From assembly GCA_024654485.1 (NCBI GenBank), contig JANLHO010000004.1, positions 1 through 39,118 on the forward strand: DNA of 39,118 bases. Direction: 5' to 3'. The notes under the pieces were generated by a model. That model was not told the origin of the DNA and searched no databases. It was given only the letters and a program-made list of their open reading frames with translations. Of the stretch, positions 1 to 39,118 are shown in pieces. The stretch is from Patescibacteria group bacterium. Its GTDB lineage: Bacteria > Patescibacteriota > Minisyncoccia > Phycocordibacterales > UBA2100. The position numbers were made by a program, and so were the translations under genes. Within the stretch, counting starts at the first letter, position 1; every line of letters begins with the position of its first letter.

Positions 1-997
1 CGGGAATTCGGGCGTGCTCTTCAATCATATACTCTCCTATCAATGCTGCGTAGGAGGCTGTGCCACATGCAGTGATTATGATGCGCTGTATCTTCTCAAG
101 CTGTTTCGTCACAGATTCAAGCCCGCCGAGTTTCGCCATGCCTTTTGAGGGAATGAGCCTGCCGCGGATCGTGTTTTCAATAGCTTCGGGTCCCTCCATT
201 ATTTCTTTGAGCATGAAGTGCTCGTAGCCACCTTTCTTGGCCTCCTCTGCATCCCAGTCTATCTCGGTCGGAGCGCGCTTCACTTTTTTCGCATTGAGTT
301 TGAATATCTTGTGGTCTTTCGGTGTTATAACGGCCACCTCGCCGTCCTCAAGAAACACCACCCTTTTGGTATGCGGCAGTATGGGCGAGGGGTCGGAGGC
401 GATAAAGTGCTCCCCGCTTCCGAGCCCCAGCACGATGGGCGAGCCCATGCGCGCCGCGATGATCTTATCGGGCTCGCCCTTATACTGCATGGCGATGCCG
501 TACGTGCCGCGCAGCTCGTTCAATGCGGCCAGCGCGGCCTTTTCAAAGTTTTTCTGCTTTCCGCCCGAGGCGGACCGGCCTCGGGCCGGCCTTAGGCGAT
601 GCTCCACGAGATGCGCGATTACTTCGGTGTCGGAATCAGAGGCGAAGGTGTGCCCCGCTTTTTCCAGCTTCGCTTTGAGCTCCTTGAAATTTTCAATGAT
701 GCCGTTGTGCACTATCCATATCTCCCCTGTGCAATCCTGATGCGGATGCGCATTTCTTTCGGTCGGCTCGCCATGGGTCGCCCATCGCAGATGCGCGATA
801 CCGCTTTTGCCATTGAACGCCTTGGGTACTTTTGCGCGCAGCTCTTTCACCGCGCCGCTCGCACGGACACTGCCCGACTCCGGCGTGTAGATTCCTGCGG
901 AGTCGTACCCGCGGTACTCAAGGCTCAAAAGACCGCCCAAAAGCACCTTTCCGGCATCCTTCTTGCCTCCCCCCGTATACGCAAAAATCCCGCACAT
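1..997 (-). CDS. glmS: Glutamine--fructose-6-phosphate aminotransferase, N-terminal ~332 codons (3' part runs off the window)
   Basis: Absent from the ORF track because no stop lies in the window. Minus-strand translation from ATG (997-995) reads MCGIFAYTGGGKKDAGKVLLGGLLSLEYRGYDSAGIY...LRWATHGEPTERNAHPH...WIVHNGIIENFKELK...SDSDTEVIAHL...ITACGTASYAA. This gives the Cys2 Ntn glutaminase domain followed by the start of the SIS domain. Confidence 0.9.
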   Translation of the reverse strand, partial: MCGIFAYTGGGKKDAGKVLLGGLLSLEYRGYDSAGIYTPESGSVRASGAVKELRAKVPKAFNGKSGIAHLRWATHGEPTERNAHPHQDCTGEIWIVHNGIIENFKELKAKLEKAGHTFASDSDTEVIAHLVEHRLRPARGRSASGGKQKNFEKAALAALNELRGTYGIAMQYKGEPDKIIAARMGSPIVLGLGSGEHFIASDPSPILPHTKRVVFLEDGEVAVITPKDHKIFKLNAKKVKRAPTEIDWDAEEAKKGGYEHFMLKEIMEGPEAIENTIRGRLIPSKGMAKLGGLESVTKQLEKIQRIIITACGTASYAALIGEYMIEEHARIP

Positions 998-1101
998 ATA
1001 TAGTAGACGCTAAATCTAGCACACCTCTTATGAAAATCTAAGGGATTTCTTATGACGATGGCATCCCGCCGAATTGCCATTGCTTGGTGCGCGCAGCATG
1101 C

Positions 1102-1170
1102 AAAAAAGTCATGCGCGTGACAAAAACGCATATTCCTAACTTGTTACGACCGTAACAACTTAGGAATATG
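1102..1170 (-). terminator. Tandem intrinsic-terminator-like hairpins after the serine-hydrolase gene
   Basis: On the minus strand, 12 nt after the stop at 1183, there is a 20-bp AT-rich stem (1129-1148 / 1151-1170, one C.C mismatch) followed by CGTTTTTG. A short hairpin (1108-1121) followed by TTTTTT (1102-1107) comes next. Confidence 0.55.
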
Positions 1171-1182
1171 GTGATTTTACTG

Positions 1183-2148
1183 TTATATGAGCACGATGTC
1201 GGCGATATCGCGGCGGAAGGCGTTTATAGAGGTCATATCGGGCGGACGCTTCGGGAAGGTACGGTTGGACAGGATTACGAGTCCGATGCCTTTTTGCATA
1301 TCGCAGACTACAGAAGTGCCGGTGAAGCCCGTCTTCCCGAAGCGTCCATCCGGATGCGCACCCAAGAATTCCCCCTTGATCTGCCAGCCCCGTCCGTGCA
1401 TGGCACCTTTGACGACGTCGCGCAACTTACCTTCCAAGAGCGCGCCGATAAAATTTAATAGGTCCGGCGCGGTGGAGAAAAGGCCCGCATGGCCAGCGGC
1501 GCGGCTCGCACGGGCGAAGACGTACGCGCTCTCATCGTGCGGGAGGCCGCACACCTCTCCCCTCTCGTCTATTTCCGTCGGGGCACAGTCGCTCGGCGAG
1601 GGGAAGAATGTCGTTTGCGTCATCGCGAGCGGGCCGAAGAGTCGCTCGTGCGCGAGCGCAGGCAGCGAGCTTTTCTCCACTCGCTCTATGACGAGTCCGA
1701 GCAAAAACGCCGGCAGATTCGTATATACGCTCTCTGCGGGAGGTCCGTCAAAACCCTTTTCAAATACGTGCGTTCGTATTTCTTCAAATGTTCTGAGCCG
1801 GAGCTTGGATAGCTGCGACCCGTGCACTCTGTATGTGAGCAGGTCCGTTATCGTGGCACCGTAATCGTTTTGCAGCTCCGGCAGATATTCCGCCACCTTT
1901 TCGTCCAATCGCAATTTTCTCTCCGAGATCATCTGTAGCGCTAGTGACGCAGTGGATATGGATTTTGTCACCGAAGCGACATCGTATGTTGTGTCAACGC
2001 GGACTTCGGGCGAGCCCGCCTCGTAGGTAAAACGGCCGAACGGCAACATTTCTCTCTCACCGCCATTACGAACAATGCCGACGACGACACCGGGAAATAC
2101 CCGCTCGCGGATAGCATTTTCTACGCGCGCTGATATTTCCTCATGCAT
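1183..2148 (-). CDS. Serine hydrolase, beta-lactamase/PBP-related (class C-like fold)
   Basis: 321-aa ORF with S-x-x-K (SVTK), Y-x-N (YTN) and K-T-G (GKTGFTG) motifs in the expected order. Confidence 0.8.
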   Translation of the reverse strand: MHEEISARVENAIRERVFPGVVVGIVRNGGEREMLPFGRFTYEAGSPEVRVDTTYDVASVTKSISTASLALQMISERKLRLDEKVAEYLPELQNDYGATITDLLTYRVHGSQLSKLRLRTFEEIRTHVFEKGFDGPPAESVYTNLPAFLLGLVIERVEKSSLPALAHERLFGPLAMTQTTFFPSPSDCAPTEIDERGEVCGLPHDESAYVFARASRAAGHAGLFSTAPDLLNFIGALLEGKLRDVVKGAMHGRGWQIKGEFLGAHPDGRFGKTGFTGTSVVCDMQKGIGLVILSNRTFPKRPPDMTSINAFRRDIADIVLI

Positions 2149-3235
2149 CTGGGTACGCCTTCTTTATCTCCTGCGCAAGATACGGGTCCCACATCGCGCC
2201 GGTCGCACTCATTACGGAATCGGCTCCGGCATCGCGATATGCTTTGTAATCCTCCGGCACCGTTACGCCGCCTACGCCTTCTATTGAAAACTCGTAACTT
2301 TTCTTTTCGCGTATCGCGGCGAGCCGCCTTATCTGCTCCACTCCCGCCCAACGGATGCTCGCGCCGCATATACCGGAGCGAAGCCGCGCCGTAGAGCCGG
2401 GCAGCGCCTGCGCTCCGCTTTGGTCGCGGATTTCCGCCTGCAGCGTGTTGATGCCGGCTATGCTGTCGGCGTATTCATTTGCTATCTCCGCAAGGCGCGC
2501 GAGGTCGGCGTCGGATCTGTAGTAGCCCACCTTGAGGATAAGCGACGTATCGCCTATTGCGCCGCGCACGCCTTTGACTATCGCTTCCGTCATGTCCAGG
2601 TCGTAGCACACAAGACCCTCGTTGCCTATATTCGGACACGACAGGTTTATCTCCAGTATGCGCGCGCCCGTCTCATGCGCTAGTCTAGCCGCGAGCACGT
2701 TGTCGTCTATGAATTCCTGCCTGCTTTGGTCGGAGCTCACAGTACCCATAAAGCTTAATACCAAGACCTGCCCCCTGCCCTCCGCTTGAATTGCCTTCTC
2801 CACGTCTTCTTGCCACACGGAAGCTTTTTTTGAGGGTACGCCAAATGAATTGGTTATGGATAGCGGTTCATCGTATTTAGTATCCGCGATGATCGGCTTT
2901 TTTAGATCCTCAAAGGTGAGGTCGCCTTTTGGGTGAATTGCGAGCACGTTGGGGAAAGGGTGGCACGGGAACGCATCGCTTCGCACCGTCTTGTACACAC
3001 AAATGTCAAAACCTTTTTCAAATGCCGCTTTGCAAAATGCGGCATTCAACAATGGCCCCGCGGGAATTCCGAATGGCGTGTATACTTTGTGCCCTAAGAA
3101 ACTGTGCGACGGCTTACCTTTTTGTTCGTAAATCTCGCCGTCGGCGAAAGCGCCGAAGGGGCCTCGCTCGTAATTCTCCTCGTAGGAAATCGTTGGGTCG
3201 TAGAAGGGTTCGCGCAGCATGCTCACATAATACAA
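2141..3235 (-). CDS. Dihydroorotate/dihydropyrimidine dehydrogenase-like TIM-barrel flavoprotein (substrate not assignable)
   Basis: 364-aa ORF with ILEINLSCPN (class-1 DHOD-type active-site Cys loop) and C-terminal EGVGGV...SATGAM FMN-site-like motifs. Overlaps the downstream gene by 8 nt. The true start may be the Met at codon 6. Confidence 0.65.
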   Translation of the reverse strand: MYYVSMLREPFYDPTISYEENYERGPFGAFADGEIYEQKGKPSHSFLGHKVYTPFGIPAGPLLNAAFCKAAFEKGFDICVYKTVRSDAFPCHPFPNVLAIHPKGDLTFEDLKKPIIADTKYDEPLSITNSFGVPSKKASVWQEDVEKAIQAEGRGQVLVLSFMGTVSSDQSRQEFIDDNVLAARLAHETGARILEINLSCPNIGNEGLVCYDLDMTEAIVKGVRGAIGDTSLILKVGYYRSDADLARLAEIANEYADSIAGINTLQAEIRDQSGAQALPGSTARLRSGICGASIRWAGVEQIRRLAAIREKKSYEFSIEGVGGVTVPEDYKAYRDAGADSVMSATGAMWDPYLAQEIKKAYPDA

Positions 3236-3286
3236 GACGCCGACGCGTCGCGCGAGCGCGGCACGGCAGCGTCACTCCGGAGAATA

Positions 3287-3457
3287 TCACTTAATCTTAA
3301 CCCCCTTGAAGGCGCGGCCCTTCTTGGACATCTGATCCATGAATTTCCCGCTTTTCGCATTCACTTTGGTCCAGCGCTTGTTGCGCCCCGAAAATACCTG
3401 CGCGCGACTCTTCACCGAGCCGCTCCGTCCTCTGCCCTTCGGGCCGTTCTTAGCCAT
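3287..3457 (-). CDS. Small, very basic protein (56 aa), function unknown
   Basis: Below the track's size cut-off. ATG at 3457 to TGA at 3287 gives MAKNGPKGRGRSGSVKSRAQVFSGRNKRWTKVNAKSGKFMDQMSKKGRAFKGVKIK. It fills an otherwise empty gap, is co-directional with its neighbours, and has a GAGG just upstream of the ATG. Confidence 0.5.
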   Translation of the reverse strand: MAKNGPKGRGRSGSVKSRAQVFSGRNKRWTKVNAKSGKFMDQMSKKGRAFKGVKIK

Positions 3458-3519
3458 TGCCTCATTTTACCGCCGTAGCAAATCCGTCAAACACCTTTAT
3501 CCACCATTGCATCTTGCGG

Positions 3520-3873
3520 TCAGCTAAATGTCAAAATACTTATGATGACAAGGACATTCATGACCTCCCAGAGCAAAAAGTGCACTAGTATTGAAGCGTC
3601 GCGGTGCGCTATCCCGTAAAATATCCATGGCAATGTCACCATGAAAATGAGCACCCAGAAAGCGAGGGAGACGCCTTCCGCCGTACCCTTGGCGAATATC
3701 TCCAAGACCTGCGTCAGGGCGGTAAAGGGTCCGATTATGCCGGCGACGAACGTGACCTTGTCTAGCGCGACGATATAACGCGATCTTCGCGGAGCTTCGT
3801 GCGGCGCTTCGCCTTCGCGGCGAAGCACCTTGTGCCGCATTCCGAAATGATGCATGTATGCGAATAATATCAC
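3520..3873 (-). CDS. SemiSWEET / PQ-loop-like 3-TM membrane protein
   Basis: ALTQVLEIFAKGTAEGVSLAFWVLIFMVTLPWIFYGIAHRDASILV follows the bacterial SemiSWEET pattern (xLPQV...S......W..YGI...D..I) with T in place of P. It has a basic N-terminal extension, so the true start may be an internal Met. Confidence 0.55.
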   Translation of the reverse strand: MILFAYMHHFGMRHKVLRREGEAPHEAPRRSRYIVALDKVTFVAGIIGPFTALTQVLEIFAKGTAEGVSLAFWVLIFMVTLPWIFYGIAHRDASILVHFLLWEVMNVLVIISILTFS

Positions 3874-3893
3874 GAGTGCGGCGCACTCCCCCG

Positions 3894-4868
3894 TTAGCCG
3901 ACTATCCCCTCCGCATCTTTGATATCGTTCAACAATTTCCTTACGGCGACGAGCGTCTTTTCGTCAAGGATTGATATAGGCGTCGCGATTATTTTCTTTT
4001 TATTGAGCGCAGCGAGTTTTTTCTTGACCTCCCCCGATGACACGGTATCTACTTTGGATAGGAATACGTGCTCTTCCTTTTCGCAGAGCGCGGGGTCGTA
4101 TTTCTTTAGCTCGTCGCGAATAGTCGTATAATCGCGCACGACGTCGTCAGACTCCGCCGACACGAGATGGAAGAGCGTCTTTGTGCGCTCTATGTGCTTG
4201 AGGAATTTCACGCCAAGCCCCTTGCCGCCCGATGCGCCCTCTATAATTCCCGGGATATCAGCGATAATCAGGCCGTAATACGCGCCAAGATTCGGCTCCA
4301 GCGTGGTGAAGGGATAGCTGCCAACCCTCGCACCCGCGGCAGTGAGTTCGTTGATGAGACTGGATTTTCCCGCATTGGGCAACCCCACAAGCCCCACATC
4401 GGCTATGAGTCGCAGATCCAGCCGGTAGGTCGCCGTGTCGCCGGAAGTACCTTCCTCAAAATCTTTCGGCGTTGTGTTGGTGGCCGAGCGGAATTTGAAA
4501 TTGCCGCGGCCGCCCTTGCCACCGCCCACCGCGAGTATCCGCTCTCCCACGCGCGCAAGCTCGCGCGTGTAGCCGCTTTCCACGTTCACAATGCTCGTAT
4601 TCGTCGGAACCTTCAGTATCATGTCGGCCCCGTCGGCGCCGTCTATGAATTGACCGCGACCATCTGCGCCGTTCTTCGCCTGTATCTCCTTCCGGCTCAC
4701 GAACGGCTTCAGAGCATTGATATCCGCCACGGCCTCAAAATAAATAGATGCGCCGCGCCCGCCGTCGCCTCCCGTCGGACCCAGTGACATCTTTACCTTG
4801 TTGAAAGCTACTGCGCCGCGCCCGCCCGCGCCCGCGCGGAGTGTCATCGTTACCTCATCTACCAGCAT
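3894..4868 (-). CDS. obg: GTPase Obg/CgtA
   Basis: N-terminal glycine-rich Obg fold (RAGAGGRGAVAFNK...GPTGGDGGRGASIYF). G domain with GLVGLPNAGKSSL (G1), DIPGIIEGAS (G3) and LSKVD (G4). Confidence 0.92.
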   Translation of the reverse strand: MLVDEVTMTLRAGAGGRGAVAFNKVKMSLGPTGGDGGRGASIYFEAVADINALKPFVSRKEIQAKNGADGRGQFIDGADGADMILKVPTNTSIVNVESGYTRELARVGERILAVGGGKGGRGNFKFRSATNTTPKDFEEGTSGDTATYRLDLRLIADVGLVGLPNAGKSSLINELTAAGARVGSYPFTTLEPNLGAYYGLIIADIPGIIEGASGGKGLGVKFLKHIERTKTLFHLVSAESDDVVRDYTTIRDELKKYDPALCEKEEHVFLSKVDTVSSGEVKKKLAALNKKKIIATPISILDEKTLVAVRKLLNDIKDAEGIVG

Positions 4869-4920
4869 CGCCGCATGCTACCACAAAGCGCACTCGGAAG
4901 TGCCCGTGGGGCTTTCTCGC

Positions 4921-5154
4921 CTACTGACGCAATATGGAAGCGCCGGAGATAAATGTATCGTGCACCCACGGTATTTTTGCGAACCACGGCCCGAATATTC
5001 CGAGGGCGATGGTGGCTATTATCGCCGAGCCTACGAAAAACCCGATGCCGTAAATGATACCCACCGTGAACATGCGCGCGAAAGAGTTCTGCTTCTCTAT
5101 CTGCTTGTTGAGCGAATCCAGATGCTCTATTATCTTGTCTTGCCTGTCTTCCAT
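4921..5154 (-). CDS. Small membrane protein (N-terminal helix plus 2 TM), possibly DUF5665-like
   Basis: 77-aa ORF. Charged N-terminus (MEDRQDKIIEHLDSLNKQIEKQ) followed by two hydrophobic segments. The family name is recalled from memory, not verified. Confidence 0.5.
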   Translation of the reverse strand: MEDRQDKIIEHLDSLNKQIEKQNSFARMFTVGIIYGIGFFVGSAIIATIALGIFGPWFAKIPWVHDTFISGASILRQ

Positions 5155-5184
5155 GCCGGAATTATATCAGCATTTCTCGCACAG

Positions 5185-5661
5185 CTATTCCACGCCCACG
5201 CCCGTGATTACCACCGCCTCCACGGGTCGGTCGGGGCCGAGCGTCTCCACCTCCTCTATCGCCCTTACCACATCCAGCCCCTCAACCACGCGGCCAAATA
5301 CCGTGTGCTTGCCGTCCAGAAAATTGTTGTCGGCGGTGTTGATGAAGAATTGCGAGCCGTTGGTATTAGGCCCCGCATTGGCCATCGAGATCGTCCCCGC
5401 GTTGTTTTTGTTGTTCGCGTGTATCTCATCCTCAAACTGATAGCCGGGGCCGCCCGTCCCCCACCGCTCCACGACGGAGATGTCCTTGGTCAGGGGGTCG
5501 CCGCCCTGGATCATGAAATCCCTTATGACGCGGTGGAATTTCGTCCCGTCGTAGAAGCCGCTTTTGGCGAGCTTCAGGAAGTTGGCCACCGTCTTCGGCG
5601 CATCTTTCTCCATCAGCTCCATCCCGACATCCCCCTTGCTCGTGTGCAATATTATTTTCAT
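5185..5661 (-). CDS. ppiB: Peptidyl-prolyl cis-trans isomerase, cyclophilin type
   Basis: FHRVIRDFMIQGGDP...GTISMANAGPNTNGSQFFI...LDGKHTVFGRV are canonical cyclophilin motifs. Start placed at the internal Met (MKIILHTSKG), which removes the overlap with the upstream gene. Confidence 0.9.
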   Translation of the reverse strand: MKIILHTSKGDVGMELMEKDAPKTVANFLKLAKSGFYDGTKFHRVIRDFMIQGGDPLTKDISVVERWGTGGPGYQFEDEIHANNKNNAGTISMANAGPNTNGSQFFINTADNNFLDGKHTVFGRVVEGLDVVRAIEEVETLGPDRPVEAVVITGVGVE

Positions 5662-5674
5662 ACACGGGATTGTA

Positions 5675-6568
5675 TCATTTTCTATTCTCAAAATATCCGA
5701 AAAGCGCCTTTATGCCGGCAAGATTTTTCTCCCACTCAATAGTCTCATGAGTTTTTAGCTCCACCGTGATGGCGGGGATGCCTACGGAAGCAAGCCACCC
5801 CTCCGCGTCGCCCGTGATCTCATAGGCATCGAAAGAATCAACGGCGGGATACCCTGCAGCGCGCGAGTATGCTTCCATGATATCAAGGGTCTGCGGAAGG
5901 ATGCCATCTTCGCACTCCGAAGCGTACACGGCGTCGGATTGGCTGTGCCAAAAGACGACTGTGGCCGGAGCGCTCTTCAGGACAAAATCCCTGATAGCGC
6001 GGGATTCCGGCTCGGAGAACTCCGCCGAGCCGGCGCTGACGACATTGCCGCGCCACATGCTCTCCGGCTTCCACTTGCATGCAAAGTTGCGGTTCAGATC
6101 CACTTCGTGCGCGTTGAAGCGCCCTTCTCCCTCCGGCACATCCGTGCGCACATCCGTTATCGCGAATCGCCCTTCTTTGCCCGTTATTTTGTGTACCCCA
6201 TCGGGATTAGCTGATGGAATGACGGTGATTGTCAGGCCAGCGGGAATAACATTAGGATTCGCGTCCAGGTAGTCCATAAATGTGTACGCGAGAACCACGC
6301 TGTTCCATTCGTAGCCTCCGTGTATGCCGCCTACGAACGCAATGTGCCTTTCCCCATTTCCGAATGTGTATGCCTCTATCTGCCGACCCTCTACAGACAG
6401 ACCGATAACGCTGCGTTTTGGGCCATGGCTCGCCGACCCGATCTCATCCGGAGCGGATGCCCCAGGCGCATTGACGCTTCGCAATGTCAGAAACGCCAGC
6501 AACCCTCCGCCGAGTACCGAGGCTATAAGTGCGGTCGTAACGACCCGCTTCGTAAAAAAGGGCTTCAT
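5675..6568 (-). CDS. Secreted M14-family zinc carboxypeptidase-like protein (catalytic residues present)
   Basis: N-terminal TM/signal. IHGGYEW (His...Glu-Trp metal site), DLNRNF, SEPES, FWHSQ (second metal His) and ITVELK (general-base Glu). Confidence 0.8.
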   Translation of the reverse strand: MKPFFTKRVVTTALIASVLGGGLLAFLTLRSVNAPGASAPDEIGSASHGPKRSVIGLSVEGRQIEAYTFGNGERHIAFVGGIHGGYEWNSVVLAYTFMDYLDANPNVIPAGLTITVIPSANPDGVHKITGKEGRFAITDVRTDVPEGEGRFNAHEVDLNRNFACKWKPESMWRGNVVSAGSAEFSEPESRAIRDFVLKSAPATVVFWHSQSDAVYASECEDGILPQTLDIMEAYSRAAGYPAVDSFDAYEITGDAEGWLASVGIPAITVELKTHETIEWEKNLAGIKALFGYFENRK

Positions 6569-6590
6569 GATACTCAGTGATAGCCGCAGG

Positions 6591-7493
6591 TTATTGGGTG
6601 TAGTGTTCCATCACAGCTTTGATGCCCGCTTGGTTCTTTGTCCGCTCGGTGTCAGTGTGGTTGGTGAGAAGCACGCTTATAGCGGGTACTCCCTTCTTGG
6701 CGAGCCAATTTACCATATCGCCCGTTATCTCGTAGAAGTCAAAATCCTCGTATGCCTTGTAGCCGGAGGAGGCGGCGTACGCATTCGTGAGCACGAGGGT
6801 TTCCGGTAGAACGCCGTTGTGACAGTTGGAGGCAAATACGCCGCCGGCGGCGCTATACCACACGACGACAGCGGCGAGATCGTGCGTTTCCACATAATTT
6901 TTTATAGCCCGACTCTCCGGTTCGGAAAAAGCTTCGCTTCCTCCGCTTACCGTTCTGCTCCGCCATTTTCCACTCTCCTGCCAGTCGCAATCAAAGTTGC
7001 GATTGAGGTCCACGTTGTTCGCGTTGAAACGGCCGGACACCTGTACCGACTGCGACGATGCGACATCCGCCGCCGCAAACTCAGCCGTGGAAGTGCCTGC
7101 GACTTTGTAGAGCCCGTCCGGATTCAAGACCGGTATCACTGTTACCTTTACGTTTGCGGGGATAACGCCCGGATCGCCTTCCATATAATCCATCATTTCG
7201 CGCGCGACTAGAGCCGTGTTCCACGAGTAGCCGCCGTGTATGCCTCCGACGAGGAGTACCTCGGTGTCGCCCGTACCATAGTGGTAGGCGATGATATCGC
7301 GCCCCTCCACCGAGGTGCCGATGACCGATTGTCCCATGTCTTCTTCCATCGCCGAGCTATCGCCATCTTCAAGCGGGGCTGTGCTTGAAGCAATGTCTTG
7401 GACATCCGCAGGGCCGGACATGTTCTGGATGAGGAAATATCCGCCAAAAGCGGCAATAATTAGGACAAGAAGCACGATGATGATATTTTTCAT
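6591..7493 (-). CDS. M14-family paralogue with a degenerate active site (likely non-catalytic)
   Basis: Collinear with the neighbouring paralogue and shares DLNRNF and SEPESRAI. It reads IHGGYSW (Glu->Ser), VWYSAAG (His->Tyr) and ISVLLT (Glu->Leu) at the three corresponding positions. Confidence 0.75.
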   Translation of the reverse strand: MKNIIIVLLVLIIAAFGGYFLIQNMSGPADVQDIASSTAPLEDGDSSAMEEDMGQSVIGTSVEGRDIIAYHYGTGDTEVLLVGGIHGGYSWNTALVAREMMDYMEGDPGVIPANVKVTVIPVLNPDGLYKVAGTSTAEFAAADVASSQSVQVSGRFNANNVDLNRNFDCDWQESGKWRSRTVSGGSEAFSEPESRAIKNYVETHDLAAVVVWYSAAGGVFASNCHNGVLPETLVLTNAYAASSGYKAYEDFDFYEITGDMVNWLAKKGVPAISVLLTNHTDTERTKNQAGIKAVMEHYTQ

Positions 7494-7539
7494 AGTGGCT
7501 GCATTATAGCAGAATGCTCCATATCTCCCCTACGGCTCC

Positions 7540-8472
7540 TCAATCAAAGATATCGGCGAGATACGCGTCTATGTCCCTTTGGTCCATTTCGTAAAAGTTC
7601 ATATTGTTGTTGTGCAGGTAGGTTGCTAGCTTCACACCTACGAATCGCCAGTGCCACGGCTCGTAGATGTAGAAACCGTTGTCTTTCGGGTAAGAAAGCA
7701 CGAAGCCGTATCTGTAAGCGTTCCCGAGCAGCCACTGGTAGGCCGCCGTGTCTCCGAAGCCGTCCAGTTGGCCGCCTAGTCCCGTGGTGATGAAGTCGGC
7801 CGTCGTCCCGAGCTGGTGCTCCGAATATCCTTGGTCCGCGGAGAACGAGTTGGCGGTACCGGCTCCGTAAACCACCGTGTACTGTGACTTTAGCGATTCC
7901 TGCTCGCCGAAAGATCGGTACGCGGACTTGACGTAGAGCGTGACCCCGCCCGCTTTTGCCGCATCCAGGAGGCTCTGCAGGAATGGCTGCGCTTCCGTGA
8001 GGAACTGCTCCGGCTTTGTCTCGTTGTATAGATACCCGGCTGGAATGCCGGCGAGATGCGCCGGTACATAATTCTCATTCATAAAATATACTTTGGAGTA
8101 TTTCTTGAGAAGCTCGGGATCTATTTGTGAAAGTTTCTCAAGAGTGCCGACCGTACCGGAAATAGTGCCTACCTTCTGCTCCACACCGCCTACTTTTGAG
8201 CTCACGGCATCTATGTTCTGTTGGGTGCTGGAAAGAGTGTCGGAAAGTCCGACCGTTTGCGAGCGCAGGTCCGTAATGTTGAGCGCAAGCTCGCTGGTGC
8301 TCTGCGAGAGCGCAGTGGTGGTGGACGCGAGCTCCACGGTCAGGGAGTTCACGTTTTCCGTCAGTGCGGAGATTTTTATGAACCCGTATACAAGAAGGCC
8401 GAATAGTACGAGGAAAACTACGGCGGCCGGGGTGATGCTCGGCCAAAGACTTTTGATATCCGGATGCTTCAC
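7540..8472 (-). CDS. D-alanyl-D-alanine carboxypeptidase family (M15B / VanY-like), membrane-anchored with a coiled-coil linker
   Basis: YVKSAYRSFGEQESL, SEHQLGTTADF and EPWHWRFVG match the VanY/M15B motif set. N-terminal TM plus a Ser/Thr-rich helical region. Confidence 0.8.
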   Translation of the reverse strand: MKHPDIKSLWPSITPAAVVFLVLFGLLVYGFIKISALTENVNSLTVELASTTTALSQSTSELALNITDLRSQTVGLSDTLSSTQQNIDAVSSKVGGVEQKVGTISGTVGTLEKLSQIDPELLKKYSKVYFMNENYVPAHLAGIPAGYLYNETKPEQFLTEAQPFLQSLLDAAKAGGVTLYVKSAYRSFGEQESLKSQYTVVYGAGTANSFSADQGYSEHQLGTTADFITTGLGGQLDGFGDTAAYQWLLGNAYRYGFVLSYPKDNGFYIYEPWHWRFVGVKLATYLHNNNMNFYEMDQRDIDAYLADIFD

Positions 8473-8545
8473 GCGAAAGATTATATCATCTGCCCGCCCA
8501 CCGCGCTCTACCCCAAATACGACCTGTCGTGTGCGAAGTGGGGCG

Positions 8546-8779
8546 TTATTTCAATTCAAAAATGCCGGTGATGGCCGCAAGGCCGACGGCAAAAAGAAAA
8601 GCTCCCACTATTCGGGCTACCAGGTACGTGCGTTCGCTCGGTATATACTGCGCCCTCATTATCACTTTCTGGGTCCATATCTGCAGGCGAATCAGGAAAT
8701 CCGGCCGGACGACCGTAAGACCGCCGAGGATCATCAACATAAGTCCGATCAATAGGGGTTCCGTTTCCATATCTCCCAT
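8546..8779 (-). CDS. Small 2-TM membrane protein, unknown function
   Basis: Hydrophobic core EPLLIGLMLMILGGLTVV ... ARIVGAFLFAVGLAAITGIF. Start placed at the internal MGDMETE, because the upstream part of the 109-aa ORF is not protein-like. Confidence 0.5.
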   Translation of the reverse strand: MGDMETEPLLIGLMLMILGGLTVVRPDFLIRLQIWTQKVIMRAQYIPSERTYLVARIVGAFLFAVGLAAITGIFELK

Positions 8780-8962
8780 TCTACCATGCAGGCTTCTCAA
8801 GCATGCGCGCCAAACAGAAGCAGGAATATGGCGCTCAAAACCTGCTTCTTTTTGAATGGAAAGCGCGCCGAACACTAGGAAGAGAACTGCCCACAGCTTC
8901 GCAAAAAACAGAGTCGGCTCTGGTTCTATCTTTCCATTGTATCTAATCCCTACGCCTCTAGT

Positions 8963-9100
8963 CTACGAAACGAGTCCGACTAGATTCCGGAAGAAATCGA
9001 GGAATAGAGTGAGGACCGAGATGAAGAAGTACACGATGAGCGTGACAAGCTGCAAAAGAAAACCCAGCACCGCATTGAGAATCGCCGAAATGGAGTCCAT
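8963..9100 (-). CDS. Possible 45-aa hydrophobic peptide
   Basis: MDSISAILNAVLGFLLQLVTLIVYFFISVLTLFLDFFRNLVGLVS. Below the track cut-off. More protein-like than the overlapping plus-strand ORF 8856-9110. Confidence 0.3.
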   Translation of the reverse strand: MDSISAILNAVLGFLLQLVTLIVYFFISVLTLFLDFFRNLVGLVS

Positions 9101-9284
9101 ACCAAAATAGTATCACATTCCCCACCCCGGATTAAATGTGAAGGTTTAGCCTCCGCAAGTAATCCCTCTAGTCTCTAAACACCAGTGGCTAGTCGCCAGC
9201 TTGAATACCCGCGAAAAAGCGGGGCGACTCCCAAAAGCCCCAGAAAACCAAACAACCCGAACCACCACCGACTTTTTATATGCA

Positions 9285-9521
9285 TCAATCGCGCTTCTCA
9301 ACGACGATAGTGCACTTTGCTACAAGCGCAGCGATAGCTCCCGCGGCCGCTAGCAAAGGCGCTATGAGCGCCCCCACGGCGCCTACGGTCACCGGAAATT
9401 CTATGAGGGTCTTCCCCTCTTCGTTCTTGATGCTGATGCGCCGAGCATTGCCCTCCTTTATGACGCGCTTGATGAATGAAACGACATCATCCCCCGCCAC
9501 CTTGAATTCTTCCGTACTCAT
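9285..9521 (-). CDS. DUF4342-like small protein
   Basis: 78 aa. IKEGNARRISIKNEEGKTLIEFPVTVGAVGALIAPLLAAAGAIAALVAKCTIVVEK matches my recollection of the DUF4342 pattern. Confidence 0.65.
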   Translation of the reverse strand: MSTEEFKVAGDDVVSFIKRVIKEGNARRISIKNEEGKTLIEFPVTVGAVGALIAPLLAAAGAIAALVAKCTIVVEKRD

Positions 9522-9611
9522 AGCATTACTATACCAAATCCCCGCCGCCTCAAAAATACGCGCGCTTACGACAGGGGAAGGATTTTTAGAGCCTACCTTT
9601 TGTACATTGGG

Positions 9612-9670
9612 AAACCGGCTAGTTTTCGTCCATGAGGCGCCAGAGATAGAAGCAAGCCACCGTGCGGTGG
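9612..9670. repeat. 59-bp direct repeat, distal copy (orphan copy of the last 17 codons, stop and 8 nt of the glycosylase gene)
   Basis: 55 of 59 nt are identical to 10432-10490. On the minus strand it still reads HRTVACFYLWRLMDEN*, but an in-frame TAG lies immediately upstream. Confidence 0.9.
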
Positions 9671-9708
9671 TAACCGGCGGGCGAACGCTAGTGGGAATCT
9701 TTTTTGCT

Positions 9709-10401
9709 CTAACGGAACCATGCTAGTTTTGATCGAGAAACCTCAACAATCGATTTCTCGCTCAAATCGTAGAGTACGATTTTTCCCGTAGAGGCATCAT
9801 AGAGCATATTATGCGGCCCCATGTCTTCGAACGTGGAAAGTGCTGCCTCTATCTTCCTTGCTTTTGAGTCCAACTCTACATACTCGGGATGCTCTTGGGT
9901 TCCATGATTTTCTTCTATTTGCTCTAGGCGCTTAGATACGGTCGGCAGATTTATCCACCTGCTGACAAAATAACTCCTTCCTGTACCTTGATATCCGAGC
10001 AACGGCTCTACTACATCAACCCCTGGGACGTCCTCCAGAAGGTCTTTAGCCCTTAGCGTACTCGCGTATTCGTCAGTACCCTTTGCAGTTACACCAGACA
10101 GGACTCTATCTTTCTCTATCTTGACTAAAAACGAGGAGTCGTTCGTTGATACTTTGAGAACGTGACGCCTATGATTTTCACCAGAACGCCATCCTTTTAT
10201 CAGATTAATTGTGCCGGACTCTGATATAAATGACGGATGCTCTGCCAATTGTTGCCATGTCATTGAATCCAGCTGCTTCAGTACATCTTTCAGTGCTCTC
10301 ACTGTTTCCGGATTAGCCTTCAACCAAGCCCTAAAGTCCTCGTTGTATACCAAGCTTCGTGTATCCGTACTCTTTATCCGCTCAATCATAGAATCCGTCA
10401 C
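9709..10401 (-). CDS. Small protein-kinase-like-fold protein (RIO/Kdo/APH-like), function unknown
   Basis: Visibly AT-richer than its flanks. FLVKIEK (beta3-Lys-like), EDMGPHNMLYD (D-x4-N catalytic loop) and KIVLYDLSE (DFG-equivalent Asp). The track start is GTG; an ATG at 10389 with AAGGTGA 8 nt upstream is an alternative start. Confidence 0.6.
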   Translation of the reverse strand: MTDSMIERIKSTDTRSLVYNEDFRAWLKANPETVRALKDVLKQLDSMTWQQLAEHPSFISESGTINLIKGWRSGENHRRHVLKVSTNDSSFLVKIEKDRVLSGVTAKGTDEYASTLRAKDLLEDVPGVDVVEPLLGYQGTGRSYFVSRWINLPTVSKRLEQIEENHGTQEHPEYVELDSKARKIEAALSTFEDMGPHNMLYDASTGKIVLYDLSEKSIVEVSRSKLAWFR

Positions 10402-10431
10402 CTTATCATCTCACAAATTTTCGGGCTTAGT

Positions 10432-10490
10432 AAATCGGCTAGTTTTCGTCCATGAGGCGCCAGAGGTAGAAGCAGGCGACCGTGCGGTGG
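10432..10490. repeat. 59-bp direct repeat, proximal copy (genuine 3' end of the glycosylase gene)
   Basis: See 9612-9670. Covers the last 17 codons, the stop (10439-10441) and 8 nt beyond it on the 3' side (lower coordinates). Confidence 0.9.
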
Positions 10491-11062
10491 CCCCGCCAGC
10501 CCTTGGCTAGGAGGTGCATTTGCTCTGTGGTCGGGAGGGTTTTCAGGCCGAAGAGCTTTTTGAAGCCTTTTTGGATGCCGAGGTCGCCGGTGGGCAGGAT
10601 GTCGGGGCGGCCGAGGGTAAACATCATAAACATATGCGCAGTCCACTCCCCTATCCCTTTCACCGCCGTCACGTGGGCAATGACTTCCTCATCCGTCATC
10701 TTGGGAAATTTTTTCGTGTCTATCGTGCCGTCGGTGCATTTCTGCGCGAGGTCTTTGAGATAGGCGGACTTTTGCGCCGAGATGCCCGCGCTGCGCAGCT
10801 TCGCGGTGCGTATCTTCAAAACGTCCTCCGGCGTCGGAAACCTTTTACCCGGGAAAAGCGCGATGAATCTCCGTAGGATGGTCTCGGCCGCCTTTCCAGA
10901 GAGCTGCTGGAAGATGATGGTTCGTGCAAGCGATTGGAAAGCGCTCCTTGAGTGCCTCCGTCGGTGTGTGATGGCTCCATGCTTCTTTATGAAAGCACCC
11001 AAATGCGGATCGCGTGCGAGGCGGCGCGCCGATAGCTCAAGATTTTTTCGCTTTGCAGCCAT
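10439..11062 (-). CDS. alkA: DNA-3-methyladenine glycosylase II family (HhH-GPD)
   Basis: 207 aa. IIFQQLSGKAAETI, helix-hairpin-helix VKGIGEWTAHMFMMF and LPTGDLGIQKG with the catalytic Asp context. Confidence 0.8.
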   Translation of the reverse strand: MAAKRKNLELSARRLARDPHLGAFIKKHGAITHRRRHSRSAFQSLARTIIFQQLSGKAAETILRRFIALFPGKRFPTPEDVLKIRTAKLRSAGISAQKSAYLKDLAQKCTDGTIDTKKFPKMTDEEVIAHVTAVKGIGEWTAHMFMMFTLGRPDILPTGDLGIQKGFKKLFGLKTLPTTEQMHLLAKGWRGHRTVACFYLWRLMDEN

Positions 11063-11118
11063 AAGGCACCCCGTGGGTACGAATCATCCCACAAACATTC
11101 CTACAACTCTATTCTGAA

Positions 11119-12000
11119 TTACCGAATCCCCGTATCGCATGAGAGGTCAGCCACAAGCAGCGTGTCCGGTCCAATGGTGACATTTGTCGTCCCGCAGCTG
11201 GGAAAAGGAATACCTCCTATCGCCTGAAGGACATATTCGCCCGGCGGAAGAAACACTTTGTACACGCCCTCTTTGTCTGTTTCTACTGTGGCAAACGGCG
11301 AACTCCTGGCGTTCCCTACCGCTACAACCTGCACGGTCGTCTGGTACGGCCGGTCGTCACAATCCGGATCGGGTGGATCTCGCATCACCGGACACGTCGG
11401 CCCGAGCAAAACCCTGCCGGTAACACCCGATTTGAAAGGCAGTATGCCTGTACCCTTAGGGCTGGCCTCTTTGAAGAAGACCGGTATTTCCAAAGCGTCG
11501 TCATACTGCGAAAGGCCGGATGGATTGTCCTTCTGGAGTATAAGCGTACCCCTGTTGCTGTACACGTCTTTGTCTACCGTGAAAGTGAGAGTGGCTGCAA
11601 ATGGTACGAAATCAGTGGTCATCCACTCACCGTCTGCGGTAGCGATGCCCTCTGCGATGATGCGCCCGTCCCAGTCGGTCAGAACGACCGGAAAATCTCC
11701 TTCAAAAAACCAATTCCCACGCGCTTCTCCCGAGATAGCAAGCGGACTTTCTATGGTCTGATTGGGTCGCGGTGAGTCAAGGCGAATAAGGTCGGCCTTG
11801 TCCAGCTCATTGCCGATATCTTCCGTAAAGGTCCGCTCGCCGTCGCGGCACTGCCTCGGATAAGACTCCATTACCGGATTACCCGCTGCCACGCACTCCG
11901 CAAAATCGGTAGCCTGTGTGGAGGTCTCCACGCCGAACTGCCACCAAACAAATATGGCCGCGGCGAGTACCAAGACCGCGATAGGTATAATTTTCTTCAT
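11119..12000 (-). CDS. Secreted Gmad2 immunoglobulin-like domain protein with a C-terminal beta-sandwich (carboxypeptidase-regulatory-like) domain
   Basis: Signal/TM. SPLAISGEARGNWFFEGDFPVVLTDWDGRIIAEG...GEWMTTDFVPF is the Gmad2 pattern. The C-terminus reads GRVLLGPTCP...EGVYKVFLPPGEYVLQA. Confidence 0.7.
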   Translation of the reverse strand: MKKIIPIAVLVLAAAIFVWWQFGVETSTQATDFAECVAAGNPVMESYPRQCRDGERTFTEDIGNELDKADLIRLDSPRPNQTIESPLAISGEARGNWFFEGDFPVVLTDWDGRIIAEGIATADGEWMTTDFVPFAATLTFTVDKDVYSNRGTLILQKDNPSGLSQYDDALEIPVFFKEASPKGTGILPFKSGVTGRVLLGPTCPVMRDPPDPDCDDRPYQTTVQVVAVGNARSSPFATVETDKEGVYKVFLPPGEYVLQAIGGIPFPSCGTTNVTIGPDTLLVADLSCDTGIR

Positions 12001-12006
12001 ACGTCT

Positions 12007-12864
12007 TTATCGTTCCTGACGTATGACGGAGCCATCTGCGTTGGTGCGGAAGACATTTTGCTTGCCGGCCGCTTGTGTCGTCACCTCCCATCCGGGGGTG
12101 ATAACCTGAGCGCACATCTCGTTCGCACCGGCGAGTCCCAGACAGGAGTCGGGCCACTCCCTCTCATATGCCGAGAGAATGATGACCAGTCCTTCGCTCA
12201 CTCCCGATACTTCCGCCACATGTACACGAACGGCGGCGACCGCTTCCGGAACCGGAAGATTGTGTATGCTTCCCGGAGGCGCGTTGTCGGCGGAGGTAGG
12301 GATATTGCCGTCACCGAACTCCACCGATCGCAGGATATCTTCAAAGTCGGCGCGTATCCGGTCCGTCGGCGAATTGTAGAATGCGGTAAACATATAAACG
12401 TAAGACGGAAGCGCCACCACGACGTTGTCGTTCTCATACAGCCCTGTCGCGCTGTACTTCAGACCAGTCTCGCCACCTACCGAGATCTCTGCAGTATTGC
12501 CGTCGGAGAGTTTGAAGTTGGAGAAATTGGTACCCTCCACAAAGCCCCGCGTCGTGTAGTTGTCAAGATCGTTCTGGAAAATGGTGATTGTGATCGTCGG
12601 AGGACCTTCGGTCGCCGACCGGGGGTCGGAAAAGAGCGCCCTGTTCTCCGGCGTATCTTCCGCAAGCACTATCGCATGCCGATTGCGTTCACCTGTAGTG
12701 CTACTTTCATGCGCAACAAAATATCCGGACGGATATGCGAAACTCAATCCATACTCATCGGATCGGTACGTGGCGGGAGTTATCTCCTGCGTGACAGGAA
12801 TAAAATATAAGACGCCTGCGGCGAGGATGGCTAAAGCCACGAAGGTCAGGAATAGTTTTTGCAT
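12007..12864 (-). CDS. Membrane-anchored/secreted protein, unknown function
   Basis: Start moved to MQKLFLTFVALAILAAGVLYF (ATG at 12864). The upstream 56 codons of the track ORF overlap the RluA-family gene and are not protein-like. Confidence 0.6.
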   Translation of the reverse strand: MQKLFLTFVALAILAAGVLYFIPVTQEITPATYRSDEYGLSFAYPSGYFVAHESSTTGERNRHAIVLAEDTPENRALFSDPRSATEGPPTITITIFQNDLDNYTTRGFVEGTNFSNFKLSDGNTAEISVGGETGLKYSATGLYENDNVVVALPSYVYMFTAFYNSPTDRIRADFEDILRSVEFGDGNIPTSADNAPPGSIHNLPVPEAVAAVRVHVAEVSGVSEGLVIILSAYEREWPDSCLGLAGANEMCAQVITPGWEVTTQAAGKQNVFRTNADGSVIRQER

Positions 12865-12883
12865 GCGTACATAATGCCATGGA

Positions 12884-13609
12884 TCAGGATTTTGGGAAAT
12901 CCGGCGGCAAGGGGGCGGTGAATTCGGCCTTTTGGCCGCTTGGCAGCGTGAGCGAAATACTGTGGGAGTGGAGTGCGGGGCGCGTAAAGCCGAGTATGGG
13001 CGCACATTCTGGAGCATACAGCCGGTCGGCAACTATTCCGTGGCCGATATGGGCGAGATGAACGCGGATCTGGTGCGTCCGCCCCGTCCTAGGCCGCGCC
13101 TCTACGTACGAAGCAGGTTCGCCCGTGGCGGGGTCCGACAGCTTCTCCAGAAGCTCCCACTCCGTGATGGCCGCGCGCTTGTCGCTCTTCTCGCAGACGC
13201 GCGCGTACCATCGGCGTGGCGACTCGGAACTGCGCATGATTTCTGCAACGATGATGCCCTTCTCATTTTCCATATGCCCGTGCACGTAGACGCGATATGT
13301 CTTCTCAATTCGCCGAGCTTTGAATTCACTCTTGAGATATCCGTACATTTCAGAAGTCTTAGCGACGAGCAAGACTCCGCTCGTCGTCCTGTCCAGTCGG
13401 TGCACGATTCCGTTCAGGTCAATGTTCTCGCCCTGCGGGGAGACCCACGCGCCGCCGATGCCTTTGAGCGCCGGATACTCTTTAGCGAGCCACTCGGCGA
13501 CACTCGGCTCCTCGGTGCGACCGTCGCTGTGCACGATAAGCCCTGCGGGCTTGTCTAACGCCAGCATTTCTTCGGTCTCTGCCAGTACTTTCGGCACAAC
13601 TGTAGGCAA
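12884..13609 (-). CDS. RluA-family pseudouridine synthase (no S4 domain)
   Basis: GIVHRLDRTTSGVLLVAKT (catalytic Asp motif) and RTGRTHQIRVHLAHIGH. Confidence 0.88.
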   Translation of the reverse strand: MPTVVPKVLAETEEMLALDKPAGLIVHSDGRTEEPSVAEWLAKEYPALKGIGGAWVSPQGENIDLNGIVHRLDRTTSGVLLVAKTSEMYGYLKSEFKARRIEKTYRVYVHGHMENEKGIIVAEIMRSSESPRRWYARVCEKSDKRAAITEWELLEKLSDPATGEPASYVEARPRTGRTHQIRVHLAHIGHGIVADRLYAPECAPILGFTRPALHSHSISLTLPSGQKAEFTAPLPPDFPKS

Positions 13610-13625
13610 CGTGAACCCAGGAATC

Positions 13626-14078
13626 CTAGCGCACCTTTGTGAAGGAAAGTATGTTGCCCATGCCGGAGAGATATATCATCTCAAGCGACGTATCCGTAAG
13701 CGTGAATATGGAGAAGTACAGCGGCTCTTCGCCGGAGAACGATATAGCGATAACACTCATGCCCTCCAGAGCGGAAGCGGGCACCGGAAGATCGGTTTGC
13801 GACGCGTCTACACTGGCGTACGTACCCGTCTGCGTCGCCGAAGGCACGCCTTCGTAGCTATCAGTCACAGTACCGTCAACCCTGAACTCACGCATGAATT
13901 TCGGGTCCTGGGTGGAGCGCCATGTGCCGACCAGCGCGTCCTGCGTATTTTCAGCGCCCGTTGCACTCTCCTGCGTTGCGGAAGCCTGCTGCAAAACAAC
14001 GCGATTATCGTGGAAATAATACGCGAGTCCCGCAAGGACAATCAGAACTCCTATAAGCCACCAGACAGACTTGTTCAT
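13626..14078 (-). CDS. Membrane-anchored protein, unknown function
   Basis: 150-aa ORF with an N-terminal TM (WWLIGVLIVLAGLAYYF) and a beta-rich ectodomain. No family recognised. Confidence 0.55.
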   Translation of the reverse strand: MNKSVWWLIGVLIVLAGLAYYFHDNRVVLQQASATQESATGAENTQDALVGTWRSTQDPKFMREFRVDGTVTDSYEGVPSATQTGTYASVDASQTDLPVPASALEGMSVIAISFSGEEPLYFSIFTLTDTSLEMIYLSGMGNILSFTKVR

Positions 14079-14088
14079 ATTATGTTTT

Positions 14089-14529
14089 TTATCGCTCTTC
14101 TAAATCAAGACACACCGAATTGATGCAGTAGCGCTTGCCCGTCTTGGTCGGGCCGTCGTCAAATACGTGCCCCAAGTGCGAACCGCAGCGCGCGCAGGTT
14201 ATCTCGGTGCGAGTCATTCCATGAGATGTGTCGGAGTGCTGCTCTATCGCACCCGGCAGCGCCTCATCAAAAGAAGGCCACCCTGTGCCGGAATCAAATT
14301 TCGCGTACGAAGAGAACAGTGCGTTGCCGCATGCTTTGCACTCGTAAGTTCCGTCGGCCTTTTCGTGGACGTATTCGCCGCTGAAAGGCGCCTCCGTCCC
14401 TTTCTCGCGCAGTATCTCGTACTGCTCCGGCGTGAGATTCTTCTTCCATTCTTCTTCGCTGTCCGGCATGGGTTTCTTTCCGGCAGAGACGGATCCGCCT
14501 TGGGCGGACATATTGTCAGCAGAGCTCAT
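14089..14529 (-). CDS. msrB: Peptide-methionine (R)-S-oxide reductase
   Basis: Two CxxC pairs (CKAC, CARC), GTGWPSF and [21 protein letters not shown]...RYCINS. Confidence 0.92.
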
Positions 14530-14560
14530 GGGACAATTATATCAAACCAGCTACCGATTA

Positions 14561-16357
14561 TCACTGACGTCTGGCACGCGTTCTGTCTATATCCGTAAGT
14601 TGCTGCTTACGCAAACGCACGGATTTCGGCGTTATTTCAAGATATTCGTCCTCGGCCATGACCTCCAGCCCGCGCTCTATGGTGAGCTCAAACGGCGGCA
14701 CCAGCTGTATGGCGTCGTCAGAGGACTTGGAGCGCATGTTGGTAAGCTGCTTGCCTTTGGACGGGTTGACGGTCATCTCCTCGCCCTTTGACGTGTTGCC
14801 CATGACCTGTCCTTCGTATACTTCCGACCCCGGACCGATGTAAAGGACGCCTCGCTCCTGCAGATTCCAGAGCGCATAGCCGAGAGCTTTGCCGGACACC
14901 ATGGATATCATGGAGCCCACCTGCTTTTTCTTTATCTCGCCGGCGTGATCCCTGAATCCGATGGTGCGCGAAGAAATTATACCCTCGCCCTTCGTATCAA
15001 GTACGAACTGATTGCGATAGCCCAAGAGGCCCCGGGTCGGGCCTTCAAATATGAGGCGCACCTGGTTCTCGTGAACCTTCATGTCCTTAATTATGAACTT
15101 CCGCGTCCCGAGGCGCTCTATGATGGGACCCTGATATTCCGATGGCGTGTCTATCACGACCTCTTCATATGGTTCCAGCTTCTTGCCATTCTCCTCGCGG
15201 AAAATGACCTGCGGCTGCGATACCTGCACCTCATACCCCTCGCGGCGCATGTTCTCCAGAAGAATCGCGATATGCAGCTCGCCTCGGCCGGAAACCTTGA
15301 AGGTGTCGCCTTCCGAGAAGTCCACACGCAGACCTACATTTACCTCAAGCTCGCGCTCAAGCCTGTCGCGTATCTGGCGCGATGTGACATATGTGCCCTC
15401 GCGCCCCGAGAACGGGGAACTGTTTACGAGAAAGTTGAGAGTTATCGTCGGGTCATCCACGTGGATGGAAGGCAGCGCATCCACATCGGCATTTGTGGCT
15501 ATAGTCTCTCCGATAAATATATCGGGCAGTCCCGCCACCATCACAATGTCTCCGGCATCCGCCGACGCGGCGTCTACGCGCTTCAGGCCATGAAAGGTGA
15601 AGAGCTTGGTGAGCTTGCCGTTTCGCGTCTCTCCGTTTGCTCCTTTCACGAAGACGCTATCTCCAGACTTTAAAACACCATCATAGACGCGCGCTATCGC
15701 CAGGCGTCCGAGGAAATTGTCGTATGCCAGATTGAAAGGCTGCGCACGCGCCGGCAGGGCGAGTGCTTCTTTTGAGGCGGCGGCCGGCACTCGCTCCAGA
15801 ATGGTGTCAAGAAGCGGCGTTAGGTCGGCTCCGGCCGGCGTATCGTCGGAAAGTTTCAGTTTCGCTATGCCCTGCTTGCCTATCGTGTAGACGACGGGGA
15901 AATCCGCCTGTTCGTCCGTGGCACCAAGCTCCAGAAAAAGCTCCAGCACTTGCTCCTCGCATTTGTGCGGATCGGCCGCCGGTTTATCTATCTTGTTGAT
16001 TACCACTATCGGTTTGAGGCCGAGCTCAAGCGATTTTTTCAAAACGAAGCGCGTTTGCGGCATAGGACCTTCCTGCGCGTCTACCACAAGAAGAACGCTG
16101 TCTATGGAGCGCAGAACGCGCTCCACTTCGCTGCCGAAATCGGCGTGACCGGGCGTATCTACGATATTTATTTTTGTATCCTTGTATGAGACAGCCGCGT
16201 TCTTGGAATAAATCGTTATGCCGCGTTCCAACTCAAGCGCGTTGGAGTCCATGGATACGCCCTCTTCAGCGGCCCCAGTCTGACGCAGCAGTGCATCCGT
16301 CAAGGTCGTTTTCCCATGATCGACATGGGCTATGATTGCTATATTCCTAATTTCCAT
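14561..16357 (-). CDS. typA: Translational GTPase TypA/BipA
   Basis: [27 protein letters not shown] and NKIDK, with EF-G-like domains throughout. Start placed at ATG 16357 rather than the TTG at 16384 used by the track. Confidence 0.93.
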
Positions 16358-16439
16358 AATGGTCAACGCCTGCCCCGTAGCCAACGCGTAGCGTTGTACT
16401 ATCGGGGTGCGCGATAATAGCTATGTTGCGGATTTCCAT
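16347..16439 (-). other. Relic or upstream mini-ORF that re-encodes the TypA N-terminus
   Basis: ATG at 16439 reads [30 protein letters not shown]. Its stop lies 11 nt inside typA, in another frame. See findings. Confidence 0.6.
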
Positions 16440-16448
16440 ACACAAATG

Positions 16449-16471
16449 AAAAAAGCCCCGCGCCGCGAGGC
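16449..16471 (-). terminator. Intrinsic terminator after the DsbA-like gene
   Basis: Minus strand reads GCCTCGCGGCGCGGGGC (GC-rich hairpin with one mismatch) followed directly by TTTTTT. Confidence 0.7.
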
Positions 16472-16510
16472 GTATTCCCATACTATGCCATAAAACGGCT
16501 TACGTCAATG

Positions 16511-17242
16511 CTATTTTAGCTGCGGGTCTATAACGGAGGTGAAATCCGATAGCGGTGCCGCACCGGGTATGAGGGTCTTTCCTGTGATGAATCCCGGCGT
16601 ACCCTGTATTCCGAATTTTACTCCCTCTTCGCGATTGGCGGTGATGGCGGCGTCGTACTTGTCTTGATTGGACTCAAGAGCCTGCTTCACTTTCGCGAGA
16701 TCCATTTGCGGAAGTTCCGTGCGTATCATCTCATCTATAGAGGCTGCATCGCCGAAGCCCTGATCGCCCTCTTCGTCCTGCTCCTCGTACATCGCCGTTC
16801 GGAAAGCGAAGTATTGCTCCGGATACAAATCCCAGACGGCACGCGCATATTCGGCTCCCGTAATAGAATCCTCACCCAGGAAAGGATAATCTTTGAACAC
16901 TATGCGGAGCTTGCCGGTCTCCACGTATTGTTTGATCAGGTCGGGCACGGCAGGGTCAATGGGTATCTGGGGATGGCCCACTTCCACCGCCTTGCAATAA
17001 GGGCACTGGAAATCTGCCCAGAAAGCGAGCGTGACCGGCGCATTTTTGTCGCCTATGTACGGGTCTCCGTCCGTACTCACATCCTTTATGTCTACCTTTG
17101 GCTGTGCTGCCCCGCCGACACTGGCGCCGCCTTGGCTGGATAGGCCGAAATACAATCCGCCCGCGACCAAAACACCCGCAAGAAGAATGGCGCCGGGGAG
17201 GTAGAGCTTGCTGTAATCATTTGCGCCGGACTGCGGAGGCAT
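16511..17242 (-). CDS. DsbA-family thiol:disulfide oxidoreductase, membrane-anchored
   Basis: N-terminal TM and a thioredoxin-fold CPYC active site (FWADFQCPYCKA). Confidence 0.85.
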   Translation of the reverse strand: MPPQSGANDYSKLYLPGAILLAGVLVAGGLYFGLSSQGGASVGGAAQPKVDIKDVSTDGDPYIGDKNAPVTLAFWADFQCPYCKAVEVGHPQIPIDPAVPDLIKQYVETGKLRIVFKDYPFLGEDSITGAEYARAVWDLYPEQYFAFRTAMYEEQDEEGDQGFGDAASIDEMIRTELPQMDLAKVKQALESNQDKYDAAITANREEGVKFGIQGTPGFITGKTLIPGAAPLSDFTSVIDPQLK

Positions 17243-17443
17243 AGTCGTATCATTCTACACCATATTATTGAAACGCAAACCTGCCCGCACACCAACTTTC
17301 TCATAGCTCCGTTTTGCCGTAGGCTTGGCTAACCATTTCCACAATTTCATTTCAGGGCGAATCCATTACATTCACGTATTGTTTTCGCAAAACAATGCGA
17401 AAATTGGTGTGCGGGAGTGGGGATAGTCGGGAATGGACAGCGA

Positions 17444-18985
17444 CTACAATCCTGCGAGCTGCTGGTTGAGCTTGGCGCGGGTCTTGGGTCCGACGTAGCC
17501 GTACCCGGGATTGCCCGCTTTCGCAATGCCGTATTTAATCTGAAATTTCTCCACGGCGTGGGTCGTGGCCGGCCCGAAGTAGCTGGTCTCGCGTCCGGGC
17601 GAGCCCGCTCCACTCTCGGCAACCAGCGTGTCTGTATCGGTGTTGAGGAGTTCCTGTAGCCTGCGAACGTCATCGCCCGTGGCACCGAAATCAAGTCCAC
17701 GTGTGAAAGCTGATGCGGAAGATACCGAGCCGCTGGTCGCGACCGGCTGCGATGCCACTCCTTTGAGGACTCCCCACATGTTGGGATCCTGCCCGCCGTC
17801 CAGCTTAAATATCGCGATGCCGCGCACTCCGAGCTTTTTCGCGAGCGCAACCTTCTGCGCTATGGACGCCGCGTCGGGCCAATCCATGAGACGGAACGTC
17901 AGGTGAGAGTTGTACGAGTCCGCGTACAAGGATGCGGCCGTAGCCGCCAAGAGCGCCGACATCGGCGCGGCCACGACGGGTGCCGTACCGGAATCCGTCG
18001 GCGTATATGTGAAGTGGATCTCGCCTGCGGTATTGCGCTGCGGCATCACGCCGTACTGCGCCGCAATGGGCAATGCGTAGCCCGGATTAAAAGTCCAGAG
18101 TATCTTGTAGACATAGTCGCTTCCCGCATACACCGTCACGTCATATTCATAACCGTACGTCGGGACTCCTATCAGGATCTTGCTTCTATCTATGTCCCTC
18201 GCCATCAGATTTACCACCTTTTCCACCCACAGAGGATCGGCTACCGGCGCGTAGAGTTGCGAGGAGGACGCGGCAGCCGCGCTAAGCGCCAGATCTATTC
18301 CCTGCTGATCGTACGCCATTATCTTTACGCGATCACAGTATTTGTTTATCTCCACGAGGTCGTTGGCATAGATGCCGGCGTCCGGAGGAGTGTCGGTACC
18401 GTAGTAGCGACTGCCGATCGGAGTGCGCGCCTCTATGTCGCACATCACCCACTTATTCCCCATGCGCTGATACAGACCCTTTAGAAAGGTGGAGAAGTAA
18501 TCCTTATCTGCCGCGTACTTGCCTTCAAAATCTATCTCTATGCCGTCAAATCCTTTTTCTTTCACGAGATCCGCGATTCGGTCTTCCAGAGCGATGCGCG
18601 AAGCCGTGTCGCTGAGTATCTTGTGCAGAAGTGCTCCGTTCCCTGTCATAACCGTAGGGATGACGCGAACCTTTTTCGCACGGGCCGCGGCGATGAAGCT
18701 CTTCCACGGCTCCTCGTCAAGATTGCCGTTGTCCGAAAGCGTGCCATCGTTTTTTAGCGTGTACACGAAAGGGTTGACCTCGGTGAGATCGTCAAGGTGA
18801 GGCAGGACATCAATCGTACCCGTCGCCGCGCGCCAGTACGGTATCCAGCCCGACACCTCAAACCCGCCGGATGAAGGAGTCGCGGCGGAAGCCGTGAAAG
18901 GCAGCCCCAAAAAAACGAGAGCCGTCAGTGCGACGCATCGCCCGATCATGTGCATATATATCGTCTGACGTACTGCATTACTCAT
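17444..18985 (-). CDS. Secreted glycoside hydrolase family 18 protein with a C-terminal peptidoglycan-binding (PG_binding_1-like) domain
   Basis: GFDGIEIDFEGKY (D-x-x-D-x-D-x-E catalytic motif). C-terminus reads GDDVRRLQELLN...FGPATTHAVEKFQIKYGI...GYVGPKTRAKLN. Confidence 0.85.
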   Translation of the reverse strand: MSNAVRQTIYMHMIGRCVALTALVFLGLPFTASAATPSSGGFEVSGWIPYWRAATGTIDVLPHLDDLTEVNPFVYTLKNDGTLSDNGNLDEEPWKSFIAAARAKKVRVIPTVMTGNGALLHKILSDTASRIALEDRIADLVKEKGFDGIEIDFEGKYAADKDYFSTFLKGLYQRMGNKWVMCDIEARTPIGSRYYGTDTPPDAGIYANDLVEINKYCDRVKIMAYDQQGIDLALSAAAASSSQLYAPVADPLWVEKVVNLMARDIDRSKILIGVPTYGYEYDVTVYAGSDYVYKILWTFNPGYALPIAAQYGVMPQRNTAGEIHFTYTPTDSGTAPVVAAPMSALLAATAASLYADSYNSHLTFRLMDWPDAASIAQKVALAKKLGVRGIAIFKLDGGQDPNMWGVLKGVASQPVATSGSVSSASAFTRGLDFGATGDDVRRLQELLNTDTDTLVAESGAGSPGRETSYFGPATTHAVEKFQIKYGIAKAGNPGYGYVGPKTRAKLNQQLAGL

Positions 18986-19025
18986 TTCTTACACATTATA
19001 CAAATCGTACACAGTGCGTCAGCCC

Positions 19026-19400
19026 CTAGCGAACCACTATCGTCGCGGAAAAATCATCATTCACCAATTTACAGGTGCCTATGGCTATCGCCTCAAGGCG
19101 TACCGAGTAGAGAGGAGTCTCTTTCTTGGCGGTACCGGGAACTTCTCCCAGAACACTTTCGGGTATGCAATCCAGATGTTCCCTCGGATTGCTGTTCTCG
19201 TTCAGGGTGAGGGTAAAGCGCGTTGTGACCCCGTACGTAAAAGTCTTACCCCTATCCTCCTGATATATGTCGTGCGGACACTCCCCCATCTTGCACGGCT
19301 CCGAGTCGGCAGGCGCAAATGCCTGCAGCTTGTACATGCTCCAGAGCAGGGCGCCGATAAAAATAACCGGTATAATCGCCGTAGCAAAAACGGGCCTCAT
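19026..19400 (-). CDS. Small secreted protein, unknown function
   Basis: 124-aa ORF with an N-terminal TM/signal and four Cys. No family recognised. Confidence 0.5.
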   Translation of the reverse strand: MRPVFATAIIPVIFIGALLWSMYKLQAFAPADSEPCKMGECPHDIYQEDRGKTFTYGVTTRFTLTLNENSNPREHLDCIPESVLGEVPGTAKKETPLYSVRLEAIAIGTCKLVNDDFSATIVVR

Positions 19401-19415
19401 GCACGAATTGTAGCA

Positions 19416-20069
19416 TCAGTACCAAGTCGCCTCGCCGTCCCCTGTGAGCGGAATTGTCGGTCCGAGGTATTTCGGCTCGCGACGCATAACGACATCAAAA
19501 AGCGCCTTTAGCGAGGCGGGTACTTCTCGTGCATAATCGCGCACGGAGCCGGAGCCGGAGCCGGACGATGCGACTCCTACGGCATCCAGCCCTAAGCGTC
19601 GCGCTATCCAAAGCGCGCGCGGCAGGTGGAAATCCTGCGTGACTATCACTACCGAGCTCGCCTCAAAAACCTCGTGCGCGCGGAACATGCTGCTGTATGT
19701 ATCAAAACCGGCATGATCCAGAAAAATATCTCCTGCGTGAATTCCCGCATCAAGCAGATACTTGCGAACCGGCGTAACCTCATCATGTGACAGAGCGCCG
19801 TTGTCGCCGGTGACGAGTATTTTCTTCACCTTGCCTGTCAGATAAAGCGCGATGGCGGTATCCGCGCGCGCAGCGAGTACAGGAGACGGCGCGCCTTTGA
19901 CCACTGATGCACCGAGTACTATCGCCGCTTGACTAGGAGGCACATCGCTCTGTGAGTAGACGTGCGCGCTCGTCGTCTCCCGCATGGATATCGGGATCAG
20001 GAAGCACGCGACCACTCCCGCGAGGACAAGAGCCAGAAGCTGCACCGGGCGCACCGACTTCACAGGCAT
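19416..20069 (-). CDS. SanA/YdcF (DUF218) family protein
   Basis: N-terminal TM. AIVLGASV...SPVLAARADTAIALY..GKVKKILVTGDN...EVTPVRKYL...IFLDHAGFDTYSS...VIVTQDFHLPRALWIAR. Confidence 0.8.
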   Translation of the reverse strand: MPVKSVRPVQLLALVLAGVVACFLIPISMRETTSAHVYSQSDVPPSQAAIVLGASVVKGAPSPVLAARADTAIALYLTGKVKKILVTGDNGALSHDEVTPVRKYLLDAGIHAGDIFLDHAGFDTYSSMFRAHEVFEASSVVIVTQDFHLPRALWIARRLGLDAVGVASSGSGSGSVRDYAREVPASLKALFDVVMRREPKYLGPTIPLTGDGEATWY

Positions 20070-20111
20070 ACACCCACATTATGCATCAGTGCGGCCCTCT
20101 AGAGTAGCGGG

Positions 20112-21818
20112 TTATTGCACCAGGAATGGCAGTGTTCCCGATGTTCCGTTCTGATTTTGCACCGAGACATTGTACTGTCCCGGGGTCACCTGCTGCACAT
20201 ATTGGGCGCAGTACATGTTGGGTGCGCAATAAGGCGAGAGATACTGCGGCACGGTGAATGTAAGCGTGGTGCCGTTGGGAGAGTAGACATTCGTTATAGC
20301 GCCGGAGCCGAAGAGGACGGTGTTGGCGTATGTGAATCCGGAGCCATAGACGGTGATTTGTGTCCCGACGGGTCCTGTGGTCGGCGTGAGCGAACTTATC
20401 GTGAGGGGACCCTGCGTACTTTGGCTGCTCACGGATACGGTCGCCGTAGCGCTGTTTGACTGACCGGAAGTATTTCTGACGGTGAAGCTGACGGTGCGCG
20501 TCCCGGCTGAGTAGTAGGTGTGCGTGAATGTAAGTGTCGTCTGACCCGTCACGTATGCAGCCTGAGGCTGCGCGGCCGCGTAGCCGTATTCTCCTTCATC
20601 ACCCCACGTTACGGATGTCGTAAGATATGTGCCTGATGGATTATTCACGGTTATGGTCCATGTCCCCTGCACGCCCGCCTGAAGAGTGGTAGGGCCGTTG
20701 ATGCCCGTTATGGTGGGCGCGATAGCGGAGGTGCCGAGCGAGGTTACCGTAAACGGCATGCTATTGGTGGAGAATCCCGCCGAATTGGTTACATACACCT
20801 GATACGCACCCATAGTAACGACCTGCGAGCCGAAGCCCGTAATCGTGCTTGGCACGGTGAACGAGACCGACTGGCCGTCTATTGAGGACAAGTTGGCGAT
20901 GATGCCGTTGCCGAAATGCACTGTGTTGCCCGATGTGGTGAAGCCGGAGCCAAAGACCGTCACTGACGCACCGACCCCTCCCTGCGAGGGGTTAAGGTAC
21001 GTGAGCACTGGCGCTTGGATATTGCTGTAAGGAGGCTGGTACTGGGGACAGTTGGAGTTGAAGTAGCCGTACTGGTATCCCTGACATCCGTATCCGCCGT
21101 ACGGCATCATTATCGTGAAGGTAAGCGCGTTACTCGTACCACGCGCGTTGGTGACCGTTATATTAACGGTCTGGCTATAGCCGTATGAGTAGTACTGCGG
21201 GACCGTGAATGTAAGCGACGTCCCGCTCTGCGAAGGAATGCCTGAGAGCGTCTGATTGCCGAAGTTGACGGTATTGCCCACCTGACCGAACCCGGTACCG
21301 TAGAGCGTTATCGACTGGCCGGGTGCGCCGGTATTTTGCGACATGGAAGTGAGCGCGAGCGCTCCGGTGCCGTAAGAATACGGATAGTTGAAGCTGTAAT
21401 TGTAGTTGTAAGGATAGCTCAGGTACGGATAGTTTTGCGTGTAGTACTGCGAACTCTGACCGGTGTAACTTTGTCCGCCACAACTGACGCGGGAGATGGC
21501 CGCGCGTGTCGCCGAATCAGCGACGCCGGTCTGCGGAAGTCCCTGCACTTGCTGGAAATTGCGTACTGCGGCCAAGGTCGCCGAACCGAAATATCCGGTT
21601 ATCATCCAACTCCCGCCGCCCGGGAAATTCTGACTGACCAGAAAGGTCTGGAGCTGCGAGACGTCACTGGCACGCGAACCGTACGAGAGATCTCTTGATA
21701 GGTTGACGCAAGTTCCGTATGAGCCTGTATACGTATACGGATAATACGTCTGCGCATACGAAACGGCTGCGCCGAAAAGGGTCAGCGCGGCAAGTCCTGA
21801 AACAAGTATTTTATTCAT
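20112..21818 (-). CDS. Secreted surface protein: PG-binding domain, Tyr-rich low-complexity linker, and repeated IPT/TIG-like and Ig-like domains
   Basis: Start placed at MNKILVSGLAALTLFGAAVSYAQ. Three copies of the G..G..(I/V)T(L/V)(Y/F)G(S/T)GF...NTV.FG...TFTVP module, plus the linker YYTQNYPYLSYPYNYNYSFNYPYSYG. Confidence 0.75.
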   Translation of the reverse strand: MNKILVSGLAALTLFGAAVSYAQTYYPYTYTGSYGTCVNLSRDLSYGSRASDVSQLQTFLVSQNFPGGGSWMITGYFGSATLAAVRNFQQVQGLPQTGVADSATRAAISRVSCGGQSYTGQSSQYYTQNYPYLSYPYNYNYSFNYPYSYGTGALALTSMSQNTGAPGQSITLYGTGFGQVGNTVNFGNQTLSGIPSQSGTSLTFTVPQYYSYGYSQTVNITVTNARGTSNALTFTIMMPYGGYGCQGYQYGYFNSNCPQYQPPYSNIQAPVLTYLNPSQGGVGASVTVFGSGFTTSGNTVHFGNGIIANLSSIDGQSVSFTVPSTITGFGSQVVTMGAYQVYVTNSAGFSTNSMPFTVTSLGTSAIAPTITGINGPTTLQAGVQGTWTITVNNPSGTYLTTSVTWGDEGEYGYAAAQPQAAYVTGQTTLTFTHTYYSAGTRTVSFTVRNTSGQSNSATATVSVSSQSTQGPLTISSLTPTTGPVGTQITVYGSGFTYANTVLFGSGAITNVYSPNGTTLTFTVPQYLSPYCAPNMYCAQYVQQVTPGQYNVSVQNQNGTSGTLPFLVQ

Positions 21819-22021
21819 ACGCGAGTGGCTAAAATACGGCTTTAAGCCAGTATTTATTGCTAAATAAATGCACGTCTGCCGCAACTATAGTGGCTGGCGA
21901 GCGGAATCGCAAGCATCGGCCTATGCTTATGATCCGCGAGCGACGACACTATGTGAGCGCAACGATTATGCAACAAACCTCATTTTTATGCAATAGTTTG
22001 CGTTTACCGCGAAATCCTCCC

Positions 22022-22046
22022 AAAAATATAAAGGACGGTCCTTTAT
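22022..22046 (-). terminator. Intrinsic terminator after the ABC ATPase gene
   Basis: Minus strand reads ATAAAGG-accgt-CCTTTAT followed by ATTTTTGGG, 8 nt after the stop at 22054. Confidence 0.6.
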
Positions 22047-22053
22047 CTTCTGA

Positions 22054-22761
22054 TTACGGACGTTTATCCGAAGCCGGTTCGCCGGAAAGTACGCGGCCGT
22101 CGTCTATGCGTACTATGCGCTCCGTCATGGCGCCGTATTCTTCCTCGTGAGTGACCATGACTATCGTCTGCCCGTCACTGTGAAGCTCCCGAAATATCCC
22201 CATGATCACGTCCGACGATTCGTGGTCCAGATTTGCCGTCGGCTCGTCGGCAAAGAGTATCTCCGGCCTCTCGGCGATGGCGCGCGCTATAGACACGCGC
22301 TGCTGTTCTCCGCCGGAGAGCGCACTCGGAAGATTCCCGAGGCGCGCAGAGAGTCCCACTCTTCCAAGCGCCGACTTCGCACGCTCTCTGGCGGCATCGT
22401 ACGAAAAGCGCTTCATAAGCAAGGGCAGGACAACGTTCTCAAGAGCGGTCAGCTCCGGCATGAGCGCGTATTCCTGGAAAACGAAGCCGAATTCGTAGAG
22501 ACGCATGCGCATTTTTTCGCGTTCCGTGAGGGTGTGCGCTTCACGTCCGTCTATATATATCTCGCCGGAGGTCGGCTCGTCCAAAAGGCTCATCTGATAG
22601 AGAAGCGTGGATTTGCCCGCGCCGGAGCGCCCCATTATGGAGACCCACTCTCCATTGGCGACATGGAAATCAATGCCCTTCAAGACCGGTGTCACGACCG
22701 TGCCGGTTTTGAACGTCTTTTCAAGATCGCGCGTCTCCAGCATGTAGTTAGTTTCGCTCAT
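22054..22761 (-). CDS. ABC transporter ATP-binding protein (MacB/LolD/DevA-type)
   Basis: GRSGAGKSTLL (Walker A), LSGGEQQRVSIARA (signature) and ILFADEPT (Walker B). Confidence 0.92.
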   Translation of the reverse strand: MSETNYMLETRDLEKTFKTGTVVTPVLKGIDFHVANGEWVSIMGRSGAGKSTLLYQMSLLDEPTSGEIYIDGREAHTLTEREKMRMRLYEFGFVFQEYALMPELTALENVVLPLLMKRFSYDAARERAKSALGRVGLSARLGNLPSALSGGEQQRVSIARAIAERPEILFADEPTANLDHESSDVIMGIFRELHSDGQTIVMVTHEEEYGAMTERIVRIDDGRVLSGEPASDKRP

Positions 22762-22771
22762 AACATGTTCT

Positions 22772-24034
22772 TCAGTTCCTTCCGAGGATTGAGTCTAGCG
22801 TGTTCTTGCGGACGATCATGCGCGCCGGAATGTAGCCCGCGATGACGGTCGCGAGCGCCAGAAGCGCCACGCGCAGCATCGTACCCGGCAGCGGTGCGAC
22901 GATTATGGCGTTGCTTATCGGAAGAACTATTGGGTGCGCGGAAACGTATGGCACGAGAAAGCCGTAAAGGACTAGGAGTCCTACCGTCACTCCTATCATC
23001 GCGTAGAAGAGAGACTGGAACATATAAGATATCTCTATCGCCTCCCCTGAAATACCGATGCCCTTGAGTATGCCGATGAATTTGCGTCGGGTGACGGCGT
23101 TGATGAATATAACGATGAATATAGTGATGGATGCGACGACGAGGCCGACGGAGCTTATGGCGTTGCCTATCTGGGCAAATGTGCTGCGAACCTCCTCCAC
23201 TCCGTTGGGTATGGCTTCTGAAAAAGTCTGAACGGTGGCCACGCGCCCGACGCCGCTATTTGTAAGAAGGTCTCGGAATGCTATCGGGTCATATCCCTCC
23301 TTCAGCCGTATCGCTATCTGGTTGACGTTGTAATCGTTGCGTCCCATCAATTCCCTGACTTCCTTTTCCGGCATGTACACGCCTGTCGCCAGGGGCGAGT
23401 TGGCTGTCGTGACGATTATCCCCTTTATCGTCACTTCGCGCGTGACACCGCCTATAGTGATACGGACTTTGCTTCCGGGATAGACATCGCGCAGTGGCGT
23501 GAGCCCCGGAACGTCGCCTCCGAAGGAGTAGCGGTCTATAAGTTGCGAGCCGATCAGTATCTCGTCGTAATCCGACGGCTCAAGGTATTGTCCTTCTCCT
23601 ACGAAAGAGGCGAGGTTGGAAAACTCATTCTCCGCAACCGGATCCACGCCGAATACGTTGGCGCCCGTGGAATTGGCTTTTTCATTCTGGTCCGTCCTGG
23701 TCTTGTAGTTTGCCTCTATGGTCGCGCCGGAAGCATAGCGCGCGGAAATGCGGTCTACCTGCGGCAAGCCCCGTATAAAAGCGATGATGTTCTGGCTGTT
23801 CTCTATGTAATTCTGCGTCTTCGGAGTTGATACGATTACGTCGCCGGTCTGCTGCTCGCGATACAGTTTGGATATGCCGTCCACTATGCCGACCAGCATT
23901 CCTGTCACGACGACAAGATTGAGGAAGGTCAGGAGCATTACGAAAACGATGAGGCCCGTGGTCCATATGCTGGAGCGGCGTATCTGCCTCTGCGCAAGAT
24001 ACCAACCTACGCGGATATCCAGTGGAGACATCAT
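22772..24034 (-). CDS. ABC transporter permease, FtsX/MacB-type (1 TM, large extracytoplasmic domain, 3 TM)
   Basis: 420 aa. Topology and the C-terminal FtsX-like region (RRKFIGILKGIGISG) fit the type. Confidence 0.85.
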   Translation of the reverse strand: MMSPLDIRVGWYLAQRQIRRSSIWTTGLIVFVMLLTFLNLVVVTGMLVGIVDGISKLYREQQTGDVIVSTPKTQNYIENSQNIIAFIRGLPQVDRISARYASGATIEANYKTRTDQNEKANSTGANVFGVDPVAENEFSNLASFVGEGQYLEPSDYDEILIGSQLIDRYSFGGDVPGLTPLRDVYPGSKVRITIGGVTREVTIKGIIVTTANSPLATGVYMPEKEVRELMGRNDYNVNQIAIRLKEGYDPIAFRDLLTNSGVGRVATVQTFSEAIPNGVEEVRSTFAQIGNAISSVGLVVASITIFIVIFINAVTRRKFIGILKGIGISGEAIEISYMFQSLFYAMIGVTVGLLVLYGFLVPYVSAHPIVLPISNAIIVAPLPGTMLRVALLALATVIAGYIPARMIVRKNTLDSILGRN

Positions 24035-24036
24035 GC

Positions 24037-25608
24037 CTACCTGGTGCTGTCGGGGTTGAGTAACACTACGTCTCCCGAGTTCAGGCCTGAAATTATCCTT
24101 ATATTCCCTATCGGCGAAGACTCGCCCGTCTCCACCGCGCGGTCTACGATAGCGTCTTCTTCCCGGACCTGCACGTAGGAAATACCGCTTTTCGTGAATA
24201 CGGCACCGCGCGGGACGCTTATCGTGTCGGGTATGTTCTGCGTCGTGATTATCACGTTGGCCGTCATTCCGGAGCGTATACGCGGGTCGGCTTTCGTGAA
24301 CTGCAGGGTCGTCTTGTAGGTGGAAACGCCGTTCACCGTCGTTTGCGCGGGGTCTATGGCTATGACGCGCGCGGTGAAGTATACGTCGGGGCCGTACGCG
24401 TCCAGAGTCGTTGAGGCGCTGTCTCCCAGCTCTATCTGTGCTATATCCACCTCCGGAATAAAACTCTCTATCTCAAAAACTCCGTTGCTTATCATGGATA
24501 CTACCGGCGTGTTGGGTGAGACTATCTGCCCCACTTTCGCGTCCATATTTGTGACAGTGCCGGAAAAAGGAGCGCGCAGGACCGTTTTCGCGAGCTGCAC
24601 GCGTGCGCTCTGGAGATCTGCACTCGCTGCAGCCACGCTTGCTTCTTGAGCCATAATGTCCTGCGCGCTCGCTCCCGCGCGCTTCAGGGCGAGCGCGGCC
24701 TCAAGCTGCTGCACCGTTATCTTCTGCGCCGCGATATTCTGAGCGGAAGTGTTCACGCTTGAGAGCGCGGCATTGACCGCCGTCGCGGCCGTTGTCACGC
24801 TGGCCTTCAAGGTATCGGTGGACGAGACACCCGGCGGAGTAGTGATGGCGTCTTGCGCCACGCGCGCCGCGACATTGAGGAAATCCTTGATACGGGCGAG
24901 GTGCAAGGACGCGCGTGCGAGAGCCGCATCAAGTGCCTCTGAGTCCGTCGTCGCGGTGAGCATGTATATGTCGCCGGCCCATGCATCCAGCTCTTTCCCC
25001 GCGTTATAACGTTTTGTTTTTATGTCCGTTACGGCCTGCGAGTCGGATGATGAAAAAGTCAGCTGAGGGTCGGTGTCCGCGTTGGAGAAGAAGGCCGTCA
25101 ACTGTGTTCGCACGGCATCATCCGCTTTCGTGTACGCGCTCGCGATCGTGTCAATCGCGCTAGCGTACATGTTGACAAGGTCCTGAGCCGCTTTCGCCGC
25201 TTGTGCTTCGGCCACCTGTATGTCTTCCGTACGCGCTCCGACCTTCAGCCCCTCCAGTTTGGCTTCCTGCATCGCAAGCGTGGCTTCTTTTTGCGCCACA
25301 CTCGCAGATAAGTCGCCGGATGAGAGCGACGCGAGAGGGGCTCCTGCTCCGACAACCTGCCCCACGGACGCGTGCACTGCGCTCACGCGCCCGCTCTGCT
25401 CAAAGCCTAGGTTCACCTCATGCGCGGCTTTGACGGCTCCGGCTATTGAAACCTGCTCCACGAAATCACCGGGCTGCACGACTATGACCGCTTCGGGCCC
25501 GCTCTGCCTCGCGGATACGAGCATCCACGCGCCCGACATCGCCACAAGGGCGACCGCAGTCCACACGACAACCCTCCTCGTCATGAATTTAGATAGGTAA
25601 TTTGTCAT
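24037..25608 (-). CDS. HlyD-family periplasmic adaptor / membrane-fusion protein with a long coiled coil
   Basis: N-terminal TM, lipoyl-like half motifs (VGQVVGAGAPLASL ... RAPFSGTVTNMDAKVGQIV), a long Ala-rich hairpin and a C-terminal beta-barrel. Confidence 0.85.
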   Translation of the reverse strand: MTNYLSKFMTRRVVVWTAVALVAMSGAWMLVSARQSGPEAVIVVQPGDFVEQVSIAGAVKAAHEVNLGFEQSGRVSAVHASVGQVVGAGAPLASLSSGDLSASVAQKEATLAMQEAKLEGLKVGARTEDIQVAEAQAAKAAQDLVNMYASAIDTIASAYTKADDAVRTQLTAFFSNADTDPQLTFSSSDSQAVTDIKTKRYNAGKELDAWAGDIYMLTATTDSEALDAALARASLHLARIKDFLNVAARVAQDAITTPPGVSSTDTLKASVTTAATAVNAALSSVNTSAQNIAAQKITVQQLEAALALKRAGASAQDIMAQEASVAAASADLQSARVQLAKTVLRAPFSGTVTNMDAKVGQIVSPNTPVVSMISNGVFEIESFIPEVDIAQIELGDSASTTLDAYGPDVYFTARVIAIDPAQTTVNGVSTYKTTLQFTKADPRIRSGMTANVIITTQNIPDTISVPRGAVFTKSGISYVQVREEDAIVDRAVETGESSPIGNIRIISGLNSGDVVLLNPDSTR

Positions 25609-25663
25609 ACGGGAAAGTATAAAACACGGTTACTGTATCACGAGCAGCCGCTGTACAGAAGGC

Positions 25664-26287
25664 TCATTTCGGGACAGAGCCGACCGGGCGTATCTCCTTC
25701 CCCTTCACCTTCCCCTCTCCGTCTACCTCGTAGCAATAGACGTCGCCGAAACCTATCTCAAGCTTGTGGATATGCTCATCGGCTATCTCTTCAAGATGCT
25801 TCACGAGGGCGCGGAGCGAATTGCCATGTGCGACGACGAGCGCGTTGTGTCCGGAGATGAGATCGGGGCGGATGTGTCCCTCAAAATACGGGACAACGCG
25901 CGCGTGCACGTCTTTAAGATTCTCTCCTCCCATGACCACCGCATCCCACCCGCGGCGGATGTTGTGAAATTCCTCCTCGCCTACCTCGTCGCGCACCTGC
26001 CACTTGTTCTTGCCGGCATGCACGCCGTAGTCGCGCTCGTTGAGCGCGTGATGCGCCTTGTGCTCCACTACGAGCCCCAAGACCTCCCGTATCTCATGAA
26101 GGGTCTGGTGCGCGCGCTTCAGGGCCGATACGTGGATTTTGTGGATGGGGATGTCGCGTATGGCTTCCCCCGCGCGGCGCGCGTCTTCCTTACCCTCCGG
26201 CGCCAAATCCACGTCCGTAAGCCCCGTCCAGAGGCCTAGCTTGTTGTACTCGGAAGTGCCGTGCCTTATGAGGACAAGATAGGCCAT
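25664..26287 (-). CDS. gpmA: 2,3-bisphosphoglycerate-dependent phosphoglycerate mutase (short form)
   Basis: LIRHGTSEYN (RHG motif), LNERDYG and VVAHGNSLRALVKHLE. Confidence 0.85.
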   Translation of the reverse strand: MAYLVLIRHGTSEYNKLGLWTGLTDVDLAPEGKEDARRAGEAIRDIPIHKIHVSALKRAHQTLHEIREVLGLVVEHKAHHALNERDYGVHAGKNKWQVRDEVGEEEFHNIRRGWDAVVMGGENLKDVHARVVPYFEGHIRPDLISGHNALVVAHGNSLRALVKHLEEIADEHIHKLEIGFGDVYCYEVDGEGKVKGKEIRPVGSVPK

Positions 26288-26289
26288 GT

Positions 26290-27657
<1,368 letters not shown>

Positions 27658-27684
27658 TTATTTTTTTCAGGCAGGTTCTATATA

Positions 27685-28338
27685 TCATAGCGTATTTTTG
27701 CTGTCGCCCAGAAGCGATATAACCTGCGCATCGGTGAGTTGCGGGAAATCTATGTAGTGCGCGCCGACCGCCCCCAAAAAGTTCTCCGGCGGCTCCAGTA
27801 CGACCACTTCCGCGCCCTCGGATTCAAGGGCCGAAACCGCATCAAGTGGCGCGACGGGCACAGCCGCGACGACCTTGGCGGCTCCCTGCTTTTTTGCGCG
27901 GCGAACGGCAAGACGCATGGTGTGGCCCGTCGCAATTCCATCGTCCACGATGATAGCCACCTTGCCGCGGAGCGCTAAGGGGGCGCGATGACCCCTGTAT
28001 AGAGCGAGGCGTCTTTTCGCCTCCTCTTTTTGCTCCGCCGCCTCCCGCTCTATCCATGCGGGGTCTACTGATGCGGCGTCCGCCTCGTTGAGAAAGCGCT
28101 CGCCCGTCTCGTCCACGGCGCCGAGCGCGTACTCCGGCGCTCCCGGGTGCCCTATCTTGCGGACCGCGATTATGTCCAGAGGAAGACCGAGTGCACGCGC
28201 GACTTCCGCCGCGACCGCGACACCGCCGCGCGGCAATCCGACAACGACCGCATCCTTCCCTCCTGCCCGAGCAGGCAGGCGATACGCCAAGAGCGCTTCG
28301 GCGAGCCGCCTTCCGGCATCGCGCCTATTCTCAAACAT
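27685..28338 (-). CDS. Phosphoribosyltransferase-family protein (type I PRT fold)
   Basis: VVVGLPRGGVAVA and the PRPP-binding loop VAIIVDDGIATGHTM. Confidence 0.8.
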   Translation of the reverse strand: MFENRRDAGRRLAEALLAYRLPARAGGKDAVVVGLPRGGVAVAAEVARALGLPLDIIAVRKIGHPGAPEYALGAVDETGERFLNEADAASVDPAWIEREAAEQKEEAKRRLALYRGHRAPLALRGKVAIIVDDGIATGHTMRLAVRRAKKQGAAKVVAAVPVAPLDAVSALESEGAEVVVLEPPENFLGAVGAHYIDFPQLTDAQVISLLGDSKNTL

Positions 28339-28344
28339 GTCCTA

Positions 28345-28350
28345 ATTATA
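28345..28350 (-). promoter_or_regulatory. Candidate -10 box (TATAAT) 6 nt upstream of the PRT start codon, predicting a leaderless mRNA
   Basis: Minus strand reads gcgcgcTATAATtaggacATG. No Shine-Dalgarno sequence can fit in the gap. Confidence 0.35.
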
Positions 28351-28396
28351 GCGCGCGTCGCGTGAATCAGAGAAAGAAGGGGATTAGAGAAAAATA

Positions 28397-28430
28397 GTAT
28401 ATACCATGGTATATACCATAGTATGTACTA
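28397..28430. repeat. 12-bp tandem repeat (2.8 copies) containing a perfect 18-bp palindrome; probable operator
   Basis: GTATATACCATG / GTATATACCATA / GTATGTACTA. TATATACCATGGTATATA (28398-28415) is its own reverse complement. Confidence 0.8.
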
Positions 28431-28465
28431 CATCAGCGCGTACCTCGGCCCTGACGCACGCTGCG

Positions 28466-29320
28466 CTATTTGGCCTGATGGATGGTGCGCTGGGGGAAAG
28501 GTATCTCTATCCCCTCTTTATCAAAAGCTATCTTGAGCCGCTTGCGAAGCTCGCCCGTCACCGCCCATTGCTGAAGCGGCTTGGTGTCGCCGAGTATTTT
28601 TATCATGACGGCGGAGTCGGCGAAATCATTGACGCGAGAAAATTGCGGCGCCTCTATTATGTGCTCCTTCCATTCCTTGTCTTGCGCAAGCTCATGCCCT
28701 ACGCGGTTGACGCACGCTATGACGCGCTCAAGGTCGGATGAATATGAGACGCCGACGTCCAGATTTATGCGTGCGAATTCTTTGGAGAGATTGGATACTC
28801 TCTGCACGGTGCCGTGCGGTACATGATGCACGGTGCCGTCCAGATCTCGCAAGGTCGCCATGCGTACGGATACGTCCTCCACCAGCCCGCACGTTGAATC
28901 AAGACAGACTACATCGCCCACGCGGTACTGGTTTTCTATTATTATGAAGAATCCGGCCAGCAGGTCGCGGATGAGGTACTGGCCGCCAAATCCTATCGCG
29001 AGTCCGGCAACTCCCGCCGCCGCAAGCAATGGGCCTATATTTATACCCGCCTCCGACAGGACCATGAGGGCCGCGACCAGCCAGATGCCTACGCGCGCGA
29101 TGCCGTGAGCTATTCTTATGAGCGTATCCTCGCGAAGTTTCTCCTCCTCGGGAGTGCCCTTTCGCACAGCCTTGCGTATAAGACGCTCCACGAAGGGGCC
29201 CTCAAGGGCGCGCACAAACACAGCAAAGACGACGATCGCAAGAATAGCTACGCCGTGCACGGCAAGCCACGAGACTATCGCGCTTGTAGCATCGGCGGTA
29301 CTGAAAACAATGTTGTTCAT
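28466..29320 (-). CDS. Small-conductance mechanosensitive channel (MscS family)
   Basis: 3 TM then GFGGQYLIRDLLAGFFIIIENQYRVGDVV...G.VEDVSVRMATLRDLDGTVHHVPHG. Confidence 0.88.
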   Translation of the reverse strand: MNNIVFSTADATSAIVSWLAVHGVAILAIVVFAVFVRALEGPFVERLIRKAVRKGTPEEEKLREDTLIRIAHGIARVGIWLVAALMVLSEAGINIGPLLAAAGVAGLAIGFGGQYLIRDLLAGFFIIIENQYRVGDVVCLDSTCGLVEDVSVRMATLRDLDGTVHHVPHGTVQRVSNLSKEFARINLDVGVSYSSDLERVIACVNRVGHELAQDKEWKEHIIEAPQFSRVNDFADSAVMIKILGDTKPLQQWAVTGELRKRLKIAFDKEGIEIPFPQRTIHQAK

Positions 29321-29355
29321 ATCGTCATACCTTACCCTCTACCTGTCGCAAACGC

Positions 29356-29376
29356 AAAACCCCGCACATTGCGGGG
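29356..29376 (-). terminator. Intrinsic terminator after the 36-aa ORF
   Basis: Minus strand reads CCCCGCA-atg-TGCGGGG followed by TTTTGCGTTTG. Confidence 0.65.
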
Positions 29377-29416
29377 TCTTGCGCGTATCTCGCCGGACAT
29401 TTGCCCGACGTGAGTA

Positions 29417-29527
29417 CTATTGTGCTGGCTGTTCCGGAGCTGCCGGAGCTTCCGGAGCTTCCGGCATCGGTGCCTGCGCCGGGTCCTGTGCAGGAGCGCC
29501 CGCAGGGTTCATTTCGTCGTTCATCAT
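29417..29527 (-). CDS. Possible 36-aa acidic Pro/Ala-rich peptide (or part of a small RNA)
   Basis: MMNDEMNPAGAPAQDPAQAPMPEAPEAPAAPEQPAQ. Contains three tandem 9-bp units (GGAGCT(G/T)CC). Bracketed by a promoter-like element and a terminator. No SD sequence seen. Confidence 0.3.
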   Translation of the reverse strand: MMNDEMNPAGAPAQDPAQAPMPEAPEAPAAPEQPAQ

Positions 29528-29623
29528 ATGTGTTTTGGAGTTCTGATTAGCTTGCAATGAAGCGGCGCCGTAACCTCGACATGCGCACCTCTCATGGAGC
29601 GCGGCTAGACTACCGTAGATGTG

Positions 29624-29632
29624 AGTATACCA
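29624..29632 (-). promoter_or_regulatory. Candidate extended -10 promoter (TGgTATACT)
   Basis: Minus strand reads ttttgTGgTATACTcacatc, about 95 nt upstream of the 36-aa ORF. Confidence 0.4.
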
Positions 29633-29676
29633 CAAAAGGGCTGAAAATGAGACTTATTCCCATGTGTGCGACGATC

Positions 29677-30279
29677 CTATCGTGCGGGCCTCTGGTGCGA
29701 CACGGCGCCGGACTGCCATTCCTCTATCGCTGGTATGGGCGCGACGAAATTGAGCACATTTAGCGTCAGGTTGTCGCGTATCAGGAAGCCCGTGAAAAGC
29801 TCCATCGCGATAGCTATGGCTACGATGTACCTCGCGCGCACGCGCGAGGCGAAGAGAAATCCGACGAGCATCATCAGGGTATCGGAAAGCGAATTTATTA
29901 TACTGTCGCCCGTGTAGCCTTGCGCAAGCGCCTGCTGCCTATATGCATCAATGACCATGGGAGTATTCTCAAACACCTCCCAGCCAGCCTCTATGCCGAG
30001 CGCGAGCAAAAGCCGCGCCCCCAATGGAAGCCGAGGGAAGAGCTTACCCACGAACCAGTAGAAAACAAAACCGTGTATTATGTGCGAGAAGCTGTACCAA
30101 TCCAGAAGCTGCTGCGAATTTTCAGGGCTCAATACCTCTCCCGCCCACAGCGACACATAACCGCAGGCGCACGCAAGGGGTTGCCCGAGCCAATACAAGA
30201 CGGCTCCCTGCACCGCGAAAATGCCGGCGACTGCTGCGACCCAGAGCCATATATTGTTGCGCAGCAAGATTTCAGGCAT
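29677..30279 (-). CDS. DUF2585 / UPF0314-family integral membrane protein
   Basis: CACGYVSLWAGEVLSPENSQQLLDWYSFSHIIHGFVFY...LALGIEAGWEVFENTP.VID.YR...YTGDSIINSLSDT...FTGFLIRDNLTLNV closely matches my recollection of UPF0314 proteins. Confidence 0.72.
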   Translation of the reverse strand: MPEILLRNNIWLWVAAVAGIFAVQGAVLYWLGQPLACACGYVSLWAGEVLSPENSQQLLDWYSFSHIIHGFVFYWFVGKLFPRLPLGARLLLALGIEAGWEVFENTPMVIDAYRQQALAQGYTGDSIINSLSDTLMMLVGFLFASRVRARYIVAIAIAMELFTGFLIRDNLTLNVLNFVAPIPAIEEWQSGAVSHQRPAR

Positions 30280-30301
30280 TACGCACAGTGTATCGCAATC
30301 T

Positions 30302-30595
30302 CTACGAGAGCATCTGCTTGGACTGCTCTTCTATCATCTTCTTTATGCGGCCCTCAAACACTCGCATCATGAGAGGAAGCTTGAGAGTAATATCGTACTG
30401 CGCATCAGACACCGCTACAGAGCCGCTTATGCCTTGGCCCTCTATTGCGCAAGCGAAGTGCAGGGTGTCGCCCTCCCAGCGCTCTTCTTCTATCGTAGCC
30501 TTGTCGGCAAGCTTGGTACGCGCGTCATCAAGCATCTTTTTCACGCGCGCTACCGCCTCATCTTTTGAGAATTTGTGCGGGACCTTGAGCTCCAT
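30302..30595 (-). CDS. Small protein resembling the polyhydroxyalkanoic-acid-system (PHA_gran_rgn) family
   Basis: 97 aa. MELKVPHKFSKDEAVARVKKMLDD...WEGDTLHFACAIEGQGISGSVAVSDAQYDITLKLPLMMRVFEGRIKKMIEE fits that family's pattern as I recall it. Confidence 0.55.
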   Translation of the reverse strand: MELKVPHKFSKDEAVARVKKMLDDARTKLADKATIEEERWEGDTLHFACAIEGQGISGSVAVSDAQYDITLKLPLMMRVFEGRIKKMIEEQSKQMLS

Positions 30596-30597
30596 GC

Positions 30598-30873
30598 TTA
30601 TTTTTTTGTTTCTCCTTTATCTCCTCCGAGCACGTCCTTGGTCTGGATTGGGCTTTGTATCCCGGGGACCCATGTTGCATCTATCTCGCCGAATTTCTTC
30701 TCGTACTCCCCTGTCTGATGCGCCAGATACTGCTGGAGCCGCTTCATGTGCTGAGGCGTGAGGGCATAGGTAATGCCCTGCTCGCCGGTGAGCATTGTCA
30801 TCACGAAATACTCCTGTGAAAAGGCGACGGCGATATTCTCGCAAAATTGCTTGGGTATCTTGTTGGGGTCCAT
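30598..30873 (-). CDS. DUF3467-like small protein
   Basis: 91 aa. FCENIAVAFSQEYFVMTM...LTPQHMKRLQQYLAHQTGEYEKKFGEI fits the DUF3467 pattern. Lies 2 nt upstream of the next gene. Confidence 0.55.
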   Translation of the reverse strand: MDPNKIPKQFCENIAVAFSQEYFVMTMLTGEQGITYALTPQHMKRLQQYLAHQTGEYEKKFGEIDATWVPGIQSPIQTKDVLGGDKGETKK

Positions 30874-31017
30874 AGCCGCCTTATTCTAACAGATGTGCGC
30901 GTTTTGCACATGAACCCCCGCAGGGATGCCGTTGCGCCTTGATTGACGATTGGTGCAGGCGGGAGTACGGTATGAAGTACGGCTCAACCATGAAGCAAGG
31001 ATGAAAGGAGGGAAGCC

Positions 31018-31548
31018 GTGAACAGAGTCAGCACCTTGAAATTTGCTTTCGCATGCGGCATAGCGCTGTGTGCGACCGCCGCATGGGCGGATTCTTCGGT
31101 ACCTGTACCGAGTCTTCGTCCTTCGCCGACAGAGACGCTTCCAATACCGGCTCTCCGGCCGCAGTTCCCGCCGACGCCTCCAGAGGAGATGAGGGCCGGC
31201 ATCATCCGAGGGTTAGTTTGCGGCACAGCGGAGCAGAGCTTGACCGTCCTGGATCTGCTTGCACAATACATGGATATCAATGCCGTGGTGCAGGCCGCAT
31301 CTCGGCTCAGCGCAGTGCCGTGTGAGGACGGGGTGTATGAGTTTGACGAGTGGAAAGTTCGCGGCAAGCCGATATACATGCCGGAGTTCAACGCGGACTT
31401 CGTCGTCGTGCGTGTGCGCATCGTGACAAAAGTCACCACTTTTTATTTCGCCACCCTCGGCTTCTCCGACTCTTTCACGATAAAAACGCCAATGAGCCCA
31501 CCCATATATCGGTTCCTCCTCTACCAACTACCGGGAGACTCAATGTGA
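31018..31548 (+). CDS. Secreted protein, unknown function (the only plus-strand gene)
   Basis: GTG start preceded by AAGGAGGG (31005-31012). Signal peptide LKFAFACGIALCATAAWADS followed by a Pro-rich linker. Convergent with the 31655-32206 gene. Confidence 0.7.
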   Translation: MNRVSTLKFAFACGIALCATAAWADSSVPVPSLRPSPTETLPIPALRPQFPPTPPEEMRAGIIRGLVCGTAEQSLTVLDLLAQYMDINAVVQAASRLSAVPCEDGVYEFDEWKVRGKPIYMPEFNADFVVVRVRIVTKVTTFYFATLGFSDSFTIKTPMSPPIYRFLLYQLPGDSM

Positions 31549-31654
31549 AGTTGTCGGAGGATACACCGTGGAGCGACGACAGAATGGAGCCCGCCATCAA
31601 GGATGATGCCGGGCTCCACTATTTGTGACCAGCGCGTTGACAGATATAAGTCAC

Positions 31655-32206
31655 CTATTTGTCTTTCCTCCACAACTCAAAAACGAAACGATAATCGCCC
31701 TGCCCTATTGACACGGTAGATAGAGTGTCTGGATACACGGCGATGAGCGTTATGGATACCGCTCCCGTAGCGACAGGCTGCCCGAGTATGAATTCCCGCT
31801 CTGCCGTGCCGGAAGCGCTCTGAAGCTCCGCGAGGAGGCGCACTCTCCCCGCCCAGATGCACGTAACGTCCGACGGACAACGGCTGTCTTCCAAAATTTC
31901 CAAAGGGATGACTTTCACGCCCATGGCCGATGCTCCCTGCCCTATGCGCGCCTCTATGCGCTCCGGCGAAAGAGAACCGGACGGTACTTCCCGCCCTCCG
32001 CCGTCCGCAGGCGGACACACGGCGAATTCGCAATTCGGGCGGGTGCGCCCCACGTATGAGCCGTCGGGGCATTGCTTCGCCTCCATCGTGCATGCGCGCA
32101 TCCCCGGCGGCGGACTACCTTCGCGCTGATACGTGCTGAAAAAAGCCAGCGCCAGAAGCGCCGCGATGAGCGCGAAGAGCACCGCTACCATTCTGCCTAT
32201 CGTCAT
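31655..32206 (-). CDS. Membrane-anchored Cys-rich protein, unknown function
   Basis: N-terminal TM, then CTMEAKQCPDGSYVGRTRPNCEFAVCP and a beta-rich C-terminal domain with CPSDVTCIWAG. Confidence 0.6.
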   Translation of the reverse strand: MTIGRMVAVLFALIAALLALAFFSTYQREGSPPPGMRACTMEAKQCPDGSYVGRTRPNCEFAVCPPADGGGREVPSGSLSPERIEARIGQGASAMGVKVIPLEILEDSRCPSDVTCIWAGRVRLLAELQSASGTAEREFILGQPVATGAVSITLIAVYPDTLSTVSIGQGDYRFVFELWRKDK

Positions 32207-32239
32207 GCGACAGAGTATATCAGATTGGCTACGCAGAAC

Positions 32240-33208
32240 TTAGCCACCTACTATGCGTATTTTGTGAAAATTCTTGCCGGAGAGTCCTTCAAGTGAAATC
32301 GGCTCCTCCTCGCAGAGCGTTTTTTCCAATTGCGAAGGCGAGAGGATTGTCTCAATTAATGAGTCCTCTCTTTTTAGCAGTGCCCCTACCCCCACCCAAT
32401 AGCGTACGATGGAAGTTTTGGTCGTACCGACCGCGATGAAGTTGTCCAGATTGAGTGGAGTTGAGAAAACGCCGACGGTATCTGGTTCGCACAGGTATTT
32501 GTTGGTCAGGTGTATGTACGCATCGTGTATGAGCGCATTCTTCTCTCTCCAGAGCGGATCGTCCGTCTGCCCAGGCTTTATTCTCACGTTGAGTTCCATC
32601 TTCCGTAGCTTCGCCTCCGTGAGCTTGGGGTAGCCGCCCTCGTACTCCGCCTGGTCGCGCTTTATTTGTTCGGCCAGCTGCGCCTCAAAATCCCCATCCT
32701 CGTAGTGAGAGCGCATCGGCGTAAGAGAGTAAGTGAGATTTTCCGGCGCATACGGCCGCAGGAACGCAAAAAGCGCGCTGAATACTTCCGCGTATTTATC
32801 CGTATCATTTGCTGGGATGTTGTTGAGTCGCTCCACAATGACCTCGTCGGAGGAAAAGTTCAGATGCACCCCCGGCTTGTGCATAGCGGCCACGGGATTG
32901 AGCCAGCGCGTGAGATACATAAGTGTGAAAAGTTCCGCCCAATCAGGCTCGGGAGCTTCCTCAAAGCGCCAGAGTTTGTACGCGCCGAAGGGCCAGAGGA
33001 ATTTGATGGGCGTCCCCGCGCGCACGTGGCGCTCTATCACGCTACGCATGCGTTTTTGGTGCGACTCGGGTGTCGCGTACTTCCTAAATTTCTTGGACAT
33101 GAGCGCTTTCATGATGGCATCGGTGCGCTCTTCGGCGGCGGGGAGCGGAGCATTCTCCAGAGCGCGCAGCTGTGACAAACGCTCTTCAATGAAAGCCTTA
33201 GGTGTCAT
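32240..33208 (-). CDS. 322-aa protein of unknown function (only a faint motif-level resemblance to DIT1/PvcA-type enzymes, unverified)
   Basis: Start placed at MTPKAFIEERL (ATG 33208-33206), because the 11 upstream codons of the track ORF lie inside the tRNA. Globular with no TM or signal. Confidence 0.65.
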   Translation of the reverse strand: MTPKAFIEERLSQLRALENAPLPAAEERTDAIMKALMSKKFRKYATPESHQKRMRSVIERHVRAGTPIKFLWPFGAYKLWRFEEAPEPDWAELFTLMYLTRWLNPVAAMHKPGVHLNFSSDEVIVERLNNIPANDTDKYAEVFSALFAFLRPYAPENLTYSLTPMRSHYEDGDFEAQLAEQIKRDQAEYEGGYPKLTEAKLRKMELNVRIKPGQTDDPLWREKNALIHDAYIHLTNKYLCEPDTVGVFSTPLNLDNFIAVGTTKTSIVRYWVGVGALLKREDSLIETILSPSQLEKTLCEEEPISLEGLSGKNFHKIRIVGG

Positions 33209-33281
33209 GGAGATGCGGGCAGGAATCGAACCTGCGTACACTGCTTTGCAGACAGCGGCCTGACCACTCGGCTACCGCATC
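33208..33281 (-). tRNA. tRNA-Cys (anticodon GCA), CCA encoded
   Basis: Minus strand reads GATGCGG-TA-GCCGAGTGGTCAGGC-C-GCTGT-CTGCAAA-GCAGT-GTAC-GCAGG-TTCGATT-CCTGC-CCGCATC-T-CCA. 7-bp acceptor stem, T-loop TTCGATT, U33, anticodon GCA, A37, and discriminator U73, a known tRNA-Cys identity element. Confidence 0.93.
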
Positions 33282-33345
33282 AAGCCCAGCTTACCATCGC
33301 GGTAATCTGCTTCAAAGATGAGCGGCCGAGTACTTAGGCGCGGAG

Positions 33346-33492
33346 TTATACTCTCACGTCCGTGATACACATGAGGCAGACCTCCTGCCCCTTCCTCGTT
33401 TTGATGTATTTGTTGCCGCACTCGCAGATCTCTATAGCCGGCTCGTTCGGATTCTCTATCCATTTTCCGTTCTTGAAGAAATTTTTTACCAT
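33346..33492 (-). CDS. Possible 48-aa zinc-ribbon protein
   Basis: MVKNFFKNGKWIENPNEPAIEICECGNKYIKTRKGQEVCLMCITDVRV (CxC...CxxC). Below the track cut-off. Starts 27 nt after the helicase stop. No clear SD sequence. Confidence 0.45.
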   Translation of the reverse strand: MVKNFFKNGKWIENPNEPAIEICECGNKYIKTRKGQEVCLMCITDVRV

Positions 33493-33519
33493 AAGCTGAT
33501 TTGTGGTTAGCCTGCCGAA

Positions 33520-34755
33520 TTACTCAACGAACGTGAGCGCCTTGCCGCGCTTACCCGCACGTCCGGTGCGGCCGATGCGGTGAACGTAGTCTTCGTATGT
33601 GGTCGGGATGTCATAGTTTATGACGTGGGATACGTCGGGGACGTCTATGCCACGCGCCGCGACATCGGTCGCGACGAGTATCTGCACGCGGCTGTCCTTG
33701 AAGAGCGAGAGCGCGCGCTGCCGCCTGTTCTGATTTTTGTTGCCGTGGATGGCTTCCGCCTTGAATCCGCGCTGTATCAGCACTTTGGAGAGCTTTTCCA
33801 CGCCGTGCTTGGTGCGCCCGAAGACCAACACCTTGCTGAATTCCGGTTGCATCAGAAGGTCGTGGAGGACGTCTATCTTGTTCTTCCCCGCCACGACGCG
33901 GACGATGTCTTGCTCCACGCCCTGCGCGGTATCGCCGCGCTTCACGGATATACGCGCAGGCGAGCGGAGGAATTCCCTTACGAGGCTCTCTATCTCGCTG
34001 GAAACGGTCGCGGAGAAAAAGAGCGTATGCCGCTCCTGCGCCATTTTGGAGACGAGGAAGCGCATGTCCGCGATGAATCCCATGTCCAGCATCCTGTCTG
34101 CCTCATCTAGGACGACGGTGCGGAATCTGGAGAGATCCAGCACGCGCCGCTCCATGAGGTCTTTGAGGCGTCCGGGTGTGCCGATGACGAAATGCGGATC
34201 GCGACGGAGCGTCGCTATCTGCTTCCCGATGCTGGCGCCGCCTACGCACGAGACCGCGCCGATTCGCAGATAATCCGCGAATCCCCAAAACTCTTCTTCT
34301 ATCTGCAGCGCGAGCTCACGCGTTGGGACGACCACGAGCACGCGCTCGGCTTTGTTGCGGAGGACTTTGTGTATGAGCGGGATGAGGAAGGCGCCCGTTT
34401 TGCCGGTGCCGGTGTTGGCGATGCCGACGATGTCCTTGCCTTCAAGTATCTGCGGGATGGCGCTGTCTTGTATCGGCGTCGGCGTGTCGTAGCCTTTCTT
34501 GGCGATATTTTTCTTGAGCGACTCGTCAATAGCGAAATCGGCGAATGCGTGCTGCGGCGTGAAAGCTATTATCGCTTCGGCGACCGGCGCTTTATTGATG
34601 AAGCGCGCGATGTCTATGCGAGCGCCCGCATGTGCGCCGCGATTGCTCTTGCGGGGGTAGCGCGAACGCGATGGATAAGGACGGCCGTATGAGCGGCCGC
34701 GTGAAGGGCGTGCGGAGCTACCGCGTGCATGTGTCTGCTTGTAGTAAGCTGTCAT
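33520..34755 (-). CDS. DEAD-box ATP-dependent RNA helicase with a basic N-terminal tail
   Basis: Q-motif (FADF...TPIQ), ANTGTGKTGAF, PTRELA, VLDEADRMLD, SAT and HRIGRTGRAG. Confidence 0.93.
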   Translation of the reverse strand: MTAYYKQTHARGSSARPSRGRSYGRPYPSRSRYPRKSNRGAHAGARIDIARFINKAPVAEAIIAFTPQHAFADFAIDESLKKNIAKKGYDTPTPIQDSAIPQILEGKDIVGIANTGTGKTGAFLIPLIHKVLRNKAERVLVVVPTRELALQIEEEFWGFADYLRIGAVSCVGGASIGKQIATLRRDPHFVIGTPGRLKDLMERRVLDLSRFRTVVLDEADRMLDMGFIADMRFLVSKMAQERHTLFFSATVSSEIESLVREFLRSPARISVKRGDTAQGVEQDIVRVVAGKNKIDVLHDLLMQPEFSKVLVFGRTKHGVEKLSKVLIQRGFKAEAIHGNKNQNRRQRALSLFKDSRVQILVATDVAARGIDVPDVSHVINYDIPTTYEDYVHRIGRTGRAGKRGKALTFVE

Positions 34756-34932
34756 GATTATATGTGCCCGAATGTACGGGCTTTTCCGTCGCCAGCCGCC
34801 GTGTGGCGGGATGGAGAGCGGACTTTAGAATATTGTTGAACTATCTCGAGAGCGTTTCATCCCGGCGTTTTCAGAGGGACAGTCTTGGTATCTCCCAAGA
34901 CAAAAACCAATTGAGAAGGTCAAACGCTTACA

Positions 34933-34961
34933 AGGATAGCAGAAGGAAGGGCGCTTGTCAA
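34933..34961 (-). promoter_or_regulatory. Candidate sigma70-type promoter for the helicase operon
   Basis: Minus strand reads TTGACA - 17 nt - TATCCT. It predicts a ~170-nt 5' leader containing a perfect 7-bp hairpin (34882-34901). Confidence 0.45.
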
Positions 34962-34971
34962 CTTCGGCGTG

Positions 34972-35271
34972 CTACAGGATAAAAAATGCCAGCACGAGAA
35001 AAAGCAGCGTGAGAAGCGCGAAAGCGCCGAGTGTCTGCATGAAGAGCTTAACCGCAAGCTGCTTCTCCCCATCCATGTACAGGATAGCCGGATGGTAGAA
35101 AAATATATAGCCCATTAGCGCCGCCGAGAGTACGAAGAGCGAGAGCATCGCGACGGGCACAAGGGCGCTTTCGCCGGATCCCGCGAGCTTCGGCCCGTAG
35201 TAGAGGAGGGATGCGACGAGCACTATGTACCCGGCGGCCAACACCGCATTCGCCAAAGGATTCTTCGTCAT
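34972..35271 (-). CDS. 3-TM membrane protein, unknown function
   Basis: 99-aa ORF, hydrophobic throughout. Confidence 0.55.
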   Translation of the reverse strand: MTKNPLANAVLAAGYIVLVASLLYYGPKLAGSGESALVPVAMLSLFVLSAALMGYIFFYHPAILYMDGEKQLAVKLFMQTLGAFALLTLLFLVLAFFIL

Positions 35272-35349
35272 ACCGCCTCAGTATATACCGCTCCAACCCT
35301 CAGCCAAGAAGCTTACCCGCGACTGACTTTTCTACCGGTCGCGGGATTA

Positions 35350-35721
35350 TCAGAGGAAAAAGACGAGGTATGCGCCGACTGCGGCTACTGTGACGCCCAT
35401 CAAGCCGAGGGTGGAGCGCGACCACGGCTTGACCATTTTGTGTAATCTCTCCGGAGCGAGTAGGTAGAGCACGCCCTTTATGAGGATTGCCCACCCCATC
35501 ACCTGCACGAATATACCCAGCCAGTCGCCGCTGATGTCGCTCCTAAAGACGATAAGCGCGCCGCCCAAGACGAGAAGCGCGCCGACGACGAAGGTCATCG
35601 CGCGATTCTGGAATAGGTCCCTGAGAAGCAGGCCAAGCGTCTTTCTATGCGTTACGACGAATACGCCGCTGACAAGAAAATATGCCCCCAATACTTTTGC
35701 AATAAGAATCGTTGTGTCCAT
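35350..35721 (-). CDS. 4-TM membrane protein, unknown function
   Basis: 123-aa ORF, hydrophobic. TATAAT-like box about 45 nt upstream on the minus strand. Confidence 0.55.
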   Translation of the reverse strand: MDTTILIAKVLGAYFLVSGVFVVTHRKTLGLLLRDLFQNRAMTFVVGALLVLGGALIVFRSDISGDWLGIFVQVMGWAILIKGVLYLLAPERLHKMVKPWSRSTLGLMGVTVAAVGAYLVFFL

Positions 35722-35832
35722 AAATTAAAATCGCGTAAATTAATAAATCTGTCCAAAGCCCCATAATTATACACCCCTCTGGACGATGGCCTGTGAAAAC
35801 ACCTGAACTACACCGGGCAGTACGAGCTGGTC

Positions 35833-36084
35833 TCAATCCGAGTGACCAAGCCGTATCAATCCCAGCTTCTTTTGTCGCGGCCAGCTTTTGATATCGGCTT
35901 CTCTTTTTAGTGCCGACGACCTGTCGGGACGCCCCTCCGAATACACGATGCGCTTGGCGATATGCGACCTTGTATAGTTGCCGCCCTCTCCCTTTTTGTG
36001 CTGCTCAAATCGGCGCTCCAAGTCATTGGTCACGCCGGTGTAGAGAGACCCGTCGCCGCATTGCAGTATGTAAACAAAATACAT
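35833..36084 (-). CDS. GIY-YIG nuclease-family protein (short, UPF0213/YhbQ-like)
   Basis: MYFVYILQCGDGSLYTGVTNDLERRFEQHK...Y.....R..VYSE.......A.KRE..IK. Confidence 0.85.
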   Translation of the reverse strand: MYFVYILQCGDGSLYTGVTNDLERRFEQHKKGEGGNYTRSHIAKRIVYSEGRPDRSSALKREADIKSWPRQKKLGLIRLGHSD

Positions 36085-36242
36085 ATGTCCATACTACCCC
36101 ACACGCCCGACCACGGGGAAGGCCGAAAAAGGTTCCCGACACCTTTTATTCTTGAGGAAAAGCGAGAGTTGATGCAATCGTTTAAGAGCAAACTCATCTT
36201 GCTCAATAAACGACTGATTCATGAGTAAAAAGGTTGTTCGCG

Positions 36243-37952
36243 TTATGTAAGTAAGGCTTGAAGAGCTTTTCTGTTTTTTGGACTAAATGAGTACCCATTT
36301 TTCTCAACTTCTTTCCAAAAGACTTCCTTAACTTCGTCATGGTTTCTCAAAAAAACAATCGCCTCTTGCTGGTTCGTAATCCTTTTCCGACGCGCACCGC
36401 TTACAATGCCAGAGAAATAGGAAGGCGTGCTAGATTTCAGGCTAAAATCCGCCTTCCATATTTGATGAACACAATTCCTTAGATGACCATCATATTCCGC
36501 AAATAAGTCTTCCACTGCCTGTCCAGCTGGGAGAACTATGAGAAACACTTTAGGAATATCCTTAACCTCCAACTTCTTAAATCCACTTCGTTCTGCTCCT
36601 TCTCCAGCGTCTTCTGTATGACGCTTTATAGAGTCCAAGCCACCGTCGCCATCTACAATAAAGTACGCAGCAGACCCGAGAATTTGTGGAGCTGCTTTTA
36701 ATAAATCGAGGTATCTGCCGACATCTGCTATTCCTTCCAAGCCCTTCGTTACATCAATCCCCACTTTTCTAAAAGCCTCAACGGTCAGATCTTTTTGATC
36801 TTCGATGAAGATGAGCCGATCACTTTTTGCAATTGTAAAATACGCGCCGAAGTTGACATCGCCCATGAGTTTTCCGACTTCAGAGACTTTCTGATCCGAT
36901 GCCTCCGTTACTAGGAGTGAAGATAACCGTTCTTCAGAAAGAATGTTCCACCTGACCCTTTCGCCGCCGCGTCTACTTGCAGCAAGCAGCGCAGGCGAGT
37001 GTGTAGAGACAACCATTTGCATATTGCTGAGCCAGGTCTCTGAGTTAATTTCCCCAGCAAGTTTAAGAAGAAGGTCCATATGCAGAAAAGACTCCGGTTC
37101 TTCCATCAGCCAAAGAGGGTGGTATTCACCCCGGTGCAGAGATCGATCGCTATCGAGAAGAAAGTGGGCAAGGTATAGAACTGTAGATTGTGCGCCCGTA
37201 CCTTGCGCCGTAAGTTCTATTTCGGGAGCTCCTTTATACCCTTGGAAGCTAATATCTGATACGTCAATAATTTGTTTTATGTTCCGGGGCAGATCTATCA
37301 TCACTCTCGAGCCGGGCCAAAATGCTTGGAGCGAATCGCTAATTGAGCGTGATAGATATTCGTTTGCAGATTTACGCATTTCATCCCATCGCTGTTCGAG
37401 ATCCTTTATTGCATGCGTAAGAGCTGCACCACGTCCCCAGTTTGCTAATAGACGTTGGCGAAGTTTCTTCTGCACATTGGCGAGCAACAACTTTCCCTCT
37501 TGCGGGTGTATGTAGGTCACTTCTACAGCACTTAGAAGCCAGACCACATCTTCCGGCAAATCGTCACTTTCCTTCCCGCCACCAATTATCCAGCTCGCGC
37601 CTACGGCATCCGAAATTGGTGTGTAGGTTAAAATTTTAGTAACGGTTAGCTCGTGCCCGAATTTTTTTAAAAGTCTTGTTTTCCTTGTCTTGGTGCTTAA
37701 AGCTTCCAAGTCAAAGGTTAAGCGGATTTCACTCCTGTTATAACCCTTTTTCTTAGCAAGAAACTCCGTCTTGTTGAGGAAGGAGCTATCAGAGTAGTAG
37801 TCATCGGTAAAGAATGCCTTAAGACTGTGGAAAATGTTTGTCTTACCGGCGTTGTTAACGCCGATGAGGTATGTCGCTTGGGACATGTCCACTTGTGTCA
37901 CTCCGCGAAAGCTACGGAAGTTCTTGATCTTTAACTCCTTTATCAAATTCAT
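36243..37952 (-). CDS. OLD-family nuclease: N-terminal ABC/AAA_15-type ATPase fused to a C-terminal Toprim-like domain
   Basis: IKNFRSFRG..., Walker A GVNNAGKTN, signature-like LTAQGTGAQS, Walker B/D-loop LWLMEEPESFLH and H-loop VVSTHSP. The C-terminus has LIFIEDQKD (Toprim Glu) and YFIVDGDGG (DxD). Clearly AT-richer than the rest of the window, by eye. Confidence 0.8.
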   Translation of the reverse strand: MNLIKELKIKNFRSFRGVTQVDMSQATYLIGVNNAGKTNIFHSLKAFFTDDYYSDSSFLNKTEFLAKKKGYNRSEIRLTFDLEALSTKTRKTRLLKKFGHELTVTKILTYTPISDAVGASWIIGGGKESDDLPEDVVWLLSAVEVTYIHPQEGKLLLANVQKKLRQRLLANWGRGAALTHAIKDLEQRWDEMRKSANEYLSRSISDSLQAFWPGSRVMIDLPRNIKQIIDVSDISFQGYKGAPEIELTAQGTGAQSTVLYLAHFLLDSDRSLHRGEYHPLWLMEEPESFLHMDLLLKLAGEINSETWLSNMQMVVSTHSPALLAASRRGGERVRWNILSEERLSSLLVTEASDQKVSEVGKLMGDVNFGAYFTIAKSDRLIFIEDQKDLTVEAFRKVGIDVTKGLEGIADVGRYLDLLKAAPQILGSAAYFIVDGDGGLDSIKRHTEDAGEGAERSGFKKLEVKDIPKVFLIVLPAGQAVEDLFAEYDGHLRNCVHQIWKADFSLKSSTPSYFSGIVSGARRKRITNQQEAIVFLRNHDEVKEVFWKEVEKNGYSFSPKNRKALQALLT

Positions 37953-37961
37953 AGGGTAGTT

Positions 37962-38009
37962 GGAGTATACTCAAAATACTCCCGCTTGACCCGTCTAGGT
38001 CACTAGACG
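37962..38009. promoter_or_regulatory. Two inverted repeats upstream of the OLD gene (candidate operators)
   Basis: GGAGTAT-n7-ATACTCC (37962-37982, includes a TATACT -10-like box on the minus strand) and the perfect CGTCTAG-gtca-CTAGACG (37992-38009). Confidence 0.5.
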
Positions 38010-38059
38010 TGGTGTCCAAGATGAGATATTTGTGATGATGTATAAATAATTCTTCATAT

Positions 38060-38340
38060 TTACCTCAAAAGTCTATCTACCGACACGTCGAGCGCATCTG
38101 CGATGCGCTTAATGGTCGAAAGTGTCGGGTTTTTCTTGTTGAGTTCCGGGCCATGATGTGGCCTAACTGTACCAAGTTTCCGCGCATTGCGAAATCGCCG
38201 TAGGGTGGCGCGGGGTGGGCTCTGATACCCAACACGGCCGGGGTGTGTTGCGTAGCATTCTACGTAACAACGGAGTCCCCCTGTTGCCGCTCGTCCTTTT
38301 CCAGTACCTTTTTGATCTGTTCGAAAAGCGTATATTTCAT
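38060..38340 (-). pseudogene. XRE-family HTH regulator gene interrupted by a ~92-nt GC-rich insert
   Basis: N-terminal piece MKYTLFEQIKKVLEKDERQQ (ATG 38340) runs into a TAG at 38262-38260. The C-terminal piece NARKLGTVRPHHGPELNKKNPTLSTIKRIADALDVSVDRLLR* (38188-38060) is in another frame and has no start codon. Joined, the two pieces have the length and pattern of a ~62-aa XRE HTH domain. Confidence 0.65.
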
Positions 38341-38361
38341 GCTTCTAGATACTCACACAAA

Positions 38362-38916
38362 TCAGGAGTTTGAGGAATCGGTTGGTTTTGGTGCCAGTTT
38401 GGCATCGATTTTGGCCTTGACGGCGTCCCGCCCCATTTCTGATGTCTTTATGTGGCAAAGCGGCAGATCGGATGATTCGGAAATATAGTCAATGAATGCG
38501 TCCCGCGCTTGCCTATCGGGTCGTTCGTGGCTGCTTCCGTCGAGCTCAATGACGAGTTGCGCCTGTACGCGCTCTTTGTCGCAGAGGACGAAGTCAGCGG
38601 ACTTCCTATCGATTTTGTTTCGCAGCACAAATTGATCTTTGTATGAAAGCCCCCTGTGCGGAACGAGCAAATGGCTGTAGTGGACCTGCGGGAAGATATA
38701 GAAACGGTCTACGTATAGTTCCCGCAATGTATTGAACAGTTCACGTTCGGTCTTCGCATCAAACAAATCCTGTTTCCTGTCATAGGCGAGCGGTCGCTCG
38801 CCGCCCGATGACAACCAGCGCCAGATCAGCGCCGCCGCCACAACGACAAGCAGCACGGCGAGGAGTACGTACAGCCCGATGAACGGATGCAGAGCAGCCC
38901 CCAGATCAAACATCAC
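38362..38916 (-). CDS. Membrane-anchored DUF2726-like protein (restriction-endonuclease-like fold)
   Basis: N-terminal TM (FIGLYVLLAVLLVVVAAALIW). ERELFNTL......IFPQV....LL.......RNKIDRKSADFVLCD......LVIELDGSSH......RDAFID fits the DUF2726 pattern with a D...E-x-D / PD-(D/E)xK-like core. Confidence 0.7.
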   Translation of the reverse strand: MMFDLGAALHPFIGLYVLLAVLLVVVAAALIWRWLSSGGERPLAYDRKQDLFDAKTERELFNTLRELYVDRFYIFPQVHYSHLLVPHRGLSYKDQFVLRNKIDRKSADFVLCDKERVQAQLVIELDGSSHERPDRQARDAFIDYISESSDLPLCHIKTSEMGRDAVKAKIDAKLAPKPTDSSNS

Positions 38917-38986
38917 AAAATAATCCCACAGATCTTCATTTTGCTCTAGTCCTGCCGTAGATTTACTGCATCCATCCGTAGCCTTG

Positions 38987-39118
38987 CCGTGCCCTCCGAA
39001 GCTTCCATCGGAGGACGGGGCGAAGGAGAAGCGAAGCAGGGGAAATCGGTTGAGGTGGCCTGCCTGCCGTAAGCAGGGCGCAGGACGCCGGAAAGCGGCT
39101 CAACCGTACGGTTGAGCC
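38987..39118. other. GC-rich, highly structured segment truncated by the window end (possible ncRNA, attenuator or repeat element)
   Basis: Bulged hairpin CCGT-gc-CCTCCGA-n8-TCGGAGG-ACGG (38987-39018). CGGTTGAG (39047-39054) can pair with CTCAACCG (39099-39106), which alternatively pairs within the perfect 22-bp palindrome GGCTCAACCGTACGGTTGAGCC (39097-39118). Confidence 0.4.

Follow-up and report, generated by a model that had tools for sequence, protein, structure and literature searches.

A single-gene insertion between two copies of a DNA glycosylase gene end in a groundwater CPR bacterium

Cis-mobilisable elements (CIMEs) are flanked by att sites, and IMEX elements exploit XerC/D. Integron gene cassettes are shorter than 1 kb and carry a single ORF with little flanking sequence. 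Bacteria of the CPR/Patescibacteria have tiny genomes with few recognisable mobile elements, and their gain of accessory genes is poorly understood. In Escherichia coli, e14 and phage 21 occupy the icd gene and leave icdC as an orphan (Hill et al. 1989, via PMC13626634). Campbell-type insertion-duplication and homology-facilitated illegitimate recombination (HFIR) are described from transformable bacteria (de Vries & Wackernagel 2002; Prudhomme et al. 2002; as cited in PMC2884548).

The locus described here lies in a window of 39,118 nucleotides, which is the whole stretch of DNA that was analysed. Its host is a groundwater CPR bacterium with a tiny genome (~820 kb). An 820-bp unit with one gene is inserted behind a DNA glycosylase gene and is flanked by two copies of the 3' end of that gene (Table 1). 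According to the account cited above, e14 and the unit here both supply a replacement 3' end for a protein-coding gene and displace the resident end as a pseudogene fragment; in both, the ends differ mostly by synonymous or conservative changes, and excision re-forms a chimeric gene. As at icd, the repeats contain the 3' end of the gene, the copy on the element side keeps the gene intact and an unoccupied site exists (contig L084 of a related metagenome-assembled genome, MAG). However, by the same account the e14 prophage is 15 kb long, encodes its own integrase and has a defined att core, whereas the unit here has 820 bp, one kinase-like gene and no recombinase. There is no evidence of a fixed crossover site at the glycosylase insertion, unlike in e14, and no recurrence of the element with its att site was found in independent genomes or metagenome contigs.

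With the Campbell-type and HFIR events, as summarised in the source cited, the locus shares foreign DNA trapped beside a homologous anchor and a product of the kind they can give, in which the anchor is duplicated and one boundary is homologous and the other illegitimate. Those events need only RecA and DNA uptake, both of which are encoded here. The described cases were obtained in the laboratory, with longer anchors, in Acinetobacter, Pseudomonas stutzeri and Streptococcus, whereas here the event would have occurred in a natural CPR genome on a 64-nt segment. Like CIMEs and IMEX elements, the unit is small, lacks a recombinase and is bounded by direct repeats, and the only tyrosine recombinase of the genome is Xer-type; the repeat, however, is the end of a protein gene rather than a dif site or an att site belonging to a known resident element, and an autonomous relative of the unit was not found. 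With integron cassettes it shares the size, the single ORF and probable co-transcription from upstream, but classification as a cassette was rejected: the bounding repeat is the end of the neighbouring gene, and there is no attC-type imperfect palindrome, IntI or attI platform. A transposon, IS or casposon-like element was likewise rejected, given the diverged 64-nt repeat and the lack of terminal inverted repeats and of a transposase domain.

Table 1. Features of the glycosylase locus (positions in the window)
Feature	Position	Strand	Evidence or remark
DUF4342 gene, downstream, outside the insertion	9285..9521	-	PF14242, E=2e-27
3' flank native to the glycosylase gene, adjoining the orphan copy; also present in L084	9559..9606	-	blastn and alignment
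Repeat copy A, orphaned glycosylase 3' end	9607..9670	-	no start codon; in-frame stop 7 codons upstream
Spacer, 38 nt, cargo stop codon to orphan copy	9671..9708	-	3' edge 9671/9670 is the sharp junction
Cargo gene, predicted minimal protein-kinase-like protein, unnamed family	9709..10389	-	226 aa from ATG
Inserted unit, 820 bp (one repeat copy, cargo and spacer)	9671..10490	-	register within the repeat arbitrary
Repeat copy B, glycosylase end in use plus 12 nt, leads into the cargo gene	10427..10490	-	
HhH-GPD DNA glycosylase gene (AlkA / 3-methyladenine glycosylase II-like), intact, 207 aa	10439..11062	-	PF00730, E=2e-19

The repeat pair and the empty site

A repeat search of the window delimits two 64-nt copies with 58 of 64 positions identical (91%) and a spacing of 820 nt. 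The preliminary description had reported 59-bp direct repeats that are 55/59 identical with three synonymous coding differences, and this was confirmed by translation and by blastn of the genome against itself (9612-9670 and 10432-10490, E=3e-17), which gave no third copy in the 819,577-bp genome. The sequence beyond the stop codon, described there as 8 nt, is 7 nt at these coordinates. Either copy translates to HRTVACFYLWRLMDEN and a stop, that is, the last 16 codons of the glycosylase with its stop codon. The coding differences (GTC/GTG, GCC/GCT and TAC/TAT) are synonymous in three of three cases, against 19% expected for random changes, with the reservation that three is a small sample (p ~0.03 if only one copy was under constraint). 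The divergence between the copies is therefore like that between alleles.

The two boundaries of the repeat are different. Upstream, inside the coding sequence, the similarity between the copies is at chance level at once (7/30), giving a sharp boundary, and a 14-nt near-palindrome, CCACCGCACGGTGG, is situated exactly there. Downstream, the similarity fades after the stop codon (6/9, 10/18, then 8/27): past a shared TAGCCG it is weak for ~18 nt (10/18) before it reaches chance level (8/27). Identity is 52/55 over the core of the repeat, and the copies contain a 30-nt run without differences.

Between the copies lies one ORF (9709-10401 from GTG, 230 aa), in agreement with the single AT-richer ORF of the preliminary description. 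The true start is likely to be the ATG at 10389, which gives 226 aa as in the database record; AAGGTGA is found 8 nt before this ATG. The cargo ORF is foreign in composition, with a GC content of 0.455, whereas the genome averages 0.562 (z = -3.2; values this low occur in 0.9% of 693-nt windows). Its GC3 is 0.46, and that of the glycosylase gene is 0.72. A scan for promoters and terminators gave background level. The glycosylase has a weak NCBIfam match to DNA-3-methyladenine glycosylase 2, and NCBI gives the name DNA-3-methyladenine glycosylase to two proteins at least 90% identical to it (P0274 and P0275).

The empty site was obtained from the members of the 90% protein cluster of the glycosylase. 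In contig L084 there is a single gene end, and behind it comes the flank that adjoins the orphan copy here. Copy A with its flank and the gene end and flank of L084 are 98/100 identical, and blastn matches window positions 9670-9559 to L084 2116-2227 at 97.3%. Copy B is 54/55 identical to the single copy of L084 and diverges from it after TAGCCG. Over the Gmad2 and glycosylase genes the two strains are 88.6% identical. A shared att-like core was rejected: CCGRTTTMCYAA is present in this genome at the two repeat copies only and twice in L084. A second CCGATTTCCCAA motif follows the first in L084 on its downstream side, with 133 nt from start to start; the second copy in L084 was noticed post hoc and is given no weight.

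The unit is a genuine insertion of one gene, which restores the glycosylase 3' end and orphans the old one, as had been proposed: L084 has the empty site, the cargo is foreign in composition, and a search of 115 other genomes of the genus did not find it. The empty site had been expected to show the glycosylase gene followed directly by the DUF4342 gene, and this order was not seen. The flank shared with L084 stops 60 nt past the glycosylase stop codon, before the DUF4342 gene, which is itself strain-variable, being at this position in neither L084 nor the contig of a third strain (L083) and having homologues in 3 of 24 same-genus genomes. In the third strain different genes occupy the insertion position and the cargo was not found. 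Three strains therefore have three different contents downstream of the glycosylase gene, and the site appears from this comparison to be a strain-variable hotspot. More distant genomes were less informative, as homologues of the glycosylase, DUF4342 and Gmad2 proteins in 24-116 same-genus genomes reach at most 61% amino acid and 74% nucleotide identity with no synteny. None of 25 other glycosylase loci has a second copy of its own 3' end.

The glycosylase gene itself is a mosaic of segments recombined among the three strains. L083 and L084 show no differences (100% identity) through Gmad2 and the initial part of the glycosylase gene, after which their identity is 76-94%. Immediately before the repeat the window matches L083 at 98-100%, and at the repeat it changes to the L084 type (54/55).

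The same pair of sequences would result from a gain here as from an exact deletion in L084, so the polarity is an inference. If the arrangement were old, L084 would have lost the cargo by recombination between the repeats, with nothing recently inserted in the lineage of the window, and such a deletion would give exactly the single copy and flank of L084. This is quite improbable, given that the GC and GC3 of the cargo are far from the genome values and that the cargo has no other member at 90% identity and was found neither in L083 nor in the 115 genomes. Moreover, it would alter the polarity only, and an earlier repeat-flanked insertion would still be required.

The genome is a 60-contig MAG and several of its contigs end in palindromic, artefact-like repeats, so that two strains might have been joined in the assembly through shared sequence. 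This is most improbable for the glycosylase locus. Six of the 64 positions differ between the copies and the junction at 9671/9670 from cargo to orphan has no sequence in common with the other junction, so that a k-mer collapse cannot create it, the flanking ORFs are intact on both sides, and L084, an independent assembly, confirms the flank after the orphan copy.

Origin of the inserted unit

The insertion is best explained, with moderate confidence, by insertion-duplication, in which DNA coming in from a related strain and bearing a diverged allele of the gene end would have recombined homologously. Recombination of this kind, involving a diverged allele, was one of three options in the preliminary description and fits best because of the synonymous-only differences, the sharp and fading boundaries, the mosaic glycosylase gene and the presence of RecA, ComEC and DprA. 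As these three proteins are encoded in the genome, uptake and recombination are possible. DNA of the related strain would have entered the cell with the foreign low-GC kinase-like gene already just behind its glycosylase gene, and would have used its own allelic copy of the last ~55 nt to pair with the resident gene. Integration might then have taken place by one crossover of the Campbell type, if the fragment had been circularised, or by a homologous crossover on the gene side and an illegitimate joint on the other side as in HFIR. Either route would result in an intact glycosylase gene with one copy, the cargo, and then a dead orphan copy on the native downstream flank, and neither would need a dedicated recombinase for integration. 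One closure or illegitimate joint, with the natural limit of homology on the opposite side, would produce the asymmetry between a sharp and a fading boundary. The same asymmetry is seen at the R-M insertion of L083 and at a second insertion of this genome, in front of mnmA.

The proposed donor with the order glycosylase, cargo was not found in any collection searched, and degenerate patterns for the glycosylase end gave no matches in public metagenome contigs and genome contigs. The threshold length for RecA-dependent recombination in E. coli is given as ~30 nt (PMC2884548), so the identity of the 30-nt core should be enough for RecA. The homology arm is nevertheless short (64 nt with the 30-nt identical run), which would make RecA-dependent integration inefficient. 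The 64-nt repeats with this core could also delete the cassette again.

The product of such recombination looks exactly like that of an e14-type integration, so the structure alone also fits a site-specific recombinase acting in trans. The unit would then be an integrative cassette with no integrase of its own, resembling CIMEs or IMEX elements in mobility, whose att site mimics the glycosylase 3' end and which is moved by the resident Xer-type recombinase or by the recombinase of another element. Its architecture is that of gene-end-replacing elements, where the copy on the element restores the gene and the resident end is displaced; the near-palindrome at the sharp boundary would also suit it, and the second CCGATTTCCCAA in L084 could be a footprint, if a post hoc one. 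We consider this explanation unlikely. No integrase is present in or near the element, as the preliminary description had stated, and no recombinase is encoded in the 820 bp or elsewhere in the window; on the contig of the window neither PF00589 nor PF00239 has a match. Genome-wide there are only one XerC/D-type tyrosine recombinase and one short serine-recombinase fragment, both on other contigs, and integron-integrase models match the Xer-type gene weakly, below their cut-offs. With no third copy of the repeat in the genome, nothing dif-like resembles it, with the proviso that the dif site itself was not located. At other insertions between repeats, both in this genome and in L083, the repeats are 55-198 nt long, unrelated in sequence and each a match to the gene end at its own site, with no visible common core. 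For the att-like site of an integrative element that had been suggested, positive evidence was not found: the repeat was seen nowhere else in the genome or in public collections, the gene end has 0 matches in metagenome contigs and in genome contigs, and relatives of the cargo are in other contexts and lack the glycosylase-end repeat.

The locus is a clean pair of filled and empty sites in which a single gene was added with no integrase, at a hotspot and inside a mosaic gene. It supports the view that CPR/Patescibacteria can gain genes by ordinary homologous recombination with DNA that they take up, and it explains one class of the orphan gene ends that recur in their genomes.

Gene-end duplications elsewhere in the genome

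A one-gene insertion of ~2.1 kb (2.06 kb) is situated between mltG and mnmA. The repeats on its two sides, of 71-74 nt, include the start of mnmA, and contig L100 of a relative has the empty site. The cargo of 613 aa, which is at least 90% identical in 91 database sequences, adjoins mnmA in other genomes, and this is the donor arrangement predicted by the recombination model. The repeats are 69/71 identical to each other, closer than either is to the single copy of the relative, and share differences from that copy.

This mutual likeness also fits a duplication in situ, in which foreign DNA enters at a staggered break or through a transposition-like or replication-template-switch event. At the glycosylase gene ~55-64 nt would have been duplicated in this way and the copies would have diverged afterwards. 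The timing would be possible, since the repeats have diverged less than the strains (88.6% identity). Such an origin is nonetheless rather improbable for the glycosylase insertion: all coding differences are synonymous, though an orphan copy should drift freely; the similarity fades past the stop codon rather than being sharp at both ends; and neither terminal inverted repeats nor a transposase is present. Orphan gene ends elsewhere in this genome point the same way, being heavily recoded with the peptide retained. Over five pairs 33 of 35 differing codons are synonymous, which is beyond the neutral decay of a local duplicate, with a count biased by the three of five pairs that were found by peptide identity.

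A unit of ~800 nt was also found on contig C55, and putative relics of 82-106 nt with no cargo occur at typA and at genes on contigs C2 and C60, where the displaced ends are fully recoded synonymously. A repeat pair on contig C41 was rejected as an insertion, the flanked gene being present also in a relative (L104), and several inverted copies were rejected as duplications since they are palindromes at contig ends.

It is a speculative idea, and an unlikely one, that CPR cassettes are exchanged among strains by a route free of recombinases, in which the recoded end of a host gene serves as an address label, that is, as the homology arm for RecA-mediated integration and excision. If this were true, gene ends would be standard docking sites for accessory genes, and the glycosylase/kinase, mnmA/613-aa and C55 units together with the typA, C2 and C60 relics would be a series of such events.

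The cargo protein

The cargo has no Pfam, NCBIfam or PADLOC match, no Pfam or NCBIfam family even at E<=10, and no match to PDB by sequence. Its family has 295 representative clusters matched in 1.8 billion proteins. No member at 90% identity was found in 15 billion proteins besides the one of this genome, and only three homologue clusters are at 51-53% identity, all in the context ABC-F, cargo, DUF1905. A search with the cargo alignment gave no related loci.

An earlier model of the cargo from 4 sequences was poor (pLDDT 62.6) and was replaced by an AlphaFold model from 76 sequences (pLDDT 91.8, pTM 0.89). With the latter, Foldseek gave 543 matches in PDB at E<=1e-3, and the best 50 of these are all protein kinases (BubR1, PknB, RIO1 and others) with TM of 0.30-0.43. 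K94, E111, N198 and D212 are invariant across the 76 family members, and D193 is invariant among the four closest. Judging from the model, the cargo has a minimal protein-kinase-like fold with the catalytic residues Lys, Glu, D-x4-N and Asp. It shares with RIO kinases and the Hanks-type PknB the bilobal kinase fold (by Foldseek) and the conserved Lys (beta3), Glu (alphaC), D-x4-N catalytic loop and metal-binding Asp. It differs from the known kinases in that it has no sequence match to Pkinase, RIO, APH or other Pfam or NCBIfam models and a TM of this low range only, and in that the model predicts an N-terminal helical extension and a reduced C-lobe. The cargo defines an unnamed family of minimal kinase-like proteins of ~300 representative clusters, which could receive a family model.

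The unoccupied site and its surroundings

The direct repeats that the preliminary description had placed on either side of a single ORF are real. When the 819,577-bp genome is compared with itself by blastn, the two copies match at 55/59 positions (E=3e-17) within the limits first proposed, and no third copy is found in the genome; those limits hold, except that 7 nt and not 8 lie beyond the stop codon. A repeat search of the window gives a pair of 64 nt (9607-9670 and 10427-10490) with 91% identity, a spacing of 820 and a longest identical run of 30 nt. All genes in the region are on the minus strand (Table). Both copies encode the peptide HRTVACFYLWRLMDEN*, one as the end of the glycosylase gene in use and the other as an orphan that lacks a usable start codon and is preceded, 7 codons upstream, by a stop in the same frame. 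The coding differences are all synonymous (3/3, with 19% expected for random changes), as previously described. The upstream edge of the repeat is sharp and inside coding sequence (7/30 matches beyond it), while the downstream edge fades past the stop codon (6/9, 10/18, then 8/27). An assembly artefact is very unlikely because the copies differ and the junction between the cargo ORF and the orphan has no sequence in common with the other junction.

Coordinates of the insertion site and of other features (in the window unless a contig is named)
Feature	Position	Strand
Gmad2-domain protein	12000-11119	minus
HhH-GPD glycosylase	11062-10439	minus
Cargo ORF, 226/230 aa	10389 or 10401 to 9709	minus
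Orphan repeat copy	9670-9607	minus
DUF4342 gene	9521-9285	minus
45-aa ORF, then DUF6199, then VanY	after DUF4342 in gene order	minus
typA start duplication	16325-16439	minus
mnmA insertion	C3 3964-6168 (L078)	
DUF6199 repeats	L083 7450-7647, 10412-10609	
Sigma-like gene tails	C2 13391-13562	
Gene tails on C60	C60 5572-5687	
Gene tails on C55	C55 987-1893	
Serine recombinase start copies	C9 8557-8602, 9259-9304 (L082)	
Palindromic motif TATTCTAGTATTTTGCAAAATACTAGAATA and variants	L084 2228-2248; L004 4112-4148, 4405-4441, 4949-4985; L001 1878-1909, 2172-2203	

The cargo was not found in the other 115 genomes among the species representatives of the same genus. These are too distant to be of help in finding an empty site, with glycosylases at most 61% identical and synteny lost. 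At 90% identity the glycosylase clusters with two further proteins, both from NCBI MAGs, on contigs L083 (11.3 kb, GCA_030688285.1) and L084 (2.4 kb, GCA_034374585.1). L084 aligns with window 12604-10432 at 88.6% identity, has a single repeat copy and then runs on into window 9670-9559 at 97.3%. Aligned in register, the orphan copy and its flank match the gene end and flank of L084 at 98/100 positions; the in-use copy matches at 54/55 before the two sequences part at the cargo leader. This single-copy alignment shows that the native gene end is the orphan copy, that the native flank is the ~60 nt following it, and that the window has 820 bp extra. The extra segment is a genuine insertion of one gene, of recent date, for which the empty site is confirmed. 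The search of relatives proposed earlier thus produced an unoccupied site with one repeat copy and native flank, but the glycosylase gene directly followed by DUF4342, as predicted, was not seen because the match to L084 ends 60 nt past the glycosylase stop, ahead of DUF4342. Half of a TATTCTAGTATTTTGCAAAATACTAGAATA-type palindromic motif sits exactly at this point of divergence. In contigs with cargo homologues, the motif and its variants flank small ArsR/HTH_5 genes.

The insertion site is a hotspot of strain variation. Upstream, L083 has the same synteny as the window (pseudouridine synthase, 288-aa gene, Gmad2, glycosylase). Downstream of the glycosylase it has a 185-aa gene, a truncated DUF6199 copy, a TaqI-like restriction-modification pair and a 49-aa ORF before it rejoins the window at DUF6199-VanY (94.6%), so that the content behind the glycosylase gene differs in each of three close strains. 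Sliding identity profiles show that L083 and L084 are 100% identical for ~1.4 kb covering Gmad2 and the beginning of the glycosylase gene (window-equivalent 12277-10853), followed by a drop to 76-94%, which marks a clear recombination breakpoint inside the gene. Over roughly 100 nt immediately before the repeat, the window matches L083 at 98-100%; at the repeat it turns L084-like (23/30 upstream versus 54/55 inside). These shifts make the glycosylase gene a mosaic of alleles from different strains, and one breakpoint lies at the repeat boundary. Thousands of public metagenomic glycosylases are 65-76% identical to window 10439-11062, compared with 61% for the best same-genus species representative, and the history of the gene may not follow the species tree.

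The inserted gene

The ORF between the repeats is AT-richer, as first noted (GC 0.455 versus a genome mean of 0.562, z = -3.2), and its GC3 is 0.46 compared with 0.72 in the glycosylase gene. An AAGGTGA box 8 nt ahead of the ATG and a start 49 nt past the glycosylase stop suggest that it is probably co-transcribed with the glycosylase gene.

The protein has no match in Pfam, NCBIfam or PADLOC and no sequence match in PDB. An exhaustive profile search places it in a family of 295 representative clusters of 200-240 aa. Close homologues (51-53% identity) form only three clusters among 5.8 billion, all from groundwater metagenomes and always in the order ABC-F, cargo, DUF1905; the source genome has no DUF1905 homologue. 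An AlphaFold model based on an alignment of 76 family clusters (pLDDT 91.8, pTM 0.89) gave 543 Foldseek matches in PDB at E<=1e-3. All 50 matches listed are protein kinases, including BubR1, PknB/Stk1, NEK and RIO1, with modest TM-scores of 0.30-0.43. K94, E111, N198 and D212 are invariant across the family, and D193, five residues ahead of N198, is invariant among the close homologues; together they make up the Lys / Glu / D-x4-N / Asp signature of active kinases. The model and these residues suggest that the cargo is a minimal and probably active kinase-like enzyme.

Route of insertion

Homologous recombination with a diverged allele is the most likely origin of the insertion, rather than the action of a dedicated mobile-element enzyme. 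Incoming DNA would have carried its own glycosylase gene end, in which case the asymmetry of the edges is expected: at the sharp edge a circular fragment would have closed, or an illegitimate joint formed, and the fading edge would be the limit of homology between donor and recipient. The synonymous-only, allele-like divergence and the mosaic gene also point to such recombination. In-situ duplication of the target is improbable as the origin of the repeat pair, since neither the synonymous-only differences nor the fading edge fits it well.

Neither the 820-bp segment nor the rest of the window encodes a recombinase. Genome-wide, a single tyrosine recombinase, of XerC/D type (C56), and one short fragment of a serine recombinase (C9) are present, as are RecA, ComEC and DprA. 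Movement of the 820-bp unit by a site-specific enzyme acting in trans is rather unlikely: it found no specific support, the repeat-flanked insertions examined share no common core, the genome has no dif-like third repeat copy and the unit was not found again elsewhere. At the serine recombinase locus on C9 only a 174-aa resolvase-like fragment is open, and the first ~15 codons (MHYFLYARKSTDVE...) are present in two copies (89%), 702 nt apart.

Recombination with a diverged allele could take the form of a Campbell-type single crossover of a circularised fragment or of homology-facilitated illegitimate recombination (HFIR), which give an identical product here. Small variable segments and HFIR in competent bacteria are summarised in PMC2884548. 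Among described architectures, e14 in icd with its icdC orphan comes closest (PMC13626634), but e14 has its own integrase, unlike the 820-bp unit. The insertion belongs to a known class, the insertion-duplications or gene-end-replacing insertions.

Other gene-end duplications

A genome-wide search for direct repeats and duplicated terminal peptides revealed further cases. The insertion at the glycosylase gene would gain in interest if gene-end duplications that recur here and in other CPR genomes turn out to be a general recombinase-free route for cassettes. The clearest is a 2.06-kb insertion on C3, outside the window, with one 613-aa ORF between mltG/yceG and mnmA. It is flanked by direct repeats of 71-74 nt (69/71) covering the upstream region and first 20 nt of mnmA, and, as at the glycosylase, one boundary is sharp inside coding sequence and the other fades. 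At the empty site in the relative contig L100, mltG directly adjoins mnmA with one copy of the segment. In other genomes (L101-L103) the 613-aa cargo adjoins mnmA, which is the donor arrangement predicted by the recombination model. The 613-aa protein has no Pfam, PADLOC or PDB sequence match; its 90%-identity cluster has 91 members, and Kaiserbacteria is the label of some of them. The final 138 nt of the gene for the 613-aa protein (L078 5792-5929) have an inverted match of 82% in L101 (3723-3586), and also in L102 and L103, adjoining a bAvd gene. By sequence, the match looks like the variable repeat/template repeat pair of a diversity-generating retroelement (DGR), and the protein would be a DGR target if the pair is a true one; no Avd gene was seen next to the 613-aa gene in the source genome.

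In L083, 198-nt direct repeats (87%) duplicating DUF6199 flank a TaqI-like restriction enzyme, a methyltransferase fused to LexA/S24 domains and the 49-aa ORF, with one boundary sharp inside coding sequence and the other fading past the stop. DUF6199 is a single gene in the window (8546-8875). In L083 the copy that is 5'-truncated, at a sharp boundary, is the upstream one, an arrangement not accounted for by a simple crossover at the DUF6199 gene. On C55, an orphan gene tail lies downstream of the in-use tail, the ~800-nt unit being flanked by 114-nt repeats (86%). One repeat pair, that on C41, turned out not to mark an insertion.

Short duplications without cargo, with periods of 82-106 nt, are found at typA, a sigma-like gene on C2 and a gene on C60. 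The peptide encoded by the displaced ends is the same despite heavy recoding. The orphan first 11 codons of typA lie 82 nt upstream of the real start, with 8/8 differing codons synonymous; L083 has a single typA start. The orphan tail of the sigma-like gene is just downstream of the in-use tail and differs in 16 of 22 codons, 15 of them synonymously, and that on C60, also downstream, in 6 of 9 (6/6 synonymous). A hairpin, terminator-like on C2, separates the tails in both. Over five pairs, 33/35 differing codons are synonymous, a count biased by the three pairs found by peptide identity; even so, neutral decay of a duplicate made locally cannot account for such recoding.

Contigs C11, C26, C29, C37, C38 and C52 contain long perfect palindromes, internally or at their ends, and some of these look like assembly artefacts. 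Many contigs carry dispersed repeats (for example C27 3848-3985, C36 12184-12322 and C18 9169-9278) from families of about 140 nt or about 95 nt with 8-18 copies.

Follow-up and report, generated by a model that had tools for sequence, protein, structure and literature searches.

The gene for the translational GTPase TypA in a Kaiserbacteria-like genome is preceded by what reads as a second beginning of the same gene, spelling the same residues in other codons, and the question that this locus raises is how such a recoded start arose and what became of the gene behind it. The window, i.e., the whole stretch of DNA analysed, spans 39,118 nt and belongs to a 0.82-Mb MAG of 60 contigs with 56% G+C; the names of homologues assign the group to Patescibacteria, near Kaiserbacteria. 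The reading that we prefer, at a probability of roughly 0.7, is that a small mobile hairpin without coding capacity, its conserved core 41 nt long, gave rise to the upstream copy as an orphaned 5' end of typA, that the two copies have diverged through recombination, and that the gene is expressed by translational coupling.

The two starts of typA

An earlier note, made from the DNA letters without database searches, had placed a second typA start of 14 codons 82 nt upstream of the real one and had counted 11 differences among the 42 nucleotides, every one of them synonymous; the coordinates were verified, with typA lying on the minus strand, recomputation returned the same count, and the other details given for the region were borne out as well. 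The features of the region are the following.

14561..16357, minus strand: typA/bipA, translational GTPase, intact, 598 aa
16316..16357, minus strand: functional typA codons 1–14, start ATGGAAATTAGGAATATAGCAATCATAGCCCATGTCGATCAT, with A/T-ending codons
16358, minus strand: linker, a single T before the real ATG, setting the frame so that ATT AGG yields an in-frame TAG
16359..16367, minus strand: B', orphan typA codons 12–14, GTTGACCAT (VDH), directly 3' of the hairpin
16368..16406, minus strand: 39-nt insert with the inner stem CAACGC-tac-GCGTTG
16368..16408, minus strand: 41-nt hairpin element, ACCCCGATAGTACAACGCTACGCGTTGGCTACGGGGCAGGC, matched by the covariance model and with conserved ends
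16407..16439, minus strand: orphan typA codons 1–11, ATGGAAATCCGCAACATAGCTATTATCGCGCAC, at the position of the typA start in the empty-site relative
16347..16439, minus strand: uORF of 30 codons, comprising the orphan start, the hairpin, VDH and YGN
16449..16471, minus strand: terminator-like leader hairpin with T6, its 7-bp stem at 16471..16455
16480..16508, minus strand: sigma-70-like promoter TTGACG-17-TAGTAT, immediately past the DsbA-like stop codon and ahead of the orphan ATG

The orphan copy is interrupted at a landmark of the protein: the insertion point falls between the codons for His11 and Val12 in the GTPase G1 motif (AH^VDHGK), and the insert at this boundary (16406..16368) has the length of 39 nt and the CAACGC-tac-GCGTTG hairpin that were first described for it. 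The conserved element itself measures 41 nt (ACCCC...GGGGCAGGC, 16408..16368), yet the net insertion is 39 nt, not 41, because the AC at its beginning also completes the codon for His11. It supplies 13 codons to the uORF, in frame. Between the two start copies lie 40 nt in all (the 39-nt insert and the 1-nt linker), and the total of extra DNA at typA comes to 82 nt. The single T is followed by the real ATG, and the orphan frame closes, as had been noticed, 11 nt into typA, with its TAG at typA +9..+11. The codons listed for the functional copy are ATT AGG AAT ATA GCA ATC ATA GCC CAT GTC GAT CAT. Exact-protein look-ups matched neither the 598-aa nor the 607-aa TypA.

On the upstream side, the orphan ATG (16439) stands 9 nt after the T-run of the terminator-like hairpin (16471..16455), which agrees with the spacing originally given from the terminator, and relatives carry a hairpin of the same kind with a T-run directly before the typA ATG. 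Within 16250-16620, no promoter-like site was seen besides TTGACG-17-TAGTAT, and neither the orphan ATG nor the real typA ATG is preceded by a good Shine-Dalgarno sequence. A promoter and a terminator-like hairpin placed ahead of an open uORF that overlaps the real start might together be taken for a dedicated regulatory leader peptide or attenuator of typA, whose likeness to the TypA N-terminus would then be functional. However, the orphan start is absent from 29/29 other typA loci read across the genus and order, as well as from the relative with a 94% identical TypA, and the same layout is found at unrelated genes and a tRNA gene, which leaves such a leader very improbable. The earlier suggestion of a regulatory uORF is thus retained as far as an open uORF stopping inside the real start is concerned and abandoned as a leader peptide dedicated to typA.

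The duplication of the typA start is beyond chance: the ungapped flank-to-flank match scores 13.0, as against 9.5 for the 99th percentile of permuted flank pairs, and the same codon is hit again in other organisms.

A dispersed hairpin at conserved gene ends

Short-word BLAST and an nhmmer profile retrieved sequences related to the 39-nt insert on other contigs of the same genome. A covariance model (R1) built on eight copies (alignment A1) matches the hairpin at the typA locus with 65.3 bits (E 2e-13), recovers 9 strong copies in this genome along with ~10 weaker ones, and finds the family in 41 of the 61 genomes sampled from the genus, at 1–13 copies per genome, with one of these genomes being a single contig. 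The copies share a two-tier hairpin with an outer stem CCCCG.TAG/CTACGGGG and a variable inner stem; across 35 aligned copies, 90% of the cells are paired and 8 of the 14 pairs have changed on both sides, values for hairpin pairing and covariation that none of 500 shuffles reach, while slid controls pair at about 36%. Covariation therefore supports the hairpin structure. The conserved unit of 41 nt has the form A-CCCC...GGGGCA-GGC, with an A preceding the CCCC (position -1) in 38 of 43 copies, a variable position -2 and a GTAG/GTAC motif in the 5' arm of the hairpin. Each copy has one hairpin only and no coding capacity. No Rfam family was matched, the sole hit being at chance level (E 8.6), and the tails 3' of the hairpin are without a conserved GTT core such as integron attC sites have, which are recognised by R''/L''-L'/R' boxes with a GTTRRRY core and go together with an IntI integrase.

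At nearly every copy the same order recurs: a native flank with an orphan gene-end fragment, the hairpin, ~3 codons that continue the gene, a linker and the intact gene. The family occupies gene termini, in codons that are conserved at the start or the end, and a tRNA gene is among its sites. The stretch of gene repeated 3' of the hairpin measures 9–14 nt and the linker after it 1–40 nt (in element orientation). Put differently, the duplication runs from the gene terminus to ~9–14 nt past the insertion point, such that the outer copy is orphaned with the hairpin and the inner one is intact; the repeats range from ~10 to 60 nt, and the hairpin sits inside the first of them, 9–14 nt before its end. 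In this respect, the layout is unlike classical transposition, the hairpin being within the first repeat and not between two target duplications. A classical 9-bp target duplication was considered and rejected, since the 9 nt on either side of the hairpin are not the same. When left and right flanks were compared as nucleotides, 16 of 43 pairs scored above the 99th percentile of permuted pairs, as against 0.4 by expectation, and many further cases of duplication are evident at the protein level. The individual cases are given below, first for the source genome and then for its relatives.

Source genome, SDR epimerase: orphan MAHKIVVTGGAGF, hairpin, VGS; functional MKVVVTGGAGFIGS
Source genome, uvrB: orphan VKKFKLTSDY; functional MSRFKLQSDY
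Source genome, smpB: orphan MSLVEN; functional MSLIEN
Source genome, dnaJ: orphan MKSY, hairpin, YDI; functional MKNYYDI
Source genome, 3' end of one gene: orphan LLNPEKYEKDKK and stop; functional LLNPDKYDKGKKS and stop
Source genome, tRNA-Pro(CGG): 5' half duplicated; tRNA intact
Source genome, transketolase and leuS: the same layout of orphan, hairpin and intact gene
Relatives, dnaE: HLH, hairpin, THS, at the same codon in three species
Relatives, smpB, rpmI and several epimerases (after VVT): the same layout
Relatives, uvrB: other positions within the 5' end
Relatives, tRNA-Pro: the same tRNA as in the source genome

The tRNA-Pro case shows the duplication to be an event at the level of DNA, independent of translation. 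The breadth of these cases also bears on a simpler account, in which typA was replaced by a xenologue through illegitimate recombination and no mobile element took part. Such a replacement would leave purely synonymous differences between remnant and gene, as are seen, and it would be consistent with the first ~150 nt of typA being 79–85% identical to the relative L068, as against 90–98% for the rest. Yet the same hairpin and layout occur at many genes and in many genomes, including the same codon of both typA and lepA, and the remnant always ends about 9–14 nt after the hairpin, so that we regard an element-free replacement as quite improbable. What survives of the gene-replacement relic proposed in the earlier note is the orphaned, xenologue-like 5' end of typA; its character as a one-off event does not, since the hairpin layout recurs widely.

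Empty and filled sites, and the divergence of the copies

Comparison with the typA 5' regions of related genomes, which had been recommended at the outset, yielded both states of the site: it is empty in L068, while L103 and L105 have the orphan and the hairpin. The closest TypA in the protein collection, at 94% amino acid identity, is encoded on the NCBI MAG contig L068, where the gene order GH18-DsbA-typA-msrB is the order seen here. The flank with the promoter is 92% identical in L068 up to position -1, whereupon the alignment opens an exact gap of 82 nt; the typA ATG of L068 aligns with the position of the orphan ATG. Filled sites came from a metagenome scan with the hairpin followed by GTNGAYCAY, a pattern that forces neither an upstream orphan nor a downstream intact gene. 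It returned four contigs, of which L104 and L106 are two records identical over the region examined, and three independent contigs are accordingly counted.

L105, typA: orphan 11 codons, hairpin, VDH, TT, ATG
L103, typA: orphan 11 codons, hairpin, VDH, AACACTT, ATG
L104/L106, lepA: MSQHIRNFSIIAH, hairpin, VDH, T, ATGTCGTCTAAT

One and the same boundary between codons of the G1 motif has thus been hit in the typA of three organisms and in the paralogue lepA; the lepA linker is 1 nt as in typA here, and the linkers of the filled sites are 1–7 nt in length. Among the species genomes, the hairpin+VDH pattern had no match and the exact junction pattern a single one, in an unrelated Erysipelotrichaceae genome, which is taken as chance; the typA flank pattern had no match in the metagenomes. 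These sites also settle the suspicion, raised with the first description, that the assembly joined two strains at this point. The source being a MAG of 60 contigs lends that idea some initial plausibility, but the family is present in 41 genomes, a single-contig one among them, and its hairpin covaries. The independent metagenome contigs with the same structure at typA and lepA, together with the clean 82-nt empty site in a close relative, exclude an assembly chimera, to which we would give next to no credence.

The two copies differ from each other in a manner expected of coding DNA, as the earlier note had concluded from the synonymous-only difference at typA: over 17 duplications (152 codons), pS is 0.84, i.e., saturated, while pN is 0.17. 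In uvrB, dnaE and lepA, the copies even differ by serine switches between TCN and AGY. Neutral decay of the orphan is rejected, because the orphan is too clean while synonymous sites saturate. DGR-like mutagenesis was also tried as a source of the changes and rejected, as they are not adenine-specific. Compared with the functional typA starts of other species, the typA orphans have a mean identity of 82%, equal to the mean among those starts themselves, with best values of 90–93%. At the three filled typA loci, the orphan differs from its own functional copy at 11, 11 and 10 of 42 positions, whereas typA starts of different species differ on average at 7.4 of 42, with 11 or more differences in only 7.9% of pairs. 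By these sequence comparisons, both copies look like functional alleles of different lineages. On the preferred reading, two typA starts from different lineages would have been joined, or later overwritten, by recombination between related lineages that was anchored in conserved coding sequence.

Judging from the alignment with L068, recombination between lineages is plainly frequent, as blocks a few hundred bases long range in identity from 60 to 100%, giving the genome a strongly mosaic character. Relative to L068, the tract that begins at the orphan ATG and reaches typA +150 or so has the look of an import, its identity being 71–85% as against 92% in the flank and 90–98% in the rest of typA. 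The pattern of divergence fits an import of the whole cassette with adjoining gene sequence, anchored in the gene. As to which of the copies is native, the indications conflict: in L103, where the closest relative's start is matched at 90.5% by the orphan and at 74% by the functional copy, it is the orphan that looks native; here, the orphan is 71% and the functional copy 79% identical to L068, where ~90% would be expected of an orthologue, and neither copy matches as an orthologue should. Ranking typA starts by similarity gave no usable phylogenetic signal (Spearman ~0); among homologues for polarity tests at other loci, the best reach 85% for transketolase and 82% for UvrB, and the transketolase N-termini, the sole set read, are without a polarity signal.

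Some repeats are near-identical and can be seen as young—L059 with 14/14, dnaJ with 21/22 and L102 with 32/33 matching positions—which suggests that the duplication arises in situ at insertion and that divergence comes later via recombination. This may be elaborated into a variant of the main explanation that differs from it only in the source of the divergence. In this variant, the hairpin inserts with a long target duplication whose copies are identical at birth; selection or survivorship for dissimilar repeats, together with tracts from element-free relatives, then drives them apart, the tracts stopping at the heterology of the hairpin and overwriting one copy at a time. The near-identical young repeats and the strong mosaicism against L068 agree with it, as does the fact that orphan and own copy differ more than the starts of different species do. 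Set against these, the functional first codons already differ from the orphan, although a tract would need a homology anchor there, and the short B' of 9 nt is likewise only synonymously different, including the TCN/AGY serine switches of dnaE. We consider this variant possible but doubtful.

Predicted expression, insertion mode and kinship of the element

The geometry of the uORFs suggests how the gene behind the orphaned, hairpin-bearing 5' end may still be expressed. In 23 of 30 5'-end cases, the uORF that begins at the orphan start and traverses the hairpin has its stop no more than 12 nt from the real ATG, 10 of these 23 being exact ATGA overlaps. At typA here and in L103, the linker places the uORF in a frame that finds a TAG at +9..+11 within the ATT-AGG of the functional copy; the corresponding stop in lepA, in that frame too, is a TAA at +9..+11. 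ATT-AGR is present in 3/3 functional typA copies beside the element and CGN in 3/3 orphans. The orphan holds the native start position behind the native leader, and with no good Shine-Dalgarno sequence before the real ATG we infer a coupling by termination and reinitiation. Specifically, ribosomes would start at the orphan ATG, read in frame through the hairpin, end at the TAG within ATT-AGG (typA +9..+11) and then reinitiate on the real ATG; the position of the uORF stop suggests such a translational coupling of typA. Ribosomal bypass of the type known from T4 gene 60 was examined separately and rejected, since take-off and landing codons that match are lacking and a stop closes the orphan frame.

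With respect to insertion, two constants, namely the A at the 5' foot and the 9–14 nt by which the orphan extends beyond the hairpin, suggest an enzyme that would bind the hairpin and cut at set distances from it, in the manner of HUH Y1 transposases. Of the 61 genomes sampled from the genus, 56 have Y1_Tnp-like genes, at most 15 in any one genome, and their products are candidates for enzymes that would move the element in trans. In the source genome, the two Y1-like genes (G000 C28 and C55) are flanked by palindromes of a different kind (CCATGAGAT... and GTCCGAGGGTTACCCTCGGAC), not by the typA-type hairpin, which links no enzyme of this genome to the family. A working model, which is speculative, would have a cut made 3' of a newly inserted hairpin, followed by repair that copies an intact sister or foreign copy of the gene, starting just outside the gene end; the survivors would be only those events that restored an expressed gene.

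A further and tentative idea is that of a gene-specific, non-coding homing cassette, consisting of the hairpin, a ~9-nt guide-like copy of the downstream target, the linker and the start. It might recognise conserved coding motifs—AH^VDHGK in translational GTPases, HLH^THS in DnaE and VVT^GGAG in SDR enzymes—and spread from lineage to lineage by one-sided homologous recombination, anchored in the conserved gene, which rebuilds the gene end along with a coupled uORF. Should this be true, it would amount to a mode of mobility and host-gene preservation without a described precedent in bacteria, by which essential genes survive being hit. We are inclined to doubt it more than to believe it.

The preferred reading of a mobile hairpin that orphans the gene end, if confirmed, would mean that in genome-reduced Patescibacteria tiny mobile hairpins settle where the codons of essential genes are best conserved (typA, lepA, dnaE, uvrB, leuS, smpB, rpmI and tRNA-Pro) and do so without lethal effect, the host genes surviving because each insertion brings a spare gene end and a coupled uORF. 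For annotation, it would account for "recoded" duplicate starts, spurious N-terminal extensions and small uORFs in CPR genomes; for population genetics, it would provide a marker for recombination between lineages; and for the study of translation, it would offer natural test cases of termination–reinitiation in unculturable organisms. It also poses a problem of mechanism, namely the agent of the cut 3' of the hairpin and the origin of the duplication. Searches of the literature yielded no description of such elements in Patescibacteria. On present evidence, the hairpin at typA is a small non-autonomous hairpin element with an unusual insertion mode, and its kinship might best be sought among several known systems.

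The closest parallel in build can be struck with the REP/REPIN-RAYT systems and the hairpin MITEs derived from IS200/IS605, which likewise are dispersed, imperfect palindromes of ~40 nt, better conserved in structure than in sequence and devoid of coding capacity, their foot being constant while the stem varies and covaries. The likeness extends to one fixed base at the 5' junction, to the GTAG/GTAC motif of the 5' arm and to the Y1 transposase-like genes common in the genus. REP/REPIN sequences, however, are extragenic, usually placed after genes, and of high copy number, whereas the hairpin here lies within gene ends at about 10 copies per genome and, unlike both groups, nearly always beside a duplicated gene end. 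Where the RAYT gene is flanked by the same REP in REPIN-RAYT systems, the Y1-like genes of the source genome have other palindromes at their flanks; and where a MITE or PATE of the IS200/IS605 type has two subterminal hairpins, each copy here has one. Elements of the IS200/IS605 type insert 3' of a fixed short target word and make no target duplication; here, an A is found at -1 in 38/43 copies with -2 variable, and there is a duplication that is long but not classical in kind. Classical MITEs (e.g., Correia) have TIRs and a short target duplication of fixed length, in contrast to the repeats of ~10–60 nt with the hairpin inside the first.

Integrative elements of the SXT/R391 type target the 5' end of prfC, which also codes for a translational GTPase, and supply a replacement end. 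The likeness extends to the target gene being kept intact via a second copy of its end, the displaced end being orphaned and the ends being xenologue-like; the difference is that the 40 nt between the two copies here hold no integrase, cargo or att core and that the whole insertion amounts to 82 nt. Small hairpin mobile DNA within coding sequence is further known from the Rickettsia palindromic elements (RPE) and from the mitochondrial byp and GC-cluster hairpins, elements that stay inside a functional protein or are bypassed by the ribosome. These share with the present family a hairpin tolerated within a reading frame and a net insertion that is in frame; but in the present case the copy that the hairpin interrupts is left as an orphan, and the function is carried by another gene end, which is intact. 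With uORF systems of termination and reinitiation, the predicted coupling has in common the stop near the start (23/30 within 12 nt, with 10 ATGA overlaps).

Finally, restriction-modification gene units are known to insert with a long target duplication, giving direct repeats of tens of bases (Furuta et al., PMC2853133). The two situations are alike in that the insert is bracketed by repeats far longer than ordinary target-site duplications; they differ in that the insert here is of 40 nt and lies inside the first repeat, and in that the repeats are often as divergent as orthologues from different species.

Leaders and starts of typA and uvrB

In the typA leader (16449-16508 of the window, minus strand), a promoter-like site is directly followed by a terminator-like hairpin and T-run, which leaves only 9 nt to the start codon. 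The same order of hairpin, T-run and ATG is also present at typA in relatives, and the region may constitute a conserved structured leader or attenuator. At the uvrB loci of the genus (L078-L095), the gene starts in many species 6-8 nt downstream of TAGAGT/TACAGT -10 boxes, a short distance that suggests leaderless or near-leaderless mRNAs. If the mRNAs are of this kind, the orphan ATG, i.e., the duplicated start that retains the native position, would be the sole efficient ribosome entry point.

Other copies of the hairpin element

Members of the typA hairpin family also lie at the following places (G000 is the genome of the window, C numbers are its contigs, and L065 is a locus from outside it):

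G000 C28, 5325-5369, minus strand: weak family member inside a long ORF (E 0.66)
G000 C56, 26974-27054, minus strand: hairpin upstream of leuS, with an orphan MKR(Y) on one side and the true start of leuS on the other
G000 C60, 19760-19923 (L107), and L065, 612-765: tRNA-Pro(CGG) preceded by the hairpin and an orphan of its own acceptor/D-arm half

The C28 copy is in frame and stop-free, with no visible duplication (ORF context ...GGTVGL-IPRKSPAGSRGRPR-KLYEKRAKVGDYIIMLGG...), and it may represent a hairpin tolerated inside a protein. At leuS, a second GC-rich hairpin (CTGCCCGCCGAAGCCTCGGCGCAGGCGGGC) is nested within the 3' arm of the first, despite which the uORF ends in an ATGA overlap. The tRNA-Pro(CGG) arrangement occurs in two species, and the 5' arm of the element (CCCCGGTAGTAC) is similar to the D-loop of this tRNA (ACCGGTAGTAC).

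Divergence from the closest typA relative

Across 12000-18400 of the window, identity to L068, the closest relative at typA, is strongly mosaic: in the alignment it reaches 97-100% at 18232-17873, falls to 61-72% at 17812-17591 and is 63-70% in parts of 14015-13056. This pattern points to lineages that recombine with one another often. In the interval that separates the GH18 gene from the DsbA-like gene (17285-17440), ~148 nt lack a counterpart in L068, with gaps in the alignment at 17470-17231, and so this stretch behaves as a further insertion with an empty site in that relative. Within TypA itself, the L068 protein has 8 more residues (within ...DNYSSSASRSQV...) than that of the window, corresponding to a 24-nt gap at ~15035-15070.

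A second hairpin family and Y1 (HUH) transposase-like genes

G000 also carries a second hairpin family, which has the feet ACCCCG...CGGGGCAGGC in common with the typA element, and Y1-like genes:

G000 C21, 839-954; C32, 6959-7000; C36, 2568-2609: second hairpin family (CAGCGAACCCCGAATACAGCTTCGCCGACGGGGCAGGCAGCGAACAG)
G000 C28, 10257-10484, minus strand: Y1 (HUH) transposase-like gene
G000 C55, 580-804, plus strand: Y1 (HUH) transposase-like gene

On C21 the second family forms three tandem units of 37 nt each; elsewhere it occurs as single intergenic copies. Y1-like genes are found in 56 of 61 genomes of the genus, with a maximum of 15 per genome. The two in G000 (221 aa on C28 and 223 aa on C55) each have perfect palindromes of their own on both flanks—CCATGAGATG..ATCTCATGG on C28 and GTCCGAGGGTTACCCTCGGAC on C55—and in this they resemble the RAYT/REP arrangement.

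Follow-up and report, generated by a model that had tools for sequence, protein, structure and literature searches.

A 39,118-nucleotide stretch of Patescibacteria DNA (the window) carries an AT-rich patch that is a single horizontally acquired gene. The explanation that best accounts for this gene, and one that we hold to be probable, is that it encodes a stand-alone OLD-family enzyme carried as an AT-rich single-gene cassette among unrelated neighbours. Its 569-aa product combines an ABC-type ATPase domain with a C-terminal Toprim-like region, and the characteristic motifs of both parts are conserved among homologues. The base composition of the gene is foreign to its surroundings, and its family is patchily distributed across phyla and has no conserved partner. 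The segment contains the following features:

36243..37952, minus strand: gene for a stand-alone OLD-family protein, 569 aa (ORF and AAA_15 match)
36903..37952, minus strand: ATPase domain, residues 1–350 (conserved ABC motifs, predicted model, hhalign)
36246..36902, minus strand: C-terminal region, residues 351–569 (predicted fold, invariant acidic residues)
37963..37972, no strand: perfect 10-bp palindrome GAGTATACTC (inverted repeat read from sequence)
38060..38340, minus strand: degraded XRE-type helix-turn-helix gene (three-frame translations, HTH_3 match)
38362..38916, minus strand: DUF2726 membrane-anchored protein, 184 aa (PF10881 match)
35833..36084, minus strand: GIY-YIG protein, 83 aa (PF01541 match)

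Domain organization of the 569-aa protein

An earlier note on this DNA had read all the motifs of an ABC-type ATPase in the 569-aa ORF, a reading that our analysis bears out. A Pfam search matched the ORF to AAA_15 (E = 2.8e-23) and also to AAA_21, and in 28 homologues (39–57% identity) the Walker A residues (G31, N33, N34, G36 and K37), the Q-loop (Q151), the signature motif (Q250-G-T-G-A-Q255), the Walker B/D-loop (E284-E285-P286-E287) and the H-loop (H318) are invariant. The best PADLOC models for the protein are Old, AriA and GajA, the last represented by many models; the best stretches listed all fall inside the ATPase domain, and the AriA, Old and GajA matches cover residues 4–82 only. 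Comparison with P2 Old by hhalign gave a probability of 96% (E = 2.5e-9). The predicted full-length model (pLDDT 84.6) finds its best PDB folds in GajA (8u7i_A, E = 5e-19), the OLD protein of Thermus scotoductus (Ts OLD; 6p74, E = 7e-13) and the OLD protein of retron Eco8, with alignments to OLD nucleases extending over ~490–740 columns (E = 5e-19 to 1e-11); it also matches OLD, SMC and Rad50 heads. Long helices (residues 153–170, 176–209 and 225–231), modelled at a low pLDDT of 54–77, lie between the Q-loop and the signature motif, and this helical insert (~153–231) is presumed to be a dimerisation domain.

The C-terminal region comprises a Toprim-like core (~380–485) followed by a helical bundle (487–569) in a predicted domain model of pLDDT 91.9. 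The core is a four-strand alpha/beta arrangement in which the order of strands and helices and the positions of the E, DxD and E residues follow the Toprim pattern. Acidic residues are modelled at the strand ends, with strand 380–383 leading to E384-D385, strand 429–433 to D434-x-D436 and strand 469–473 to P475...E481. Residues E384/D385, D434-x-D436 and E481 are invariant across the 28 homologues, as is K542 in the helical bundle. These motifs are in register with VEGxxD, DGDxAG and EGLFP, the canonical versions found in a sister family; the first motif of the 569-aa protein is E-D as opposed to the usual E-G-x-x-D. The best PDB folds for the isolated domain all contain Toprim (retron Eco2 RT-Toprim, E = 5.8e-4; DnaG, E = 0.02; T7 primase), these matches being weak (TM 0.26–0.39, a single one at E < 0.001); GajA is reached only at rank 37 (E = 0.7).

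The earlier note had described the protein as a Toprim fusion. Given that the C-terminal 215 residues have no Pfam match, even with the threshold relaxed to E ≤ 10, this label rests on fold and motifs and not on a profile match; the E and DxD residues on which the note relied (E384, D434 and D436) do prove invariant. Searches at E ≤ 10 likewise returned no PDB profile match and no DUF4435 match for the C-terminal domain, BFVD yielded nothing significant, and hhalign with this domain alone gave probabilities of 0.4% for P2 Old and 17% for the sister family. From the predicted fold, its topology and the invariant E384/D385, D434-x-D436 and E481, we call the domain a putative Toprim. The protein falls into a small clade with members of ~570 aa and with a C-terminal domain that stands isolated in sequence. 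The traits that may distinguish this clade are the sequence-isolated putative nuclease region, the E-D first motif and the lack of a helicase partner; a further trait is the C-terminal helical bundle, which recalls Class 2 enzymes and contains an invariant lysine.

Composition, distribution and proposed function

The GC content of 1-kb windows is 0.452–0.465 at 36–38 kb, compared with ~0.55 for the whole window, so that the AT-richness noted previously at ~36.1–38.4 kb is real. It is narrower than was claimed, however, the low-GC stretch consisting of the ATPase gene and its two adjoining spacers. This gene has the lowest GC of the window (0.449, with GC3 0.442; GC z = −3.6 against 38 other ORFs) and is the sole AT-rich gene of the segment, whereas the DUF2726 gene (GC 0.537, GC3 0.632) and the GIY-YIG gene (GC 0.528, GC3 0.631) lie near the window mean GC3 of 0.645. 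The other genes of the window are of housekeeping type (enolase, a phosphoglycerate-mutase-type phosphatase, MscS and a DEAD-box helicase). What had been described as an accessory island does include a foreign ATPase gene with a dead regulator, but its flanking genes are host-like in GC3; the 'island' is essentially one gene plus that regulator. The contig reaches only 202 bp past the DUF2726 gene, and genes further upstream are therefore unseen.

The broken XRE-type regulator recognized upstream in the earlier note is confirmed: three-frame translations require at least two frameshifts to restore it, and its last-frame (frame 3) fragment, ...NPTLSTIKRIADALDVSVDRLLR, matches the C terminus of HTH_3 (positions 30–55, E = 2e-4). 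The remnant is likely the former regulator of the ATPase cassette. The palindrome GAGTATACTC, 11–20 nt upstream of the ATPase start codon, is a possible operator.

We found 202 full-length homologues of the ATPase protein, a family that amounts to ~65 clusters among 1.84 billion representatives and whose hosts include Patescibacteria, Verrucomicrobia, Bacteroidota, Planctomycetes, one spirochaete and one archaeon. The homologues are AT-richer than their flanks in 24/24 loci tested, the pattern that a mobile cassette of one gene should show, and four loci (L018, L022, L028 and L032) hold split, pseudogenised copies. Phage records, IMG/VR contigs and plasmids yielded no member of the family. The closest homologue begins 17 bp after a Type ISP restriction-modification (R-M) gene, and in several loci from Verrucomicrobia and Deltaproteobacteria the ATPase gene lies amid three clusters of neighbours that, to go by their sizes, may be type I R-M subunits; the neighbours also include ResIII, methylases, MmeI and transposases. 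A defence-island context is not general, because some loci are purely housekeeping in character, for example P0006, between pilus and ribosomal genes, and likewise the studied window.

These housekeeping neighbourhoods, together with the lack of a sequence-level Toprim match, would agree with an OLD-like ATPase that has a non-defence, housekeeping or non-nucleolytic role and whose C-terminal domain binds rather than cuts, as proposed for the archaeal Cran1 class. An OLD architecture is indeed no guarantee of a defence function, since the OLD family includes an archaeal ATPase with a role in the cell cycle (PMC12796447). We nevertheless consider such a role unlikely. The patchy occurrence over distant phyla, one archaeon included, the consistent AT-richness, the pseudogenised copies, the R-M genes adjoining the ATPase gene in several loci and the small size of the family fit an accessory mobile gene better than a core function, and the invariance of four acidic residues also speaks against this alternative.

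Returning to the stand-alone enzyme, we infer a nuclease activity, a role for ATP, a defence function and a substrate as follows. An AT-rich single-gene cassette would have entered the Patescibacteria genome, probably with the XRE-type regulator that has since decayed, and landed between native genes. In the protein it encodes, an ABC ATPase containing a helical insert would come first, followed by a metal-dependent nuclease domain of Toprim type and then by a helical tail. By analogy with the characterised stand-alone nucleases P2 Old, Ts OLD and Vibrio cholerae OLD (Vc OLD), the most likely role of this protein is that of an effector against phages or mobile elements that needs no partner. 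Its ATPase heads would dimerise, and their binding and hydrolysis of ATP would control a Toprim active site with two metals. Residues E384, D434 and D436 are predicted to form this site together with D385 and E481, and K542 may contribute to it; the substrate that it nicks or cleaves may be the DNA of invaders or the tRNA of the host.

Partners, neighbours and alternative systems

The absence from the window of the known OLD partners (GajB, a reverse transcriptase, split AriA/AriB) had been pointed out before, and it extends to the whole ATPase family: a UvrD-type helicase, a reverse transcriptase or an AriB-type partner was neither present in the window nor recurrent beside the ATPase homologues (32 loci). 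The only nearby helicase in the window is the DEAD-box RNA helicase, 1.5 kb from the ATPase gene, and around the 32 homologues no helicase family recurs beyond ResIII, seen in 3. More generally, neighbour clusters recur in at most 4 of 33 ATPase-homologue loci, and Pfam families in at most 3 of the 109 flanking proteins.

An alternative is that the protein is itself a fused PARIS-type system (AriA plus an AriB-like Toprim), which would sense phage anti-restriction proteins and free a tRNA-cleaving Toprim. PARIS (AriA/AriB, Class 4) shares with it an AAA_15/21-type ATPase and a nuclease of Toprim type, which is putative in our protein, AriA is the second-best PADLOC model (E = 3.9e-23), the C-terminal domain is closer to Eco2 RT-Toprim than to GajA, and single-gene AriAB fusions have been reported (PMC10568477). 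However, the AriA match is confined to the same N-terminal residues as those of Old and GajA, and the C-terminal domain carries neither the DUF4435 signature nor any other Pfam match. No structure described as PARIS or AriB appears in the top 50 fold matches of the full-length or the C-terminal model, and the C-terminal region, at ~200 aa, is shorter than the ~35 kDa AriB (PMC11464382). With its parts fused in a single ORF and not split, the protein was rejected as a PARIS member, and we regard the fused system as decidedly unlikely.

The DUF2726 protein matches PF10881 well above the gathering cut-off (E = 1.1e-24; 87 bits versus 24.7) and, weakly, DUF559. A 19-residue hydrophobic window (residues 13–31, Kyte-Doolittle 3.07) supports the membrane anchor proposed earlier, and a hydrophobic N-terminal segment followed by basic residues recurs in 22/22 aligned homologues, in which E57, Q77, K105, D108, E124, D126, H130, R138 and D139 are invariant. 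These matches and the conserved acidic/basic core place the protein in the Vsr/DUF559/DUF2726 PD-(D/E)xK group, a set of proteins of restriction-endonuclease fold, function unknown, that has undergone multiple horizontal transfers (PMC3424549); the conserved membrane anchor sets the neighbour's subfamily apart. The gene does not lie immediately upstream of the ATPase gene, as had been stated, but 409 bp away across the XRE pseudogene. In its subfamily the gene is solitary, and no neighbour is conserved across 36 loci.

A new defence module of two genes, in which the OLD-type ATPase-nuclease would be paired with the membrane-anchored DUF2726 nuclease as the earlier note had suggested, is very improbable: the genes share a strand, both proteins have predicted nuclease-fold domains with apparently intact catalytic residues, and one DUF2726 homologue (L050) has a defence-type neighbourhood (Mrr, a type III-like methylase/helicase and a GIY-YIG protein), yet no DUF2726 gene was found near the ATPase homologues (0/32 genome loci, ORFs within ~8 kb) and no ATPase near the DUF2726 homologues (0/57 loci, 317 kb in total), the nearest homologues of either gene are flanked by different genes, the DUF2726 protein has no PADLOC match, the two genes differ in composition and a frameshifted regulator separates them. 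The co-occurrence check that the note itself had suggested thus revealed no conserved synteny, and the DUF2726 pairing should not be kept as a candidate defence system. Synteny and composition favour the note's fallback, a Class 1 OLD beside an unrelated gene, and the DUF2726 gene is a native, unrelated bystander outside the OLD system. The short GIY-YIG gene downstream is present as described (E = 3.3e-17 to PF01541); a small GIY-YIG gene adjoins an ATPase homologue in only one other locus (L010), and the 83-aa protein too is an unrelated bystander.

Comparison with known OLD systems

To our knowledge, the stand-alone enzymes are the least understood class of this widespread anti-phage family, with phenotypes only for P2 Old, Vc OLD and, recently, YbjD. 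Among the partnered classes, retron Eco8 (Class 3) resembles our protein through a weak NCBIfam retron_eff_Eco8 match (49 bits, far under the family cut-off of 250 bits) and through the Eco8 structures among the full-length folds, and the RT-Toprim of retron Eco2 is the best fold match of the C-terminal domain. Membership of retron type I-B was rejected, there being no reverse transcriptase and no msr/msd-type structured RNA near the ATPase gene; an Rfam search of 33.0–39.1 kb returned tRNA-Cys only. GajA of Gabija (Class 2) provides the best full-length fold match and, like our protein, has a C-terminal helical domain, which in Class 2 enzymes supplies a catalytic lysine (PMC7049728). The isolated C-terminal domain, in contrast, matches GajA poorly and no GajA-type Toprim profile, and with no UvrD-like GajB beside the gene, here or in 32 loci, Gabija membership was likewise rejected.

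It is possible, and we suggest it tentatively, that the ~570-aa family is a distinct, unclassified OLD-like clade, a 'solo GajA-like' single-gene defence carried as an AT-rich cassette across phyla. Such a cassette may have spread to an archaeon and among bacterial phyla, reaching Patescibacteria with their reduced genomes as well. Patescibacteria genomes are small, and the gene adds one candidate defence gene to examine in them. If true, a compact, divergent single-gene clade would be a convenient test case for how OLD enzymes are triggered without a partner and for the target of the Toprim.

By genetic context, the gene is that of a Class 1 (stand-alone) OLD-family nuclease, the class of P2 Old, Ts OLD (PDB 6P74) and Vc OLD, for the first and last of which activity has been assayed with mutants and by expression (PMC7049728, PMC12392090). 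It differs from these in that detected sequence similarity is confined to the ATPase domain, in its E-D first Toprim motif in place of E-G-x-x-D, and in a family for which none of the collections searched showed carriage by phages or prophages; relative to Ts OLD, it lacks a basic residue at the R487 position and has the invariant K542 in a C-terminal helical bundle that Ts OLD does not possess. What they have in common is a gene that stands without a conserved partner, an ABC ATPase, in our protein with a putative helical insert, ahead of a C-terminal domain that is Toprim-like in our protein, and a similar size (569 aa, compared with 528–586 aa). The spacing of its acidic residues (E384, D434-D436 and E481) likewise follows that of E377, D431-D433 and E480 in Ts OLD (PMC7049728).

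Composition and surroundings of the ATPase gene

The last 3.3 kb of the window hold four features, every one on the minus strand, and three of the four are backed by Pfam (GIY-YIG, AAA_15/AAA_21 and DUF2726).

35833-36084, minus strand: GIY-YIG protein, 83 aa (Pfam GIY-YIG, E = 3e-17)
36243-37952, minus strand: ATPase, 569 aa (Pfam AAA_15/AAA_21, E = 3e-23)
38060-38340, minus strand: frameshifted XRE-type gene, three-frame reading (HTH_3 match, E = 2e-4)
38362-38916, minus strand: DUF2726 protein, 184 aa (Pfam DUF2726, E = 1e-24)

These matches bear out the features that the earlier note had observed. The XRE remnant is readable only across three frames, the last of which (...NPTLSTIKRIADALDVSVDRLLR) matches HTH_3 over that model's C-terminal half. 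An NCBI entry labelled 'AAA family ATPase' matches the ATPase at 100%, and the window, a 39,118-bp contig from a Patescibacteria MAG, ends 202 bp past the DUF2726 gene. The remaining genes of the window are of housekeeping type (DEAD-box RNA helicase, enolase, phosphoglycerate-mutase-type phosphatase, phosphoribosyltransferase, MscS).

An AT-rich accessory island had been proposed for this segment, and GC does reach its contig minimum in the 36-38 kb windows (0.45-0.47 versus ~0.55). The ATPase gene has a GC of 0.449 and a GC3 of 0.442 (z = -3.6 against 38 other ORFs), and both adjoining spacers are also low. However, the GC3 values of the DUF2726 gene (0.632) and the GIY-YIG gene (0.631) are host-like, close to the window mean of 0.645. 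Because low GC in this segment is confined to the ATPase gene and its spacers, the 'island' reduces to a single foreign gene plus a dead regulator, set between native genes. Only short, chance-level repeats flank the AT-rich gene in a search for direct repeats and att-like sites. A tRNA-adjacent island was rejected, as the tRNA-Cys gene (33208-33281, minus strand), the sole Rfam match in 33.0-39.1 kb, lies 3 kb off with native genes between, and so not at the edge of the AT-rich gene.

The tRNA-Cys gene is overrun by a mechanically called 333-aa ORF (32240-33241, minus strand) that has no Pfam match; since the ORF as called runs into the tRNA gene, its true start must lie downstream of it. Elsewhere in the window, a second AT-rich ORF (9709-10401, minus strand; 230 aa, GC 0.455, GC3 0.459, no Pfam match) may be another foreign gene.

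Upstream of the ATPase gene, a perfect 10-bp palindrome, GAGTATACTC, occupies 37963-37972, 11-20 nt 5' of the start codon. A GTCTAG-TGAC-CTAGAC hairpin lies slightly farther upstream, at about 38003-38018, in the stretch that separates the ATPase gene from the XRE remnant. The two could be a candidate operator and terminator, and it is tempting to speculate that the decayed XRE gene and the palindrome are relics of past repressor-operator control. Promoter and terminator scans returned site counts no higher than those of shuffled sequence.

The unusual composition is a property of the family. In 24 of 24 genome loci tested (within the set numbered L001-L031), the OLD-like gene has a GC content 3.5 to 27 points below that of its flanks, across hosts of 36% to 72% GC, which marks either a mobile cassette or a strong compositional constraint. 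At 4 of 32 genome loci (L018, L022, L028, L032) the gene is broken into two or three ORFs, a sign either of frequent decay or of errors in assembly. No family member was recovered by tblastn from 50,697 phage records, from plasmids (one distant match, ATPase only) or from a scan of IMG/VR (three distant relatives, ATPase only).

Genome neighbourhoods and the partner test

The headline reading of the earlier note was a defence module in which the OLD-like protein is paired with its DUF2726 neighbour. We collected 32 ATPase loci by scanning genomes at one per species, with hosts including Patescibacteria, Verrucomicrobia (with Akkermansia), Bacteroidota, Planctomycetes, Bdellovibrionales, a spirochaete, Vogesella and an archaeon. 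No DUF2726 ORF occurred within up to 8 kb on each side of the homologue at any of the 32. The reciprocal test covered DUF2726 contexts totalling 317 kb, 6 from exact look-up and 51 from a metagenome scan, and an HMM of the ATPase family found no match in these 57 contexts; nor does the DUF2726 subfamily have a kept neighbour of its own. Adjacency tested in both directions therefore reveals no kept synteny between the two genes, and the proposed pairing is not upheld. The fallback of the same note, a class-1 OLD beside an unrelated gene, is supported.

The DUF2726 gene is native, solitary and not tied to the ATPase. DUF2726 is a PD-(D/E)xK, Vsr-like nuclease fold (PMC3424549). An N-terminal hydrophobic segment is present in 22 of 22 aligned homologues, and basic residues occur almost only after it, so that the positive-inside rule would place the nuclease domain in the cytoplasm, held to the membrane. 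The subfamily comes mainly from metagenome contigs and MAGs, some of which carry Patescibacteria/Parcubacteria labels.

Other potential partners were weighed in the same loci. A GIY-YIG neighbour recurs once, in a Planctomycetales MAG (L010:7526-7813, plus strand): there a GIY-YIG gene of 95 aa precedes the OLD-like gene by 148 bp in the same orientation and shares its foreign composition (GC 0.316 versus 0.318; flanks 0.463). No locus besides this one and the window has a small GIY-YIG neighbour, and two adjacencies in 33 loci exceed expectation. The GIY-YIG gene of the window looks native, however, and the link is therefore probably coincidence.

All-against-all clustering of neighbours gave no cluster in more than 4 loci. 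The recurrent clusters (~340, 225-413, 504-622 and ~1,050 aa) occur around the gene at a small number of Verrucomicrobia and related loci, and their sizes suggest type I R-M subunits; the OLD-like gene sits amid such clusters in L013, L014, L017 and L027. Among the 109 genes located no more than two positions away, Pfam annotation found no family more than three times (ResIII 3, followed by transposases, methylases and MmeI). The closest homologue (57% identity in a 28-homologue alignment) follows a Type ISP R-M gene (1,032 aa, L058:79-3177, plus strand) at a distance of 17 bp, and another close homologue is flanked by pilus and ribosomal-protein genes. An XRE regulator as kept partner was rejected, no helix-turn-helix family being common to at least two of the 109 neighbours (ORFs of at least 70 aa).

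The C-terminal domain

A search of 5.8 billion proteins yielded 202 relatives of the ATPase; the 120 listed are about 557-617 aa long, with 96-100% query coverage and 39-57% identity. Every ABC motif is kept across the 28-homologue alignment, with Walker A (G31-x-N-N-x-G-K37), Q151, Q250-G-T-G-A-Q255, E284-E285-P286-E287 and H318 all invariant. Invariant residues of the C-terminal third are E384-D385, G407, D434-x-D436, P475, E481 and K542. The best PADLOC models were Old, AriA and many GajA, the best stretches listed lying entirely inside the ATPase domain; the NCBIfam Eco8 model scored 49 bits, its cut-off being 250, and hhalign of the full family to E. coli YbjD aligned the P-loop region only (probability 45%).

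The Toprim identity of the C-terminal region, claimed in the earlier note, receives structural but not profile support. Its 215 residues gave no Pfam match even at E <= 10, the domain profile found none among PDB sequences at E <= 10, and hhalign of this profile alone to P2 Old reached a probability of 0.4%. The full-length alignment to P2 Old does extend into the region, but owes this to the ATPase domain and so adds no independent evidence. Searching 1.84 billion cluster representatives with a profile recovered only 65 clusters, all from the query's own family or its fragments. By sequence comparison, the domain is isolated, with no tie to known families.

The full-length AlphaFold model (pLDDT 84.6) has OLD nucleases as its best fold matches (GajA, E = 5e-19; Thermus scotoductus (Ts) OLD, 6P74, E = 7e-13; the Eco8 effector), over alignments of ~490-740 columns. 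For the isolated C-terminal model (pLDDT 91.9) the best matches are weak but all Toprim-containing (retron Eco2 RT-Toprim, E = 5.8e-4; DnaG, E = 0.02; T7 primase), with GajA at rank 37; Foldseek against BFVD returned none below E = 0.04. In the model, strand 380-383 leads into E384-D385, strand 429-433 into D434-x-D436 and strand 469-473 into P475...E481, so that each invariant acidic residue follows a beta strand, as in the Toprim layout. On this structural and positional evidence, with no sequence-profile bridge, we consider the domain a probable, though not a proven, Toprim.

A sister family at greater distance from the query (557-653 aa; Pseudomonas, Arthrobacter, Devosia, Methylobacter and others; loci L033-L049) also consists of stand-alone ATPase proteins, and the longest tblastn matches of the query to it reach residues 484-513. 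Its members carry textbook Toprim motifs, NVFVEGKSD, VLDGDDAG and FALEGLFP (VEGxxD / DGDxAG / EGLFP), in register with LIFIEDxxD, FIVDxDKG and AVEDLF of the query family, although hhalign of the C-terminal profile gives a probability of only 17%. At L033-L049, Pfam finds no Toprim domain and there is no kept neighbour.

Relation to known OLD nucleases

Class 1 OLDs are single genes without a partner (PMC10568477). By genetic context the ATPase gene is Class 1, a lone gene without a partner as far as synteny is judged by adjacency, and its product is a divergent new addition to the stand-alone OLD-family nucleases. Among these, Vibrio cholerae OLD introduces nicks into DNA and stops phage replication (PMC12392090), P2 Old cuts tRNAs in the anticodon stem once activated by ATP hydrolysis (PMC12445682) and Ts OLD degrades DNA via two-metal catalysis (PMC7049728). 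By analogy with these enzymes, a Toprim active site would be gated by an ATPase dimer, with DNA or tRNA as candidate substrates.

The spacing of the Ts OLD metal ligands, E377, D431, D433 and E480 (PMC7049728), is paralleled in the query, whereas the first motif of the query is E-D rather than E-G-x-x-D. In Class 2 OLDs a helical domain supplies a catalytic lysine, while Ts OLD lacks such a domain and uses R487 (PMC7049728). The C-terminal helical bundle of the query (residues 487-569), which holds the invariant K542, recalls this Class 2 helical domain and has no counterpart in Ts OLD.

Follow-up and report, generated by a model that had tools for sequence, protein, structure and literature searches.

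Remnants of restriction-modification and other defence genes at cassette junctions, with small palindromic repeats beside them, are well known. The locus studied here bears likenesses to several described systems. With the gene-loss scars of defence islands it shares short 5' or 3' ends of a Mod methyltransferase gene, an XRE controller gene and a T5orf172 gene, standing head to tail between intact genes, as well as frameshifts within the locus and mosaic neighbourhoods in its relatives. As in the REP/REPIN-RAYT systems, including the GTAG-tagged REPs, its hairpin is a short palindrome with GTAG/CTAC that is dispersed, mostly extragenic and found past gene ends, and the genome encodes two RAYT-like Y1 proteins, each with its own flanking palindromes. 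Its small size, its hairpin potential and its position inside an apparent gene recall MITEs such as Correia, ERIC and RUP. Furthermore, one of the gene pieces comes from a family of 68-aa XRE proteins whose genes, in the manner of those of C proteins (XRE-type controllers), lie directly upstream of HsdM, Trypsin_2, T5orf172 and other genes. Finally, a stop codon in a hairpin right behind the first piece, with the second piece in another frame, is reminiscent of translational bypassing, as in gene 60 of phage T4, and of programmed frameshifting.

The window, i.e. the whole stretch of DNA that was analysed, comprises 39,118 nucleotides of a Patescibacteria group bacterium (Phycocordibacterales; UBA2100; assembly GCA_024654485.1, contig JANLHO010000004.1, here C20), whose genome (G000) consists of 819,577 bp in 60 contigs, is 97.7% complete and has a GC content of ~56%; its enolase is closest, at 65% identity, to those of Saccharibacteria MAGs. 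In a preliminary description of the window, a gene of the XRE family was taken to be split into two halves by an insert of ~92 nt, which, it was suggested, could be a small mobile structured element, a host REP-like insertion that had inactivated the repressor of the island, or an embedded non-coding RNA. Two ORF pieces in different frames are indeed present on the minus strand (Table 1), and, by alignment of the pieces to intact 68-aa XRE relatives, the intervening DNA begins behind GAC, where the XRE-like codons of the N piece end, and reaches up to AAT, with which the C piece starts; this shortens it from ~92 to 86 nt. In our reading, the region 38024-38340 is probably a scar, composed of what remained as genes of a defence island were replaced one after another, and not one gene plus an insert.

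Table 1. Features of the locus, listed along the minus strand (positions are those of the window)
Feature	Position	Strand	Basis or remark
DUF2726 gene, 184 aa	38362..38916	-	Pfam DUF2726, E 1.1e-24; neighbour upstream of the mini-ORF
Mini-ORF MKYTLFEQIKKVLEKDERQQGDSVVT and stop, 26 codons	38260..38340	-	ATG 38340, stop TAG 38262-38260
Mod 5' remnant (codons 1-18 of the mini-ORF)	38340-38287	-	Mod N-terminus profile, sister copies
Spacer, 86 nt	38189..38274	.	Gapless alignment to 68-aa XRE relatives
Two degenerate palindrome units, TGTTGCGTAGCA TTCTACGTAACA	38246..38269	.	Main hairpin of the preliminary description; REP-like
Stem CAACAC-n9-GTGTTG	38230..38250	.	Inverted-repeat search; mutually exclusive with the main hairpin
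XRE/HTH 3' remnant NARKLGTVRPHHGPELNKKNPTLSTIKRIADALDVSVDRLLR and stop, codons ~27-68 of a 68-aa gene	38063..38188	-	Family profile, codon alignment
T5orf172/GIY-YIG-type gene start, first 11 codons (MKNYLYIITNI)	38024..38057	-	Homology to L039
OLD-type AAA_15 ATPase gene, 569 aa, intact	36243..37952	-	Pfam AAA_15, E 2.8e-23

The mini-ORF begins 21 nt past the stop codon of the DUF2726 gene, and its N piece had been regarded as the first half of the XRE gene. On a profile of the XRE family built from eleven 68-aa relatives, however, this piece alone scored 3.6 bits, whereas on a profile built from 120 Mod N-termini it scored 15.2 bits. None of 30,000 random windows of the genome reached that value (maximum 9.1 bits), XRE N-termini scored 3.3 and -1.1 bits, and the sister copies described below scored 20.8-23.4 bits. 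By these scores, the piece matches the conserved N-terminal motif of Mod proteins (ifeqL..lLkkDeRLvsqdG). Among 116 genomes of the genus searched with the peptide, four have it (G034, G031, G088 and G089). At the DNA level, 38281-38329 is 86% identical to contig C16 of G034, and the truncated copies in the other three show 59-78% amino-acid identity. The copy in G034 (one of the set L010-L013) reads MHYGLFEQLKKVLEKDERLTAEGELLCN and then runs off the end of its contig, while those in G031, G088 and G089 end in NERLVAEGRI, DERLVAEGELNRATFSHS and DERLVAEPRIC, respectively, each followed by a stop codon. These sister pieces are cut after about codon 22. The gene directly in front of them is of the Fic, Zn-ribbon or AbiEii-like type, and strong hairpins come behind them; the XRE C part is absent from all four genomes. 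In the wider order, the best matches were the N-termini of ORFs of 530 aa or more with N6_N4_Mtase and TypeIII_RM_meth domains. Neither of these downstream domains is present in the window, where the ORF ends at 26 codons, and the 530-aa Mod has no match in this genome or in the four sister genomes. In wide searches for the N piece, a 30-aa peptide returned nothing at E up to 0.001 with phmmer against 1.84 billion representatives, and a word-based search with the 42-aa peptide of G034 gave no candidate.

Differences among the five copies of the Mod remnant fall mainly at third codon positions (58, against 31 and 12 at the other two), and therefore the piece has evolved as coding sequence. Such coding-type evolution fits descent from once-intact Mod genes, and a present role is possible too. 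On sequence grounds, these tests mark the N piece as a 5' remnant of a type III Mod gene, probably not of an XRE gene. A continuation of Mod coding into the spacer was also considered, and the weak gapped similarity to G034, extending to ~38245, was unconvincing.

The Mod 5' remnant thus recurs, as ~66 nt from the ATG onward, in five genomes of the genus behind different upstream genes (DUF2726, Fic, Zn-ribbon and AbiEii-like), and may be either a recombination anchor or a retained mini-ORF. Past the remnant, the hairpins of G031 (L011) and G088 (L012) read TTCTCGTATTC-TTGA-GAATACGAGAA and TTCTCACATTC-TTGA-GAATGTGAGAA, respectively, with both arms changed between the two, and they are followed by G-rich tracts, by more hairpins with TTTTGCAAAA centres and by TAGAAT motifs.

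The second piece, on the other hand, does belong to a dead gene of the XRE type, as had been proposed. It scored 52.9 bits on the family profile over positions 41-68 only, and 58.7 bits in a reading with two frame shifts, by which the match was extended to positions 27-68. Against Pfam HTH_3 it reached 21 bits (cut-off 23) over profile positions 30-54, i.e. the last two helices only. According to a codon-level alignment to L037, L039 and L004, the frame is disrupted twice in helix 3, the recognition helix, by the loss of 2 nt after 38164 and of 1 nt at ~38147: where the family has LG-x-x-R-G-Y-I-S-N-L-E-x-G-K, the window has LGTV-A/GGC CAC ATC ATG GCC-CG/GAA, which corresponds to LGTV(R)GHIMA(x)ELNKKNP. 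No complete five-helix XRE domain is found in one frame, and no ATG, GTG or TTG stands ahead of NARKLG.

The origin of the C piece is indicated by L039 (JGI Ga0210057_1001734), to which 38139-38024 is ~90% identical at the nucleotide level; the similarity covers the 25 codons at the end of the XRE gene, 4 nt of spacer and the beginning of the gene behind it (MKNYLYIITNI...). In L039 the 28-aa start of this next gene matches T5orf172 at 22.3 bits (cut-off 20). In the window the T5orf172 start ends after 11 codons, the 20-codon ORF at 37995-38057, MKNYLYIITNISSWTPRLVT and stop, being the beginning of a cut-off gene of this type, and the homology to L039 stops at ~38024, just ahead of the palindromes upstream of the OLD gene. 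The XRE 3' end and the T5orf172 start are colinear with L039, so the XRE piece would have arrived with its T5orf172 partner, which has since been deleted. Judged by these alignments, the XRE piece is a relic of a different cassette and not OLD's repressor; the notion of an insertion that knocked out a repressor of OLD fails because the piece belonged to another, destroyed cassette, and it carries two more frameshifts besides. Unlike the genes of C proteins, it has its first ~26 codons missing or replaced, its recognition helix frameshifted and its partner truncated, and for these reasons no function is expected of it.

Intact members of the 68-aa family directly precede genes for Trypsin_2 (with a ResIII/Eco57I protein), HsdM, T5orf172 and ProRS. 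The family has a near-invariant 3' end (NPTLSTIKRIADALxVSVDRLLK) and a divergent 5' half, and this 3' end shows 77-90% nucleotide identity between otherwise divergent members (L037, L039, L004, L050 and L051); it may serve as a recombination joint for the swapping of effectors. A decayed XRE 5' half was sought within the spacer by alignment to L039, L037 and L004 and by a three-frame profile search, which gave nothing; a faint resemblance of TLRRFR in the spacer to NLRQIR was judged to be due to chance.

The surroundings of the locus are variable as well. The OLD gene, the intact gene downstream, lies in a low-GC island, and its relatives (45-56% identity) occur in varied defence contexts, with neighbouring genes that are mosaic among them. 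In G132, which has the closest relative of the DUF2726 protein (55% identity), other genes come next, and synteny around DUF2726 is therefore not conserved. An intact orthologous locus was sought through OLD, DUF2726 and exact-protein look-ups, and none was found; synteny was not conserved, and the look-ups gave no other record for the flanking proteins.

Read along the minus strand past the DUF2726 gene, the proposed scar would open with what is left of a type III Mod gene, its first ~18 codons, and continue with a worn two-unit REP-like palindrome, TGyTACGTArCA, supplying the stop codon. Next would come ~57 nt of orphan DNA of host-like GC content, then an XRE regulator gene reduced to its last ~42 codons and interrupted by two small deletions, and then T5orf172, the former partner gene of the XRE regulator, of which the initial 11 codons remain. 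The OLD nuclease gene, preceded by its control region, closes the series. What each piece is follows from the tests described above, whereas the order of the joining events is what we infer. A succession of gene replacements accounts for the recurrence of the Mod N piece without XRE, for the extra frameshifts, for the cut T5orf172 gene and for a spacer that lacks element-like traits. Against it stand the origin of 57-62 nt, which it leaves unexplained, and the lack of a clean GC step at 38189. The locus also differs from the usual gene-loss scars in that no intact pre-loss locus was found and in that the junction between QGD and NARKLG, considered below, is more orderly than chance usually makes it.

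The spacer was described as GC-rich and hairpin-dense. The GC content of 38189-38280 (63%) does exceed that of the flanks (51% and 42%) and of the island, yet it is ordinary for the genome: the 86-nt spacer has 61.6% GC, the genome mean for windows of this length is 56.2% (sd 6.8), and 24% of such windows are as GC-rich or more genome-wide, against 2.7% in the low-GC island (36100-38400). At finer scale the GC profile shows a local peak and not a clean step, and an island edge at 38189 is therefore not demonstrated. Both reported stems exist, GTTGCGTAG-catt-CTACGTAAC at 38247-38268 and the CAACAC stem, the 3' arm of which overlaps the palindrome; the G.U pair ascribed to the former is an A.C mismatch on the gene-sense strand. 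Hairpins are no denser than expected by chance, with fold z-scores against dinucleotide shuffles of -0.85 (gene strand) and -1.66 (plus strand). Perfect hairpins with stems of 10 bp or more number 180 in the 820 kb of the genome, and its recurrent hairpin families include CCCAATACTT..AAGTATTGGG, ACTACGATGT.C-tata-G.ACATCGTAGT, GGGAATTTTT-tgct-AAAAATTCCC and CTTGTTTATAATCCGC-gggc-GCGGATTATAAACAAG.

Nothing in the spacer as a whole points to an embedded RNA or to a mobile element. A permissive Rfam search returned no family overlapping 38189-38280 at E up to 10, the folding lies within that of the shuffled sequences, and no promoter or terminator pattern was seen in the spacer. It is single-copy: normal and very sensitive BLAST (word size 7) found no second copy in its own genome, where only 32 nt around the palindrome match another contig (C59). 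No relatives were found in about 900 related genomes, phages or plasmids, among them 60 relatives, 116 genomes of the genus and 401 sampled across the order, and an exact 22-mer of the spacer had no match in 185,579 species genomes. Reading of the ends and flanks, together with an inverted-repeat search, confirmed that terminal inverted repeats and a target-site duplication are absent; the 86 nt differ from MITEs in lacking these features and a second copy. The palindrome accounts for 24 of the 86 nt, and the other 57-62 nt are orphan, with no second copy in the searched sets. We thus predict neither mobility nor a role as an RNA for any part of the 86 nt. Of the earlier proposals, that of a host REP-like element fits the main hairpin, a degenerate copy of a dispersed 24-nt palindrome, but not the remaining orphan nucleotides.

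The palindrome is built from a 12-bp self-palindromic unit, TGyTACGTArCA, in tandem arrays of 2-3 units. The copy in the window has two units, each one mismatch away from this sequence, and the stop codon (TAG) of the mini-ORF falls within it. It is one of two loci in this genome; at the other, C59:12846-12881, three exact units lie between convergent TPR and histidine-kinase genes. At C59:12600-12900, four different strong hairpins are parted by C-rich tracts, with the three 12-bp units at the end. The exact 24-mer, TGTTACGTAGCATGCTACGTAACA, also occurs in six other families of the order, and a contig scan found it in at least 120 stretches, several per MAG. Among the matches listed (L165-L284), the hosts are mostly Patescibacteria lineages, together with some MAGs labelled Gammaproteobacteria or Bdellovibrionales; the flanks are unrelated, except for a T at -1 and an A at +1 (at least 60% of sites); 85 of 121 sites fall in no long open frame; and the sites are mainly past gene ends and rarely between divergent genes (flanking ORFs ++ 33, +- 17, -- 13, -+ 4), often just past a hairpin with a T-run. 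The 24-mer was found in no viral contig, and no RAYT-like gene lies near it in 120 fetched loci. In the literature searched, we found no paper carrying its central 18-mer, TACGTAGCATGCTACGTA, and no report of the wide exact conservation of the 24-mer.

The two Y1_Tnp (RAYT-like) genes of this genome, of 221-222 aa, are located at C28:10023-10688 (minus strand) and C55:388-1056 (plus strand), and each is bracketed by a palindrome family of its own: ..ACCATGAGAT-nnn-ATCTCATGGT.. at C28:10004 and 10696, and TGTCCGAGGG-tta-CCCTCGGACA at C55:287 and 1073, the latter with more copies on C34, C55 and C58. This layout of RAYT gene and palindromes is REPtron-like, in a genome of ~0.8 Mb. The palindrome of the window departs from the REP/REPIN-RAYT pattern in that those RAYTs are bracketed by other palindromes, and in that it is a 12-bp tandem self-palindrome with two loci in the genome.

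These observations leave some room, though clearly less than for a scar alone, for the possibility that an undescribed family of tiny palindromes has spread across many Patescibacteria without a nearby transposase, and that one copy landed in the Mod remnant and ended it, in which case part of the 86 nt would be a real insertion. The inserted DNA would then be of a new kind, minimal and either mobile or bound by protein.

One observation in favour of the preliminary description concerns the junction of the two pieces. QQGD, with which the N piece closes, abuts NARKLG as (S/T)QGD abuts I(C/V)RALG in the XRE family, with no gap and no overlap. Joining the two pieces raised the profile score from 52.9 to 64.4 bits, and nearly all of this gain of 11.5 bits comes from QQGD, while the sister N pieces joined in the same way gained 1-3 bits. 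Random 22-aa windows gain as much with a frequency of about 5e-5, and after allowing for ~100-300 possible placements the match has a p of about 0.005-0.015. Under the scar model it would be a coincidence at roughly the 1% level, and it resists that model.

On this basis it could be argued that the first 18 codons of Mod were fused in frame to an XRE gene at about codon 22, and that a piece of host-like DNA, 86 nt long and with a REP-like palindrome, later split the fused gene between QGD and NARKLG; this is essentially the host REP-like insertion of the preliminary description. The exact abutment of the pieces in the XRE alignment and the gain on joining them speak for such an insertion, as do the resemblance of QGD-SV to the QGD-IV of the family, the host-like GC content of the spacer and its palindrome of a dispersed family. 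We nevertheless consider it unlikely. Codons 1-18 are clearly Mod, and two rare events, the Mod-XRE fusion and the insertion, would be needed within 15 nt; the dispersed unit is just 24 nt long, with unrelated flanks, and leaves 62 nt without a second copy; neither a duplication nor inverted ends mark the spacer; and the XRE gene is broken elsewhere too, its partner gene being truncated.

A functional non-coding element is less probable again. According to this explanation, the palindromes would be bound by a protein or act like a terminator, and the spacer would serve as a working 3' end or as an insulator that separates the DUF2726 unit from the OLD unit, or else would be a small RNA. It draws on the exact conservation of the 24-mer across distant lineages, on the location of its sites among the matches listed, mostly past gene ends (85/121 outside long open frames) and often behind a T-run hairpin, and on the sister Mod remnants, which also precede hairpins, those of G031 and G088 differing by changes on both arms. 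The copy in the window, however, is degenerate, with one mismatch per unit and an A.C mismatch on the gene strand; neither a T-run nor a terminator pattern is present; and the spacer has no Rfam match, no fold signal and no homologue.

An assembly artefact, in which a chimeric path would have run through short sequences shared in the community, such as the conserved Mod 5' end and XRE 3' end, seems slightly more remote still: the genome is of the metagenome type, in 60 contigs, both remnants are short and come from families whose ends are conserved at the DNA level across different loci, and the flanking proteins occur in no other record, but chimeric paths would not make two deletions of 1-2 nt or an orphan stretch of 57 nt, the neighbouring genes are intact, and several successive switches would be required within 330 nt. 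Translational bypassing or frameshifting into one protein can be rejected, as GAC...GAT lands in the frame of FAMRGN... and the frame reached by ACG...ACG ends after 12 codons, neither being the XRE frame; unlike the described cases, the locus has no take-off and landing codons for that frame, its pieces are of different families, and the second one is disrupted once more downstream.

Taken as it was originally posed, the finding is therefore ordinary, since the spacer behaves neither as a MITE, nor as an Rfam RNA, nor as a bypassed segment, and resembles REP elements in part. Only the exact 24-mer, being so widely conserved, may merit a separate study. For the locus itself, the result is a correction, which bears on reasoning about the control of the OLD nuclease, while the recurrent Mod 5' remnant and the cross-lineage palindrome bear on the shuffling of defence genes and on the tolerance of small repeats in the very small genomes of Patescibacteria.
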